Shown here: in pieces, positions 1 to 64,000 of the stretch
Position numbering within the stretch: the first letter of the stretch is position 1
Layout of the letters: each line of letters opens with the position of its first letter
Origin: Scyliorhinus canicula
Lineage: Eukaryota
DNA: 64,000 nt
Reading direction: 5' to 3'
Assembly (NCBI RefSeq): GCF_902713615.1
Contig: NW_024055479.1
Span: forward strand, 372,001 to 436,000
The notes under the pieces: model-generated
Database searches by the model: none
The model's input: the letters and a program-made list of their open reading frames with translations, nothing else
Told to the model about the DNA's origin: nothing
Program-made: the position numbers and the translations under genes

Positions 1-596
1 AATGTCTGACAGGTAGTTGTCCACTCGCTCTCCCTGAATACCAGGCAGGTTTCCATCAGGAAAGATCCCGGATTCTTGTTCCTGACAGACTGCCGGGGGT
101 CCTGTTAAGCAGAATGAATCTTAAAACAGAGTTTGGAGGGGATTCGAGAAATCGCAGGAGCTGACCACAACCAATCAAAGCAATCCGGGAACCGCAGATT
201 CAAGTAAAGAAATGGAAATTATGAAATACACTTTACTGATCTCGGCAGAAACAAGTGGACAATGAATTTAACACAAAAACCAAATATCGAATGAATAGAG
301 ACAAAAGAAAATTTTATAGACTCCGGATGTCTGTAAAATCCTGCAACCACAGGAAGCACATTCCCAGTGTAATCACTGTCGCGATGTTCGAAATCTGCTT
401 AACGCAGAGGACGGTGGAAATGTTTAATTCTCTGTCAGTAAGAGTTGTCATTCCGATCCTTGAGTAAAGGGCTTTCCTTATTGCCAAAGTGAGCCACATA
501 TTTTCCGGATAATTTGAAGACGTGGCAAATAACAACCAGAACATTTTGTAATGGAACGATGGACGCCCTTTTTCTGTTTCTCGCTCTTTATAGAAT

Positions 597-784
597 TTAC
601 AGTGCAGAAGGTGGCCATTCGGCCCATCGAGTCTGTACCGGCTCCTGGAAAGAGCACCCTAACCAAGGGTAACACCTCCACCCTATCCCCATAACCCAGT
701 AACCCCACCCAACACTAAGGGCAATTTTGGACACTAAGGGCAATTTATCATGGCCAATCCACCTAACCTGCACATCTTTGGACT
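597..784 (-). mobile_element. HE1/V-SINE-like SINE, 5'-truncated
   Basis: Reverse complement of the V-domain and CR1-derived tail (gggcaatttatcatggccaatccacctaacctgcacatctttggact), matching nine other copies in the window. Confidence 0.8.
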
Positions 785-1898
785 CTCTCTTATCTCTCTC
801 TTTACGATAAATTGAGGATCTATATTGGTCAGCAACATATGCCGTCTCATTCAGACTACCCAGTGACTTTGGACTACAATAATGGACAGAGTTCACTCCC
901 AGCCTCCTGTGCCATCCTACGCATCTCCCAGGTACTAGACCTCAGGTGGCGCTCGATGACCCTGGAATTCCCTCAGATTGGCCCATGACTTTTCCTGACA
1001 AAGTGCTGCAGTAGTTTCTATTGCCTCTTGCAGCATGGCTGACCAGAAAACTCTCCAGCTCTTACCACCTATCATTAGTCATATTGGAAGAACTTGCAAA
1101 CAGATAATCGTCGTGTGTGGCCAGGCAAGGAGCACAACCTCTGCAGCCATAAAGCCCTGGAGTGGCATTGAAACGCAGAACTTCCGGCCCAGAAGACGTG
1201 CTTCAGTGCCTGAGAATCCGCATTTCACATTTTTATTCTTGCCCTAAATGTGGTTGTGGTGAAGCGTCACAGATATTTCCTGTAATCTCAGTTGCCACCT
1301 GTAACAGCGGTGAACTAACTGACAGCCCTACAGGCTTAAACCAAAGAGAAGATCTCGGAACGTTAACTAGCGGAATTCTGTCTGTGAAACATCGATTCTC
1401 AATGTATTCCCGAATATTGCTGCAGGATATTTGTGAATTATTATCATCAAAGTGTTATTATTGCTTTGGTTGCTGTATCTGATGCCTTGTTCGTTGTTTT
1501 TCTTTTGCTATATTTTCTATTTAATATTGAGCGATATCACTTGTCTCAGTTTTCTGACGTGCCTTCTTATTGCCAAAGTCCATGTTCATTTGAATAAATA
1601 GTTGAACTGAAAAAACTCATAAAACAACTGATAAGTTTGGACGTTCATTTGGAAAGAATTGAAGTCTTGAAAGCTCGGTAAACATCAAACAAAGATGCTA
1701 AATAATGTAAATAAGCCATGTATCAAAAAGTGATTAATATTGTTCTGTGGGTTAATCTGTTAGTTATATCACTGGAAATAACATTTTTAATTCCAATAAA
1801 TCACGCGGATGAAAAACATTTGGTTCTACATTTTGTTGGGCTCATACTCATTTCCACTGCACACAAGCTGGTTGGCTCCACAGTTCTCAGGTTGAGTG

Positions 1899-1937
1899 AG
1901 TCCTTGTGCAGGTTCCTCATCTCTTTGTTTCACAGTG
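1899..1937 (-). other. 23-RSS
   Basis: cactgtg (1937-1931), 23-nt spacer, acaaggact (1907-1899). Confidence 0.8.
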
Positions 1938-2216
1938 TCTCACTGCACTGTAAACACCGCAGCATCTGACAGCACAACCGTGTTAACACTGAGAGTGATG
2001 CAACCTTTCTCACTGTCCACAGATACTTTAAACCTTCCCTCAATTCTTTCATCTCTGAATGTGGAGACCAGATTCTCGGGAGCCTGATTGGAGAACTGCC
2101 GGTACCAGAATACACATTCATTTCTAGCAAAGTCGCGTTGATATGAAGCGAGATGGTCGTTCATTCTGTTACCCGATACATCGATATGTGAAATGTCCCC
2201 GAGTGACAAGGAATAG
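1938..2216 (-). pseudogene. TCR alpha/delta-type V pseudogene
   Basis: Acceptor ttttaacag at 2217. Translation shows FWYRQ...RFKVSVDSEKGCITLSVNTVVLSDAAV. The YYC end is frameshifted with Cys changed to Ser. RSS follows. Confidence 0.85.
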
Positions 2217-2646
2217 CTGTTAAAACAAGAATAACATTAACGTTATGACACATACAGGGTCAATTAACTAAAGCGTTTGAGTACATAGGGAGAATAAACT
2301 AATCTATCTGTGTATCTACATATATATTCGCCTGCCCGCCTGTCTGTCCGTCCATCTATCCACCTACTGACAATCTGTCTCGCTACATATTTGTTTATCT
2401 AACTTTCTCTCCCATATCTGTCTACCTGGCATCTGAGAAAGTTCATTGTTCCGCCTGCCTCTGTGGAACTAACAAAACAAATAATATATTTCGACATTCT
2501 GCATCAATAATAAAGCTGATGGATATTGTAACTATCCAGGTGAAGGCTTAAATATGGGAAAGTAATCATTCTGATAATCAACGTCATTTCTAAAGGTTCT
2601 GGTTTGTGGAAATGTAAACGGGGCAGCAGACACCCGGCAGTGAACA

Positions 2647-2685
2647 AGATATTGTACAGCCGAATCCGCTCTGTGTCTCGCTGTG
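2647..2685 (-). other. 23-RSS
   Basis: cacagcg, 23-nt spacer, acaatatct. Confidence 0.8.
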
Positions 2686-3111
2686 TCTCCTTCGCACAGA
2701 GATACATTCCGGAGTCCTGGACCGCGCTGACATCTATACAGATGGTATTGGACTTCTTTGTTCTCTCCGAGGACAGGGTGTAGCGTCCTTTGGTCTCAGT
2801 CCCCTGGTAAATGGAGGCGATAAACGTGGGAGCCTCTGTCGGTGTCTGTCTGTACCAGGCTACGGTATCGCCTGTACCAATGGAGATCCTACAGTTCAGT
2901 TCAGCCCGATCCCCTTCCCGGGACACCACCTGCTCAGGGTGGGAGCTCTAATCCTCACACAGAACAGCTGGGAACAAAAGAAAATTCTCATAAGTACGCG
3001 GTGTTATAATATTGTTTTAAAAATGCATCAGATAAGAAAATAAACTCACCCAATATCAGCAGCATCAGCGCTCCAGCTGGAAACAGCTCTTTCCTGGGAT
3101 TCCTGGTCACG
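2686..3111 (-). pseudogene. TCR V pseudogene (leader plus V exon)
   Basis: Leader ...ALMLLIL-G|gtgagt (donor 3049) with probable ATG>GTG. Acceptor at 2968. In-frame TAG at 2950-2948. V reads LNC...VAWYRQ...DSGMYLCAKE. Confidence 0.85.
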
Positions 3112-5058
3112 ATGATGGAAGTGGACAAAAGGCGGATCAATCCGGGTCTGATTTCCAGACTGGGACTTGCTGCCGAGTCCGGGACTCAATGTTGTGCGGG
3201 TGAGGAGAGGAGAGAGCTTTACATTCTTCCCCAGAATGTGAGACTGATCCTCACCGATTGGACTATTATTGGATGTCTTTATTTGACGTTACACACAGTG
3301 CCATTGAGCGATTGGTTGTTTCTGAATTCATAGAGCGCGTGAACTGTCACTGATTGCGAACCTCTCTGCTTCCTGTGTGTAACACCAGGCTAACATGATT
3401 CATATAGTCAGTGCCCTATTGGCTTTCTAACTGAACAGAGCAATTGATTATCTAAACGTCATAATGTTTTACAGCCCAAACAGAGGGAATTCGGTCCATT
3501 ACTTCCGTACTGTCTCGCTGAAAGAATTATCCACTGTTTGTTTCAATACATTTCATTATTTTTACATTTCTATTTACTGGTCATATGTTTATCCACTTCT
3601 CTCTTAAGCTGACTGATGGATTCAGTTTTGGCACAGTTTCTCGTGCACTTGCTCCAGTTGCTCCAAGTCTCTGCTCAGGATTATTGTCTCTCATCCCTGC
3701 TTCACCTTTCCCAATCCCTCCCACACTCTGTGAAGTTAATACCAAATGAAATAAGAGCCACGGCACCGATTCATGTGTTTGAACAGCATTCCCAACAGTG
3801 ATCTGTACCTATTTATACTGTCTGTATCTGTTCTAATATCTGCATCGCTGTTGATAAAACCTGGATCCTTTAACTCTTTAACGTCCTCAGTAACGTGTAG
3901 CCAAATTTCTGCATTTGAACCCTGAATACTTTCTCCTCTTTGACTCATTATATTTACTTCTTAGTTCCTTCCTCATTCCATCTACTTTATGTATTTATAT
4001 GATAACAACAGACACAGCATTTACGGTTGTGCTTTAGATCATCAGCTCTGTTGTTCCGTGGTTATTCAATGCAGGAAATTATCTTCTGACGCAGACATAC
4101 AGATTCCTGCACAACTGTATTGTTTACAGAACCAGTGATAGGAAGGGGCCAGAGGCAGCGATGTCTCCAACAAAACAATCGGTTCAGATCGAGAGCAGCA
4201 AACGGAAGCTGTTGCCGGGGACACCACAGACTCTAAACTGATCAAACTGTGCGGCGGTTACCAGCTGCCGTCACAAGTGCTGGAGCGGAAATAGCGACGG
4301 TTGAACCTGCAGAATCTGTGACCAACCTGCACCTGCTCACTGCACAAGAGTCTGAGAACAAACAGTGTGGGAGTGACATTAACGGCACAGAATCATAGAG
4401 ATTTAGGGAACGGAATGAGGGTTCAATTTACCTGTGTTTATTTGGAAATGTTGTCCCAATCGCCTTTTACACCCCACATTACCCATGCTGCTTTCCCTTC
4501 TCAAGTTATTACAATTCGCTTTTGAAAGTTGCCGTTGAATCTTCTTTCTTCGGCATTCATGCGTGGAATTGCGGACGTTAACATACCTTAATGTAATAAA
4601 TAACATTCACCTAATTTTCCATGAAATCGGGATGATTTTGTCTGCTGCTTTTGGAAACAATCACTTGTGATCTATACTACCAAAAATACATCATTTTATC
4701 AGATCAATTGAGATCGCTTCTAATTTCTTTGTTAAAAAGAAATGAAAGCAAGCTTCGCCAACCTTGTGCAAAGATTGCATTATGCCTTCTATTCTGATAT
4801 ATAACGTCCGCACTTTCTCCGACTTCTTAACAATGTTCATACTTAGTCCTGCACAGGATTTGGCCAGAGCCGACATAGAATTCTACAGATTTAGTGTCAC
4901 TTGACATTTTGTATCATCTGACATGAACACCAACAGCACTAAAAGCTGAGTCTAAGAAACTCCAATTGGTGTTTCTGGGAACCATTCGTACCTTCTTGTG
5001 TGGTTCAGTGCTCGCGGAATTCTTTCAATCGCCGCATTCTAACAGCAATGAGATAAAT

Positions 5059-5104
5059 CCGGCAGCAGAGGGCGCCATGTTCAAACAGGGGCGTGATGAC
5101 GTCA
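5059..5104 (+). promoter_or_regulatory. CTCF-like motif and CRE upstream of a V leader
   Basis: ccggcagcagagggcgcca at 5059-5077 and TGACGTCA at 5097-5104, about 200-250 bp before the ATG at 5307. Confidence 0.6.
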
Positions 5105-5306
5105 TGGGGTTTGCACTGTCAAAGCCGATAGGTTTGGGAGACTTGGTGATGTCATAATGGGTTTGGTAGCCTGGGTGATGTCACAATGGGCCTGGCCCCC
5201 TGCATTGTGTGGGTGGAACAATGAACTGAACAGAGCCCGGGTTCCCTCTCTCCTCTCAATCTCTGACTCACCCAATTCCCATTCACTCACAGAGATTCAG
5301 CCAGAC

Positions 5307-6104
5307 ATGTTTCTGGCGGTAAGTACTGGATAATGTTCACCATGTCAGATTAGCTGACAATAGATTGTAATAATTAATGATCAGAAATGTCTGTCTGGTG
5401 GGTAGAGTGGAGGTTCCACAAACCCACACATTTACAAACAAATTTAGGTCACTTATGTTTAAACTCTTGATATTTAATTCCTCCACTATCGCAGGCGGAC
5501 AATGCGCAGATCCAGTAACTCAGTCACCGGTGACAAAACCCGTATCAGAAGGGGATTCGGTGCAATTCCATTGCCAATATTCAGAGCCGGACACTCGCTA
5601 CATCCAATGGTATCATAAGGAAGCGGCACAGCCACCAATCTGGATTATTCGTAATGTATTAACTCTGAAGAAAGATGCAGTTTCAGGACGACATCTGGCG
5701 GCTGCTGACAAGCCTGAACAGTAACCGTACCTCAATATAACCGTTAAGGCAGCACGGTCGCATGGTGGTTAGCATCAATGCTTCACAGCTCCCGGGTCCA
5801 CGGTTCGATTCCCGGCTGGGTCACTGCATGTGCGGAGTCTGCACGTCCTCCCCGTGTGTGCGTGGGTTTCCTCCCACAGTCCAAAAATGTGCGGGTTAGG
5901 TGGATTGGCCAGGCTAATTTGCCCTTAGTGTCCTAAAAATAATGTTAATGGGGGTTGTTGGGTTACTGGTGGATACGTGGGCTTGAGTAGGGTGATCATT
6001 GCTCAGCACAACATTGAGGGCCGAAGGGCCTGTTCTGTGCTGTACTGTTCAAATTAAGCGCCCTCAGTATGGAGGGCTGAGCGGTCAATTACTATGCAGT
6101 GAGG
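5307..6104 (+). pseudogene. TCR V pseudogene (family A), split by a SINE
   Basis: Leader shortened to 12 nt versus 34 nt in the paralog at 48020. V exon from 5495 reads DPVTQSP...FHC...WYHK, stops at TAA 5722-5724, is interrupted by a SINE at 5749-6050 and resumes to YYAVR (Cys lost). Heptamer is catagcg. Confidence 0.9.
5749..6050 (+). mobile_element. HE1/V-SINE-like SINE inserted in a V exon
   Basis: tRNA-like head (ggcagcacgg...ggttcgattcc), V-domain and tail. Flanked by ttaag at 5744-5748 and 6054-6058. Confidence 0.9.
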
Positions 6105-7248
6105 CATAGCGTTGGCTATGACCATAACGACCCGGAGAAAAACCTCAGCGAGTATTTACTGGACAGCCAAACTTTATTTAGTGTCATTGCTTGCGGGAAT
6201 AATTTCACGAAGCAGTCAGGTCTATCTATCGCAGTTATACTGCTGTCTCTGTTCAAGTCAACAGAGAGGCAGTTTGGTAAATCATAAGTCTCATCTCCAT
6301 GCGGCGATTTCCACAGTAAATTTAAACTTGAAATGCCCAGTACGAGCAGAGGTAGTGAAAACTATCTGATGTGGAGCTAATAATACCGAAAATTATGGAT
6401 ATTCTTTCCAAAACTTAACTCAGGTGGGCCCAAGGCCGCTGAGTCTCCGCCATCCCATCCTGTAATGAACCTGAAAATGTGAGAAAGTCTGCAATGCACA
6501 ATAACTATTTCAACAGAGCATCACCGAGCAACACGATTATTATTATCGTGCAGGACCATGTGAAGTTTTGGTGTACGGTTTAGCCTTCAACAAAAATATA
6601 ACATTTTCGATCGATGTCGACCATTTCTGCCCAATGTTAAGGCGCCATTCAGGTCAGGGGCAGACTTTACCAGCTAAGAGACGGAGAAGCAGGTTGAGTG
6701 CGTCCCAGGGGCTATGACGACACCAGCAGTTAGAAAACACCGGAAGCGCCGCAGATGTGAATTTGTGCGGCCCACACAGCTCCTCACATTCTCACACTTG
6801 CTGCACTCTCGCAGTTGTTGATTAATCTGCCATTGACTGCTCCTCCAGACATATCTTTTCTTTATTTGTTTCTTCCATTTCTCTGACAGAGAGGCTGGCA
6901 CAGACACGGCGGCACGAATGGCCTCATTCTGTGGTGTAATCATTCTCTGATTCGACGCGAACCTCACCCTGTGCCCAGCGAACCCAGGGCCTTTTCTCAT
7001 TTAATCTCCCCTATTAGAGCCTTTTCCTGTTGTTCTGTTTCCTGCCTCCGGGGGTTCACTTGGTTAAAACGTCCGACATTTCTAACCTGTCCCGGTTTTA
7101 ATAAAAGGTGACGGTGAAAGACGAACTTTGTTTTCCTGTCGACAAATGCCGCCTGAGTCCCTGAGTAGTTCCAGTATGTACGGCTTTCTCCGCAGAGGTT
7201 ACATCGACTTTCTATGGCAATGACAGTATGCTGCGGTTACTTCCCAGT

Positions 7249-7338
7249 GGCTCGTTGGTCTAGGGGTATGATTCTCGCTTCGGGTTTTTGAGTCTCGGAA
7301 TTTGCGAGAGGTCCCGGGTTCAAATCCCAGACGAGCCC
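7249..7338 (+). tRNA. tRNA-Pro-CGG: tRNA-Pro(CGG) with an 18-nt intron at 37/38
   Basis: Exons match the vertebrate Pro consensus GGCTCGTTGGTCTAGGGGTATGATTCTCGCTTCGGG/TGCGAGAGGTCCCGGGTTCAAATCCC(a)GACGAGCCC. Insert at 7285-7302. One T-stem mismatch. Confidence 0.85.
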
Positions 7339-8087
7339 TTTAATGAGGTTTTCTATTGGTCAATGTTTTCTTCATTTCTTTGCAGCGAAGACGGCGGGAT
7401 TCATTCACATTGGGGTTGCTTTGAGAAGCTGAGCTCACACTGCATGGAACCAATACGTTCCCAAGAGAACCAAGACATTTTCGAAAGGCTTGTCTATGAG
7501 TTCACACTTATCTCTATTCACTAATTCTGGTGGATTCAGGCACCTCTCTGTCTGTTTCATTTGTTTCAGTTCAACAACTTCAGACTGTGAACTCTCTCCT
7601 CCCCCCCACCACCCTGCTTCCCTTTCTTCTGCCATTAACACATTCTGACCGCTTGATGCTGCCATTTCGCTCCCCAAAGGCTGTCAGACCTGCTGAGACT
7701 GTCCAGTATTTTCTGTTCTTGTTTCCGTTTGAAGCATCCGCAGTAAATTGCATTTGTCATACATTTAGACATGTTTGAGATGGCGATTAAATATGTTCAT
7801 TTGTAAATCGCTGAAATTCTGTTGTGGATGAACTAGCTGCTAATATCCGAGCTGTGCCAAGGTATGAAAATTTTTCACCTCTGATTGCCTGCCGAAAATT
7901 CAGTGCTTGGGCCTTAATATTCAATTCAGTTTAGTGGCTCATGTGAGACGAAATCTCATAGTCCTGGAACACACGAGATTCCGGCAACATTCAGGAACAT
8001 TCGGCCTCTCAGCCGAACCATGCGAAGCTGCAATAAGGCCGTTGAGTTGAAGGTGACACAGGTCCGTTGGAGTGTGCGCTGCCAGCT

Positions 8088-8160
8088 GTTTCTGTAGTGT
8101 AGTGGTTGTCACATTCGCTTTACATGCGAATGGTCCCCAGTTCGAAACCGGTCAGAAACA
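8088..8160 (+). tRNA. tRNA-Val-like (anticodon TAC), probably a pseudogene
   Basis: Val-AAC/CAC-type body with TAC at 8121-8123. Two T-stem mismatches. Confidence 0.75.
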
Positions 8161-8256
8161 TCAAGGTGTTTCCAGATTTGTCCTATCGCTAAATATTACC
8201 TCAATCTCGTAACTGGTCTTCATCATCGAGGAATAACAAAAGCCTATAACTGCTGT

Positions 8257-8330
8257 GGGCCAGTGGCGCAATGGATAACGCGTCTGACTACAAATCAGGA
8301 GATTCCAGGTTTCGACACCTGGCTGGCTCG
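8257..8330 (+). tRNA. tRNA-Arg(ACG)-derived gene with anticodon ACA, probable pseudogene
   Basis: GGGCCAGTGGCGCAATGGATAACGCGTCTGACT-ACA-AATC..., with a 1-nt insertion in the B box. Confidence 0.75.
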
Positions 8331-8664
8331 CAGTTCCTAGTTTTGGCGTCCCCTTTCGTTCAGTGGGTTGGACAGCTGGTTCCCGAAGCAGAGCAAAGTG
8401 AGCAGGGCATCATCAGTTCTCGTTTCAGCTGTGGTTACTTATGAAAGCCCTGCCCTCTCAATTTCACTTCAAGCAAAACATAACTTACCTCCAGTTCAGC
8501 AAAGTTCAATATCTGATCCTTTGATAAGTTGAGACATCAGTACTGTATTAAAGAAACTGCTTCTTGTAATAAGTTACATGGCCTCTCAGCGGAACCATTA
8601 GAAGCTGCAGCACCACATTGAGGTTCAACATTACACACGTCCACTGATGGCAAGGCTTCCAGCG

Positions 8665-8737
8665 GTTTCTGTAGTGTAGTGGTTATCACATTCGCCTAAT
8701 ACGCGAAAGGTCCCCGGTTCGAAACCGCGCAGAAAAA
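8665..8737 (+). tRNA. tRNA-Val(AAC)-derived gene with anticodon AAT, probable pseudogene
   Basis: Val body with intact A and B boxes, AAT at 8698-8700, mismatches in the acceptor and T stems. Confidence 0.75.
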
Positions 8738-9009
8738 TCCCTTGCGGCTCATTTTGTGTGATGAATGTTTACACAAAATACCTTTCTTCCTCAATCTCGC
8801 ACGTTCGAGGAACATGAGATTTGGTCTCGCATGAGATATTAAAATTCCTGCAACAAAGTCAGAAATGCTGAATTTTCAAGACGCCAGGGAAAGAAAAGCC
8901 TTTCCTACTTTGCCACGATTCGGATATTAGCAGTTTGTTCATCCACCACAGAATCTATTGGATTTACAGATGCAGATGAACATATTTAATCTCCATTTCA
9001 AACATGCCT

Positions 9010-9865
9010 AAATGTACGATAAAAGCAACTTACTGCGGATGCGTCAATGGGAAACAAAAACAGAAAACACAGGACAGTGTCAGCAGGTCTGACAGCCTCT
9101 GTGGAGAGAGATGGCAAGTGTCGTTTCGAGTCTGGGTGACTCTTTGTTGATGCTGGACAACTGGATTTTGGTCAGGTGTAGACTGACGGTGTGTGTGGGG
9201 GAAGGGGCGGGGGGGGAAGGGGCGGGGGGGGGGGGGGGGTTGGGGGGAGCGTGAAGCATTTGGCTTCGAAAGACGGCCAGCGATGGGTGGAGGATATCAA
9301 AAATGTGTTTACCGAAAGAAAAAGGGAATGTAAATGTTTCTAATCTATGTTAAGAACTGTGCTGACAGAGGCGATTAGAAGATTAGAATGTGTTAATGGC
9401 AGAGGACAGTGAGGAACAGGGCCGGATTTCCCAAGCGGGATGCGATTGGCTAGGGGAATGGGGGGGGGGGGGGGGGGGGGGAGACAATGGGAGAGGAAGA
9501 CATATCAATAGAAGCAATGAAAATAAGTTGATGGAAATAAACATGTGGGGAAGTGGGAAGAGTGATTACACGGTGCGAAGTTGTTGAGCGTACTGTAAAA
9601 TCCACAAGGCTGTACCGTGCCTTTTCGGAGGATGGGGGCTGTTCCTCGGCGTTGTGCTGAGCTACATGGGAACATTGCAGCAGGCCAAGGTCGGACATGT
9701 GGCCATGAGAGCAGGACAGTGAGTTCAAATAGCAAGCCACAGGAGAGTCTGCCGCCAGCTTGTCGATGGAGCGAAGGTGTTTTGCAAAGCGGTCATCCAG
9801 TCGGCATTTAGTCTCTCCAATGCAGAGTAGATGGCATTGGGATCAGCAAATGCAACAGGTCAGAT
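9010..9865 (-). mobile_element. Degenerate Penelope-like element (family 2), GIY-YIG C-terminus and 3' terminal repeat
   Basis: Minus strand reads like ...IGETK(R)RLDDRFAKHLRS...PVACYLNS...HMSDLGLLQCS, followed by a terminal-repeat segment (gcagatgaac...tcagcaggtctgacagc). Confidence 0.7.
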
Positions 9866-10148
9866 TGAAGGATGTCTTATAGTCATGTGTACTCAAAAGG
9901 ACAGGCACAAACTGACTTAGAGGAAATCCCAGCTTTGGGAAAGAAAAATTCTCTTTCTGATGGAGAAACATGAAAAGCCACTGTGGGAATCCAGGCTCAA
10001 AGTTGATTTGTTATCACCCCTCCTTCCTTATATTTGAAAGGTATTTAGGCTGTAGCATGTGACACACCGAAGAACAAAGAGGTCTAATATAAGAAACACA
10101 TAATTGTCCATTCTTAAACTCAACTTAGCAAAAGTCATGTACTGCTGT

Positions 10149-10221
10149 GGGCCAGTGGCGCAATGGATAACGCGTCTGACTACGAATCAAGAGATTCCAG
10201 GCCTGACTACCGGCTGGCTCT
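10149..10221 (+). pseudogene. tRNA-Arg(ACG) pseudogene
   Basis: 5' half and ACG are intact; the T loop/B box has decayed to gcctgactac. Confidence 0.75.
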
Positions 10222-10559
10222 GAGTTCAGAATATTGGCGTGCGTTTCCACTCAGTGGGTTGGACAGCTGATTCTTGATGCAGACCAAAGTGAGCAGGGCA
10301 TCATCAATTCTCCTATCGGGTGCAGTTATTTATGAAAGCCCTGCCCTCTCAATTTAACTTCCACTTCAAGCAAAACATAACTTATCTTCAGGTTAGTAAA
10401 GTTCGATATCTGATGATTTTATAAGTTGAGATATCGGTTTGATAGAAACGGCTGTCTTCTTGTAATAAATGACATGGCCTCTAGCCGAACCATAAGAAGC
10501 TGAAGCAACACAGTGAGGTTGAACATTGCACAAGTCCATTGATCGGTGCACTGCCAGCG

Positions 10560-10632
10560 GTTTCTGTAGTGTATTGGTTATCACATTCCCCTCACACGCG
10601 AAAAGTCCCCGCGTCGATAGCGGGTAGAAACA
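10560..10632 (+). pseudogene. tRNA-Val(CAC) pseudogene
   Basis: Val body with CAC at 10593-10595 and a decayed B box. Confidence 0.7.
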
Positions 10633-10904
10633 TCAAGTGCTTCTCATGTTGTGTGAGGAATTTTTTGCACAATGTACTTGTTCCCCGATCTCGTATGTCC
10701 GAGGATTATGAGGTTTAGTCTCTCCTGAGACACTGAAATAATTTGAACATTAAGTCACAAGTATTGAATTTTCGACAGGCAATGAGAAGAAAGGGATCTT
10801 CCTATTTTGGATTTTCTGAGCGAGTTCATCCACAACAGAATTTTATGCATTTACAAATGCAGATGAACATATTTATTCACCACCACAAACATGTCTAAAT
10901 GAAC

Positions 10905-11400
10905 GACAAATGCAACATACTGGGGATGCTTCAATCAGAAACAAAAACAGAAAATTCGGGACATTTTCAGCAGGTCTGACAGCCTCTGGGGAGCGAAATG
11001 GCAGCTGCCGTTCCGAGTCTGGGTGACGCTTTGTCAAAGTTGGAGAACTGGAAATAGAGTCAGATTCAGACTATTGTGGCTGGGGCGGGGTGGCGTGCCG
11101 TATTGGGCCTCGACAGAGTGGTCAGCAACAGATGGAAAATGACGAAAATGTCTCGGACAAAAAGAAAAAGGAAATGTAAATGAGGCTAATCAAGGCTATG
11201 AAAGGTGCTGATGGCGCATCAAGCGGTCAGAATGTGTTAATGGCAGAACAAAGGTAAGCAGTGTGTCAGAGAACAATTACAAACAGGGATCAGATTGCTG
11301 AAGTAGGATGGTATGGGCTGGGGGGAGGGGGCAATGCTGAGGGTAAAACATATCAATGGAAGGAATGAAAATCAATTGATGGAAATAAATTGGTGGTGGA
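10905..11400 (-). mobile_element. Penelope family 2 terminal-repeat remnant (duplicated with the tRNA cassette)
   Basis: Homologous to 9010-9550. Confidence 0.55.
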
Positions 11401-11674
11401 GGGGAAGGAGAGAGTTCACAGTCTGAAGTTGCTGATCTTAATAAACTGAAACAGACAGAGAGCTGCCTGAATCCACCAGAATTAGTCAATAGAGATAAGT
11501 GAATACTGTATCCACTCATAGCCAAGCTTTTCGAAAATGTTTCGATTTTCTCGGGAACGCCTTCATTCCCTGCAGCATGAGCTCAGCTTCTCAAAGCAAA
11601 CCCAATGTGAATGAATCCCGCCGCAAAGAAATGAGCAAAACTGTCGCTTGGTTTAATGTTTAAATGTTTAATGT

Positions 11675-12114
11675 CAAGGGCATTCAGCCTCTGCTCTCCG
11701 TGTAAGCGTTCTCCAAGGCGGTCTTCAGGACACTCGACAACGCAGAATTGCCGAGCAAAAACTTATAGCTAAGTTCCACACGCATGAGTGCGGCCTCAAC
11801 AGGGATCTTAGATTCATGTCGCATTACATCCACCCCCCCACCATCTGGCCTGGACTTGCAAAATCCTACCAACTGTTCTGGCTTGAGACAATTCACACCT
11901 CTTTAACCTGGGGTTACCCCCTATCTCTGGATCTGTAATGATTTGATTACCTGCAAATGCTCGCATTCCAAGCATTGTCCAGCATCTCTGACTTTGTCTA
12001 TATAAATGTTTCTGGATCATACCTCTCCATTCACCTGAGGAAGGAGCAGTGCTCCGAAAGCTCGTGTTTGAAACAAACCTGTTGGACTTTAACCTGGTGT
12101 TGTAAGACTTCTTA
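11675..12114 (+). mobile_element. Penelope-like element (family 1) 3' fragment
   Basis: Matches the terminal repeats of the element at 60658-62238. It interrupts the inverted tRNA cassette. Confidence 0.85.
12032..12066 (+). ncRNA. Minimal type-I hammerhead ribozyme motif
   Basis: CAC-CTGAGGA-A-GGAGC(agt)GCTCC-GAAA-GC-TC^GTG. Confidence 0.75.
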
Positions 12115-12409
12115 CCATCCTCAATGTGTTGCTGCAGCTTCTGATGGTTCGGCTGAGGGGCCATGTCGCTTATTGCAAGAAGAGCCATTTCTTCCAAACT
12201 GATGTCTCAACTTGTAAAACCATCAGATATCAAACTTTAATGATAGATAAGTTATGTTTTGCTTGAAGTGGAAGTTAAATTGGGAAGGCGGGGCTTTCAT
12301 AAATAAGCTCATCCTTGCGAGAATTGATGATGCCCTGCTCACTTTGCTCTGCATCACGAATCAGCTGTCCAACCCACTGAGCTAAAGCGGAAGCCAAAAC
12401 GGTAAATGC

Positions 12410-12482
12410 CAAGCCAGCCAGGAGTTGAAGCTGGAATCTCCTGATTCGTGATCAGGTCTGCAATATATTGCGCCACTGGCGC
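12410..12482 (-). pseudogene. tRNA-Arg(ACG) pseudogene, inverted copy
   Basis: gcgccagtggcgcaatatattgcagacctgatc-acg-aatcaggagattccagcttcaactcctggctggcttg. Confidence 0.7.
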
Positions 12483-12494
12483 ATCACGCTACTT

Positions 12495-15400
12495 TCTCAT
12501 CAATTTGTTTTGTGAAATATTTACATTGTATTTTGAATTTGAAACAGAACTTTGCAGGAAAAACAAAATCAATACTGGAACAACAATAAAAAGAACTATA
12601 TACAGTCTGTCACCATTCGACTCAGCGCGAAGTCCTCCCCCCTCTCGCCAGTCTCCCCGGGTCCCCTCAGCCTCCCTTGTGCCCTCGCTGGTCGGTCTGG
12701 GGTTGTCTTCCCCCTTCTCCTCTCCTTCCCCCTTTCTTTTCACCCCCTTAGGCTTCGACCGTGTCTCTCCTGTGGCTGGGGGTTTGTCCCCTTTCCCCCC
12801 GTTGCCTCTTTTGTGCCTCTCCAGCTCTTCCTCCTCTACCCCCCCCCCCCCCCCACCCCACTTTCCACGGGGTGTGTCTTCCTACGGTTCCTCCTTGTCT
12901 TTTTTCTTTTTCTTCTCTCTTTTGAAAAAAAACTTTCCAGTTTCCCAATTACTCGTTTCTGACCTCAAACAGGTTTTGGAACAGACCAACAAATGGCCCC
13001 CATGCAGTCAGCAAGCCTTCCTCCGATCCTCGCATGGGGTATTTTATCTTCTCCAGGTGGAGAAATTCCGAGAGGTCAGCGGGCCGGCCTGCAGCTGAGG
13101 GTGGAGCTGCTGATCGCCAGCCGAGCCGGATTCTCTGGCGGCGATTAGGGAAGTGAAAGCAAGGGCGTCGGCCTTCTTTCTCATCTGTAGGTCTGGCTGC
13201 TCCGACACCCCGAAGATTGCCATCTGTGAGCACGGCTTCACCCTCACCGCTACAACATTACACTTTCCCTCGAAGAAGGCTTTCCAGATCCCAGCACATT
13301 TGACCACATGTGGTCTCCAGGGCCCACTGGTACCCTACTCTCTCCTTACTGAGAGAATGTTTCATCTGAAAGTGCCTCATTTCCCTGTCCTATCGGCAGT
13401 TCCCATTTCTGCGTCAGTTCGTTCATCGTCGTCTGGTTCCCTATGTAGAAATCACTGATTGTCAGAGTATCCCGGCCCTGTCTCCATTTCTTAAAGATGG
13501 TGTCTAGCATGGCCGAGGGAATCTGTGGTTACCGCCGATGGGGGCCATGGGGACAAGCCGAAGTGCTGTCTTAATTGGCGCCATGTTTTCAGTGTAGCCG
13601 CTACCACCGGGCTGGATGTATATTTTGTCGGGATGGTAGTGCTAGCGGAGCTCGGGCCCGGAGGACTCCTCCATCCACACCGACTCCGAATTGGTTTCGG
13701 GTATCCATCCCCTCACTCTGTCCGCCGTTACAGGCCAGTGCTAGTACCACAGAGTTGGGAGTGGCAGGCTACCCTTGATGTTCCTCCTTTACAGCGTTGG
13801 TTTGGGAACTCTCTGGTTCACCCCCCTCTCCCCCCCCCCCGCCCCCCCCCCCTCCCCCCCCCCCCCCCCCCCCCCCCGCCTTCCAAACAGCCACAAACGC
13901 CATATTTAAGGGATCCAGATTCTGGAAGAAGGCCTTGGGGATGAAGATCAGAATGGATCTGAACAGGAAGAGGAACCTCCGCAGCAAGTTCATTTTGATC
14001 GCCTGCACACTCCCCGCCAGGGAGAGAGGGGTGCGTCCCACCTCTGTAGGTCTTGTTCAGCTTCCTCCACCAGGCTGGTCAGGTTCCACTTGTGGATCTG
14101 TGTCCAGTTTCTGGCTATTTGGATCCCAGGTATCGGAATCAATTTTGGGCTATTTTAAACGGGAGCCCCTCCAGCCTGTCTCTTCCCCCATTTGTGTTCA
14201 CTGGGAATGCCTCACTGTTGCCCAGGTTGTGTTTATAACCAGAGAAGGTTATGTACTCTTTCAGTATCTGCATTATTGCCTATAGTGTTTCCTAAGGCTT
14301 TGAGACATAGAGGAGCAGGGTCATATAGATTAAGACGCTGTGCTCCCTGTCTCCTCTCTGGATGCCCTTCCAGCTTTTTGGTCCCGCAGGGCAATCGCCA
14401 AGGGTTTGATTGCTCGTGCAAACAGGAGCGGGGACAATGGGTATCCCTGCCTTGTGCCTCTTTGCAGCTTGGAGTATTCAGAGCTGGTGGTATTGGTTCA
14501 AACGCTCGCCTTAGTAGCGTTGAACAGGACTCTCACCCAGGCAGCGAAACCTGCACCGAGCCCAACCGTTCCAGTACCTCGAGGAGATAATTACATTCGA
14601 CTCTGTCGAAGGCCTTTTCTGCATCCAGGGAGACGATCACCTCTGGTGTTCTCTCATCAGGGATGGGGGCGGTCATTATTACATTCAATAGCCGGCTGAT
14701 GTTCGCAGTGAGTTGCCTACCTTTGACAAAGCCCGTTGGTGCCTCTGCGACCACCTGTGGTACACAACTCTCCAGCGTTTTGGCCAGGTCCTTTGTGAGT
14801 ATTTTCGCGCGCGTCCGCATTTAACAGTGAATTGGGTCTATATGAACCACAATCAGTCGGGTCTTTGTCTTTTTTGGGGATCAATGAACTTGTGACCAGC
14901 GCTAGTTGTATTCGGCAGAGTGCCCCTTGCCAGTGAGTCCGCAAACATGTCTCTTAGCTGTGGGGCCAGGACAGGTGCGAAGTTTTTATAGACGTCTGCC
15001 TGGAACCCATCAGGTCCCAGCGCCTTCCCCGCCAGCTGATGCTCTCCATGATTTCTCCCAGATCTATTGGTGTGTCCAGCTCCCCCCCCCCCCCCCCCCC
15101 CCCCCCCGTCTGTTCTCCCCAACTGGCATTTCCAGTCCGTCGAGTAACTGTCCGTCAGGGGAGATCGAGGGTGCACAGTCCGCGGTAGAAGATACTCGCT
15201 TGACCACTTTTTGTTCTGCTACCAGTCTGCCTCTGCTATCCTTTACCTACTTCCCTCGTGGCTGCCTGCTTCCTCGGCTGGTGAGCCAGTATGCGGCAAG
15301 CCTTATCCCCATGTTCACAGAACGTCCCCCGTGTCTGGCGGAGTTGGTACACTGCTTTCCTAGTGGAGACCAGGTTAAAATTTGTAGCTTTTTCCTCTCT

Positions 15401-15560
15401 GCCCAACTCCACCAAAATGACCAGCAGCCTTTCTGGGATCAGAACAGAGTTCCCTCCACGGGATTTTCAAAACCATTTAAAACAACTGACCGTGCCTTCA
15501 TCTGCTGCTGGACTGGATTTCCCTGCAGTTCAATCTGGCTGTGCAAAGAGAAAGGTTTTT
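12495..15560 (-). mobile_element. L1-clade LINE, fragmented ORF2 and 3' end
   Basis: Minus-strand motifs GKALGPDGF, GFVKGRQL, SLDAEKAFDRVE, RGTRQGYPLSPLLFA and the C-terminal ...RLGWRS...LEKIKY... There are many frameshifts. Confidence 0.85.
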
Positions 15561-16002
15561 ACTTTGAAGTGTTAGGCAGAATCCATCAGGTGAGAGGTCA
15601 CAGGTGTCACCCCCGAACTTCTGATCAAAGCAAAACTGAACTCAAGGTAAAGCCTCTTTGTCCTGCAGAACACTCCAGAACACTCAGCGCCAATAAACAT
15701 CGAGTACCAGCAAAGTATCAATGTACAACAGCTTATTGGCCATCAGCCAAGTCAATCATAGGAGTCATCACTGTGTCAGACCAAACAACACATCCTGCAG
15801 GATTTTCCTGTTTCTAAATTAAAGATAAAGTCTATCTTAAAGACATAGGTCCCATTAACAGTCCAGGTACAAAAATTGAACGAGCAGAATAAATTAAATT
15901 AAAAAGAAGAATCAAGGGACAGACAGGAATTAACAGGAAGATCCTTAACATGGAGAGGACCAGTTGATTTGAGTCCTCAACTAAAGGTTATTGGCCCACA
16001 GC

Positions 16003-16010
16003 TGACGTCA
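16003..16010 (+). promoter_or_regulatory. CRE (TGACGTCA) upstream of a V leader
   Basis: Exact palindrome about 200 bp 5' of the ATG at 16213. CREs are known in TCR V promoters. Confidence 0.5.
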
Positions 16011-16212
16011 TGCCTGGGCGACTAGCCGATCACAGCACAGAAGAACATCCCTCGCTTTCCCAATGAGTGAAAACTGCCTCTGATCTGTGTTTACTCTTTG
16101 CCTCTGATCTGAGTTTTCTCTTTGCCTCTGATCTGAGTTTACTCTGTGATATGAGAATAGAAGCAGCAACATATTTCAAACAGTGTCACTGTTTACTGTC
16201 CAATCAGGAACC

Positions 16213-16560
16213 ATGTGCTCCCTGTGTGCTTTACTGATAATCATGGTCTTGCTGCCCGGTGAGTCTGAGCTCAAATCCTCAGTGTGTGTTTCATGGGTTA
16301 TATTTACTCACAGATTTCGCACACATTATATATCTTGTTACAGGAACCAGTGGCCAAAAATCAGTTTCCCAGGAGCTGCAGGAATTACTGGTTCAGGAAG
16401 GACAGCTAACAACATTGAATTTTAATACACAACAAACTACACTGTGTCAACTCTCTTCTGGTACATCCAGTATCGCGGGGAGTCTCAGAGATATTTATTG
16501 AGGTGGCACAGCAGGTGGCAGGGGCATAGGTCTCCAGATTGAGGTTCACCTGTGCACTAT
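16213..16560 (+). pseudogene. TCR V pseudogene (family B), 3'-truncated
   Basis: Leader MCSLCALLIIMVLLP-G|gtgagt (16213-16258). Exon from 16344 reads GTSGQKSVSQ..., is frameshifted before LFWYIQY, and has no YxC or RSS. Confidence 0.8.
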
Positions 16561-16734
16561 TAGGGATGGACCAATCGGGATTGCGGCCTGATGTCACTCA
16601 GCATTTTCCCAAAGCGACTGAAACAATTCATTTCCAACTCACCGTGTTCAAATTCACAATCAGCTCTGCAGTAATGTTGGACGTTGCTGCTTTCTCATTC
16701 GGGAATGCTCATTGATGCGGTTTCGGAAAGCGGC

Positions 16735-17225
16735 AGGAAAGGTCTAGTCGCCACATTTTAGGAAGGATGTGATTGCACTGGAGGGGGTACAGAGCCGATT
16801 CACTAGAATGTTACCTGGGTGCAACATTTAAGTTATGAAGAAAGGTTTGATAGACTTGGAATGTTTTCGATGGAGCAGAGAAGACTGAGGGGTGACCTGA
16901 TCGAGGTGCACATAGACACGCCCTTAGTTGAAGGGTCACTTACGAGGGGACACACGTTCAAGGTGAGGGACAGGACGTTCGGGGGGATTTGAGGAAAATC
17001 ATTTTCACCCAGAAGGTGGCATCAGTCTGGAATGGACTACCTGGGAGGTTGGTAGAGGCGGATTGCCTCACATCCTTTAAAAAGTACCTAGATGAGCACT
17101 TGGTACGTCATAACATTCAAACCTACGGGCCAAGTGCTGGCAAATGGGATTCGGTAGAGAGGTCAGATTTCTTTCATGCGTTGGCGCAGACTCTATGGGC
17201 TGAAGGGCCTCGTCTGCACTGTATT
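16735..17225 (+). mobile_element. CR1 LINE 3' fragment
   Basis: aggaaggatgtgattgcactggag...ttttcacccagaaggtgg, homologous to 44420-44930. Confidence 0.8.
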
Positions 17226-17355
17226 ATGCCGTGAGTCTGTGGCGGATGGATTGGTGAATAGACATGTAGATTGTTTTATACTGCTTTGTACTCAAGCATT
17301 TCATTGAATCATCCCTGTGTGTACGGTTACTTTAATTCTACCCTTGTTTTAGCAG

Positions 17356-17681
17356 CTGTTCTTTGTTACTCGGGGCACTTGAGATATCGATGGGCCCGAC
17401 CAACCGATGGGCAAGGACAGACCATTTCGATTCATCACAATGCTACATGCCCAACAAAGGACTTTGTATCCTGGTCCCAGCAGTTATTTAATCAGGCTCC
17501 CGATTATCTGATCTTCACAGTCATGGATGGAAGAGTTGAAGGAATGTTTAAAGTAACTGTGGACCGCGAGAAAAGTTCCATCGCTCAAACTGTTAATACG
17601 GTTGAGGTGTCAGACACTGCGGTGCATTAGAATAACGTGAGACACTGGGAATCAAAGACACGAGGAGCCTGTAGAATAATT
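17356..17681 (+). pseudogene. TCR V pseudogene (same family as 1938-2216) with RSS
   Basis: ...VSWSQQ...MFKVTVDREKSS...SDTAVH* (YYC lost). RSS is cactggg, 23 nt, agaataatt. Confidence 0.8.
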
Positions 17682-18162
17682 CACTCGACATGGGGACTGT
17701 GGGGGACAACCAGTCAATGGGCATTAGAAGTGAGTGTGATACAACAAAATTGTTCTTAAAATGTTCTTCATCGAGAAAGCTATGAAATTAAAGAATCTAA
17801 TTTGTTATTGATAATAATGTAATTTGCAGGTTCACCTTCAGTAGAAAAAATAAATAACTCACCTTGAAGCTTTGGCTTATTGAACTTTGATTGACATCTT
17901 ACTGAATGTTCAGCAGCTTGTAAGCCTTCCAGTCTTTGTAAATTGACAATCCAAATTTAGCAATTGTGGATTCAGCAAAATGCATCTATTTATACAAATG
18001 AACATGTGCTGTGCAAATGTGGGAATAGCAAAACAATCAAAAAGGTCACCGATAATAACCCCAATTCAACCAAACCTATAATAATCTGACATAATGACAA
18101 TCTAGCAATACAATCCAGCAGTATTCCGGAATAAATCGAGAATTGCTGTTTCACAGACGGAA

Positions 18163-18179
18163 TGCCAGTAGATGGCGCT
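18163..18179 (+). promoter_or_regulatory. CTCF-like motif
   Basis: tgccagtagatggcgct matches the CCASYAGRKGGCRS core. Confidence 0.55.
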
Positions 18180-19988
18180 CCAAGACTTTGTTTTTGACGG
18201 AAACCTGTTCAGGCGTCAGGTCACCGCTGTTGCAGCTGACAGCTGAGAATTCGGGGCCAGAAGTTTGGCGCCGTTATTCTTGGTTGCAACGATTATGTAT
18301 TTAGGGCAAGAGTCTCTCTCTCTAAATTCCGGATTCCATAGCACAGAATGAAGTCTTCTGGCGAAGTGATAATGACCGTACCTCTGGTTCAGAATCTCTC
18401 AGTTAAAGTCCTATATCAGGCCATGATGGCTGTAGAAGGCACATTCCAAACGTGATCAAACAGGTTGATTATCCGCTTGTAAATACTTCCAACAAACCTG
18501 CTGGCAGGCGATATGTGCAGGAGAGATTCGTGGTCAGCCATATTGCAGAATGCAACGGCAAACTACCGCAGCACTTTGTCAAGCTTAATCATGCCCGATC
18601 CAATGAAAGATTCTGATCCCCAACACCCTTCAAGAGTGATAAAGCAAATTATTGTAATATCACAGGGAAGTCCGAATAACAGGTTTAGCACAATGTTTCC
18701 AATCGATATCATTCCTTACTGTTTCATAGAGAGAAAGGGTTTTCATCTGTCCATTATTTCGCTCCCGAAAGTTCTCGTTCGTCTTTGCTACAAGGTCAAA
18801 TTAAACGGAAGATAGCTGGACTCACAAATCCTTTTCTCCACGGTACGTTTATCGTTTCCGGCCGAGAATTAAACATTCCCACTGCCGTCTGTGTCAATAA
18901 TATTTATAATATTTCCAACATCACAATAGCGACTTCATTGGAAACTTACTCCCTGAGGTTACCATGGCACCCGGGGTCAGTAAAACACCCTGCATCAACA
19001 CGAATTGATTTTCTCTTAGCGACCGATATTGGATTCCTGGGGTTAAGTCTACTGTCCGCCCATTGTTTTTTTTAAAAATTTCCTTCTTTATTTCAAAATG
19101 TTTCTTACCCGGCTTCGGTTGATAAGTGATCACCAACTCTTGTGATTTCACGGATTTTCTCTCCAGTGTGCTCATCACTTTCCGCTCCACAGGACACTGG
19201 CAATGTGCCTGGAACAAATATTCGGGCAGTTTTTTCGGTGACCCTGACGGAAATTGACCTTCTATTAAGGGCGAGCCAATGGCTGAGAGACTGATGCCCC
19301 ATCTGTCAGTCAGCGCCCTGATCAACTGCATAAACACATATCGACCTGCACGTCCTTTCATACTGTATGTTAATTAACTGAAATGTACAGATACCTAATA
19401 ATTAACAGCTCTGAAAATATTATTTAACAGACGAATATCAACCCATTACATCCGAATTTAGAGTTTGGGCGTTCCAGCTCCTTTCTAGAGTCATGACCCT
19501 CAGGATCAATGGTGATACCCCAGTGCAGTCCTCGGGGAATGGTGAACTGTCAGGGAGCCCGGCTTTCAGCTGAGATGTGAATTCGATTATATTGTCCTCT
19601 CTGTCAGGTAGGCGGGACAATCCTGGAGAGTAGCTATCCACCATTCACCGTCACTGAAACGACAGACATCACTGTTTGAAGGATCATGCGGGGAGTCAAT
19701 GGGCTGCTTAGTTTTCTTCATTACATTAGAACACTGTCTATGAAACAACTGGGAACATCACAAATGTCCTTTATTAATACTGTATTTTACTTCACTAAGC
19801 TGTCCACCTGAGTAGATATGATGTTATTTGTAAATATATTTATATATATAAAATATTATATATATATTTATATAAATATATATACATATATAGAAATTAC
19901 AAGGTAACGGAAATTTAAGATTCAGTTCAGACTCGCCACTGATCAAAGTGTTTCCCTAACACACAGTTATCTTGATCGCCGCTCTGAC

Positions 19989-20027
19989 AGTTTTTGTACA
20001 GGTTCAGCCCAGCTGTGTGTGTCTGTG
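19989..20027 (-). other. 23-RSS with variant heptamer
   Basis: cacagac, 23-nt spacer, acaaaaact. Confidence 0.8.
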
Positions 20028-20331
20028 GGTCTCAGTGCGCAGAAATACACCGCGGAGTCTGTCAGCTCCGTTTTCGACACTTTCAGGGGGACGGTGCTCT
20101 TCACATGATCAAACTCCGCTGAAAAACGGTCACCCAAAGATTTCTCTGCGTTCTCGCTGTATCTGTTTCTCTGCAGCAGAAACTCAATGGACCCGCTGGG
20201 ATACTGACGGTACCAGAATAGGCCAGGGTTGTTGCTTGTAGATGTGTAATTACAGAAGAACTGAACATCACCTCCTTCACTCACAGTGACTGAACCCGGT
20301 GTCTGTGTAACAGAGTCTCCTCGACAATGTC
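20028..20331 (-). CDS. TCR alpha/delta-type V exon, open; leader uncertain
   Basis: Acceptor ctctcacag at 20332. GDSVTQTPGSVTVSEGGDVQFFC...LFWYRQYP...DSAVYFCALRP, with all hallmark residues. Confidence 0.9.
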
Positions 20332-21155
20332 CTGTGAGAGCCCAGAGATGTAGTAAATTACACAATGTTCACGTCACTCTGTCTATCACCCAGAAACTGC
20401 CTGTCACCCCCAGTAGTTAAATGAGAAATTAATCAGGACATTTAAACAGAAATACATTTCCCACAGCCGAGCGACTGTAACAGGAAGGTGGTCGAATCGA
20501 TTCAGTGAAACATATTTTACTTAGCATCTTGGATCTTCCAATGAGATCAGTTTGTCCCTTTTCCTATATTCTGAATGAAAAACTGAAAATAGTCGATGTG
20601 TTCAGAAGATTCGTGTTTGTTAACGTCCCTCACTCGCCCTAGTGTGTTCTGGATTCCCAATTTAAATCTACCGCGTTCATTCCCTCGAGGAAGTTGATCA
20701 ACCTCCGTGTTTGGAGAAGGTGAACATTGGATTCCTCCCAGCACCCCCACCGCGTTGAGTAAACAATGCGATTAAATGCAGTGCCTGCCAAAGGTGTAAA
20801 ATTCAGAACTTGTGACCCTACCTGTTAAAAGAGCTGCCGCTGTGAGGAATAAACACAAATGCATGTTTGCAGAGAGCTCGCGGCGGATTTGAGAGAACTG
20901 GTTGAAGCTAATATGTTTTAGTCAATATTTGTACCTGCCGATTGGTTCGTTGCTGAGAGCATCATCGGTGGCATCCAATCACTTAAATCCGCTCTATTGT
21001 TTAATCCAACCAATGAGCTCACAGCTCATTTGACCGCGAACACAGTGGAACAAAGTAAATTTGTTATCCTCAACTCAGGGACAGCGATCAGAGCCAATAT
21101 TAGTTCAATCTGTAATGCAGGGACAGGTGAACAATTTATGTTTATAGTAATAATA

Positions 21156-21525
21156 AAAATCGCTTATTGTCACAAGGATGAAGGAGCAGTGCTCCGAAAG
21201 GACCTGGTGTTGTAAGACTTTTTACTGCACAAGGCTAAATAGCTGGCTTTTAAAGCAGACCATGGCAGGCCAGCAGCGTGTGTTCAGTTCCTGTACCAGC
21301 CTCCCCGAACAGGCGCCGGAATGGGGTGCCCAGGGGCTTTTCACAATAACTTCATTTGAAGCCTGTTTGTGACAATAAGCGATTTTCTTTTCATTTTAAG
21401 TATGAAGTTACTGTGGAAAGCCCCTCGTCGCCACATTCCGGTGCCTGTACGGGTAAGCTTCGTTCTGCATCACAAACCAGCTGTCGAGCTCACTGAGCTA
21501 AACCCGCCCTTTAATAGTATGAGTA
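21156..21525. mobile_element. Mosaic of SINE family 2 fragments with a 50-bp Penelope fragment
   Basis: SINE tail (-), Penelope piece 21178-21227 between cacaagg duplicates, SINE (+) 21228-21400, SINE (-) 21402-21525. Confidence 0.7.
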
Positions 21526-21792
21526 TTAGTTCTGGAGACCACAATGAAGGACGCTCTGACAATGAGACGAAAGCCGACACAGGTGGCTAGTAGGTGCTGA
21601 TGGATTGGCAGAAAATAGACGAACGCCACATTTTATTTCTATTTAATGATTGAGGGTGGGGGTATCTCTTTGATGTATTTGAACAGAATAGGGCGTGGAC
21701 AACACAGGGCTCAGTGAATTTGAGGTGAGTTTGTTAGTACAAATATTTTGCAACATCTTTAATTTTAACAATAACGTATTCCCACAATAGAA

Positions 21793-22092
21793 TCACATCG
21801 AACTCCTACAGTGCAGAAGGAGGCAATTCGGACAAACGAGTCTGCACCGACCCTCTGAAAGAGCGCCCAACGTATCCCCAATTACCCTTCCTAACCTTTT
21901 GGACACTAAGGAACAATTTAGCATGGCCAATCCTGACTTGCACATCTTTAGACTGTGGGAGGAAACCGGAGCACCCGGATGAAACTCACGGGGCGAAAGT
22001 GAAAACTCCACACAGATAGTCACCCTAGTCTGGAATCGAACGCGGGTCCCTGGCGCTGTGAGGCAGAAGTGCTAACCACTGTGCCACGCTGT
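21793..22092 (-). mobile_element. HE1/V-SINE-like SINE
   Basis: Full head, V-domain and tail on the minus strand. Confidence 0.85.
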
Positions 22093-23169
22093 GTTATCGT
22101 AGTAACTTATTAGTTATCCAACTAAATCACATTCTTCTATTGAAAATTGAAGTACTTAAAACTTTGAGTAAATTTACCTGTCAAGTCTCCTTCAACACCT
22201 TGTTACGATCCGGCGATCTCTCCGATCGAGAAGGTTAAGTACAGTAGATACATAGGAATACCAGAATCTTCAAGTTTCACTTCAAGTCACGCACCATTCT
22301 GACTTTGAAATATATCACAGTTTCTTTACATCTAAATTCAGGAATCCAGTTTACGAATTTTTTCTTTACGACATCGTGCAGAGGACAGAAAATTAGAATT
22401 GTAAATGAAAGAACGTGAAACATAACAAAAGCGAAATACACATGCCCGAGAATGACATAAAGAAAGAGGTTCTAAAATAATCCAGAATGCATTTTCCTTT
22501 CGTCTCACTGATATTTGATCCTATTTATGTAATTGAATTGTTTGAAACAGAGCTCTCAATAAAATGCCCCTGGAAACTGCGCATTAACGAACTTATAATT
22601 TATCGATGATGCAGACATTATGCAATTCACTGGATCACCGTCAGAGGGCGCAGTTGTCACATGTTTCTCGCTGTTCCAATTGGAAATGATTGAGACAATC
22701 ATTATCGGACCATTGCTCTTAGCAGTGACGGGGGTGGGGGGTCGGCACTGACGTCATTGTATATTTTTCACATTGGTATCGGACTGAATGTCAATCCTTT
22801 CCGTTTATGTCTCACAATGAAACCAGAGTGACCAGATATCCATTTGGACGGCGCAGTAAATACAAGATGGATGAGAGAGGAAATAAAATAGGAAAAAAAT
22901 GTACAAAAATATTCAGTGATTCTTGTGACAATATATATATTGTAAAGTAAATGAAGGGCTAACAATTTAATGTGAATGCATCCAACCACCAGATGGTGAT
23001 CAAGAGCATCCACGTGAATCACGTGATACAATTGGTTCTGCAAGTAGGTGATTAGGCGGGACAGAGCGTAGTCTTGTTTTCAGAAGCTCTGTAGGTGGAA
23101 TCGTAGTTTTAGTTTATCTGTAGTATTTATATCTTAGTAATCAATTCGAATCTATTTCGTTAATAAATA

Positions 23170-23488
23170 GGGCAGCACGGTAGCACAAGTGGATAGTACT
23201 GTGACATCACAGCGCCAGGGTCCCAGGTTCGATTCCCCGCTGGGTCATTGTCTGTGCGGAGTCTGCACATTCTCCCCGTGTCTGCGTGGGTTTCCTCCAG
23301 GTGCTCCAGTTTCCTTCCAAAGACGTGCACGTTAGGTGGATTGGCCATGCTAAATTGCCCTTAGTGTCCAAAAAGGTTAGGAGGGGTTATTGGGTTAGGG
23401 GGATAGGGTGGAAGTGAGAGCTTAAGTGGGTTGGTGCACACTCGATGGGCCAAACGGTCTCCTTCTGCACTGTATGTTCTATGGTCTA
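23170..23488 (+). mobile_element. HE1/V-SINE-like SINE
   Basis: gggcagcacggtagcac...ggttcgattcc...tatgttctatggtct. Confidence 0.9.
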
Positions 23489-23949
23489 AATTAGCTTTGT
23501 TCAAAACATAACTTGATGCTCTTTGCGAGACACTACACTTCGAAGCCATCCTTCGAAGCCACAAAGCAAAGAACATCACAATTCTGAGACACTGAATGAA
23601 GGACAAACAATTACATTTTATGATCTTGGCCGTCGATGATCATTGGAGTCTGAAGTACGACATAGATTAAACCTTTCTGACCATTCACTCTCTCGCCACA
23701 GAGTAATTATTTAAGACATCATTGTTTTGAAACATACAGTCCCTGAATGGGACTTTGAATGACGTCTGGTGGCAACATCCAATGAGGTGAAAGGAAATTG
23801 GTGAGAATGTCAAACATCAGTCTTTCACTTCCGAACAGAAAGTAAAACTCACCTCTCTCCATCTCTTCCCACTATTGAGAGTCCTGGACTTGGCAGCAAT
23901 TCCTGGCCTGGAAATCAGACTCTGATTGATCTGCCCTTTGCCGACCTTC

Positions 23950-24170
23950 TTCATCATGAGCGGAAACCCCACAAAGAACTGTTTCCTGTTGGAGCCCTGA
24001 AGCTGTTAACATAGTGTCAGTTCATTTATATTAAAAGACGCTTCATTTTAAAAAGAGTTAAACAATACCGTGTTGTGGTTGAGTGATGTTATTTTGTTTA
24101 CAGCTGTTTAGTGTGAGGTTCAGTACTCTCAATCTGGGAAGGGGGGCATGTTGAACCGAATGTTGTTTCT
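23950..24170 (+). pseudogene. Truncated V pseudogene (paralog of 2686-3111)
   Basis: 23880-24010 is homologous to the reverse complement of 3050-3190. Acceptor ttgtttacag|ctgtttagtgtgagg, then truncated. Confidence 0.55.
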
Positions 24171-25164
24171 CCAATGTTACTTGGATAGCGTAATGTATGG
24201 TAAAGGTGTAAAAGACAGAGTCGTACACTGGCTGAACCTACCGGCTAAAAGAGCTGCCGATGTGAGGAGTAATACAAAGTAGCTGGTGACATATTTGCAG
24301 AGTTCCTGGCACATTTCAACTGAACGGGTTGAAGCGGAAACTGTTTCAGTCAAGAGTTGAGGAGAGGGTGAGTAACACCCGGACCCTATTGATTGGTTCA
24401 TTGTCGACGGTGTCATCAATTGGCATTCAATGATCTTCCTCTATCCAATTGTATTCTCTTCAACCAATGATCGCAACCTCCTTGGATGCTAAATTCCTAC
24501 CATCAGAGCCCTGTGAAAGGAACAAAGTGATTTAATTCATCTTTGAAATGAGTAAGGTCACGCGGAATTAAACCCAAAGTTGACCCATTAAATGGTTCAC
24601 CATGTAAGGAGGAGACAAGGAAAAAAAACTTCAAATCGTTCGGTTAGGAAAGCCGGAGCCTCAATTAAAGAAGCTGCTCTCGGCCTATCGATGCATCCCC
24701 CAGCCGACACAGGAAGCAACTGGGTCCTAAGAAAACTGAATACAGAAATACGGTAAATAGGCTAACACGATATTTTAAATCAAGTATACAGTGGTGGGGA
24801 AAAGGGGATTGACTGTGTAATACATGTGAACAAGATGGGAGTGTGTGTGCAACGCATTGGCGCAGCGATTTGGATTAACTGATCATCAGAAATATTCACA
24901 GCACACTCATAATAAAAATAACTTTCACGTATATTTATTGGTTAAAAGTCAGAGCGCCAAACGTCCATTCGATATTGATTCCTGAGTTCAAATTTAAGAG
25001 ACTAAATAAACAGGTCATAGGTGAGACTGCACCACACAATACCACAATCTCTTCTTCGAGATGGTGCATGGGACAACCAGCACCTGACTGGTTCCTTCAT
25101 ACTTGCACCAACCTGACTTATATTATCACCATTTCACTGTCATTCGAACAGAGGACAGTCTTAG

Positions 25165-25965
25165 GACATAGGAAAACAGGAATTAGCAGCAGACATAAGC
25201 AATTCAGCCCTTCGAGCCTGCTCTGCTATTCAATCAGATCATGGCTGATCTGTTCCTGGACTCAAATCCAACTCCCCACCTGTTCCCATATCCCGGTAAC
25301 CCGTTTTTAAAATCAGAAATATATACACATCCTTCTTGAAAACATTTAATGACTCAGACTCCACCGCACTGTTGGGAGGCGAGTTCCACAAATTCATCAC
25401 ACTCTGGAGATGCAATTCCTCCTCATCTCAACTCCACATCTCAACCTATATCTGTGACTTCTCGTTCTAAATTGTCCCACAAGAGGGAAGATTTCATCTA
25501 AGTTTAATTTATCAATCCCCTTTAGGATTGTAAATACCTCGAAGAGATTCTGAACTCCAGCGAGTATGAGCCCAAACTGTTTGATCTCTCCTCATACGTC
25601 AACCCTTTCATCCCTGGAATCAATCTGGTGAACCTCCTGTGAACTGCCTCCAAGGACACCACATCCTTCCTCAAATAAGGAGACCAAAACTGGACACAAT
25701 ACTCCAACTGTGCTCTCTCCAACACCCTGCACAATTGCAACATCACTTCTGTACTTTTATACTCCAATCCTTTTGCAAGAAACACAAACATTCCATTTAT
25801 CTTTTTAATTACATGCTGTACCTGCATACTGACTTTCTACGATTCATGCACAAAGGCACTCAGGTCCCGCTGCCCAGTCGCATATTGAATCTGCTTTCCT
25901 TTTAAATAATAATTCGCTTACCTATTTTGTCGGCCAAAATGGATATCCTCACACTTTTCGCTGGA
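25165..25965 (-). mobile_element. CR1 LINE 3' fragment
   Basis: ORF 25522-25827 reads ...LEYCVQFWSPYLRKD...RFTRLIPG. Confidence 0.9.
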
Positions 25966-25983
25966 TCAAATCCCGGGAACACG

Positions 25984-27624
25984 CTCACTTACAACAGTAT
26001 GGGTATACCTCACTTACAACAGTATGGGTGTACCTCACTTACAACAGTATGGGTGTACCTCACTTCCAACACTATGGGTGTACCTCACTTACAACACTAT
26101 GGGTGTACCTCACTTACAACGGTATGGTGTACCTCACTTACAACAGTATGGTGTACCTCACTTACAACAGAATGCGTGTACCTCACTTACAACAGTATGG
26201 GTGTACCTCACTTACAACAGTATGGGTGTACCTCATTTAAAACTATATGGGTGTACCTCACTTACAACTGTATGGGTGTACCTCACTTACAACAGTACGG
26301 GTGTACCTCACTTACAACTGTATGGGTGTACCTCACTTTCAAAAGTATAGGTGTACCTCACTTACACAGTACGGGTGTACCTCACTTACAACTGTATGGG
26401 TGTACCTCACTTACAACACTATGGGTGTACTTTATTTACAACTGTATGGGTATACCTCACTTACAACAGTATGGGTGTACCTCACTTACAACTGTATGGG
26501 TGTACCTCACTTACAACACTATGGGTGTACTTTATTTACAACTGTATGGGTGTACCTCACTTACAACTGTATGGGTGTACCTCACTTACAACTGTATTGG
26601 TGTACCTCACTTACAACTGTATGGGTATACCTCACTTACAACACCATGGGTGTACCTCACTTACAACATTATGGGTGTACTTTATTTACAACTGTATGGG
26701 TGTACTTTATTTACAACTGTATGGGTGTACTTCACTTACAACTGTATGGGTGTACCTCACTTACAACACTATGGGTGTACTTCATTTACAACTGTATTGG
26801 TATACCTCACTTACAACTGTATGGGTGTACCTCACTTACAACAGTATGGGTATACCTTGCTTACAACAGTATGTGTGTACCTCACTTACAACTGTATGGG
26901 TGTACCTCACTTACAACAGTATGGTGTACCTCACTTACAACTGTATGGGTGTACCTCACTTACAACAGTACGGGTATACCTCACTTACAACTGTATGGGT
27001 GTACTTCACTTACAACTGTATGGGTGTACCTCACTTACAACACTATGGGTGTACTTCATTTACAACTGTATTGGTGTACCTCACTTACAACTGTATGGGT
27101 GTACCTCACTTACAACAGTATGGGTATACCTCACTTACAACAGTATGTGTGTACCTCACTTACAACTGTATGTGTGTACCTCACTTACAACAGTATGGTG
27201 TACCTCACTTACAACAGTATGGGTATACCTCACTTACAACAGTATGGTGTACCTCACTTACAACTGTATGGGTGTACCTCACTTACAACAGTACGGGTAT
27301 ACCTCACTTACAACTGTATGGGTGTACCTCACTTACAACAGCATGGGTGTACCTCACTTACAACAGTATGGTGTACCTCACTTACAACAGCATGGGTGTA
27401 CCTCACTTACAACAGTATGGTGTACCTCACTTACAACAGTATGGTGTACCTCACTTACAACAGTATGGGTGTACCTCACTTACAACTGTATGGGTGTACC
27501 TCACTTACAACTGTATGGGTGTACCTCACTTACAACTGTATGGGTGTACCTCACTTACAACAGTATGGTGTACCTCACTTACAACAGTATGTGTGTACCT
27601 CACTTAAAACAGTATGGGTATACC
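25984..27624 (+). repeat. 25-bp minisatellite (about 65 copies)
   Basis: Unit gggtgtacctcacttacaac(a/t)gtat, with 24-bp and tttattt variants. Confidence 0.95.
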
Positions 27625-27883
27625 TATACACATGGAATGTAGTGGTTCAAGGAGGAAGTTCACCACCACCTTCTCAAAGGCAGGTAGAAATGGGCAACGA
27701 TGTTCATTGTCATTAACCACTTTTTATAAAGCACCCAATCTGTAAACATTCCAACCATGAAACCATGAACTGAACTAACCTGCTCCTGCCTCCTGGTGGC
27801 GAGTGCTTGTAAACAGTATACAACTAATGGAGACAAAGTGGGCGTTCGGGGTAATTTGTGACTATTAACTACAGATCCAGAGG

Positions 27884-28107
27884 GGGCAGCACGGTGGCAC
27901 AGTGGTTAGCATTGCTGCTTACGGCGCTGAGGATCCGGGTTTGAATCCCGACCCTGGGTCACTATCCGTGTGGAGTTTGCACGTTCTTCCCGTGTCTGCG
28001 TGGGTTTCACCCCCCCAACCCAAAGATCTGCAGGATAGGTGGATTGGCGAAGCTAAATTGCCCCTTAATTGGAAAAAATAATTGGCTACTCTAAATTTAA
28101 AAAAAAA
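27884..28107 (+). mobile_element. V-SINE-like SINE, short A-tailed variant
   Basis: gggcagcacggtggcacagtgg...aaattgccccttaattgg...aaaaaaaaa. Confidence 0.85.
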
Positions 28108-28419
28108 CTGCAGATACAGATGAAATCGTAAATTGACACCTAAAAATGGCTGACTGTATGAATAATTGTTTCGTTTAGGTCTTCACAGTTGATAGCTTTA
28201 TAACAGACTTTGGCAGGAAGAGCTTCTGTCGTGTAAAGCAGCAAGAGTTTGTTTCCAAGGATTTAACTGTTTTTTTTATAACTGTAAGTCTTTACCAGCA
28301 CCGCTTCTTCGTATATCACAATGCCTGAGAACAGCGGCTAAGTGATAGAATCTCCTTGCCTGATCTGAAAAAGATGTTCTACAGAGGAGTAGTTTCTAAA
28401 TGGGAAACGGCTGAGGACA

Positions 28420-29090
28420 TCAGTAGCACAAAGGGTCCGAATTCAATATTCTCTCAAGGTTAACGTGCAAATTCAGTCGGCAGTTAAGAAGGCAAATGCA
28501 ATGTTACCATTCATGTCGAGAGGGCTACAGTACAAGAGCAGGGATGTACTCTGGGACTGCACGAGACTGTAGTGAGACCCCATTTGGAGTACTGTAGGTA
28601 GTTTTGGGCCCCGTGGCTAAGGACAGATGTTCTGGCCTTGGAAAGAGGGCAGGGCAGGTTCATAAGAATGATACCTGAAATGAAGAGCTTGTAATATGAA
28701 GAGCGGTTGAGGACTTATTTAAACCTACAGGATACGGAGAGGCTTGGATAGAGTGGACGTGGAGAGGATGTTTCCAACAGTAGGAAAAACTAGTACCCGA
28801 GGGCACAGCCTAAGACTGAAGGGACGATCCTTTGAAACTGAGATGAGGAAAATTATTTCAGCCAGAGGATTGTGCATCTGTGGAACTCTTGGTCGCAGAA
28901 GGCTGTGGAGGCCAAATAGCTGAGTGTCTTTAAGACAGATGTAGATAGGTTCTTGATTAATAAGGGGATCAGAGCTTATGGGGAAAAGGCAGGAGAATGG
29001 GGATGAGAAAGATATCAGCCATGATCGAATGGCGCGGCAGGCTGGATGGGCCGAATGGGCGAATTATGTTTCTATGTCTTATGGTCTTAT
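28420..29090 (+). mobile_element. CR1 LINE 3' fragment
   Basis: Degenerate homology to 44200-44930, ending in tatggtcttatgg. Confidence 0.85.
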
Positions 29091-29247
29091 GGAACGATCA
29101 ACCAGTCGGGTGTTCAAAACTCAGATTCAAAACAGGTATGGAATAAGAGAAAAATCAAAATGCTTTTAATCCACCATTAACGTCATTACTACCATTTTGC
29201 GAACATTAATAGATTGTTGAGAACGATCAAAAGGAAAGTGGACATTA

Positions 29248-30025
29248 TAAGAACATAAGAACTAGGAGCAGGAGTAGGCCATCTGGCCCCTCGAGCCTGC
29301 TCCACCATTCAATGAGATCATGCCTGATCTTTTGTGGACTCAGCTCCACTTTCCGGCCCGAACACCATAACCCTTAATCCCTTTATTCTTCAAAAAACGA
29401 TCTATCTTTATCTTAAAAACATTTAATGAAGGAGCCTCAGCTGCTTCACTGGGCAAGGAATTCCATAGATTCACAACCCTTTGGGTGAAGACGTTCCTCC
29501 TAAACTCAGTCCTAAATCTACTTCCCCTTATTTTGAGGCTATGTCCCCTCGTTCTGCTTTCACCCGACAGTGGAAACAACTTGCCCGCATTCATCCTATC
29601 TATTCCTTTCATAATTTTATATGTTTCTATAAGACCCCCCCCCCCCCCGGCCCCATCCTTCAAAATTCCAACGAGTATAGTCCCAGTCTACTCAACCTCT
29701 CCTCCTAATCCAACCCCTTCAGATCTGGGATTAACCTCCTGAATCTCCTCTGCACACCCTCCAGTGCCAGTACGTCCTTTCTCAAGTAAGGAGACCAAAA
29801 CTGAACACAATACTCTAGGTGTGGTCTCACTAACACCTTATACAATTGCAGCATAGCCTCCCTAGTCTTAAACTCCATCCCTCTAGCAATGAAGGACAAA
29901 ACTCCATTCGCCTTCTTAATCACCTGTTGCACCTGTAAACCAACTTCCTGTGACTCATGCACCAGTACACCCAGGTCTCTCTGCACAGCAGCATGCTTTA
30001 ATATTTTATCATTTAAATAATAATC
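29248..30025 (-). mobile_element. CR1 LINE 3' fragment
   Basis: ORFs 29705-29986 (LEYCVQFWSPYLRKD) and 29340-29663 (FTQRVVNLWNSLP). Confidence 0.9.
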
Positions 30026-31639
30026 CCGTTATCTCGGAAGGACTTACTCACTGCGATGTCAGAGAGTCACCAGGAATAGTAAGAGGTGATTCCCCATATC
30101 GCGCCCATTGCCTGTTTGACAAGAACTCCTCTACAGCAAGTACAGACTCCACCAACAGTACTTATGACCCAACAGCGATGGCAATCAGGGAATAGGGATA
30201 GTGATATCTTCACTACCAGAGCTGCGGTCAGGCTAGTCAAAGGGAAATGGTGGGATGTCCTATAACGGGCGCCGTTATCTTATGCAGTGTGTGATCGATA
30301 GTAATGATCGAGCTCTCCTCACTTTAGGTCTCAATGACACCTTTCTTCTTTCTGTGCAATAAATCATCCAAAGAGGCCAGTTTCCAGGCATTGTGACTCG
30401 CTGATTGTATATGTTTGTAGCAGCACCTACAGAATTGCCCGACTGAAACCTGCACCAACATCATGTATATCCCCCAATTTTACTCTAAATGTAATGGTTC
30501 CGACATACACCTGGACACGGGTTAAAAGCACACAATACAATTATAGGATAATAGGAAATACCTCTTAATCACAGAGAGTGCTGAATGTGTGAAATTAATT
30601 TCAGGGTGAATTGAAGATGACTGGACCCCTGGGTTGTTTAAGGAGATATTTGGAGGAACATTCGGTGAGGGAGTTGAAACATCTCCAAATGATTGATACA
30701 AAATTGGCCGCATGGCCTTCATCTTCCTTATTCCAACAAAGTTCAGCTAATCAAATGAACTGGGACACATAAGGAGTTGTAGAGTGTCTGAAATGTGGGC
30801 GGAAAGTCAAGCGATACTCAGCTGGAATGGCAACGGTTTTGAAGAGAGAAGTAATGTAAACACTTTAAAGGATCATCTTTATGAGAACAGAAGGAAAACT
30901 TTACAGCGGTGAGAGGTTTTAAAGATGAATAGTGGCAGGTAAAGGGCAGAAAGAGGAAAACAGCAGGTCTGTAATTCAGTGGAAGGCGGGAAATGGTGGC
31001 CCAAGGAAAAGATGTGGTCGTGTGACAAGTAAATTGGCAATTCTGGCGGAGATGTACTCATGACAAGTAGATTCATCACTGCCAGGTGTCACCCAGAAGG
31101 AACAGAGAAAGCATAAACAAAACTGCTGGTGAACTTAGGATCGCAACATGTTCAAGGCAATCTTGACTCTCGATGGTTAAAATTATTGGAATCTGTATCT
31201 TGCAGTTCCTTGTCAGCACCACCAGAGAGCAGCATTGGATTAACTGCAGGAACGATTTCCAGAAGCAAGCGATCAGTAACTTTCTTCAGAAAAAAGTAAC
31301 TAGACGGGCAGTGCGGAAAAAGGATGTTATTTTAAAATCAATAGGGTTTGTTATGACATTCAACGTAATGTATTCTTATGCAATGCCACTGTTGGTGGCT
31401 TATAAATATCACACAATATAGTTCGCACTGCACCCGTGTGGGAAAGCACACGGCTTCAAATCATAAACTGAGACTTTGGAACTAATATCTGGGTTCTTGT
31501 CATGGCTCGAATGGTAAGTGTGGAATAAAACGTCTTCCAGAATGCGGGAGGGGCATCAAAAGAAATCGTTGCTGTTTCAGTTGAAATTCCGATGTCGAAC
31601 CACCAAGAATAAGAGAGGTAGATCAGGGAGGCTGGAAGA

Positions 31640-31990
31640 GTCAGAGAGTTTTACAGAAAAGAAGCGGCCCTTCAGCCCATCGTGTTTGCGCCGGCCAACG
31701 AGCACTGTGTATTCTAACCCCATTTTAAAGCACTTGGTCCGCAGACTTGTATGTTCTGGTGTTTCAAGTTCTCATTGAACTGTTTTTTTTTAATGTAGCG
31801 AGAGTTCTGCCTCTCCCACCCTTGCAAGCAGCGAGTTCCAGATTCCAACAACCCTCTGAGTGAGAGTTTTTCCTCACATCCGCCTTAACTTTCCTGCCAC
31901 TTACCTTAAATCTATGGCACCTTGATTAGTGTCCCCCGTTTCTACGTGGAAAACCTTCTTGCTATCCACCCGATCTATGGCCTTCATAAT
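31640..31990 (-). mobile_element. CR1-type 3' end fragment
   Basis: cccttcagcccatcgtg...gagttccagattccaacaaccctctg. A related copy lies at 38960-39330. Confidence 0.65.
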
Positions 31991-32395
31991 ATTGTGAACT
32001 TCGATCAGGATCAGGTTCCTACCCTACTCCCACATCCCCACCCTCCGGCGGGGTAGGAAGACGGGAACGGTTATTTTTGTGTTTGCAGCTATTATTTGGA
32101 CACCTTGGGTGGGATTCGCCATGTGTACTTGCAGCAGTACACACCACCAGAGGTCAGTGCGAAGCAGTGAGAAACATTGAATATGGGCGGCCCAATGTGA
32201 ACTCAGAAGCACTGTAGGCAGCTGTTACTTTAAAACCTCAAGCAGGAAGTGTTTTTCTCTTTTGTTCGACAAAACGACACCTCTGAAGCGGGCCTTTGGC
32301 TTCTTGTTAGTTCTTCTGAATCTAATATCTATGCCCTGGTTCTAACCTGAACAAACTTAACAATAGGTTCAGCCGACATTTCAGGTGATTTAATA

Positions 32396-32713
32396 ATGGT
32401 CCGAGTTAACAGAGTCTCTTTGCTGTTTTTCACTCTGATCTGCACCGTTGAGACTGGAGAAGGTGAGCTGCTGCAGCTCCCTCGGCGGATGGGTGTTCAT
32501 GAAGCGGGAATCGTGTCCATGAACTGCACCAGCGCCGCTGTGATGAACAGGCAGCAGCCAAATCAGCCACCCCAGCATCTGGTGCTGGCCACAAGAGAAA
32601 CCGATCAACACGGGAGGATCACTGCCTCAATCGGGGGAGAAAGCAAACTCAGTGTCCTGACTGTGAGAGAAACCCGAGTTACCGACACTGCCACCTATCT
32701 CTGCGCCGTGAGG
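32396..32713 (+). CDS. Intronless leader-V segment (open, lacks the conserved Trp)
   Basis: MVRVNRVSLLFFTLICTVETG followed in frame by EGELLQLP...MNC (Q6, C23), no WY before RQQP, ending DTATYLCAVR. Confidence 0.8.
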
Positions 32714-32752
32714 CACAGTATCACAAGTAGATGGAGAGCTCGTACAGAAACC
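32714..32752 (+). other. 23-RSS
   Basis: cacagta, 23-nt spacer, acagaaacc. Confidence 0.85.
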
Positions 32753-33639
32753 TACACTGAGTGGGAGCACTGCTCTACTGAGCTCGGAGAATCGGCGGTG
32801 TGATTGGCGCAGTAATAATATTACAGGTACCGGGGAATGAGTGCAAAAGCTCGAAAAACAAGTGGGAAAGATTTAAATCGGATCAGAGTTGAAGAAAGTT
32901 GGAAATAGACAGGGATAAATGAGGAACAAACAGGCGAACGAGATTACGTGCGTGATAAAGGGAAAACTAAAAAGTACAGGAATCGCACAGAACATATAAT
33001 CAAAATACTGTGAAAAATAAATGAAATAATGTGAAAAACTAATGAACGTCAGTAACAGAGGTTAAAGATTATATCGTCATAACTGAAAATAAGGTTACAT
33101 TTCCTCCTTTTCAACAAAATTCACATTCCCGTGATAGTTTGACAGTTTAATTCTCCGATAATGTTTCCTAATAATTGGTCCTTGGATATTGCCGCACGGG
33201 TAAATGAATAGTTTTCTCCTTGTTCTGCAACATTCTTTACCATCCTGCCCCAACTCCAGTGGTCCCGTGTTCCTCCCTGTTACCTTGAGAAATGTGTTCA
33301 TTTTCTGCGAACCGTGACTAAGCCAGCAACATACTGTGAGCAAAAGGACACGATGCACCGGTTGTGGTCAAACGGACCCAGAAACGGAATGTGAAAATGA
33401 AGAAAGGGCTGCACATTCATTCAAACAATTGGCAAAGCATCCGGACAAGTTGGAACGCGAGTGAACGCACCATGAATTAATTTATTCAATTAATTTCAGC
33501 ATGGATGCTGGTTAGAAGTTATTAATATAAGACTTCAGTTCCTGCTCAATTGTTTTTGTTCAATGTTGTGTTTTGTTAATTTATTAATTGCTCTATGACT
33601 CCCCACAGGCTGTGGACTTGTTTCTGTCTATCAGTGCGA

Positions 33640-33656
33640 GGGCGCCCTCTGCTGAG
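33640..33656 (-). promoter_or_regulatory. CTCF-like motif downstream of an RSS
   Basis: Minus strand ctcagcagagggcgccc, about 25 bp beyond the nonamer. Confidence 0.6.
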
Positions 33657-33680
33657 CAATAACTGGAACTGTCAGTGTGG

Positions 33681-33718
33681 GGTTTTTGTACGGCACCCGC
33701 TATATCTGCAGCAGTGTG
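33681..33718 (-). other. RSS (22-nt spacer)
   Basis: cacactg, 22-nt spacer, acaaaaacc. Confidence 0.85.
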
Positions 33719-34139
33719 GGCTCCATGGCACATAAATACACTGCGCTGTCGGAGGGAAGCGCCCTGGCGATATTTAAAGGGACTGTTTTGTTTCCTTTGT
33801 GTAAAACGGCAGAAAATCTTCCTGATAAACCTTGAGACGTACTTCCCGTGCTATATATCGTGAATAAATATTGGGGAGCTTTCCCGGGAGACTGGATGTA
33901 CCAGAGAAGATTTCGATTACCAGCTGCCGAGTAACTGCAGTCCAATTTTACGGACTGTCCTTCCAGAACGGTTAATTCAGATGGATTCTGCGACACTGCA
34001 TCGTTGCCATTGGTTCCTGCAACAAATTATAGCATCTGTTAAATATCTGGTGGCGAACCTTGGCGACAGACACTGACTATTTAAACAGAAACTCACCAGG
34101 TAGCAAGAGAAGAATTAGTAAAGAACATCGGGAGAACAT
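33719..34139 (-). CDS. Intact TCR alpha/delta-type V segment (family B)
   Basis: Leader MFSRCSLLILLLLP-G (34139-34097), 80-nt GT-AG intron, exon 34016-33719 GTNGNDAVSQNPSELTVLEGQSVKLDC...LWYIQ...DSAVYLCAMEP. Confidence 0.92.
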
Positions 34140-34275
34140 GCCAGCTGCTTCAAAATTTCACAGAAGCCACAGAACTTAAAAAATATATCAACACATCCAC
34201 TCCGACATGAAAAAGTAAACTCAGGTCATTGTGAGGCTTTATTTATTGAGAAACGAATGGGCGTTGTCCAATGGC

Positions 34276-34693
34276 ATGATTGGTTGGTCTCTCAGTGCTG
34301 TCGGTATGATTGGCTGGTCTCTCAGTGCTGTCGGAATGATTGGCTGGTCTCTCAGTGCTGTCGGTATGATTAGCTGGTCTCTCGGTGCTGTCGGCATGAT
34401 TGGCTGGTCTCTCAGTGCTGTCGGTATGATTGGCTGGTCGCTCAGTGCTGTCGGCATGATTGGCTGGTCGCTCAGTGCTGTCGGCATGATTGGCTGGTCT
34501 CTCAGTGCTGTCGGTATGATTGGCTGGTCTCTCAGTGCTGTCGGCATGATTGGCTGGTCTCTCAGTGCTGTCGGTATGATTGGCTGGTCTCTCAGTGCTG
34601 TCGGTATGATTGGCTGGTCTCTCAGTGCTGTCGGCATGATTGGCTGGTCTCTCAGTGCTGTCGGCATGATTGGCTGGTCTCTCAGTGCTGTCA
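34276..34693. repeat. 30-bp minisatellite, 14 copies, 13 carrying a CCAAT box
   Basis: Unit atgattggctggtctctcagtgctgtcgg(c/t). Starts 137 bp upstream of the V ATG. Confidence 0.95.
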
Positions 34694-34884
34694 GTAATTG
34701 GACACCAATCAATATTAGTTGTAGCCCAATGACATTTTCTCTCCCCCTCTTTCTGTCTTTTATTGTATCTCCGGCTCTCTGTTCGTCCCTCTGTCTGTTT
34801 GGCTCCTTTCAATCTTTAGGATTGTCTGTGAGCCAATCTCCTTTTTCCGCGTCACGGAGCCGAGTTCTCCCTCTACAATGTTAG

Positions 34885-35140
34885 GACTGAGCTCAGGGCG
34901 AACATCTTCACCCAAAGGGTTGTGAATCTATGGAATTCCCTGCCCAGTGACGCAGTTGAGGCTCCTTCTTTAAATGTTTTCCATGATAAAGACAGATAGT
35001 TTTTTGAAGAATAAAGGAATAAATGACAATGGTGTTCGGGCGGGAAAGTGGAGCTGAGTCCACAAAAGATCAGCCACGATCTCATTGAATGGCGGAGCAG
35101 GCTCGAGGGGCCAGATGACCTACTCCTGCTCCTAGTTCTT
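34885..35140 (+). mobile_element. CR1 3' end fragment
   Basis: ttcacccaaagggttgtgaatctatggaattcc...ctcctagttcttatgtt. Confidence 0.8.
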
Positions 35141-35796
35141 ATGTTAATATTCCAGGAAAATGCAGAATGTAGATCATACAATTCCCCCCAGTCTCCCATT
35201 TTGACAAGTTGCTCAAACAATAGTGGGAGCAGTTATATTAGACAAAATGTACTAATCACAACTGCGAGAAAAAAAATTAAATTGTAGGAGGTAGATTCAA
35301 ATCCCACAGGATGTCAGATAAGAATGATTTAGGAGCCATAATTATATCCTTCATTCGGACTTTTAAGAATTCGAATCTTTGCAGTATTTTCTGTTTTCAG
35401 CTCGTGCCGGCATCGAACCTAGGACTTGAGCACCGTGAGGTAGCTGTACTACCCATTAGGCCACCGTCTTGCCCTTGCTGAACATACTTATGCAACACGC
35501 TTCAAACTTCTTGAAGCCGCGAAATGAAAGGCGAAACCGCCAGAGGACGCTGTGGTAATACATTTCGCACAGTAGTAAACGGCAAATTGAAGATGAAACC
35601 AGTCACAGCCCCGCCCCAAACTCCCCTTGCTGTTCTTGTTATGATCCACATTGCCTGCCGTTTGTTATTAACATATTGTTGAAGTGGCTTCCTCTTCGAC
35701 TTTGGTTTGGATTACCAGTGCAGTGGGGAAGCAATCTGTATCTTTGCTCCGACGGGTATGTTATTGGACTGGAGGGTCCCGGATTCAGGGAGCGTC

Positions 35797-36282
35797 ATGC
35801 AGAAACAGCTCACACTGATCCTCATCATTATATCATTTCTCAGTAAGTATTTATTTTCCTGCAAAAAATATCCTCCCCAAGATGTCTAACCAAGTTACCG
35901 TTCTGATGAAATAATGATAGTCATGTTCATTGAGGTGATGACACTGACCATGATGATAATAGCTATGGTTTTCTGTCAGACTGGAGCCACGAAGCAGCAG
36001 TGGAACAACCGACCCGTGAAATGGCGGTGAGAGAGGAAAGTAATGTCACACTAACCTGCACCATGAAAGGAAGTGATCGTCGAAGTTATATGTTCTGGTA
36101 CCGTCAACACTTCGGACAACCCCCACAGTATGTCATTCGTATTATAGGAGAGAAAGTGAGAAGACAACCCGACATCAGTGATCGATTCTCTTCGATGTTC
36201 GACACGAGTAGCAAGATTACAGAGCTAAGGATCAGCAGTGCAATGATCTCTGACTCTGCGGTGTATCTCTGTGCACTGAACC
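35797..36282 (+). CDS. Intact TCR alpha/delta-type V segment (family C)
   Basis: Leader MQKQLTLILIIISFL (35797-35842)|gtaagt. Exon from 35980 reads AAVEQPTREMAVREESNVTLTC...MFWYRQ...DSAVYLCALN. Confidence 0.92.
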
Positions 36283-36322
36283 CACAGTGCTTCAAAGATA
36301 GAGCAGGTCCTGTACAAAACCT
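36283..36322 (+). other. RSS (23/24-nt spacer)
   Basis: CACAGTG, then 24 nt, then acaaaacct (or 23 nt then tacaaaacc). Confidence 0.8.
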
Positions 36323-37529
36323 CCCGCTGGATTTTTCCAGTTGGTGCTCAGCAGAATGTTGTTTACCGACGAGCAACAGAATAAAAAGGTCAAATCTCCA
36401 CCGTGGTCATCTTGGAATGTTTAAAAACAAACAATTGCCGCTTTACCTTCACTCTTATGGACAGTGGTTGAATGTGAAAATCTCCATGACTATGTTGTGG
36501 CAATATCGGCAACAACACGACAACAATAATAATCATATGGGGTGTGAAGGTGGTGGGCTAGAAATCCAGAGGTTAGGTTGCCAATTCCACCACGGCAGAT
36601 GGTGGGATTCCAATGCATAACATCTGGAATTAAAAGGCCCATCATTGTGGTCAAAACTCTTTTGATGCAATAAAGTCCTGAACGGTCAGAAAATAACGAA
36701 ACATGCCGTCCTTACCTCATGATCTACATGTGACTCCAAGCCCACAGCATTGAATGTCGTGAAATGAGCGAGAAACTCACTCCGCTGTGTAGAAATCACA
36801 TTTAGGATTAGAAACATGAAAATGACTAGATCACTCGGCATCACCCCAGGCGGCAGAAAGAACATTGGCAAACCTTACGCTGCCGGCACTTTCTAACAGT
36901 TGAGGCGTGCACGACAATTGAGAAATCTCTCATAAAGGCCAATGAAGCCACAGGCTGACGCGGTCATACTCACAGAATCATTCTTGACCGATAATGTCTC
37001 GGATACAACAGCCGCCAATGCCAGGGAACCTCTGGTCTCATGGACAGAACAAACAGGCCAGAGGGGGTAGCGCAGCGGTCGATTGGCATGTGACTGTCCC
37101 TTGGGAATCAAAGTGTCTCGGGCAATATAGACCGTGTGGACTCATCCCTGACTCCACGATTCTAGATTCTAGTCCGTCATGTCTCTCCCGATATATTTGT
37201 TCTCAATGACTTGCACAGTGAACAGGTGCGGGGTGGTCACGGTGTTGGGGAGATTCAACAGTCGCTATTTCCGCTCCATCAGTTCCGAGTGCAGCTGAGA
37301 GTCACCGCACACTTCACTCAATATTGAGACTGCGATATCCCCGCCCACAGCTTCCGGTTGCTGCTCTCACTCTGACCCAATTGTGTTACTGGAGAGGTTG
37401 CTGCTGGTGGTTCATTCCTCTCATTGGTCGAATCGGTAGTGCAGTGTGACGGGGATCTGTATTTCTGTCTTATACAGAGGATTGATCTAATTGTAGAGCT
37501 ACAAACTCAAGGAGGATCACGAGGAACCA

Positions 37530-38063
37530 TCTCGCTTCGCTCATCATCGTTATCTCACTTCTCAGGAAGTATTTCCTTCCCAGCAACACTCCATTGTCTT
37601 CCTGACTGCTGTAACCCAGATGTTATTGTTGGTAAAATGACAGAGATTATGTTGTTGATGGTTTTATTGTTTAACATGAGGCTGACTCTGATTGTCATTA
37701 TCGCTGTTACTTCTATTAGAAAGGAGCCATCAGGACACTGTGGAACAAAAGGAATCTGAAATAACGGTTACAGGGGAAAGTGAAGTCACATTAACCTGCA
37801 CCTTGAAAACAAGTTCTCCTAACCCTTATGTGTATTGATACAGTCAGCAGCCCGGGAAAGCTCCAAGCTACATGCTTCGAGTTATTGGGCTGACTGTGCA
37901 AAGGAACACCGAACTCAATGATCGGTTTTCTTCTACGTTTGATGAAAAGAACGAGACTACTGAGCTAACGATCAGTAACACAATGATCTGCGACAGCGCC
38001 GTGTATTTCTGTGCCGTGAAGCCCACACTGCTGCCGAGATATGGTGGAACCCGTACAAGAAAC
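37530..38063 (+). pseudogene. TCR V pseudogene (family C) with RSS
   Basis: Leader ATG and donor are mutated. Trp codon is TGA at 37836-37838. Ends DSAVYFCAVK, then cacactg, 24 nt, acaagaaac. Confidence 0.9.
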
Positions 38064-38224
38064 CCACACTGGCAGTTCCACCCACTGCTCAGCAGGGGGC
38101 GCGTCCTCCTCGATAGTTCAGTTTCCATAGTGACAGTGACACAAATTGTAACAACACACAAAACTAAAAAGCATCAGTAATGAGGCCCACCTGCACAGTT
38201 ATACCAGTTTCCGATTGCAACTCG

Positions 38225-38430
38225 CATTCAGAACATTTAAAAAAAAATTAAAGTACCCAATCATTTTTTCCAATTAAGGGGCAATTTAGCATGGTCAATC
38301 CACCTACCGTGCACATCTTTGGGTTGTGGGGGCGAAACCCACGCAAACATGGGAGAATGTGCAAACTCCACATGGTCAGTGACCCAGAGCCAGGATCGAA
38401 CCTGGGTCCTCGGCGCCATGAGGCATACCA
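38225..38430 (-). mobile_element. V-SINE-like SINE, short-tailed variant
   Basis: Reverse complement of the 27884-28107 type. Confidence 0.8.
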
Positions 38431-39869
38431 CATGTAAGGCTAATGAATCGATCTTCGATACCTTAACTCCTGCTTCTTGTTCATATCTTGGAGTGCAAAC
38501 TCACCCTCTCAGCAAATTATCAGGTGTCACTGAACTACAACAAATACAGCAACTTCGATTCATGTCGAGCTTTTCGCACAATAAACTGTCCCGATGGGTT
38601 TTACAGGAACGATGGACATATTCAGTCATATGATCAAAAGCTTGGTCAACGAGATTGGTTAGAAGGAGAGTCTTAAAGGAACACTGATTGCTCATCCAGA
38701 GTGTACATAATTATGAGAGACATGGATAGAGTAGATGGGAAGAAACTTTCCCCCGTAGTAATGGTGTCAATAACCAGTTGGCACAGATTAAGATTAAGGT
38801 AAGGAGTTGGAGATTTCGAGTGGCTTTGTGGGAGAACGTTTTCACCCAGACGGTGGTGGGAATCTGGAACTCACAGCCTTCATCTCCGATTTTAATCACT
38901 CCGCTATCGCTGGCCGTGCCTTCACCTGCCTGGACACAAAGCTCTGGAATTTCCTCCCTGGACCTCTCCACCCTTCCACTTTGAGTCATAGAGCCAAAGA
39001 GCTTTACAGCGCAAAATTAGGCCCTTTGCGCAGTGTGCATGCGCTGGCCATCAAACACCTTTCTATTCTAATTTAATATTCCAGCAGTTGGTCCATAGCC
39101 TTGCCTGCTATGGCGTTCGAAGTGCTCATCTAAATGCTTCTTCAATGTTGTGAGGTTTTCTGCCTCGATGATCCTTTCACGCATTCAGCCCCAGATTCCC
39201 ATCACCCTCTGAGTCAAAATGGTTTCCTCAAATATCCTCTCAATCCTGCATCTTAACGTTAATCTATTCCCCCTGGTTATTCACCCTTCTACTAAGTGGA
39301 AAAGTTCGTTCCTATCGACCCAATCAACGCCCCTCATTATTTTCAGACATAAACATTAACAATAAGGAAGGCAGTGTCTAAATAGCTGCAATTTAGATTT
39401 CTGGGACTCATTTGTGGCTTGGTCTGTATTTCGGTAAACCCACAATCAACTCAACATCCGTATTGACAAAGAGCCACCGGGATTCCAAACGTTAGCTCCC
39501 TTCTCTCTCCACAGATGCTGCCAGACCTGCTGAAATTGTCCAGTTTTTGAGATTCCAGCAATAATTTACTTTTATTTACATTATCGATCGACAGATCGAT
39601 TTTTATTCAAACCTAAACCCGGCATCCTGTGCTCCCCATGTCACGGACTGATAATGCTGGCAGTGTTGTTAGATGAGTCTCTGCTATTCTACATTTCACG
39701 TGTAAGTAGCGCAGGAATTCTTTGTTCTTTTGGTTTATCGCCAGTCGCTCTTGAGGGGGCAGTTATGCGTCAACCGCAGAGAATTACTCTGGGTCTCTGG
39801 ATTTCTAGTTTAGTGACAATGCCACTTTGCCACCACCTCCCTCTGCTCTATTCTGCATTTCATTACTCA

Positions 39870-40020
39870 CCGGGTGCCGAGGAGTCGGTGTCCCTGGGCT
39901 CAGCTGAGTTAAGGCTTCTGGAAGAACAGTCCGTACTTTCTGGTTATACTAACTCCACATCTGAGATCGTCCCTCTGCTGCTTGGTGGATATTCCGGGAT
40001 TAAGGTTACTGTAAATATCT
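39870..40020 (+). pseudogene. 5' fragment of a family-B-like V
   Basis: ...SAELRLLEEQSVLSGY..., homologous to 47139-47280. Confidence 0.5.
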
Positions 40021-40185
40021 CAGCATGAGAAGCCTCAACATTCTCCAAACTTCTCTATTGTTTATCGGCACAAGGGCGGAAGCACCAAAAGAACGTCCTG
40101 CTAAATCCACCTGACAGCGTTTGAAAAGTGAAAATCAAATTCTTCGCGCAGAAGGGACCTTAGTAGAGCTGTAAATACTCCCTGA

Positions 40186-40224
40186 GGTTTTTGTACGGTG
40201 CTCCAGCTGCTCTCTAACGCTGTG
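40186..40224 (-). other. 23-RSS
   Basis: cacagcg, 23-nt spacer, acaaaaacc. Confidence 0.9.
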
Positions 40225-40718
40225 CCTCACTGCACAGTAATAGACCGCCCCGTCATCCACACTGAGGCCGCTTATATTGAGGGAATCTTTCTGTTTAGAC
40301 TTGTCAGCAACCGCCAGATATCGTCCTGAAAGCTCAACTTTCTTCGACGCTAAGTTGTTAGCGATGATCCACATCGGTTGTTGTACCGGTTTCTGCTGAT
40401 ACCATAGCATGAAGTACATATCCTTGTCTGTATATTCACAATTCAACTGCGCAGAATCCCCTTCTGATGCGGTTATTGTCACCGGTAACTGAGTTACTGG
40501 ATCTGCGTACAGTCCGCCTGTGAAGGGAAAGGATTAAATATCAAGAGCTGCTGTAAATTTGCTTGTATCTGAGTGAGATTGTGAAACCTCCCAATTGCAC
40601 TTCATATAGATATTTTCGATCATAATTATATTGCCATCGCTGTATATTAACATGTTAATCTGCATCGATGTTTATTATCCAGTACTTACCGTGCCACAGC
40701 GCCGCCAGTATTATCAGA

Positions 40719-40912
40719 TGATGTGGAGATGCCGGCGTTGGACTGGGGTGAGCACAGTAAGAAGTCTTACAACACCAGGTTAAAGTCCAACAGGTTTGTT
40801 TCAAACACGAGCTTTCGGAGCACGGCTCACCTGAAGAAGGAGCCGTGCTCCGAAAGCTCGTGTTTGAAACAAACCTGTTGGACTTTAACCTGGTGTTGTA
40901 AGACTTCTTACT
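40719..40912. mobile_element. Palindromic Penelope terminal-repeat insertion
   Basis: Perfect 75-bp inverted repeat at 40754-40828 and 40840-40914. 11-bp TSD gtattatcaga at 40708-40718 and 40913-40923. Confidence 0.9.
40828..40862 (+). ncRNA. Minimal hammerhead ribozyme motif
   Basis: CAC-CTGAAGA-A-GGAGC(cgt)GCTCC-GAAA-GC-TC^GTG. Confidence 0.75.
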
Positions 40913-41280
40913 GTATTATCAGAAACATGCCAGACTGAATCTCTCTTAGAGACTGTGGAGAGAGGGAGCCCGGGCTCTGCTCAGCTCATTGCAAGGGGGA
41001 GGGGTTTGGGAGGAGGGGGAGGGGTGGGGGTTATTGTGACCTCACTGGTCTCCCAGCCATACATGTTTAGAGAAAACATTACGTGGTTTGTGACGCCCGT
41101 GCTTGAATTCGACGCCTTCTGCTGGAAAATTCTGTTGAATCGAATTTTCCTGTTGAGTGGGTTCAGGGTTTGCTGCAAAACATACCAAGATTCAAATGCT
41201 ACCCAGCAATAGAAATTGGAGCTATTTAGATACTGTCTTTGTTACTGTTAATGTTTATGCCAGAAAATTAAGCTAAATCT

Positions 41281-41834
41281 GTGGAAACCATGGTTCAGCA
41301 GGCCATTCAAGGGGAGGAAGTAAATAGGCAAGTTGTAGTTGTAGGGGATTCTATTATCAGAGGGATAGATAGCATCCTTTGTGAGCAGGATAGAGGGTCC
41401 CGCATGGTATGTTGCCTGCCCGGTGCTAGGGTGCGGGGCATCTCTGACCGGCTTGAAAGGATATTGGAGAGGGAGGGGGAGGATCCAGTTGTTGTGGTCC
41501 ATGTCGGTACCAACAACATAGGCAAGTCTAGGAAAGAGGACCTGTTTAGAGATTATAAAGAGCTAGGATTCAAATTAAAAAACTGGTCCTGAAGGGTCAT
41601 AATCTCCGGATTACTGCCCGAGCCACGTGCAAATTGGCATAGGGAGGCAAGAACAAGGGAAGTTAACACGTGGCTGAAAGAGTGGTGTGGGAAAGAGGGG
41701 TTCCTTTTCATGGGACACTGGCATCAGTTTTGGGACAGGGGGGACCTATACCGTTGGGATGGTCTCCACCTGAACCGAGCTGGGACCAGTGTTCTGGCGA
41801 AAAGAGTAAATAGGGTGGTCAATAGGACTTTAAA
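41281..41834 (+). pseudogene. CR1 ORF1 SGNH esterase domain with one internal stop
   Basis: VVVVGDS, PGA, HVGTNN and DGLHLN blocks. TGA at 41590-41592. Confidence 0.85.
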
Positions 41835-41921
41835 CTAGAGATTGGGGGGGGGGGGGCAGTCAGGGAACCAAGAGGTGAAGGAATCAGTGGGAAGCGTAGC
41901 TGTTTAGGATTACAAAAAATC

Positions 41922-44851
41922 ATGAAAAGACAGAGCTCAGGAGAGGTTACGATAGTCCCCATCTCACAAAATATGACACAGTGTATGGAAAGGCTCAGTA
42001 AACCAAGGTCCACCACACTAAGAAAACAAAAAGGGACAGTCAATAGGGAATTAAAGGTGCTATACTTAAATGCCCGCAGTGTACGGAACAAGGTAGATGA
42101 GCTTGTGGCCCAGATTGTGACTGGCAGGTATGATGTGGTAGGCATCACAGAGACGTGGTTGCAGGGGGTTCAGGACTGGCAGTTAAACATCCAGGGATTT
42201 ACAACCTATCGAAAAGACAGAGAGGTGGGTAGAGGGGGCGGGGTTGCCTTGTTAATTAGAAATGAAATTAAATCAATAGCACTAAACGACATAGGGTCAG
42301 ACGATGTGGAGTCTGTGTGGGTAGAGTTGAGGAACCACAAAGGCAAAAAAAAACCATAATGGGAGTTATGTACAGGCCTCCTGACAGTGGTCAGGACCAG
42401 GGGCACAAAATGCACCACGAAATAGAAAGGGCATGTCAGAAAGGCAAGGTCACAGTGATCATGGGGGACTTCAATATGCAGGTGGACTGGGTAAATAATG
42501 TTGCCAGTGGACCCAATGAAAGGGAATTCATTGAATGTTTACAGGATGGCTTTTTGGAACAGCTTGTGATGGAGCCCACGAGGGAACAGGCTATTCTGGA
42601 CTTAGTGTTATGTAATGAGCCAGAATTGATAAAAGATCTTAAAGTAAGGGAACACTTAGGAAGCAGTGATCATAATATGGTAGAATTCAGTCTGCAATTT
42701 GAAAGAAGGAAGGTAGAATCAGATGTAAAGGTTTTACAGTTCAATAAAGGTAATTACAGGCGCATGAGGGAGGAACTGACGAAAATCGACTGGAAGCAGA
42801 GCCTAGTGGGAAAGACAGTAGAACAGCAATGGCAGGAGTTTCTGGGAGTAATTGAGGACACAGTGCAGAGGTTCATCCCAATGAAAAGAAAGGTTATCAG
42901 AGGGAGGATTAGGCAGCCATGGCTGACAAAGGAAGTCAGGGAATGCATCAAGGCAAAAGAGAGAGCCTATAATGTGGCAAAGAGTAGTGGGAAGTCAGAA
43001 GATTGGGAAGGCTACAAAAACAAACAGAGGATAACAAAGAGAGAAATAAGGAAGGAGAGGATCAAATATGAAGGTAGGCTAGCCAGTAACATTAGGAATG
43101 ATAGTAAAAGTTTCTTTAAATACATTAAAAACAAACGGGAGGCAAAAGTAGACATTGGGCCGCTCCAAAATGATGCTGGTAATCTAGCGATGGGAGACAA
43201 GGAAATAGCTGAGGAACTTAATAAGTACTTTGCGTCAGTCTTCACAGTAGAAGACATGAGTAATATCCCAACAATTCAGGAAAGTCAGGGGGCAGAGTTG
43301 AATATGGTTGCCATCACAAAGGAGAAGGTGCTAGAGAAACTAAAAGGTCTGAAAATTGATAAATCTCCGGGCCCAGATGGGCCACATCCTAGAGTTCTAA
43401 AGGAGATAGCTGAAGAAATAGTGGAGGCGTTAGTTATGATCTTTCAAAAGTCACTGGAATCAGGGAAAGTCCCAGAGGATTGGAAAATCGCTGTTGTAAC
43501 CCCCCTGTTCAAGAAGGGAACAAGAAAAAAGATGGAAAATTATAGGCCAATTAGCCTAACCTCGGTTGTTGGCAAAATTCTAGAATCCATCGTTAAGGAT
43601 GAGATTTCTAAATTCTTGGAAGTGCAGGGTCGGATTAGGACAAGTCAGCATGGATTTAGTAAGGGGAGGTCGTGCCTGACAAACCTGTTAGAGTTCTTTG
43701 AAGAGTTAACAAATAGGTTAGACCAAGGAGAGCCAATGGATGTTATCTATCTTGACTTCCAAAAGGCCTTTGACAAGGTGCCTCACGGGAGACTGCTGAG
43801 TAAAATAAGGGCCCATGGTATTCGAGGCAAGGTACTAACATGGATTGACGATTGGCTGTCAGACAGAAGGCAGAGAGTTGGGATAAAAGGTTCTTTTTCG
43901 GAATGGCAACCGGTGACAAGTGGTGTCCCACAGGGTTCAGTGTTGGGGCCACAGCTGTTCTCTTTATATATTAACGATCTAGATGACGGGACTGGGGGCA
44001 TTCTGGCCAAGTTTGCCGATGATACAAAGATAGGTGGAGGGGCAGGTAGTATTGAGGAGGTGGGGAGGCTGCAGAAAGATTTAGACAGTTTAGGAGAATG
44101 GTCCAAGAAGTGGCTGATGAAATTCAACGTGGGCAAGTGCGAGGTCTTGCACTTTGGAAAAAAGAATAGAGGCATGGACTATTTTCTAAAAGGTGACAAA
44201 ATTCATAATGCTAAAGTGCAAAGGGACTTGGGAGTCCTAGTCCAGGATTCTCGAAAGGTAAACTTGCAGGTTGAGTCCGTAATTAAGAAAGCAAATGTAA
44301 TGTTGTCATTTATCTCAAGAGGCTTGGAATATAAAAGCAGGGATGTACTTCTGAGGCTTTATAAAGCACTAGTTAGGCCCCATTTAGAATACTGTGAGCA
44401 ATTTTGGGCCCCACACCTCAGGAAGGACATACTGGCACTGGAGCGGGTCCAGCGGAGATTCATACGGATGATCCCAGGAATGGTAGGCCTAACATACGAT
44501 GAACGTCTGAGGATCGTGGGATTATATTCATTGGAGTTTAGGAGGTTGAGGGGAGATCTAATAGAAACGTACAAGATAATGAATGGCTTGGATAGGATGG
44601 ACGTAGGGAAGTTGTTTCCATTAGCAGGGGAGACTAGGACGCGGGGGCACAGCCTTAGAATAAAAGGGAGTCACTTTAGAACAGAGATGAGGAGAAATTT
44701 CTTCAGCCAGAGAGTGGTAGGTCTGTGGAATTCATTGCCACAGAGGGCGGTGGAGGCCGGGACGTTGAGTGTCTTTAAGACAGAAATGGATAAATTCTTG
44801 ATTTCTCGAGGAATTAAGGGCTATGGGGAGAGAGCGGGTAAATGGAGTTGA
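41922..44851 (+). CDS. CR1 ORF2 (APE endonuclease plus reverse transcriptase), single +1 frameshift
   Basis: YLNARS, GITETW, MGDFN, SDHN, LDFQKAFDKV, QGSVLGP, FADD. Frames join at the A9 run 42345-42353. Confidence 0.95.
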
Positions 44852-45328
44852 AATCAACCATGATTGAATGGTGGAGTGGACTCGATGGGCCGAATGGCCT
44901 TACTTCCGCTCCTATGTCTTATGGTCTTATGGTCTTAAACCATCGCTGGAATCTTCTGTCTGAATCCTGGGTATGTCAAATGTTAAAAGGACAAGACGAC
45001 CGAGCTAACAATCAGGAGCACAATGATTAAAATTAAACTGTTAGCAGATACAATAAGAGAGGGTTACTGAATTAGAGGGGGCTGGGGGAGATAGTTCAGT
45101 TTAATTTCGTTCAGGCGAGTCCAGCGAGTGGAGGAGGATGGACTGGGGAACTGTGTGTGTGTTCGCCATGTTGGCTGGGAATAGTTGTTGGTTGGGGGGG
45201 GGGGGGGGGGGTATTCACTGAGTTATGTTTACAGTTGTAATTGTCGTTCTGAAATCATAAATGCCTTAATAAAATGTTTTTCAAAAACAAGTAAGACGAT
45301 AATTTCCGACCGCGCCGTGTATTTATGT

Positions 45329-45648
45329 GGGCAGCACGGTAGCACAGTGGTTAGCACTGTTGCTTCACAGATCTAAGGTCCCAGGTATGAATCCCGGCTT
45401 CGGTTACTTTTTGTGCGGAGTCTGCACGTTCTCCCCGTATCTGCGTGGGTTTCCTCCGGCTGCTCCGGTTTCCTCCCACAGCCCAAAGATGTGCAAGTTC
45501 GGTGCATTGGCCATGCTAAATGCCCACAAAGGTTGTGTTACGTTTCGGGAATGCGATAGAGGTGTGTGCTTGGGTAGAGTGCTCTTTCCTGGGACCGGTG
45601 CGAACTCGATGGGCCGGTGGCCTGCTTCTACACTGTGGATTCTATGAG
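45329..45648 (+). mobile_element. HE1/V-SINE-like SINE
   Basis: gggcagcacggtagcacagtgg...gtggattctatga. Confidence 0.85.
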
Positions 45649-46134
45649 TCTATGAAATAGGTGCAGGGAGGGTCAGTTCAATCTGGTTCCTTCTCGCTGG
45701 ATGGAAGTGCCTTCCCTCTATTTTGTTCTCAGTGACTCGAGCAATGAGCAGGTGCAGGTTACCCCTCGCTATTTCCGCTCCCTCACTTGCGAATGCAGCT
45801 GACGACCGCCGCACATTTTTTATCAGCTTTGAGTCTGCGGTGTCCCCGGTCATAGTTTCCGTTTGTTGATCCCGCTCTGACAGCGTGGTGATATTCTAAA
45901 CATTGTTGTCACTGGGCGATTCCTGTCATTGGTTTGAGCAGTGGACCTGAATCGGCATTTCTGCTCTGACAGATAATTGCCTGAGAGCAACTAATTCAGG
46001 AACTATCACGGGAACCGCCACTCAGCTCTCCTCAACATCTCACCTCACGGAGGAAACCCCATTCTCCCCGCATTGTGGAACCTGATATTATTGTTAATTG
46101 AATAACAATGATGATGGTGGGGCTGGCCGTTATG

Positions 46135-46305
46135 AAATGAAAATCACTTATTGTCACGAGTAGGCTTCAATGACTGTGGAAAGCCCCTAGTCGCCACATT
46201 CCGGCGCCTGTCCGGGGAGGCTGGTACGGGAATCGAACCGTGTTGCTGGTCTGCTTGGTCTTCTTTAAAAGCCAGCGATTTAGCCCAGTGAGCTAAACCA
46301 GCCCC
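46135..46305 (-). mobile_element. tRNA-derived SINE, family 2
   Basis: Minus strand ggggctggtttagctcactg...ggttcgattcc...gcgactagggg...(tttca)n. Other copies at 55655, 57631 and 59623. Confidence 0.85.
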
Positions 46306-46369
46306 TATGCTGGGTAATATGAGGCTGGTGTTGAATTTTATTTGATTAGTTTTGATTGTTTATGTCAGC

Positions 46370-46700
46370 CTGGAGCCACCAGGACCCTGGGGAACAGCGG
46401 GGAGGCTGAAATCCGGTTGAAGAGACAGTGACGTCACACGACAGTTGCCAGTCGATACAATAGATCCTGACAGATACAGTCAGCATCCGGGTAGCCTGCA
46501 CCGTTCATGTTTCGGCTGTTTGGCGGGAATCTGCAGCAGAAAGGTATAAATTATCTTAATGTGACTAAGATACAGATAAATAACTGTATACAACCAGATA
46601 TTGTTAGCGACCGAGGCACAGCACAGTTGAGCTGTGTGACTGTAGGAACAAGAAGGATCTACAATAGTGTAAACAACTCAACGCAGCAGCAGGTGCGCGG
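46370..46700 (+). pseudogene. Highly degenerate family C V
   Basis: gtcag|cctggagccacc resembles the 35980 exon start, and acagtcagcatccgggtag resembles the 37840 segment. The family C upstream module lies at 45720-45890. Confidence 0.5.
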
Positions 46701-47138
46701 AACTGATGATCAGACGTTTTTTTCATTTCCGCAGAGACGGCCAATCCCCTGATTGCCAGCGACACTCGGGTGAAAGGCAACGTCAGTATTATTGGCCTCT
46801 ATAACAGTGCAGTAAAAATCTAAGGACGATACAAATACAAGGCTGTGGCGTTCCAGGGCCTTCATGACTTGTGGATGTATTCGAGCTCCGGCAGTTTTAT
46901 AGCCCTCACCGTGGGGCTCACCCTTCTGAAGCACGTCCCTTATCTAAGTGACTCTCCAGCAACAGGCAAGAGATGAGTTTTCGATCGAAAAATCGATTTT
47001 ATACTGAAGCCTAAAGCAGATCCCATGGTCCTGCATGATAACAATAATAGTGCTGCTCCGTCAGTCTGTTAAAGTTCTTATTCTGAATTCCATGTGTGAA
47101 ATACAACAGCAGAGATTGACACACTCTTTTGTTACAGG

Positions 47139-47280
47139 AACTAACGGGGTAGACTCAGCGGCCTTGGGCTCATCTGAGTTAACTGTTCTGGAAGAACAAT
47201 CTTTAACTTCCAGCTACATTATCTCCACATCTGAGAGCTGTTATTACCGCTGCTGGTAGCCGGGTATCCCACGTTTTAAT
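47139..47280 (+). pseudogene. 5' fragment of a family-B-like V
   Basis: ttgttacag|GTNGVDSAALGSSELTVLEEQS..., with a TAG at the WY position. Confidence 0.6.
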
Positions 47281-47475
47281 TTACCATGTACATTGCTGCA
47301 TGGAAATGAGTCGCGTATTTTCCCAAACTGCTCATCTGTTCACCCGCAAAAGAGCAGAGGCACCAATATAACTGAATGATGAATAGACCTGACTGTGTTG
47401 CTGAATCCAGGATCAAACAATACCCACAGACAGGAGCAGCAAAGCAGATTTAGTGAAGCTGTGACTACTCGCCGA

Positions 47476-47514
47476 GGTTTTTGTACGGGGCACCAGCTGT
47501 TATCTAACGCTGTG
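47476..47514 (-). other. 23-RSS
   Basis: cacagcg, 23-nt spacer, acaaaaacc. Confidence 0.9.
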
Positions 47515-48020
47515 CCTCACTGCACAGTAATAGACCGCCCCGTCCTCCACACTGAGATCGCTGATATTGAGGTAACCGTTCTGTTTAGACTTGTCAGCAG
47601 CCGCTAGATATCGTCCTGAAACTGCATCATCCTTGAGATCTAATAATTTGCTAATAATCCGGATTGGTGGCTGTGTCGCTTTCTTATGATACCATTGCAT
47701 GTACTGCATATTCGAGTCTGTATATTCACAATCCAGCCGCACCGAAACCCCTTCTGACACGGTTTTTGTCATCGGTGATTGAGTTACTGGATCTGCACTT
47801 CGCCCGCCTGCGAAGGGAAATAAATGAAACATCGATAGGTTAAACATAATTCACCTAAATTTGTTTGTATATCTGTGAGTTTGTGGAAACTCAACTATGT
47901 GGATATTTCTGATCGTTAATTATATTCAATGTAATTGCAATCCAGAAACTGCTAATCTGGCTTGACGACCATTATCCATTACTTACCGTCCAACAGGGCC
48001 GCCAGTATGAACAGAAACAT
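47515..48020 (-). CDS. Intact TCR alpha/delta-type V segment (family A)
   Basis: Leader MFLFILAALLD-G (48020-47987)|gtaagt, 179-nt intron, exon 47807-47515 DPVTQSP...LDC...QWYHK...DGAVYYCAVR. Confidence 0.93.
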
Positions 48021-48220
48021 GTTTGACTGAACCTCTCTGAGTGAATGGGACTGGGATGAGGCAGAGATTGAGAGGAGAGAGGGAACCCGCGCTCTGTTCA
48101 GCTCATTGATCCACCCACACACTGCAGGGGACCAGGCCCATTCTGACATCACTCAGACCACGACGTCTATTGGTTTTGACGGTGCCCTCACGGAACTTCA
48201 TCATCCCCATGTTTGAAGTT

Positions 48221-48238
48221 GGCGCCCTCTGGTGCCGG
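48221..48238 (-). promoter_or_regulatory. CTCF-like motif upstream of a V leader
   Basis: Minus strand ccggcaccagagggcgcc. Confidence 0.65.
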
Positions 48239-50103
48239 AGTAGTTTCATTCCTGTTTGAATGCAGCCACTGAATGGATTGAGGGTGCATTGAAATACACA
48301 AAAAGACATGAATGTCTCCCAGAAATCTAAACTAGATCTGCTAGGAAACAGTTTTTACTACTGTTGATGTTTGTGTCAGAAACGGACACTAAATCGATGA
48401 AATCTTTGCTGTCCGTTTCTTTCCAAATCTTGTGCACGACAAATGAGGAGTAGTATTAGGACGTTGGAGAAAGATGTTATATATTTAAATATTAACAGGG
48501 ACGAGGGCCGTTTATGCAAAGACCAGAGAATTCTGAGTTCATTTGCTTGTAAGAATAGAGGTAGAAGGAAGACTCAAATCGTTTTGCTGTAATTGTTCCC
48601 ATTAGCAGCAGATCCAATGACAAATCATCCCGATTTGATAGAAAAATATGATAGAGAATTATGTATTTATTCATAATATTCCGATTTGTTAACATCTAGA
48701 ACACAACGCGAAAATGATGAAAGAAGATTCAATAAGAACTGCCAAAAGGTGACTGTCATAATCTGAGAATGGAAAGCAATATTGAAAATGTGGGGTGCGA
48801 AAGACGATTGGGACAGCATTTTCAAATAGGCATGTGCCGAATGTTCATTCCGTTCCCTAATTTTTGATACTTCTGGGCGATTCATGCCAGTCCCCCACTA
48901 ATTGTTCTCACTCACATGAGCAGTGAACAGGTGCAGGATGCTCACAAGTCTCCAGAGATTCAACCGTCGCTATTTCCGCTCCGGCAATCCCGCCTGCAGA
49001 TGATACCAGCCGCACATTCTGACTACTTTAGAATCTGCGGTGTCCCGGGTCGCAGCCTCCGTTTGCTGTTCTCATTTCCATTCTGAAACGATTGTGCTGT
49101 TGGGGAAATTGCTGCACATGACCCATTCGTGGCATCGGATAGGAATTGAACAAACGAATGTGATATAAAGTAGGATTATTAGTTAGAATAATGTAGATGA
49201 TAGAGCCGGTCTGATGGTAGTGAGTTCACAGACAAATAACAAAGGAATTCAGCAAAGCATGGCCAGAAAGGTGGAGGGGAGCCTCGTGCAGAGGATGGTG
49301 AAAAGGATGCTGGGTAACAAGAGGCCCATGGTTGAGGAATCCGAAGTGAACCATTCAGGATATATGGCCAGGTCAGGAGGTGTATAGGATGACCTATGGG
49401 AATCTTGTATGTGAAACGTGATGCCTTTTGAATATGTGCAGAGATTTCTTTGTCTTGGTCCTCAGTCGGTTCTGGGAGCTTCAAGAGACTGTATGTGTTC
49501 TGAATCTCTATAGAGAGGGTCAGCCTTGCAAGTTGATTAAAAATAAATAATACTATACCTACAGATTCCTCTCAAGTTTTATTGAGACCAGACTGTCAGC
49601 AAAATAATCAGGATTATCACAAGCACATGGAAGGAGAGCATATGGGGGATAGTGTGTGTGAGAGAGAGAGAGAAAGATTTGAAGCAAAACTCTGAGCAGA
49701 AGGTCAAGAAAGAGAAAGATACTGAAATAGGTTTAGCCTCACTGGGTAACGATTACATTTGGTTAACTGTAAATGTGAGCCTCTGCTTGGGTGTCTGTAC
49801 GAAAGTGTTTGCACGTGCGTCTGGTGTGTGTGTAAGTGCATCGATGGAAGGCCAACCTCAAGCGGATTAGCACAGAAAGAGCTTTGAGTGTTCATGCAGT
49901 AATAGGGCACCAGCATCACTGACTGGTTCATTGTTAGTCCCATTTCTGAGAGAGCAGCCAATCCTCTTCCTCGGCAGCTGTCCCTCAGATTCACAATAAG
50001 CGAAACATGCCCAATTCTATGTTCACTCTTCAATGTCAGTCTATAACATTCAGAATATTTAAAACATTCTGATTTGTTAGCTGAAATCTAAACCACCTGC
50101 CAT

Positions 50104-50547
50104 ATTTCTCCTATGTCCTTTCCCGCTAACCATGGTCGTGTTGCCCGGTGAGTGGATTTTTGAATCGTTTCTTCCTATGTTCCATTGTTTGCAATTACTG
50201 TGATGTCTGACAAAGGTTGGTCTTTGTTTTAGAATTAGTGGATGGATTCAATGTCCCAGAGATGATTCAGGAAGGACAGACCGTAACACAAAACTGCAAT
50301 TACTATACATCGGATAGCTATCCCTCCCTCTTTGGTACATTCACTATTCTACAGAAGCTCCGGGATCCTTAATGAGGAGGTATGGAAAGGGGTAGCGGGC
50401 TAGTTCTCCAGAATAACAAGAGCGGTTTATTTTTGCTGATTTCGACCAGGACAATGAAACAGTCCCTTTACATCTTAGTTAAGCTTCTGTCCCTGACTCT
50501 GCCGCGTATCTCTGTGAGCCTAGATGCATTCAGTCCGTAGAAAAACC
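50104..50547 (+). pseudogene. Degenerate family-B-like V pseudogene
   Basis: Leader ...VVLP-G|gtgagt (donor 50148). QEGQTVTQNC, FWYI and DSAAYLC with frameshifts. Heptamer lost; nonamer agaaaaacc at 50539. Confidence 0.75.
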
Positions 50548-50862
50548 GGCAAGGCACTCTCATCACCTCTCACTGAAACGGATCACGAAAGTGAAGCTCA
50601 GATTCATATCACAGATCAAACCCAATTTGTAAAATAGCTGTCAGCAGAACCCAAACTGAGTGGCGTTGCCTGAGAAGGCAACGCTGTTGAGCATAAAACT
50701 GAGTCCTACACCAGATACACTGTAGAGTCCAGAAATGTGTCCCTGGGAATGTGGATAACAGGGTGAAGGTATGAGGGAGTTCAGCATTGCTGTTCCACCA
50801 CAAGTAGGAGAGTGCGCATGCGTCAGTGCTTCCGTCTGAGGAAAGTCAGACTGCAGTCTCTG

Positions 50863-50916
50863 TGACGTCAGTCTGTACTATCTGTGACGTCAGTCTGTCG
50901 ATTCTTTGTGACGTCA
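50863..50916. promoter_or_regulatory. Three clustered CRE palindromes
   Basis: TGACGTCA at 50863, 50885 and 50909. gcgcatgcgt at 50814. Confidence 0.55.
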
Positions 50917-51222
50917 GAGTTACCCCGTTCCATGGAGCTGATCCTAACATTAAACCCTGTTTTTAAAAAGAATAAACAAAGAAAAGGCGTAGGAAAGACT
51001 AATTAACCGATACGTTTATTTCGAGCTGCATCTACCTGTCATTTTAAAGATTCTATTTTGTTTATTTTTTCAGCCGCTTCTGGAACCAGTATCCTGACGT
51101 TTTCATTGGTTTGTTGGCAGTATTTGGTTTGAGAGGCTGACAGCGCTGCTCATATTACGGGTTAATCTGCCCGAGATTCTGTAGAACCCCCAAACAGACA
51201 GGAGAAATGAGCTACTGTCCAA

Positions 51223-51705
51223 GGTAAACGTACGGGGGTAAGACTGCTTTCCATCACAATTCCCACAGACAGAAAGCAGTAATAGACGGCACAGTCAGGT
51301 GCCGCCCCTTGAAGCTTCAACTGGTGAATTGAGTTGAGGTCTCGAATTCTACCGAGAAATATGGTTTGGCAAAACTTTCATTTACCCACCCAGAATTCCT
51401 GCAGTGCAACTTCGCGCGCTGTGTATCTGGTGCTCTTGTGCCAGAATAAATAATGAAGCTGATGTTGCATACACCTTTTTCAGTTTTCCCTTCTACAACT
51501 GTCTTTAGATCTAAGGACAGCTACTGACAAGCAGAGCCTCCATGACCTGGGTCTAAAAGCATATTCAAACAAGGAATTATCAGACCGGCGGGTGTTTAAT
51601 ATTCTGATTCATACCCTATTTTGGAAATTGGAGAAAATGCGGAAGGTGTTTAGTCCACAATTACCTGTCAGAAATATTCCCACAATATCCTGATGCTACG
51701 TCACA
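51223..51705 (-). pseudogene. Degenerate V pseudogene with a dead RSS
   Basis: KTVVEGKTEKGVC...LFWHK...FSVEFETS...DCAVYYC, then aattgtg, 23 nt, acgtttacc. Leader remnant ...IFLT-G|gtaatt near 51665. Confidence 0.65.
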
Positions 51706-52450
51706 TTCTGCTCGCTATCCGCTCTGTCAAAGGAGTGTTGAGTATTTGAAGACACCGATCCTGATCCTACCATCAATAATCTGCTGTAAGGTCTTAGGAT
51801 TCTATCGCCTCACTGCCATTTGCTCGCTGTGCGGTTGTGAAACGGATGAATAGTGAAGTGACTGCGAGTAAAGAGAAACATATCGGGATCGGTCTCGGCT
51901 ACAGTGTCCTGTCCTTTTCGGGAGCTGGTTCTGTTGGAGGAGATGGGTGAGAAGAAAAACCTTCTTTAGACACTTTAAGACAGAAACCCTGGGTTATGAA
52001 AGATGGTGGAAAATATGATAGATATAAAAAGACACTCCAAAAGGCCATGAACATCGAGGGAGATTGATGCATGGGGTGTGTTTTAACATCGATGTTCCTA
52101 ATTTGTAAATGTTAATCTTTTCATTAAAACAATCCGGACAACTAAAACACGCTGTTCATATAGAGTTTGTGCGCGGTCGTGATCAAAATGATCGGTATAC
52201 TAACGGGAAGACGGAGGAAAATGTCCACAATAAATCAGACAGGCACAGAAATAACATCAAAAGGAAAAAACGAGGTGACACCAGAAATCTATTTGTGACT
52301 CTCATTTTTATTATAACTGTGAGCTGAAAGCGACTACTTTAATTCCCTAAGTGGCCCTTGCCTGGTTTTGTTGGGTGCCCCGTCTTGCTCAGAAATTATG
52401 AAAAGTCTCGTTGGCTTTCACTGTGGAGGTTGAATATTTATCGGCGAGAG

Positions 52451-52467
52451 AACGCCCTCTGGTGGGC
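52451..52467 (-). promoter_or_regulatory. CTCF-like motif downstream of an RSS
   Basis: Minus strand gcccaccagagggcgtt, 12 bp beyond the nonamer. Confidence 0.65.
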
Positions 52468-52479
52468 ACTACTGTGTGG

Positions 52480-52518
52480 GGTTATTGTACGGCATCTGCT
52501 ATATCTCTGTGCAGTGTG
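52480..52518 (-). other. 23-RSS
   Basis: cacactg, 23-nt spacer, acaataacc. Confidence 0.85.
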
Positions 52519-52967
52519 GGCAACATGGCACAGAAATACACGGCACAGTCGGAGAGAAGGGCCCCGGCGATAGTTAAGGAACCGTTGTGTTTTCTTTATG
52601 CAAAACCGCCAAGATCCTCGCTGGTAAATTTGGCGAAATATTTACATCCCCAGAGCTATATATTGCCATTAAATATTTTGGAGCTTTCCCGGGATACTGG
52701 ATGTACCAGAACAGAGTTCGAAGAGCAGCTGTCGAGTATCTACAATCCAGTGTTACGTTCTGTCCTTCCAGAACCTTTAATTCAGATCGATCCTGGAACA
52801 CTGCGTCTTCGCCATTTGTTCCTGTAACAAGACACATAATGTTTCAAACGTCTGGGAGTGAACATAACATATGGAACATGTGTATGTGTGATATTGAATA
52901 TTATAGTAAATATTGACTCACTGGGCAGGATGATGAGAATCACCATAAAGCAATATGAGGAGAACAT
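52519..52967 (-). pseudogene. Family B V with a single 1-bp deletion
   Basis: Intact leader (52967-52922) and splice sites. Exon is open to TTVP* (TAA 52576-52574). Adding one T restores LTIAGALLSDCAVYFCAML, as in the paralog at 33719. Confidence 0.9.
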
Positions 52968-54364
52968 GGTGCCCGGTTTACAGTTGGAAAGAAATAAAAT
53001 CATGCTTGAAATAAGTTGCAGTTCTAGTCTGATATTAAAGAGTAATCTCCAATCAGCTGCAGATTTCACGCAATGTGATTCTGATGGGCGTTTCCCAAGG
53101 TCAGGATTGGCTAGTCCCTCAGTTCTCGTGAGAGTCGGGCACCAATCGTTCTTGCTCCTGGGCTAACGAACTCCTTCAGCATTTTCGCTGCCTTGGTGTC
53201 TCTCAGCTTTCTCTTCGTGTCTGTCTCTCTCTGCTGTTCGGCTTCTCTGTCGGTATCTTGCCTCTCTTTCTCTCTCTCTGTCAGAGACACTTTCACTGTC
53301 TCGTTTTCGTTCCTTCGCGTGGCATTCAAGTTCAGAAGGTAGAAAATCAAATTCATCTCAAATTCCCGTTTCAACCAATTCACGAACCAAGGTACAGTGA
53401 AGGGACCCGGTGCCGTGATGTGGAAACAAAAGGTCGGAGAAACGAAGAGAGACAAACGAACAAATAACAACAAAAACAGAGAGAGAAACAAAGGAACATA
53501 GTGAGAAAAAAGCATGAAGTGGATTCAGGAATTCAAAATGGGAAGAAAAATAAGACATAAATAATATCTATTTAAATATTAAATAATTGAGAAAATGATA
53601 TAATCAATTGAATATAACACAACACGTCAAAATAAGTTACTTCACTGCAATTTAAACATAATTTAAAATTAATTCCTGTGTATATTAACCTGCATTAATA
53701 ATAGTAATAAAAAGGAACCCGTAACCGCTCCCGCCGCAGTCAACAGACAAATATGATGCTGGAGCTCTTTGGTGGGAGGAACTTTAAATTATACAAGATG
53801 ATAACTACAGTTCAGACGCCAGAATAAAATGAAGGCAGCAAACGTCTAATGTATGTTAAATACATGTATGTTAAATTACAAGTTTCAGATACTAAACTAA
53901 TAGCGTATATCCCCGTTCTGTGCATATGCCACGAACAACACAGAGACCATTTCCCTGAGTGCCACAGTAGAATGTTAATCAAACTCGACTCCCTTCACTA
54001 CCACCTCTGCCCCCCCCCCCCCCCCCCCCCCTCTCCTTATACCCTTCCGGGCAGCCAGTTCAGTTTCATTAATGACAGAGACTAAAATCAATAGAACATC
54101 TTCATCTGCATCCAGCACTTTTTATTCTTCCAGGGAACAGTTTTCAGGACAATTATTGATTAAACAGTCGCTGAGGTCAATTAGAGATCAAATTTACCGT
54201 TCTGATTTTTACCGTTCTGTTAGTGATCAGCGAAATGTACGGTTAGATTTCAGCCTCTGCAATAAAACCAAACTTGTGATTTACAAAAATAATATCAGGC
54301 CAATCAGACACAGCTCTGGAGGCGATGTTCCTGTCATGTGTTCCGCAGGAAGTGACATCAGTCA

Positions 54365-54402
54365 AGCTTTGACAAAGAGTCATCCGACTCGAAACGTCAG
54401 CT
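54365..54402 (+). ncRNA. Minimal hammerhead ribozyme motif, U3-A8 variant, in a Penelope family 2 terminal repeat
   Basis: AGCT-TTGACAA-A-GAGTC(atcc)GACTC-GAAA-CG-TC^AGCT. Confidence 0.7.
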
Positions 54403-54612
54403 CGTTTCTCTCCAGACAGATGCTGCCAGACTTGCTGAGATTTTCCAGCATTTTCCCTTTCGTTACTGGCACATCAAAGATGTTTTGACGTCCTTTCCCC
54501 CACCGCCGCCCCCCCCCCCCCTCGTCGCCGCCCCCCACTCCGCACTTGTAAAAGAACAAACATATTTTCTCCTTGGATTTGCGAAGTGATTTACAACTGC
54601 CGCACCGGTATG

Positions 54613-54968
54613 ATAGTCACAGAGACCGGATCCAGTGTATCAATAACAGAGGCTGCCGGGCCCGGGGTCAGACTGGGGTCAGGTATAATAATAATCATAG
54701 AGGCCGGCTCCAGTGTATCAATAACAGAGACTGCCGGGTCCGGGGTCAGACTGGGGTCTGGTATAATAATAATCACAGAGACCGGTTCCAGTGTATCAGT
54801 AACAGAGGCTGCCGGGCCCGGGGTCAGACTGGGATCTGGTATAATAATAATCACAGAGACCGGCTCCAGTGTATCAATAACACAGACTGCCGGGCCCGGG
54901 GTCAGACTGGGGTCTGGGATAATAATAATCACAGAGACCGGCTCCAGTGTATCAATAACAGAGACTGG
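54613..54968. repeat. 78-bp tandem repeat (about 4.5 copies)
   Basis: agag(a/g)ccgg recurs at 54621, 54699, 54777, 54855 and 54933. Confidence 0.9.
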
Positions 54969-55324
54969 TGATAATCTTCGATTAAAGGAGGCAGTGGATC
55001 TCATGAACAGTTGATTTTAAGAGGAAGTGAAACTATCAGAAAGCAAGGATTCTTTGGGCCCTACCCCAGGCTTCATTATCAAGCTGAGTGACAGGGATGT
55101 GTGCGGGAAAAGTGGATTGGAAACTTCATTGAGTGAGGCGCGTGTGATTGACTCCACCTAGGATCGTTTATACCCAATGGGAGGACCATTATGGCACCTA
55201 TATTGGTGCATCTGTCGGGGGAAACAAAAGCATCTGTTTCTGATCATTCTTACCAACAGTTCTCCATTTACACAGACACGCAAGAGCCCGTTCCGGCAGC
55301 TTCTGAACCCAATATTTCTTTGGT

Positions 55325-55522
55325 AAATTTAAAGTATCCATTTATTTATATTTAGCACGGCCAATCCACCTAACCTTCACAGATTTGGGTTGTGGGGGTG
55401 AAACCCACACAGTCACGGGAAGAAGGTGCAAACTCCACACGGACAGTGACCCAGGACCGGGATCGAACTCGGGTCTTCAGAGGCGTAGGCAGCAGTGCTA
55501 ACCACTGCGCCACCCTACCGTC
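55325..55522 (-). mobile_element. V-SINE-like SINE
   Basis: ggccaatccacctaacc...gtgctaaccactgcgccac. Confidence 0.8.
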
Positions 55523-55654
55523 CCAGCTTATGGACACATATGTTTAAATCATCAGTTTCGGACACAAAGACTAAAAGCCAAAGCCTCATCACAGGAAGAA
55601 TTAGTGCCACAAATGTTAACGATAATTGTTCTTTTTCGAAACAAGTGCTATTCG

Positions 55655-55815
55655 AAAATGAAAAATGAAAATCACTTATTGTCACGAGTAGGCTTCAATG
55701 AAGTTACTGTGGAAAGCCCCTAGTCGCCGCATTCCGGCGCCTGCCCGGGGATCGAACCGTGCTGCTGGTCTGCTTGGTAAGCCAGAGATTTAGCCCAGTG
55801 AGCTAAACCAGCCCC
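55655..55815 (-). mobile_element. SINE family 2
   Basis: Same sequence as 46135-46305. Confidence 0.85.
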
Positions 55816-57630
55816 TATCCACTGTTACTTTGTCCAAAGTAGTGGATTGTAAACAGCAACGAACCTCTGAAAGATTCGTGGCAATTATCTGCACACACCC
55901 AGGTTCTGCCTAAAGACAGGATTAGCACAAGAGCAAAGCTGTACAATCATTGTATTTTATTCGGCCTCAATGAATGACAGAGGGAGATACAGAAAAGGTG
56001 CTGGGACAATGATTAGAGATGAACCATCTAACTGTTCCCTTCCCTCTCATCCTTCAGATCTTAATACTTTCAAATATTTATCCATCATTTTCCAAAGTTA
56101 CTGTTAAATCTGATTCCATCATACTTTCCCGATGTGTGTTCCAGTTTATAACAACTCGCTGTGTAAAAACAATCCTCCTGTTCAATACGGTACATCTGTG
56201 TCCTCTGGTTACAGACCCTCCTACCAGTTGTAATAGTCTCTCTTTAATTACTAGATTTAAACCTTGATGGTTTTGTTTTAGCAGTTTAATTAAATAGACA
56301 CACATAAAGATGGAGAAAGATACAGAGAGAGGATGTGAAACTGAGCGAAGAAATTAGAAAGAGAGACACAACTGAGAAACAGTAAAAACAAATTACACCC
56401 AGAGCGGGAGAATGATACAATAGTGAAATGGAACAAGATATCATTCCTGGCTTCAGAGAACCGGGGAAACTCAGTGACTGATCCACTGACCATCCAGTTA
56501 TGTCCTGGAATGGAATCTTTGAACAGATCACAACAGGTTCATTTGTAAATGTCACCACAATGTGATCTGTGTGACTCTGCCCTGACTCTGTGGGCACATA
56601 TAGGCCGCACTGACAGATGTTCTCACCAGATTGTGGTCCCTGGATTTATTTTCTGCTCAGAAGTGAGATGTGCGGTTTGGAACCAGCAGCAGAGAAACAG
56701 GAAGTTGTGTTACCTGAGAATGAAACAGCAGGCGTCAGTTTCATGTTATCACCGTGAACAGTCTTCCTGCCTGTGAGGGTGAACTCACTCTGACAGCATC
56801 AAGAACACCCACACAGATTGCTGCCGCTCTCAGCATTACATTCACCTCCATTCCCATTCCCTTGTAAAAGTTATATTATTTGTTTAGAAACACAGTAACC
56901 GATCGGGAGGTGCACAGATGATCTTCACTGGTCATAATACAAATAATAATCTGGAGAGATGAAGGGAAATTAAAGCAACAATCTGTTAACAGAGGTTATA
57001 CTAATGTAGAAAGTTTGAAGTCACTTGGTGTCAGAGCGAGAGAGATGGGGGGGGGGGGGGGAGGGGGGGAGTGAGAGGGGAGGAAAGGGAGAGAGGTTAA
57101 GTGAATGATCCATTGCCTTTTTGGCACGGAATTTTCCTCTGATGACGTTTTGGTGCTTAATTATTTGCCTTCAGCAAAAAAAGATTTATACACGAGGTGC
57201 CATTTAAACACTAGGTTCCAGACTCGGCTGCTGTGTGCCTGTGTGAGTGAGTGAAGTCTGAGAGAGAGAAGAGGGTTCAACTGATTTAGGTGCAGCCTGA
57301 GACAGAGAAAGCGAGCTGGACCGATATGTAAGTAATTTGAAAGATATATTTGCCTTTTCAATTGAATGGACAGCTTGATATTACTGTCTAGATCACTCAG
57401 GACAATACATTACAAGTACATATTGAGTGCAGCATAGGATGTGGAAGGTAATCTCAATAAAATGTCGTCCTGTGCTGAAACATAATTGCAATTATTGGCA
57501 ACGCCATTTTGCAAACATGAATAATGATGTGTTCCAGACTAATCGGCCCATATAGACACACAGGCGCGTACATAGACACACCTATCCACACACAGATACG
57601 CGCACACACACACACACGTACAGACATATA

Positions 57631-57810
57631 GGGGCTGGTTTAGCTCACTGAGCTAAATCGCTGGCTTTTCCAGCAGGCCAGCAGCACGGTTTCGATTCCC
57701 ATACCAGCCTCCCCAGACAGGCGCCGGAATGTGGCGACTAGGGGGCTTTTCACAGTAACTTCATTGAAGCCTACTCGTGACAATAAGCGATTTTCAGTTT
57801 TCATTTCATT
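57631..57810 (+). mobile_element. SINE family 2
   Basis: ggggctggtttagctcactgagc...aataagcgattttcagttttcatttcatt. Confidence 0.85.
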
Positions 57811-58339
57811 CCATACACACACAGTTTCAGACTCTGTCTCTCACAATCAGTGACCACAACAAAAGCAAACAGAAATCCATTCAGCCAAAAGGGCGAAGGA
57901 CAATTCGGACCATGAAAGGAAACAGCGGGTAATTGCCACAGATGAACACAAGGCTGAATTAGCCATCCTGCAACACACTGGAGTGTGTGACAGTGTTGTG
58001 CAATGTGAAGTTCAATATGGCCCCTGTGTTTCATTTCCTCAGCCTGGTGATGAAGTGAATATCTCAAGATTCGCTCCAACCTTGCAGCAAAATATACACA
58101 CCCATTACCAGACCAATCACACATACCAAATAGTTATTCATTATGCTTTTGTAAGTGAATTAAGTCTGAGAGAGAACAGGAGATATTAATTAATCGATGT
58201 GTAGTCTGAAATAAAGAGATGAGAACAGATCGGCAGGAGTTTTTAAAGATGTATTTGCCTTTGCAACGAACTTCCATAACAGCTAATACTGATTGATACG
58301 ACAAAATGCATTCTTCCAAACACAAGTGAGTATCACAAG

Positions 58340-58680
58340 GCAGTGGTTGCAGTGGTATTGTCGCTGGACTAGTATTCCAGAGACCCAGAGTCAAGCTCTG
58401 GGGACCCGGGCTCCCACCACGGCAGGTGGTGAAATTTGAATCAAGAAAACTCTGGAATTAAAAGTTTAATGATGACCATGAAACCATTGTTCTGTCTAAT
58501 CAAAACCCATCTGGTTCACTGATGTCCTTCAGGGAAGGACACCTGTCGCCCTTACTAGTCTGGCCTACATATGACTCCAGATGACTCCACAGCAATGTGG
58601 TTGACTCTTAAATGCCCTCAGGGATGGGTAAGAACTGCAGGATCAGCCAGCGACATCCACATCCCATGAACGAACAAAAA
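58340..58680 (+). mobile_element. SINE with an L2-type tail (possibly DeuSINE/SacSINE1-like)
   Basis: tRNA-like head, central ccatctggttcactgatgtccttcagggaagg...gtggttgactcttaaatgccc and tail cccatgaacgaac. The family name is from memory. A degenerate copy lies at 36570-36760. Confidence 0.55.
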
Positions 58681-58859
58681 TCAGTTAGTATATTCAAAAT
58701 AAAATTCCACCTTTCTTTCTTTCTTCTTCTTTCTTCTATCTATCTATCTTACTTTCTCTATCTATCTATCTTTCATATATTTATCTATCTATCCATCAAT
58801 CTATCTATCTGTCTGTCTATCTATTTGTCAATTTTTTAGACAACCTTTTGTTGTTTTCA

Positions 58860-59470
58860 TTCATTTGCGCGATATGACGCCACTGATCGGGTCAGCAATT
58901 ATGGCCCATTCCAAGTTGCCATTCAGAAGGTGGTGGTGAGCTGCCACCTTGAAACGCTGCAGTCCCTGATATACAGTTACACCCATACTGTATTAGCGAG
59001 AGATATCCAGTATTTTCACCCAGCCACGGTGAAGGAACGGCGATATGTTTCCAAGTCAAAGTGTTGAGTGACTTGGACAGGAATCTCCAGTTGGTGGTGT
59101 TCCAAAGTATCTGCTGCTCTGGTCCTTGTTGATGGTTGTCGCCGTGGGTCTGGTAGGTGCTGAATATGAAACCTTTATTAGTTCCAACAGTAAATCTTGT
59201 GGATGGCAACAATAAGCAACTGATTTGTCCTGGATGGTGTAAAGCTTCTTGAGATTTGTTGAAGCTGCACTCCAGACAAGTGGAGCTTGTATTCCATTAC
59301 ACTTCAGAGTTTTGCCTGGAAGATGGTGGACAGGCTTGGGCAATCGGGCTGTGAGTTACTCGCCACAGGATCTCTATCCTTTGAACTGCTCTGGCAGCCA
59401 CAGTATTCGTCTGGCTTGTCCAGTTCAGTTTCCGGTCAATGACAACCCCCAGGATGTTGATTGTGCGGGA
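58860..59470 (-). mobile_element. L2-type LINE 3' fragment
   Basis: ...PLVWSAASTNLKKLYTIQDK... and the 3' end ggcagctcaccaccaccttc. Confidence 0.7.
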
Positions 59471-59622
59471 ATCAATGGAAATAAACCTGTTGCATTATTT
59501 GTGGGGGAAGACTTCAGCCGCGAATGAAACAGAGTTTCATTCATGCATCACTTAATTAATCCGCACATAATGCAATATTAACAGATATAAGGTCTAATGC
59601 AATGATTAAAAAAGAGCCAATT

Positions 59623-59786
59623 GAAATGAAATGAAAAAATGAAATAAAAATCGCTTATTGTCACGAGTAGGCTCCAATGAAGTTACTGTGAAAAGCCCCT
59701 AGTCGCCACATTCCGGCGCCTGTCTGGGGAGGCTGCTGGCCTGCTTTAAAAGCCAGCGATTTAGCCAAGTGAGCTAAACCAGCCCC
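59623..59786 (-). mobile_element. SINE family 2
   Basis: Same sequence as 46135-46305. Confidence 0.85.
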
Positions 59787-60023
59787 TATTGCAGTAGAGA
59801 GATGTGATTCTCAGTGCATTTCTGAATGTGACTGCACCTATTTGTTAAACAGTAACACAGTCTCGTGCAGTCATACCTGAGAAAGGGTGAATTGTGGTAT
59901 GTATAGAAACATGGTTCCTTCTTATTCAAATGTTTAAATGCAGGGAGCATTATATACACAGATACAATGCCGAGGGAAAGATAAAAACGAAACATGTCCT
60001 GTTCAATCATTCCAGCGGACAAG

Positions 60024-60352
60024 TCCCAGGGCAGCAGCGTAGCATGGTGGTTAGCATAAATGCTTCACAGCTCCATTCCTAGGTTCGATTCCCGGCTTGG
60101 TCACTGTCGTGTGGAGTCTGCACGTCCTCCCCCTGTGTGCGTGGGTTCCCCTGGGTGCTTCCGGTTTCCTCCCACAGTCCAAAGATGTGCGGGTTAGGTG
60201 GATTGGCCATGCTAAATTGCCCGTAGTGTCCCTAATAAAAGTAAGGTTAAGAGGGGGGTTGTTGGGTTACGGGTATAGGGGGGATACGTGGGTTTGAGTA
60301 GGGTGATCATGGCTCGGCACAACATTGAGGGCCGAAGGGCCTGTTCTGCTCT
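60024..60352 (+). mobile_element. HE1/V-SINE-like SINE
   Basis: Near-identical to 5749-6050. Confidence 0.9.
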
Positions 60353-60657
60353 ATTTGTTACACGGTTAAGAACAGTGATAACTGAAGCAGGGATAAATGT
60401 AATACTACGAAACACAATGTGCAAGTAAAATATTAATAAATACATCATCTAACTACAGGTAAAAACTCAACTAAAGTAACTTATAGATGCCACAGAAGAA
60501 TGATCTAATGTATTAATAACTGGAATAATATCGAAAGATATAAACACTGAGAGAGTCTAATTGAGAGAGAACTGAGAAAGGACCTATTTTATTTTAAACA
60601 GAGATGCGGAGGAGTGCGGTAATAAATGAGATGTAACCCATTGCACGATTAATATTG

Positions 60658-62238
60658 TAAGAAATCTTACAACACCAGGTTAAAGTCCAACAGGTTTGTT
60701 TCAAACACTAGCTTTCGGAGAACTGCTCCTTCCTCAGGTGAATGAAGAGGAAGGTTCTAGAAACATATGTATAGACAAATTCAAAGATGCAAGATAATGC
60801 TTATAATGCGAGCATTTGCAGGTAATTAAGTCTTTACAGATCCGGAGATAGGGGTAGCCCCAGGATAAAGAGGTGTGAATTATCTCAAGCCCAGACAGTT
60901 GATAGGATTTTGCAAGCCCAGGCCAGATGGTGGGGGATGAATGTAATGCGACATGAATCCCAGGTCCCGATTGAGGCCGTACCCATGTGTGTGGAACTAA
61001 GCTATAAGTTGCAGCTCGGCGATTCTGCGTTATCGCGCGTCCTGAAGGTCTCCTTGAAGAACGCTTACCCGGAGATCAGAGGCTGATGCCCTTGACTGCT
61101 AAAGTGTTCCCCGACTGGTAGGGACCATTCCTGCCTGGTGATTGTTGTGCACTGTCCGTTCATTCATTGTTGCAGCGTCTGCATGGTCTCGCCAATGTAC
61201 CACGCTTCAGGACATCCTTTCCTGCAGGGTATGAGGTAGACAACATTGGCCTAGTCGCACGAGTATGTACCGCATACATGGTGGATGGTGTTCTCTCGTG
61301 TAGTGGTGGTATCGATGTCGATCATCTGGCACGTCTTGCAGAGATTGCCCTGGCAGGGTTGTGTGGTGTCATGGTCGCTGTTCTCCTGAAGGGCTGGGTA
61401 GTTTGCTGCAAACAATGGTCTGTTTGAGGTTGCGCAGTTGTTTGAGGGCCAGTAGTGGGGATGTGGGGATGACCTTGGCAAGATGTTCATCTTCATCGAT
61501 GACGTGTTGAAGGCTGTGAAGAAGATGTCGTAGTTCTCCACTCTGGGAAAGTACTGGACGACGAAGGGTACTCTGTCGTTGAGTCCCATAGTTGTCTTCT
61601 GAGGAGGTCGGTGCATTTTTTTGCTGTGGCGTGTTGGAACTATCGATTGATTAGTCGAGCGCCATACCCATTTGGACGAGGGCATCTTTCAGCGTCTGTA
61701 GATGTCTGTTACGCTCCTCCTTGTCTGAGCAGATCCTGTGTATATGGAGGGCTTGTCCATCGGGGATGGCTTCTTTAATGTGTTTAGGTGGAAGTGGAGA
61801 AGTGGAGCATTGTGAGGTGACCCGCAACAAGGCAGAATCACCGAGCAGAAACCTATAGCCAAGTTCCGCACACATGAGTGCGGCCTCAACCGAGGCCTGG
61901 GATTCATGTCGCATTACATTCATCCCCACCATTTGGCTTGGCTTGCAAAATCCTACCAAGTGTCCTGGCTAAAGACAATTCACCCCTCTTTAACCTGGGT
62001 GTTACCCCTAACTCTGGACCTGTAAAGACTTAATTACCTGCAAATGCTCGCATTCTAAGCATTGTTTGCATCTTTTGAAGTTGCCGATATATATCTTTCT
62101 GGAACATACCTCTTCATTCACCTGAGGAAGGAGCAGTGCTCCGAACGCTAGTGTATGAAGCAAACCTGTTGGACTTTAACCTCGTGTTGTAAGACTTCTT
62201 ACTGTGCTCACCCCTGTCCAACGCCGGCAGCTCCACAT
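60658..62238 (-). mobile_element. Penelope-like retroelement, 5'-truncated, with an inverted terminal repeat
   Basis: RT thumb (KHIKEAIPDGQALHIHRICSD) and GIY-YIG (CKTCQMI...YLI(P)CRKGCPEAWYIGET) on the minus strand. Inverted copy at about 61810-62238. TSD cacgattaatattg at 60644-60657 and 62239-62252. Confidence 0.92.
60706..60740 (-). ncRNA. Minimal hammerhead ribozyme motif
   Basis: CAC-CTGAGGA-A-GGAG(cagtt)CTCC-GAAA-GC-TA^GTG. Confidence 0.65.
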
Positions 62239-62395
62239 CACGATTAATATTGGTATTGTCCCGCACATTAATAACTAAAACAGAGAGAAGCGCATCATTA
62301 CAGGTACATAAACTGACATTAAATAACAGAGCCAGCGGTGTCCCGGAATGACTAAAACAGGGCCTCGATTAATACAAGTGGAGACAGTGCAGTGC

Positions 62396-62610
62396 AGTGG
62401 AAACCGAGAATTTCCTCCCACAGTCCAAAGATGCGCAGGTTAGGTGGATTGGCCATTCTAAAAAGATTTCCCCTGAGTGTGCAAAGGTTAGGTGGGGTTA
62501 TGGAGAAGGTGGAGGAGTGGTCCTCAGTGGGGTGCCGTTTTGGAGGGCGGGTGCAGGACTCGATGGGCCGACTGGCCTCCTTCTGCACTGTCGGGATTCT
62601 ATGATACTTT
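62396..62610 (+). mobile_element. HE1/V-SINE-like SINE, 5'-truncated
   Basis: tttcctcccacagtccaaagatg...gggattctatgat. Confidence 0.8.
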
Positions 62611-62769
62611 GAAAAGACCGGGATTCACAATAACTGGTGCAGGTTTCTAATGCAGGGTTACTGTTACAGTGTAAATATTCATAATAACGGAGACAGGGTG
62701 TGCAGCAATGATTAATGGAGGGAGTCCAGATCAGGGACACAGTCTAAGGATATAGATGTGGAGAAATGT

Positions 62770-63030
62770 ATTGACCTTAGAGCGGTGAATCTGTGGAATT
62801 CTCTACCACACAAAACAGTTGAGGCCACAACTTTTATGTTTACTGGAAGGAATTATATATGGTTCTGGTGGCTATAGGGATCATAGGATATGGGAGGGAA
62901 AGCGAGAAGAGTCTACAGAGTCTGGATGATCAGCCACGATCACAATGAATGGAAGAGCAAGTTCAAGGGGCCGAACGGCCTACTCCTTCACCTATTGTTT
63001 ATGCTTCTATACTTCTATGTGTCTATGTAA
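62770..63030 (+). mobile_element. CR1 3' end fragment
   Basis: gagcggtgaatctgtggaattctctacc...ggcctactcct...tatgtctatg. Confidence 0.75.
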
Positions 63031-63589
63031 TGCAACAAAGCCTAAGTTAGACATAAACTGAAACAGGGTCTAGTACAGTAGTTCCTGATACAGGGTCTAG
63101 ATTAATATAAACTGAGACAAGGCCGAGTGCAGTGATTTCTAATGGGGGGGGGGGGTCTTCAGTAATGTAAATTTAGACAGGATTCTAGAGCACTAATTGC
63201 TGATAGAGCGTCGATATTAATATAAAGTGAGACAGATTCTAGTACCGTAATTATTGAGGGAGGATCTAGATTAACGAAAACTGAGATAAAGTCTAATGCA
63301 GTGATTACTGATTCAGGGTATACATTCGTTCAAAACGTGACAGGGTCGATTGCAGGGTCGGCCCAAGACTTCACCGTTACACGGTTGAGATTATATACAT
63401 TAAGACACAGTCCGTTTTTTCTGAGTGTTTGTGCGTGTGGTGTGGACATTTTCACACCAAACCCCTGCACAGATAATTCCTGTTTCATACCGATTAATGG
63501 GACGGAGTATCAGGAATTAACTCTCCACATACCCTGCGTTTTTCCTGCTCTGCAAGTATCTGATGGTACGGCAAATTTACTCTGTTCCT

Positions 63590-63960
63590 CACATGTGTTT
63601 TACCTGTCCTTCACATGTTAGTTGGGCGGATGTTGTGGAGGGGGCTTTGCTCTGTACTGTACCTGTCCTTCGAGTATTTGAGGGAGAAATTGTTAAGGGA
63701 AGTTTACTCAGTAACTACATATTTACTGTTGGGGCCCTGGGAGTGTATAATGGGACAGGTTTCAGGAAGCTTTCGTCTTTATCTGATCCTGTGATGCATT
63801 TGACCTGAGAGTGTTTGCTGGTTCAGTGTGCAGGAAGCTTTGCTCTGTATACAACCCCGTACTGTACCTGGCCTGCGAGAATTAGACGGAATAGTTTAGA
63901 CAAGCAGAGCGTTACTGAAGCTGTCCTTGGAATTCTGATGGGACACGAGGAATGGAAAGG
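63590..63960. repeat. Degenerate satellite-like repeat
   Basis: Recurrent ttgctctgta...ctgtacctg(t/g)cct...gag(t/a)(a/g)tttga segments. Confidence 0.55.
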
Positions 63961-64000
63961 TCTGGGACAAATATCTTAATGTCTGTGTCATATATGAAAA

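What the first reader, a model, noticed from the sequence alone, without database searches (positions are those of the whole stretch)
34276..34693. Promoter CCAAT box amplified 14-fold in front of an intact V; the paralog has a single copy
Seen: the 30-bp unit reads ...accAGCCAATCAt on the V strand, and 13 of 14 units keep CCAAT. The array begins 137 bp upstream of the ATG (34139). The paralog (ATG 52967) has one homologous unit, aggattggctagtccctcagttct, starting 136 bp upstream (53103). Known: RRCCAATSR is the NF-Y site, and multi-CCAAT promoters often space sites about three helical turns apart. Inference: a VNTR made from the promoter element itself could tune germline transcription and RSS accessibility, and so repertoire usage, in a copy-number-dependent and possibly polymorphic way.
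Basis: partly seen in the sequence, partly recalled or inferred. Interest (0 to 1): 0.72.

Follow-up and report, generated by a model that had tools for sequence, protein, structure and literature searches.

The report
CCAAT-box minisatellite in shark TCR V promoter
In a catshark T-cell-receptor V-gene cluster, a 30-base piece of one V gene's promoter that carries a conserved CCAAT box has been copied head-to-tail 14 times; the repeat is real and promoter-derived, but whether the extra copies change how much the V gene is used is untested.

Summary
Fourteen whole 30-bp units (34692-34273, minus strand) sit 134-137 bp upstream of the ATG of an intact TRA/TRD-type V gene, and 13 of them keep an NF-Y-type CCAAT box.

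The array was amplified in place. Both of its flanks align to one single-copy unit in the paralog.

New here: four members of this V family in the window share a two-box module. An inverted CCAAT lies exactly 36 bp before the CCAAT, and the CCAAT lies 139-144 bp before the ATG. This is a paralog footprint that supports a real promoter element.

The "paralog" is a frameshifted pseudogene. V1 is the only intact family member in the window.

Contigs from two animals reach the same array junction. The array words are low-copy, so this is neither a satellite nor a transposon head. Contigs from one small run break exactly at V1's exon borders, which suggests spliced, rearranged use.

Not shown: the transcription start, NF-Y binding, copy-number polymorphism, or any dose effect. 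Inside the array nothing indicates selection on CCAAT.

The closest analogue is the human TRIB3 33-bp promoter VNTR. This scan has already noted other CCAAT arrays at promoters elsewhere in this genome.

Verdict: a real promoter-element minisatellite, a new member of a known kind, of moderate interest.

The parts
34273..34692 (-). Minisatellite of 14 whole 30-bp units, each running from GACAG to ATGCC on the V strand. The CCAAT sits at unit positions 20-24, and 13 of 14 units keep it.
   Evidence: TRF 34276-34696, 30 bp x 14.0, 95%; phasing and unit table; 13 RRCCAATSR hits.
34279..34283 (-). Proximal CCAAT (unit 14). It lies 144 bp before the ATG and about -65 from the predicted start site.
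   Evidence: The position relative to the start site is an inference from the TATA-like and Inr-like motifs.
34705..34709 (-). Block A: an inverted CCAAT (ATTGG), exactly 36 bp before the CCAAT of unit 1 (34673).
   Evidence: The same 36-bp distance is found in V2, Vd and Vm; alignment.
34237..34247 (-). TATA-like A/T-rich block, about 31 bp before the Inr-like A at 34216.
   Evidence: Coordinates; it falls in conserved block C of the family alignment. Its function is inferred.
34209..34222 (-). Inr-like conserved block (GAGTTTACT...). The predicted start is A 34216, which gives a 5'UTR of about 77 nt.
   Evidence: Block D is conserved in V1, V2, Vm and Vd. No transcript-end data.
34097..34139 (-). 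Leader exon of V1 (ATG at 34139, 43 nt, followed by a GT donor).
33719..34017 (-). V exon of V1. It is intact and TRA/TRD-type, and ends ...YLCAMEP.
   Evidence: Translation, Pfam V-set 1.5e-17, tblastn.
33681..33718 (-). Recombination signal: heptamer CACACTG, 22-bp spacer, nonamer ACAAAAACC.
53102..53146 (-). Single-copy homologue in the paralog V2: ATTGG at 53146-53142 and the CCAAT unit at 53102-53123 (CCAAT first C at 53110, 143 bp before ATG 52967).
52515..52822 (-). V exon of paralog V2. A frame change and a stop come before the YFC motif, so it is a pseudogene in this assembly.
   Evidence: Three-frame translations; split tblastn hits.
49922..49966 (+). Third family member, Vm (pseudogene). 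The CCAAT unit is at 49945-49966, 144 bp before the former ATG (now ATA, 50102). Block A has degenerated to ACTGG.
15990..16145 (+). Fourth family member, Vd (degenerate). It has ATTGG at 15990, a CCGAT at 16026 (36 bp on), and a 24-bp x 3 tandem triplication of the Inr-like block at 16075-16145.
34881..35145 (.). Very high-copy interspersed repeat about 190 bp upstream of the array. It is not part of the array.
   Evidence: Summed contig depth of 1e5-1e6 in all four runs; a 90.6% identical copy at 29252-29515.

Best explanation
This is a locus-specific minisatellite. It arose in place, by slippage or unequal exchange, from a 30-bp piece of the proximal promoter of a TRA/TRD-type V gene. That piece carries the family's conserved NF-Y-type CCAAT box.

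The ancestral promoter of this V family has four parts in order: an inverted CCAAT, a CCAAT exactly 36 bp further on, a TATA-like block, and an Inr-like block. The CCAAT lies about 140 bp before the ATG. Because the duplication is tandem, both ancestral spacings survive at the two ends of the array. Unit 1 is still 36 bp from the inverted box. Unit 14 is still 144 bp from the ATG, about -65 from the predicted start.

The proximal unit therefore most likely goes on serving as the working CCAAT box of a V gene that is still intact and apparently still rearranged and expressed. The other 13 units add a run of potential NF-Y sites at 30-bp spacing, from about -95 to -476.

Inferred, not shown: NF-Y can occupy several of these sites, keep the region nucleosome-poor, and so raise or stabilise promoter activity and accessibility of the V gene and its recombination signal in a copy-number-dependent way, as in the human TRIB3 promoter VNTR.

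Confidence in the structural part (real, in situ, promoter-derived) is about 0.9. Confidence in a dose effect on expression or usage is about 0.25. The figure given is for the whole statement.
For: - Array.
- In-place origin: outside the V exon, the only blastn similarity between the two paralogs within +/-1.5 kb is the CCAAT island, and it matches both ends of the array (34299-34257 and 34710-34665 against 53126-53084 and 53147-53102, 79% each, alignment). The 27-nt segment from the CCAAT into the downstream flank occurs only at these two places.
- Family footprint: the unit pattern finds a third member at 49945-49966 (0.02 matches expected by chance). The four-way alignment shows conserved blocks A-D. 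The block A to block B distance is 36 bp in all four members, although the sequence between them has diverged. The CCAAT to ATG distance is 144, 143, 144 and 139 bp.
- Spacing: NF-Y-bound double CCAAT boxes in human ChIP-seq peak at 24-27 or 26-30 bp and at 36 bp, with none closer than 19 bp (PMC4889920).
- Independent DNA: contigs from two samples run from the unique 5' flank into the array and stop there (X1 33712-34290; X5 34126-34304 with 1 mismatch). Array words have 1-5 times the unique depth, close to the 31-mer multiplicities of 2-4 computed from the assembly.
- Use of the gene: V1 is intact. In run X9 one contig ends its match exactly at the V-exon acceptor (34017) with 11 unmatched letters. 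Another leaves the germline at 33722, 3 nt before the V end, and runs on for 74 unlike letters. This is what a spliced, V-J-joined transcript would give.
- Precedent: in the TRIB3 33-bp promoter VNTR, copy number tracks expression (PMC7425993). V promoters are needed for efficient V rearrangement (Ryu et al. 2004, as cited in PMC2685407).
Against: - No transcription start, NF-Y binding or chromatin data exist for this locus. The TATA and Inr assignment rests on motifs alone.
- Inside the array there is no sign of selection on CCAAT. Five unit positions vary and one of them (position 21) lies in the pentamer, against 0.83 expected by chance.
- The copy number of 14 rests on the assembly alone, and polymorphism was not testable.
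- The three proximal bins of the array (34294-34435) are not covered by contigs of either DNA sample. The array may differ between animals, or the contigs may have been filtered out or placed elsewhere.
- X9 shows a little depth on array words (0.9-1.5), so some transcription through the array cannot be excluded, if X9 is RNA.
- Minisatellites are common in this window (12-14 loci of period 15 or more), so one landing on a promoter is not in itself remarkable.
Confidence: 0.55

Rival explanations
1. Neutral minisatellite. The array is a tolerated by-product of a genome that makes tandem duplications often. Only the proximal unit acts as the CCAAT box. The other 13 units neither help nor harm, and V1 usage does not depend on their number.
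For: The window has 12-14 tandem-repeat loci of period 15 or more, including a 25-bp x 66 and a 78-bp x 4.6 array without CCAAT. Three of them fall within 400 bp upstream of a V ATG, against about 1 expected (Poisson P about 0.08), which is not significant. Within the array, variation shows no sparing of CCAAT. One unit has already lost the box.
Against: Nothing decisive. The unit spacing happens to be compatible with NF-Y co-occupancy. Array words are also present in a second, closely related organism label (X13, bins 34436-34790), which hints that the array is not brand new. Comparable promoter VNTRs do change expression (PMC7425993).
Confidence: 0.35
2. The array weakens or rewires the promoter. 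It pushes the inverted CCAAT and everything upstream 390 bp further from the start site. It may act as a sink or spacer, or serve the divergently oriented V gene (ATG near 35797, plus strand) rather than V1.
For: Block A is moved from about -101 to about -493 relative to the predicted start. V1 and the next V gene are head-to-head, with 1.66 kb between their ATGs, and CCAAT boxes work in both orientations.
Against: V1 is intact and apparently rearranged and spliced in X9. The proximal unit keeps the ancestral distance to the ATG, and unit 1 keeps the 36-bp module with block A. A high-copy repeat lies between the array and the other V gene.
Confidence: 0.07
3. Not a genuine promoter feature. 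The array would then be an assembly artefact, or a piece of a mobile element such as a monomeric CR1 5' head (heads with CCAAT boxes were noted elsewhere in this genome).
For: Short-read contigs cannot span the array, so the number 14 is unverified. Scan notes report CR1 heads made of CCAAT-bearing monomers in this genome (s1-278430). A high-copy repeat lies 190 bp away.
Against: Both flanks of the array are homologous to the single-copy paralog promoter. Contigs from two animals enter the array at the same junction. Array words have 1-5 times the unique depth, against 1e5-1e6 for the neighbouring repeat. The unit is absent elsewhere in the window except at the homologous promoter positions.
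Confidence: 0.03

Closest known systems
Human TRIB3 promoter 33-bp VNTR (PMC7425993)
   Same: A repeat of about 30 bp made from a conserved promoter segment that overlaps a transcription-factor site. The segment is single-copy in relatives (here, in paralogs), and the repeat lies close to the start site.
   Different: TRIB3 has 1-5 copies, a C/EBP-ATF element, proven polymorphism and a proven positive dose effect. Here there are 14 copies and a CCAAT box, the gene is a rearranging V segment, and neither polymorphism nor an effect has been shown.
Multi-CCAAT, NF-Y-bound promoters, such as cell-cycle genes and double-CCAAT modules (PMC4889920)
   Same: Good NF-Y consensus (YRRCCAATCA). The ancestral pair of boxes is 36 bp apart and the array spacing is 30 bp, both within the reported preferred ranges. 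The proximal box lies at about -65 from the predicted start.
   Different: Known modules have two to a few boxes with unrelated spacers. Here 14 near-identical units form a young minisatellite. NF-Y binding was not tested.
Conserved CRE decamer of mammalian TRBV promoters (Anderson et al. 1988, as cited in PMC2685407)
   Same: A short family-specific promoter motif at a fixed distance upstream of V genes. Another V family in this very window carries that decamer 133 bp before the ATG (48153-48144), and one member has it tandemly duplicated (5145 and 5174).
   Different: The element amplified at V1 is a CCAAT box, not a CRE. To my knowledge, no CCAAT-based V promoter module has been described for TCR V genes.
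Other CCAAT-box arrays at promoters in the same catshark genome (scan notes s1-240215, s1-246721, s1-200344, s1-243569)
   Same: A single promoter CCAAT segment amplified into a phased array just upstream of a gene.
   Different: The genes differ (CENPF-like, FAN1, TYSND1) and so do the unit lengths (26-52 bp). Those notes were not checked here.

Membership tests
NF-Y-type CCAAT box / multi-CCAAT promoter | Match to the extended consensus RRCCAATSR | tested here: met
   13 of 14 units match (AGCCAATCA or AACCAATCA).
NF-Y-type CCAAT box / multi-CCAAT promoter | Position about -60 to -100 from the transcription start | tested here: inconclusive
   The proximal box is at about -65 from a start predicted only from the TATA-like (34247-34237) and Inr-like (A 34216) motifs. 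No 5'-end data.
NF-Y-type CCAAT box / multi-CCAAT promoter | Box-to-box spacing compatible with co-occupancy (19 bp or more; preferred 24-30 and 36 bp) | tested here: met
   30 bp within the array; 36 bp from the inverted box to the first CCAAT in all four family members. Ranges from PMC4889920.
NF-Y-type CCAAT box / multi-CCAAT promoter | Binding by the NF-YA/B/C trimer | not testable with these tools
   Needs EMSA or ChIP in catshark thymocytes.
Promoter VNTR (TRIB3 type) | Head-to-tail repeat derived from a conserved promoter segment that is single-copy in relatives | tested here: met
Promoter VNTR (TRIB3 type) | Copy number varies between individuals | tested here: inconclusive
   Contigs of two DNA samples break at the array. 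The proximal bins 34294-34435 are uncovered in both, which could mean different units or filtering.
Promoter VNTR (TRIB3 type) | Copy number changes expression | not testable with these tools
   Needs reporter assays or allele-resolved expression and usage data.
TRA/TRD-type V gene segment | Leader, intron and V-set exon with conserved Cys, Trp and Cys, followed by a 23-type recombination signal | tested here: met
   V-set 1.5e-17; C...WY...YLC; heptamer, 22-bp spacer, nonamer.
Transposon-borne monomer array (CR1 or L1 5' head) | The array is continuous with a mobile element and its unit is dispersed in the genome | tested here: not met
   Both flanks are promoter sequence homologous to the paralog. 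Array words are at 1-5 times unique depth.

The most novel reading that the evidence does not exclude
Tandem amplification of the key promoter motif may be a recurrent way in which shark antigen-receptor V promoters, and other promoters of this genome, evolve. Three V promoters in this one window carry a tandem duplication of their own conserved block: CCAAT x 14 at V1, the Inr-like block x 3 at 16075, and the CRE decamer x 2 at 5145. Under this reading the V1 array is a copy-number-variable NF-Y platform that sets germline transcription and signal accessibility, and so sets how often the only intact member of this V family enters the repertoire.
Probability: 0.15. Interest if true: 0.7.

Novelty: new member of a known kind. 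Interest (0 to 1): 0.4.

Why it matters
V-segment usage in antigen-receptor repertoires is strongly unequal, and part of that inequality is set by V promoters and local chromatin. A promoter element turned into a length-variable array in front of an intact V gene would be a simple heritable dial for repertoire composition. It would be testable in a species with a good genome and accessible thymus.

The family footprint found here is also the first concrete promoter model for a shark TCR V family that I am aware of. It consists of an inverted CCAAT, a CCAAT 36 bp further on, and about 140 bp to the ATG.

Together with the scan's other CCAAT arrays, it raises a wider question: do catshark promoters, or NF-Y-bound DNA in general, tend to form minisatellites?

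If the array is neutral, the finding is an ordinary minisatellite that happens to sit in a promoter.

Tried and rejected
- **Protein word search with V1 (114 aa).** The aim was to find orthologues in other sharks and then fetch their promoters. Nothing scored. Full-length TCR chains fall outside the length window, so no cross-species promoter comparison was possible.
- **Read laying (one call allowed).** All four runs were contigs, so there is no depth-based copy number, no transcript ends and no spanning reads.
- **Selection inside the array.** Too few variable sites (5) to tell.
- **Enrichment of tandem repeats in V promoters.** 3 of 12-14 loci against about 1 expected, P about 0.08, and the test was post hoc. 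Not claimed as significant.
- **Other factor motifs in the unit.** Checked by eye only, with no matrix scan: no convincing CTCF, E-box, Ets, Runx or GATA site. The GACAG at the unit start is only half of a PBX/PREP DECA site, and AGCCAAT is also an NFI half-site. Neither was pursued.
- **Transposon origin.** Rejected (see rivals).
- **Literature search for CCAAT or NF-Y in TCR V promoters.** No relevant precedent turned up.

Full report
**What is there**

Tandem Repeats Finder reports one clean array at 34276-34696: period 30, 14.0 copies, 95% matches, no indels. Read on the minus strand and put in phase, it is 14 whole units from 34692 to 34273. Each unit runs from GACAG to ATGCC, with CCAAT at unit positions 20-24.

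The extended NF-Y consensus RRCCAATSR matches 13 times in the array, always on the V strand. The whole window has 31 matches against 11.5 +/- 3.7 in shuffles, so most of the excess is the array. Unit 11 has CTAAT. Unit 14 has AACCAAT, which still fits.

Five unit positions vary (9, 13, 19, 21, 28). Only position 21 lies in the pentamer, against 0.83 expected by chance, so the array itself gives no evidence for or against selection on the box.

**The gene behind it**

On the minus strand there is:
- an ATG at 34139
- a 43-nt leader exon and an intron
- a V exon at 34017-33719 that ends ...YLCAMEP
- a heptamer at 33718-33712, a 22-bp spacer and a nonamer at 33689-33681

The spliced product is open and matches Pfam V-set at 1.5e-17. 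The window is a cluster of about a dozen TRA/TRD-type V segments on both strands, many of them pseudogenes. Earlier notes of this scan identify the genome as a catshark.

**The paralog is a pseudogene**

Its V exon, however, changes frame and meets a stop before the YFC motif. Within the window, V1 is the only intact member of its family.

**Origin of the array**

I compared 3.5 kb around each paralog. The V exon and signal align at 78%. Outside them, the only detectable similarity is the CCAAT island, and it is hit twice, by the downstream end of the array with its flank and by the upstream end with its flank (79% each, alignment). The 27-nt stretch that runs from the CCAAT into the downstream flank occurs only at these two places in the window.

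The array is therefore an in-place tandem amplification of a 30-bp piece of ancestral promoter. It is not an insertion.

**A family promoter footprint (new here)**

Searching for the unit with up to three mismatches finds one more site, 49945-49966 on the plus strand (0.02 matches expected by chance). It lies in front of a third, degenerate family member whose ATG has become ATA. A fourth member at 16213 has CCGAT at the same place.

A four-way alignment, with V1's array collapsed to one unit, shows four conserved blocks:
- A: an inverted CCAAT (ATTGG)
- B: the CCAAT unit
- C: an A/T-rich, TATA-like block
- D: an Inr-like block (GAGTTTACTCTT type)

The distance from block A to block B is exactly 36 bp in all four members, although the sequence between them has diverged. 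The distance from the CCAAT to the ATG is 144, 143, 144 and 139 bp, the last after collapsing a 24-bp triplication.

In human NF-Y ChIP-seq data, double CCAAT boxes prefer 24-27 or 26-30 bp and 36 bp, and are never closer than 19 bp (PMC4889920). The ancestral pair therefore looks like a classical two-box NF-Y module, and the 30-bp array spacing would allow neighbouring sites to be occupied together.

Because the duplication is tandem, unit 1 keeps the 36-bp relation to block A and unit 14 keeps the 144-bp relation to the ATG.

From the TATA-like block (34247-34237) and the Inr-like A at 34216, I predict:
- a start near 34216
- a 5'UTR of about 77 nt
- the proximal CCAAT at about -65
- the array spanning about -57 to -476

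This is motif-based inference only.

**Independent reads**

Only contigs were available.

*DNA samples.* In two DNA samples, contigs run from the unique 5' flank into the array and stop there, as de Bruijn contigs do at a repeat. X1 covers 33712-34290, and X5 covers 34126-34304 with one mismatch.

Array words in bins 34436-34719 have about 1-5 times the unique depth. This is close to the 31-mer multiplicities of 2-4 computed from the assembly. The neighbouring interspersed repeat at 34881-35145, by contrast, reaches 1e5-1e6. So the unit is locus-specific, neither a satellite nor a transposon head.

Bins 34294-34435 are uncovered in both samples. That could mean the proximal units differ between animals, or it could be filtering or placement. 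No conclusion is drawn. The number 14 and any polymorphism remain unverified.

*Related organism.* A run labelled as a second organism (X13, about 3% divergent in the V exon) also has array words and the upstream flank. This hints that the array is not brand new.

*Run X9.* In this small run of unknown kind, one contig stops matching exactly at the V-exon acceptor (34017), with 11 unmatched letters. Another leaves the germline at 33722, 3 nt short of the V end, and continues for 74 unlike letters. Breaks at both exon borders are what a spliced, V-J-joined transcript would give, so V1 is probably in use. The 5' end was not captured.

**Context**

V1 is head-to-head with another V gene (ATG near 35797, plus strand). 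The array and the high-copy repeat lie in the 1.66-kb space between them.

Two other V promoters in the window carry small tandem duplications of their own conserved block:
- the Inr-like block x 3 at 16075-16145
- a 29-bp duplication that doubles a GGTGATGTCA decamer at 5145 and 5174

The sister gene of the second case has one AGTGATGTCA at 48153-48144. In both genes the proximal decamer lies 133 bp before the ATG. This is the CRE-type decamer known from mammalian TRBV promoters (PMC2685407).

Three of the window's 12-14 tandem-repeat loci of period 15 or more lie within 400 bp upstream of a V ATG. About one would be expected (P about 0.08). This is suggestive, was tested post hoc, and is not significant.

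The scan's own notes list further CCAAT arrays at promoters of unrelated genes in this genome. I did not check them.

**Interpretation**

Shown:
- a real, in-situ amplification
- made of a promoter segment whose CCAAT box is conserved in sequence, spacing and position across four old paralogs
- in front of an intact V gene that is probably expressed

Inferred:
- the box is an NF-Y site
- the start lies downstream of the array
- extra copies raise NF-Y occupancy and openness, and so raise V transcription and signal accessibility

The best-documented precedent is the human TRIB3 33-bp promoter VNTR, where a conserved element that is single-copy in other species is repeated 1-5 times and copy number tracks expression (PMC7425993). 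V promoters are known to be needed for efficient V rearrangement (Ryu et al. 2004, as cited in PMC2685407).

The main rival is that the extra units are neutral. Nothing here excludes that.

I put the structural claim at about 0.9 and the dose-effect claim at about 0.25.

**Verdict**

The feature is a new member of a known kind (promoter-element VNTR, multi-CCAAT promoter) and of moderate interest.

The notable points are its location at a rearranging V gene and the possible recurrence of such arrays in this genome.

Noticed in passing
window 5096-5183 (+) and 48144-48153 (-): A different V family carries the mammalian TRBV-type CRE decamer 133 bp before its ATG: AGTGATGTCA once at 48153-48144. 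In the pseudogene copy, GGTGATGTCA is doubled by a 29-bp tandem duplication (5145 and 5174), and a perfect TGACGTCA lies at 5096.
   Followed up: partly
window 16075-16145 (+): A 24-bp x 3 tandem triplication covers the Inr-like conserved block of a degenerate V1-family member. The same gene has CCGAT in place of the family CCAAT (16026), and a TGACGTCA lies between its two boxes.
   Followed up: partly
window 52515-52822 (-): The paralog V2 is a pseudogene in this assembly. A one-base frame change near 52577-52590 leads to a stop and to loss of the YFC cysteine frame.
   Followed up: yes
window 50102-50104 (+): The third family member (Vm) has its initiator ATG changed to ATA and several stops in the V exon, yet it keeps the CCAAT unit 144 bp upstream.
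   Followed up: partly
window 34881-35145 and 29252-29515: A very high-copy interspersed repeat (summed contig depth 1e5-1e6 in every run laid) lies between the two head-to-head V genes. A 90.6% identical copy sits at 29252-29515, and fragments lie near 25207, 44863 and 62928.
   Followed up: partly
window 25984-27625: A large 25-bp x 66 minisatellite (90% matches) with no CCAAT. It shows that long minisatellites are common in this locus.
   Followed up: no
window 33722 and 34017 (run X9): Contigs of a small run of unknown kind stop matching exactly at the V-exon acceptor and 3 nt before the V end, the latter running on for 74 unlike letters. This is consistent with spliced, rearranged V1 transcripts. 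The same run also covers the germline flank beyond the recombination signal at lower depth.
   Followed up: partly
window 33906-33907: All four runs laid, including the one labelled as another organism, read A and C where the window has G and A. The assembled haplotype seems to carry a derived two-base change in the V exon, or the contigs may come from a near-identical copy elsewhere.
   Followed up: no
window 34139 (-) and about 35797 (+): V1 and the next V gene are divergently oriented, with 1.66 kb between their ATGs. One of the two must therefore rearrange by inversion.
   Followed up: no
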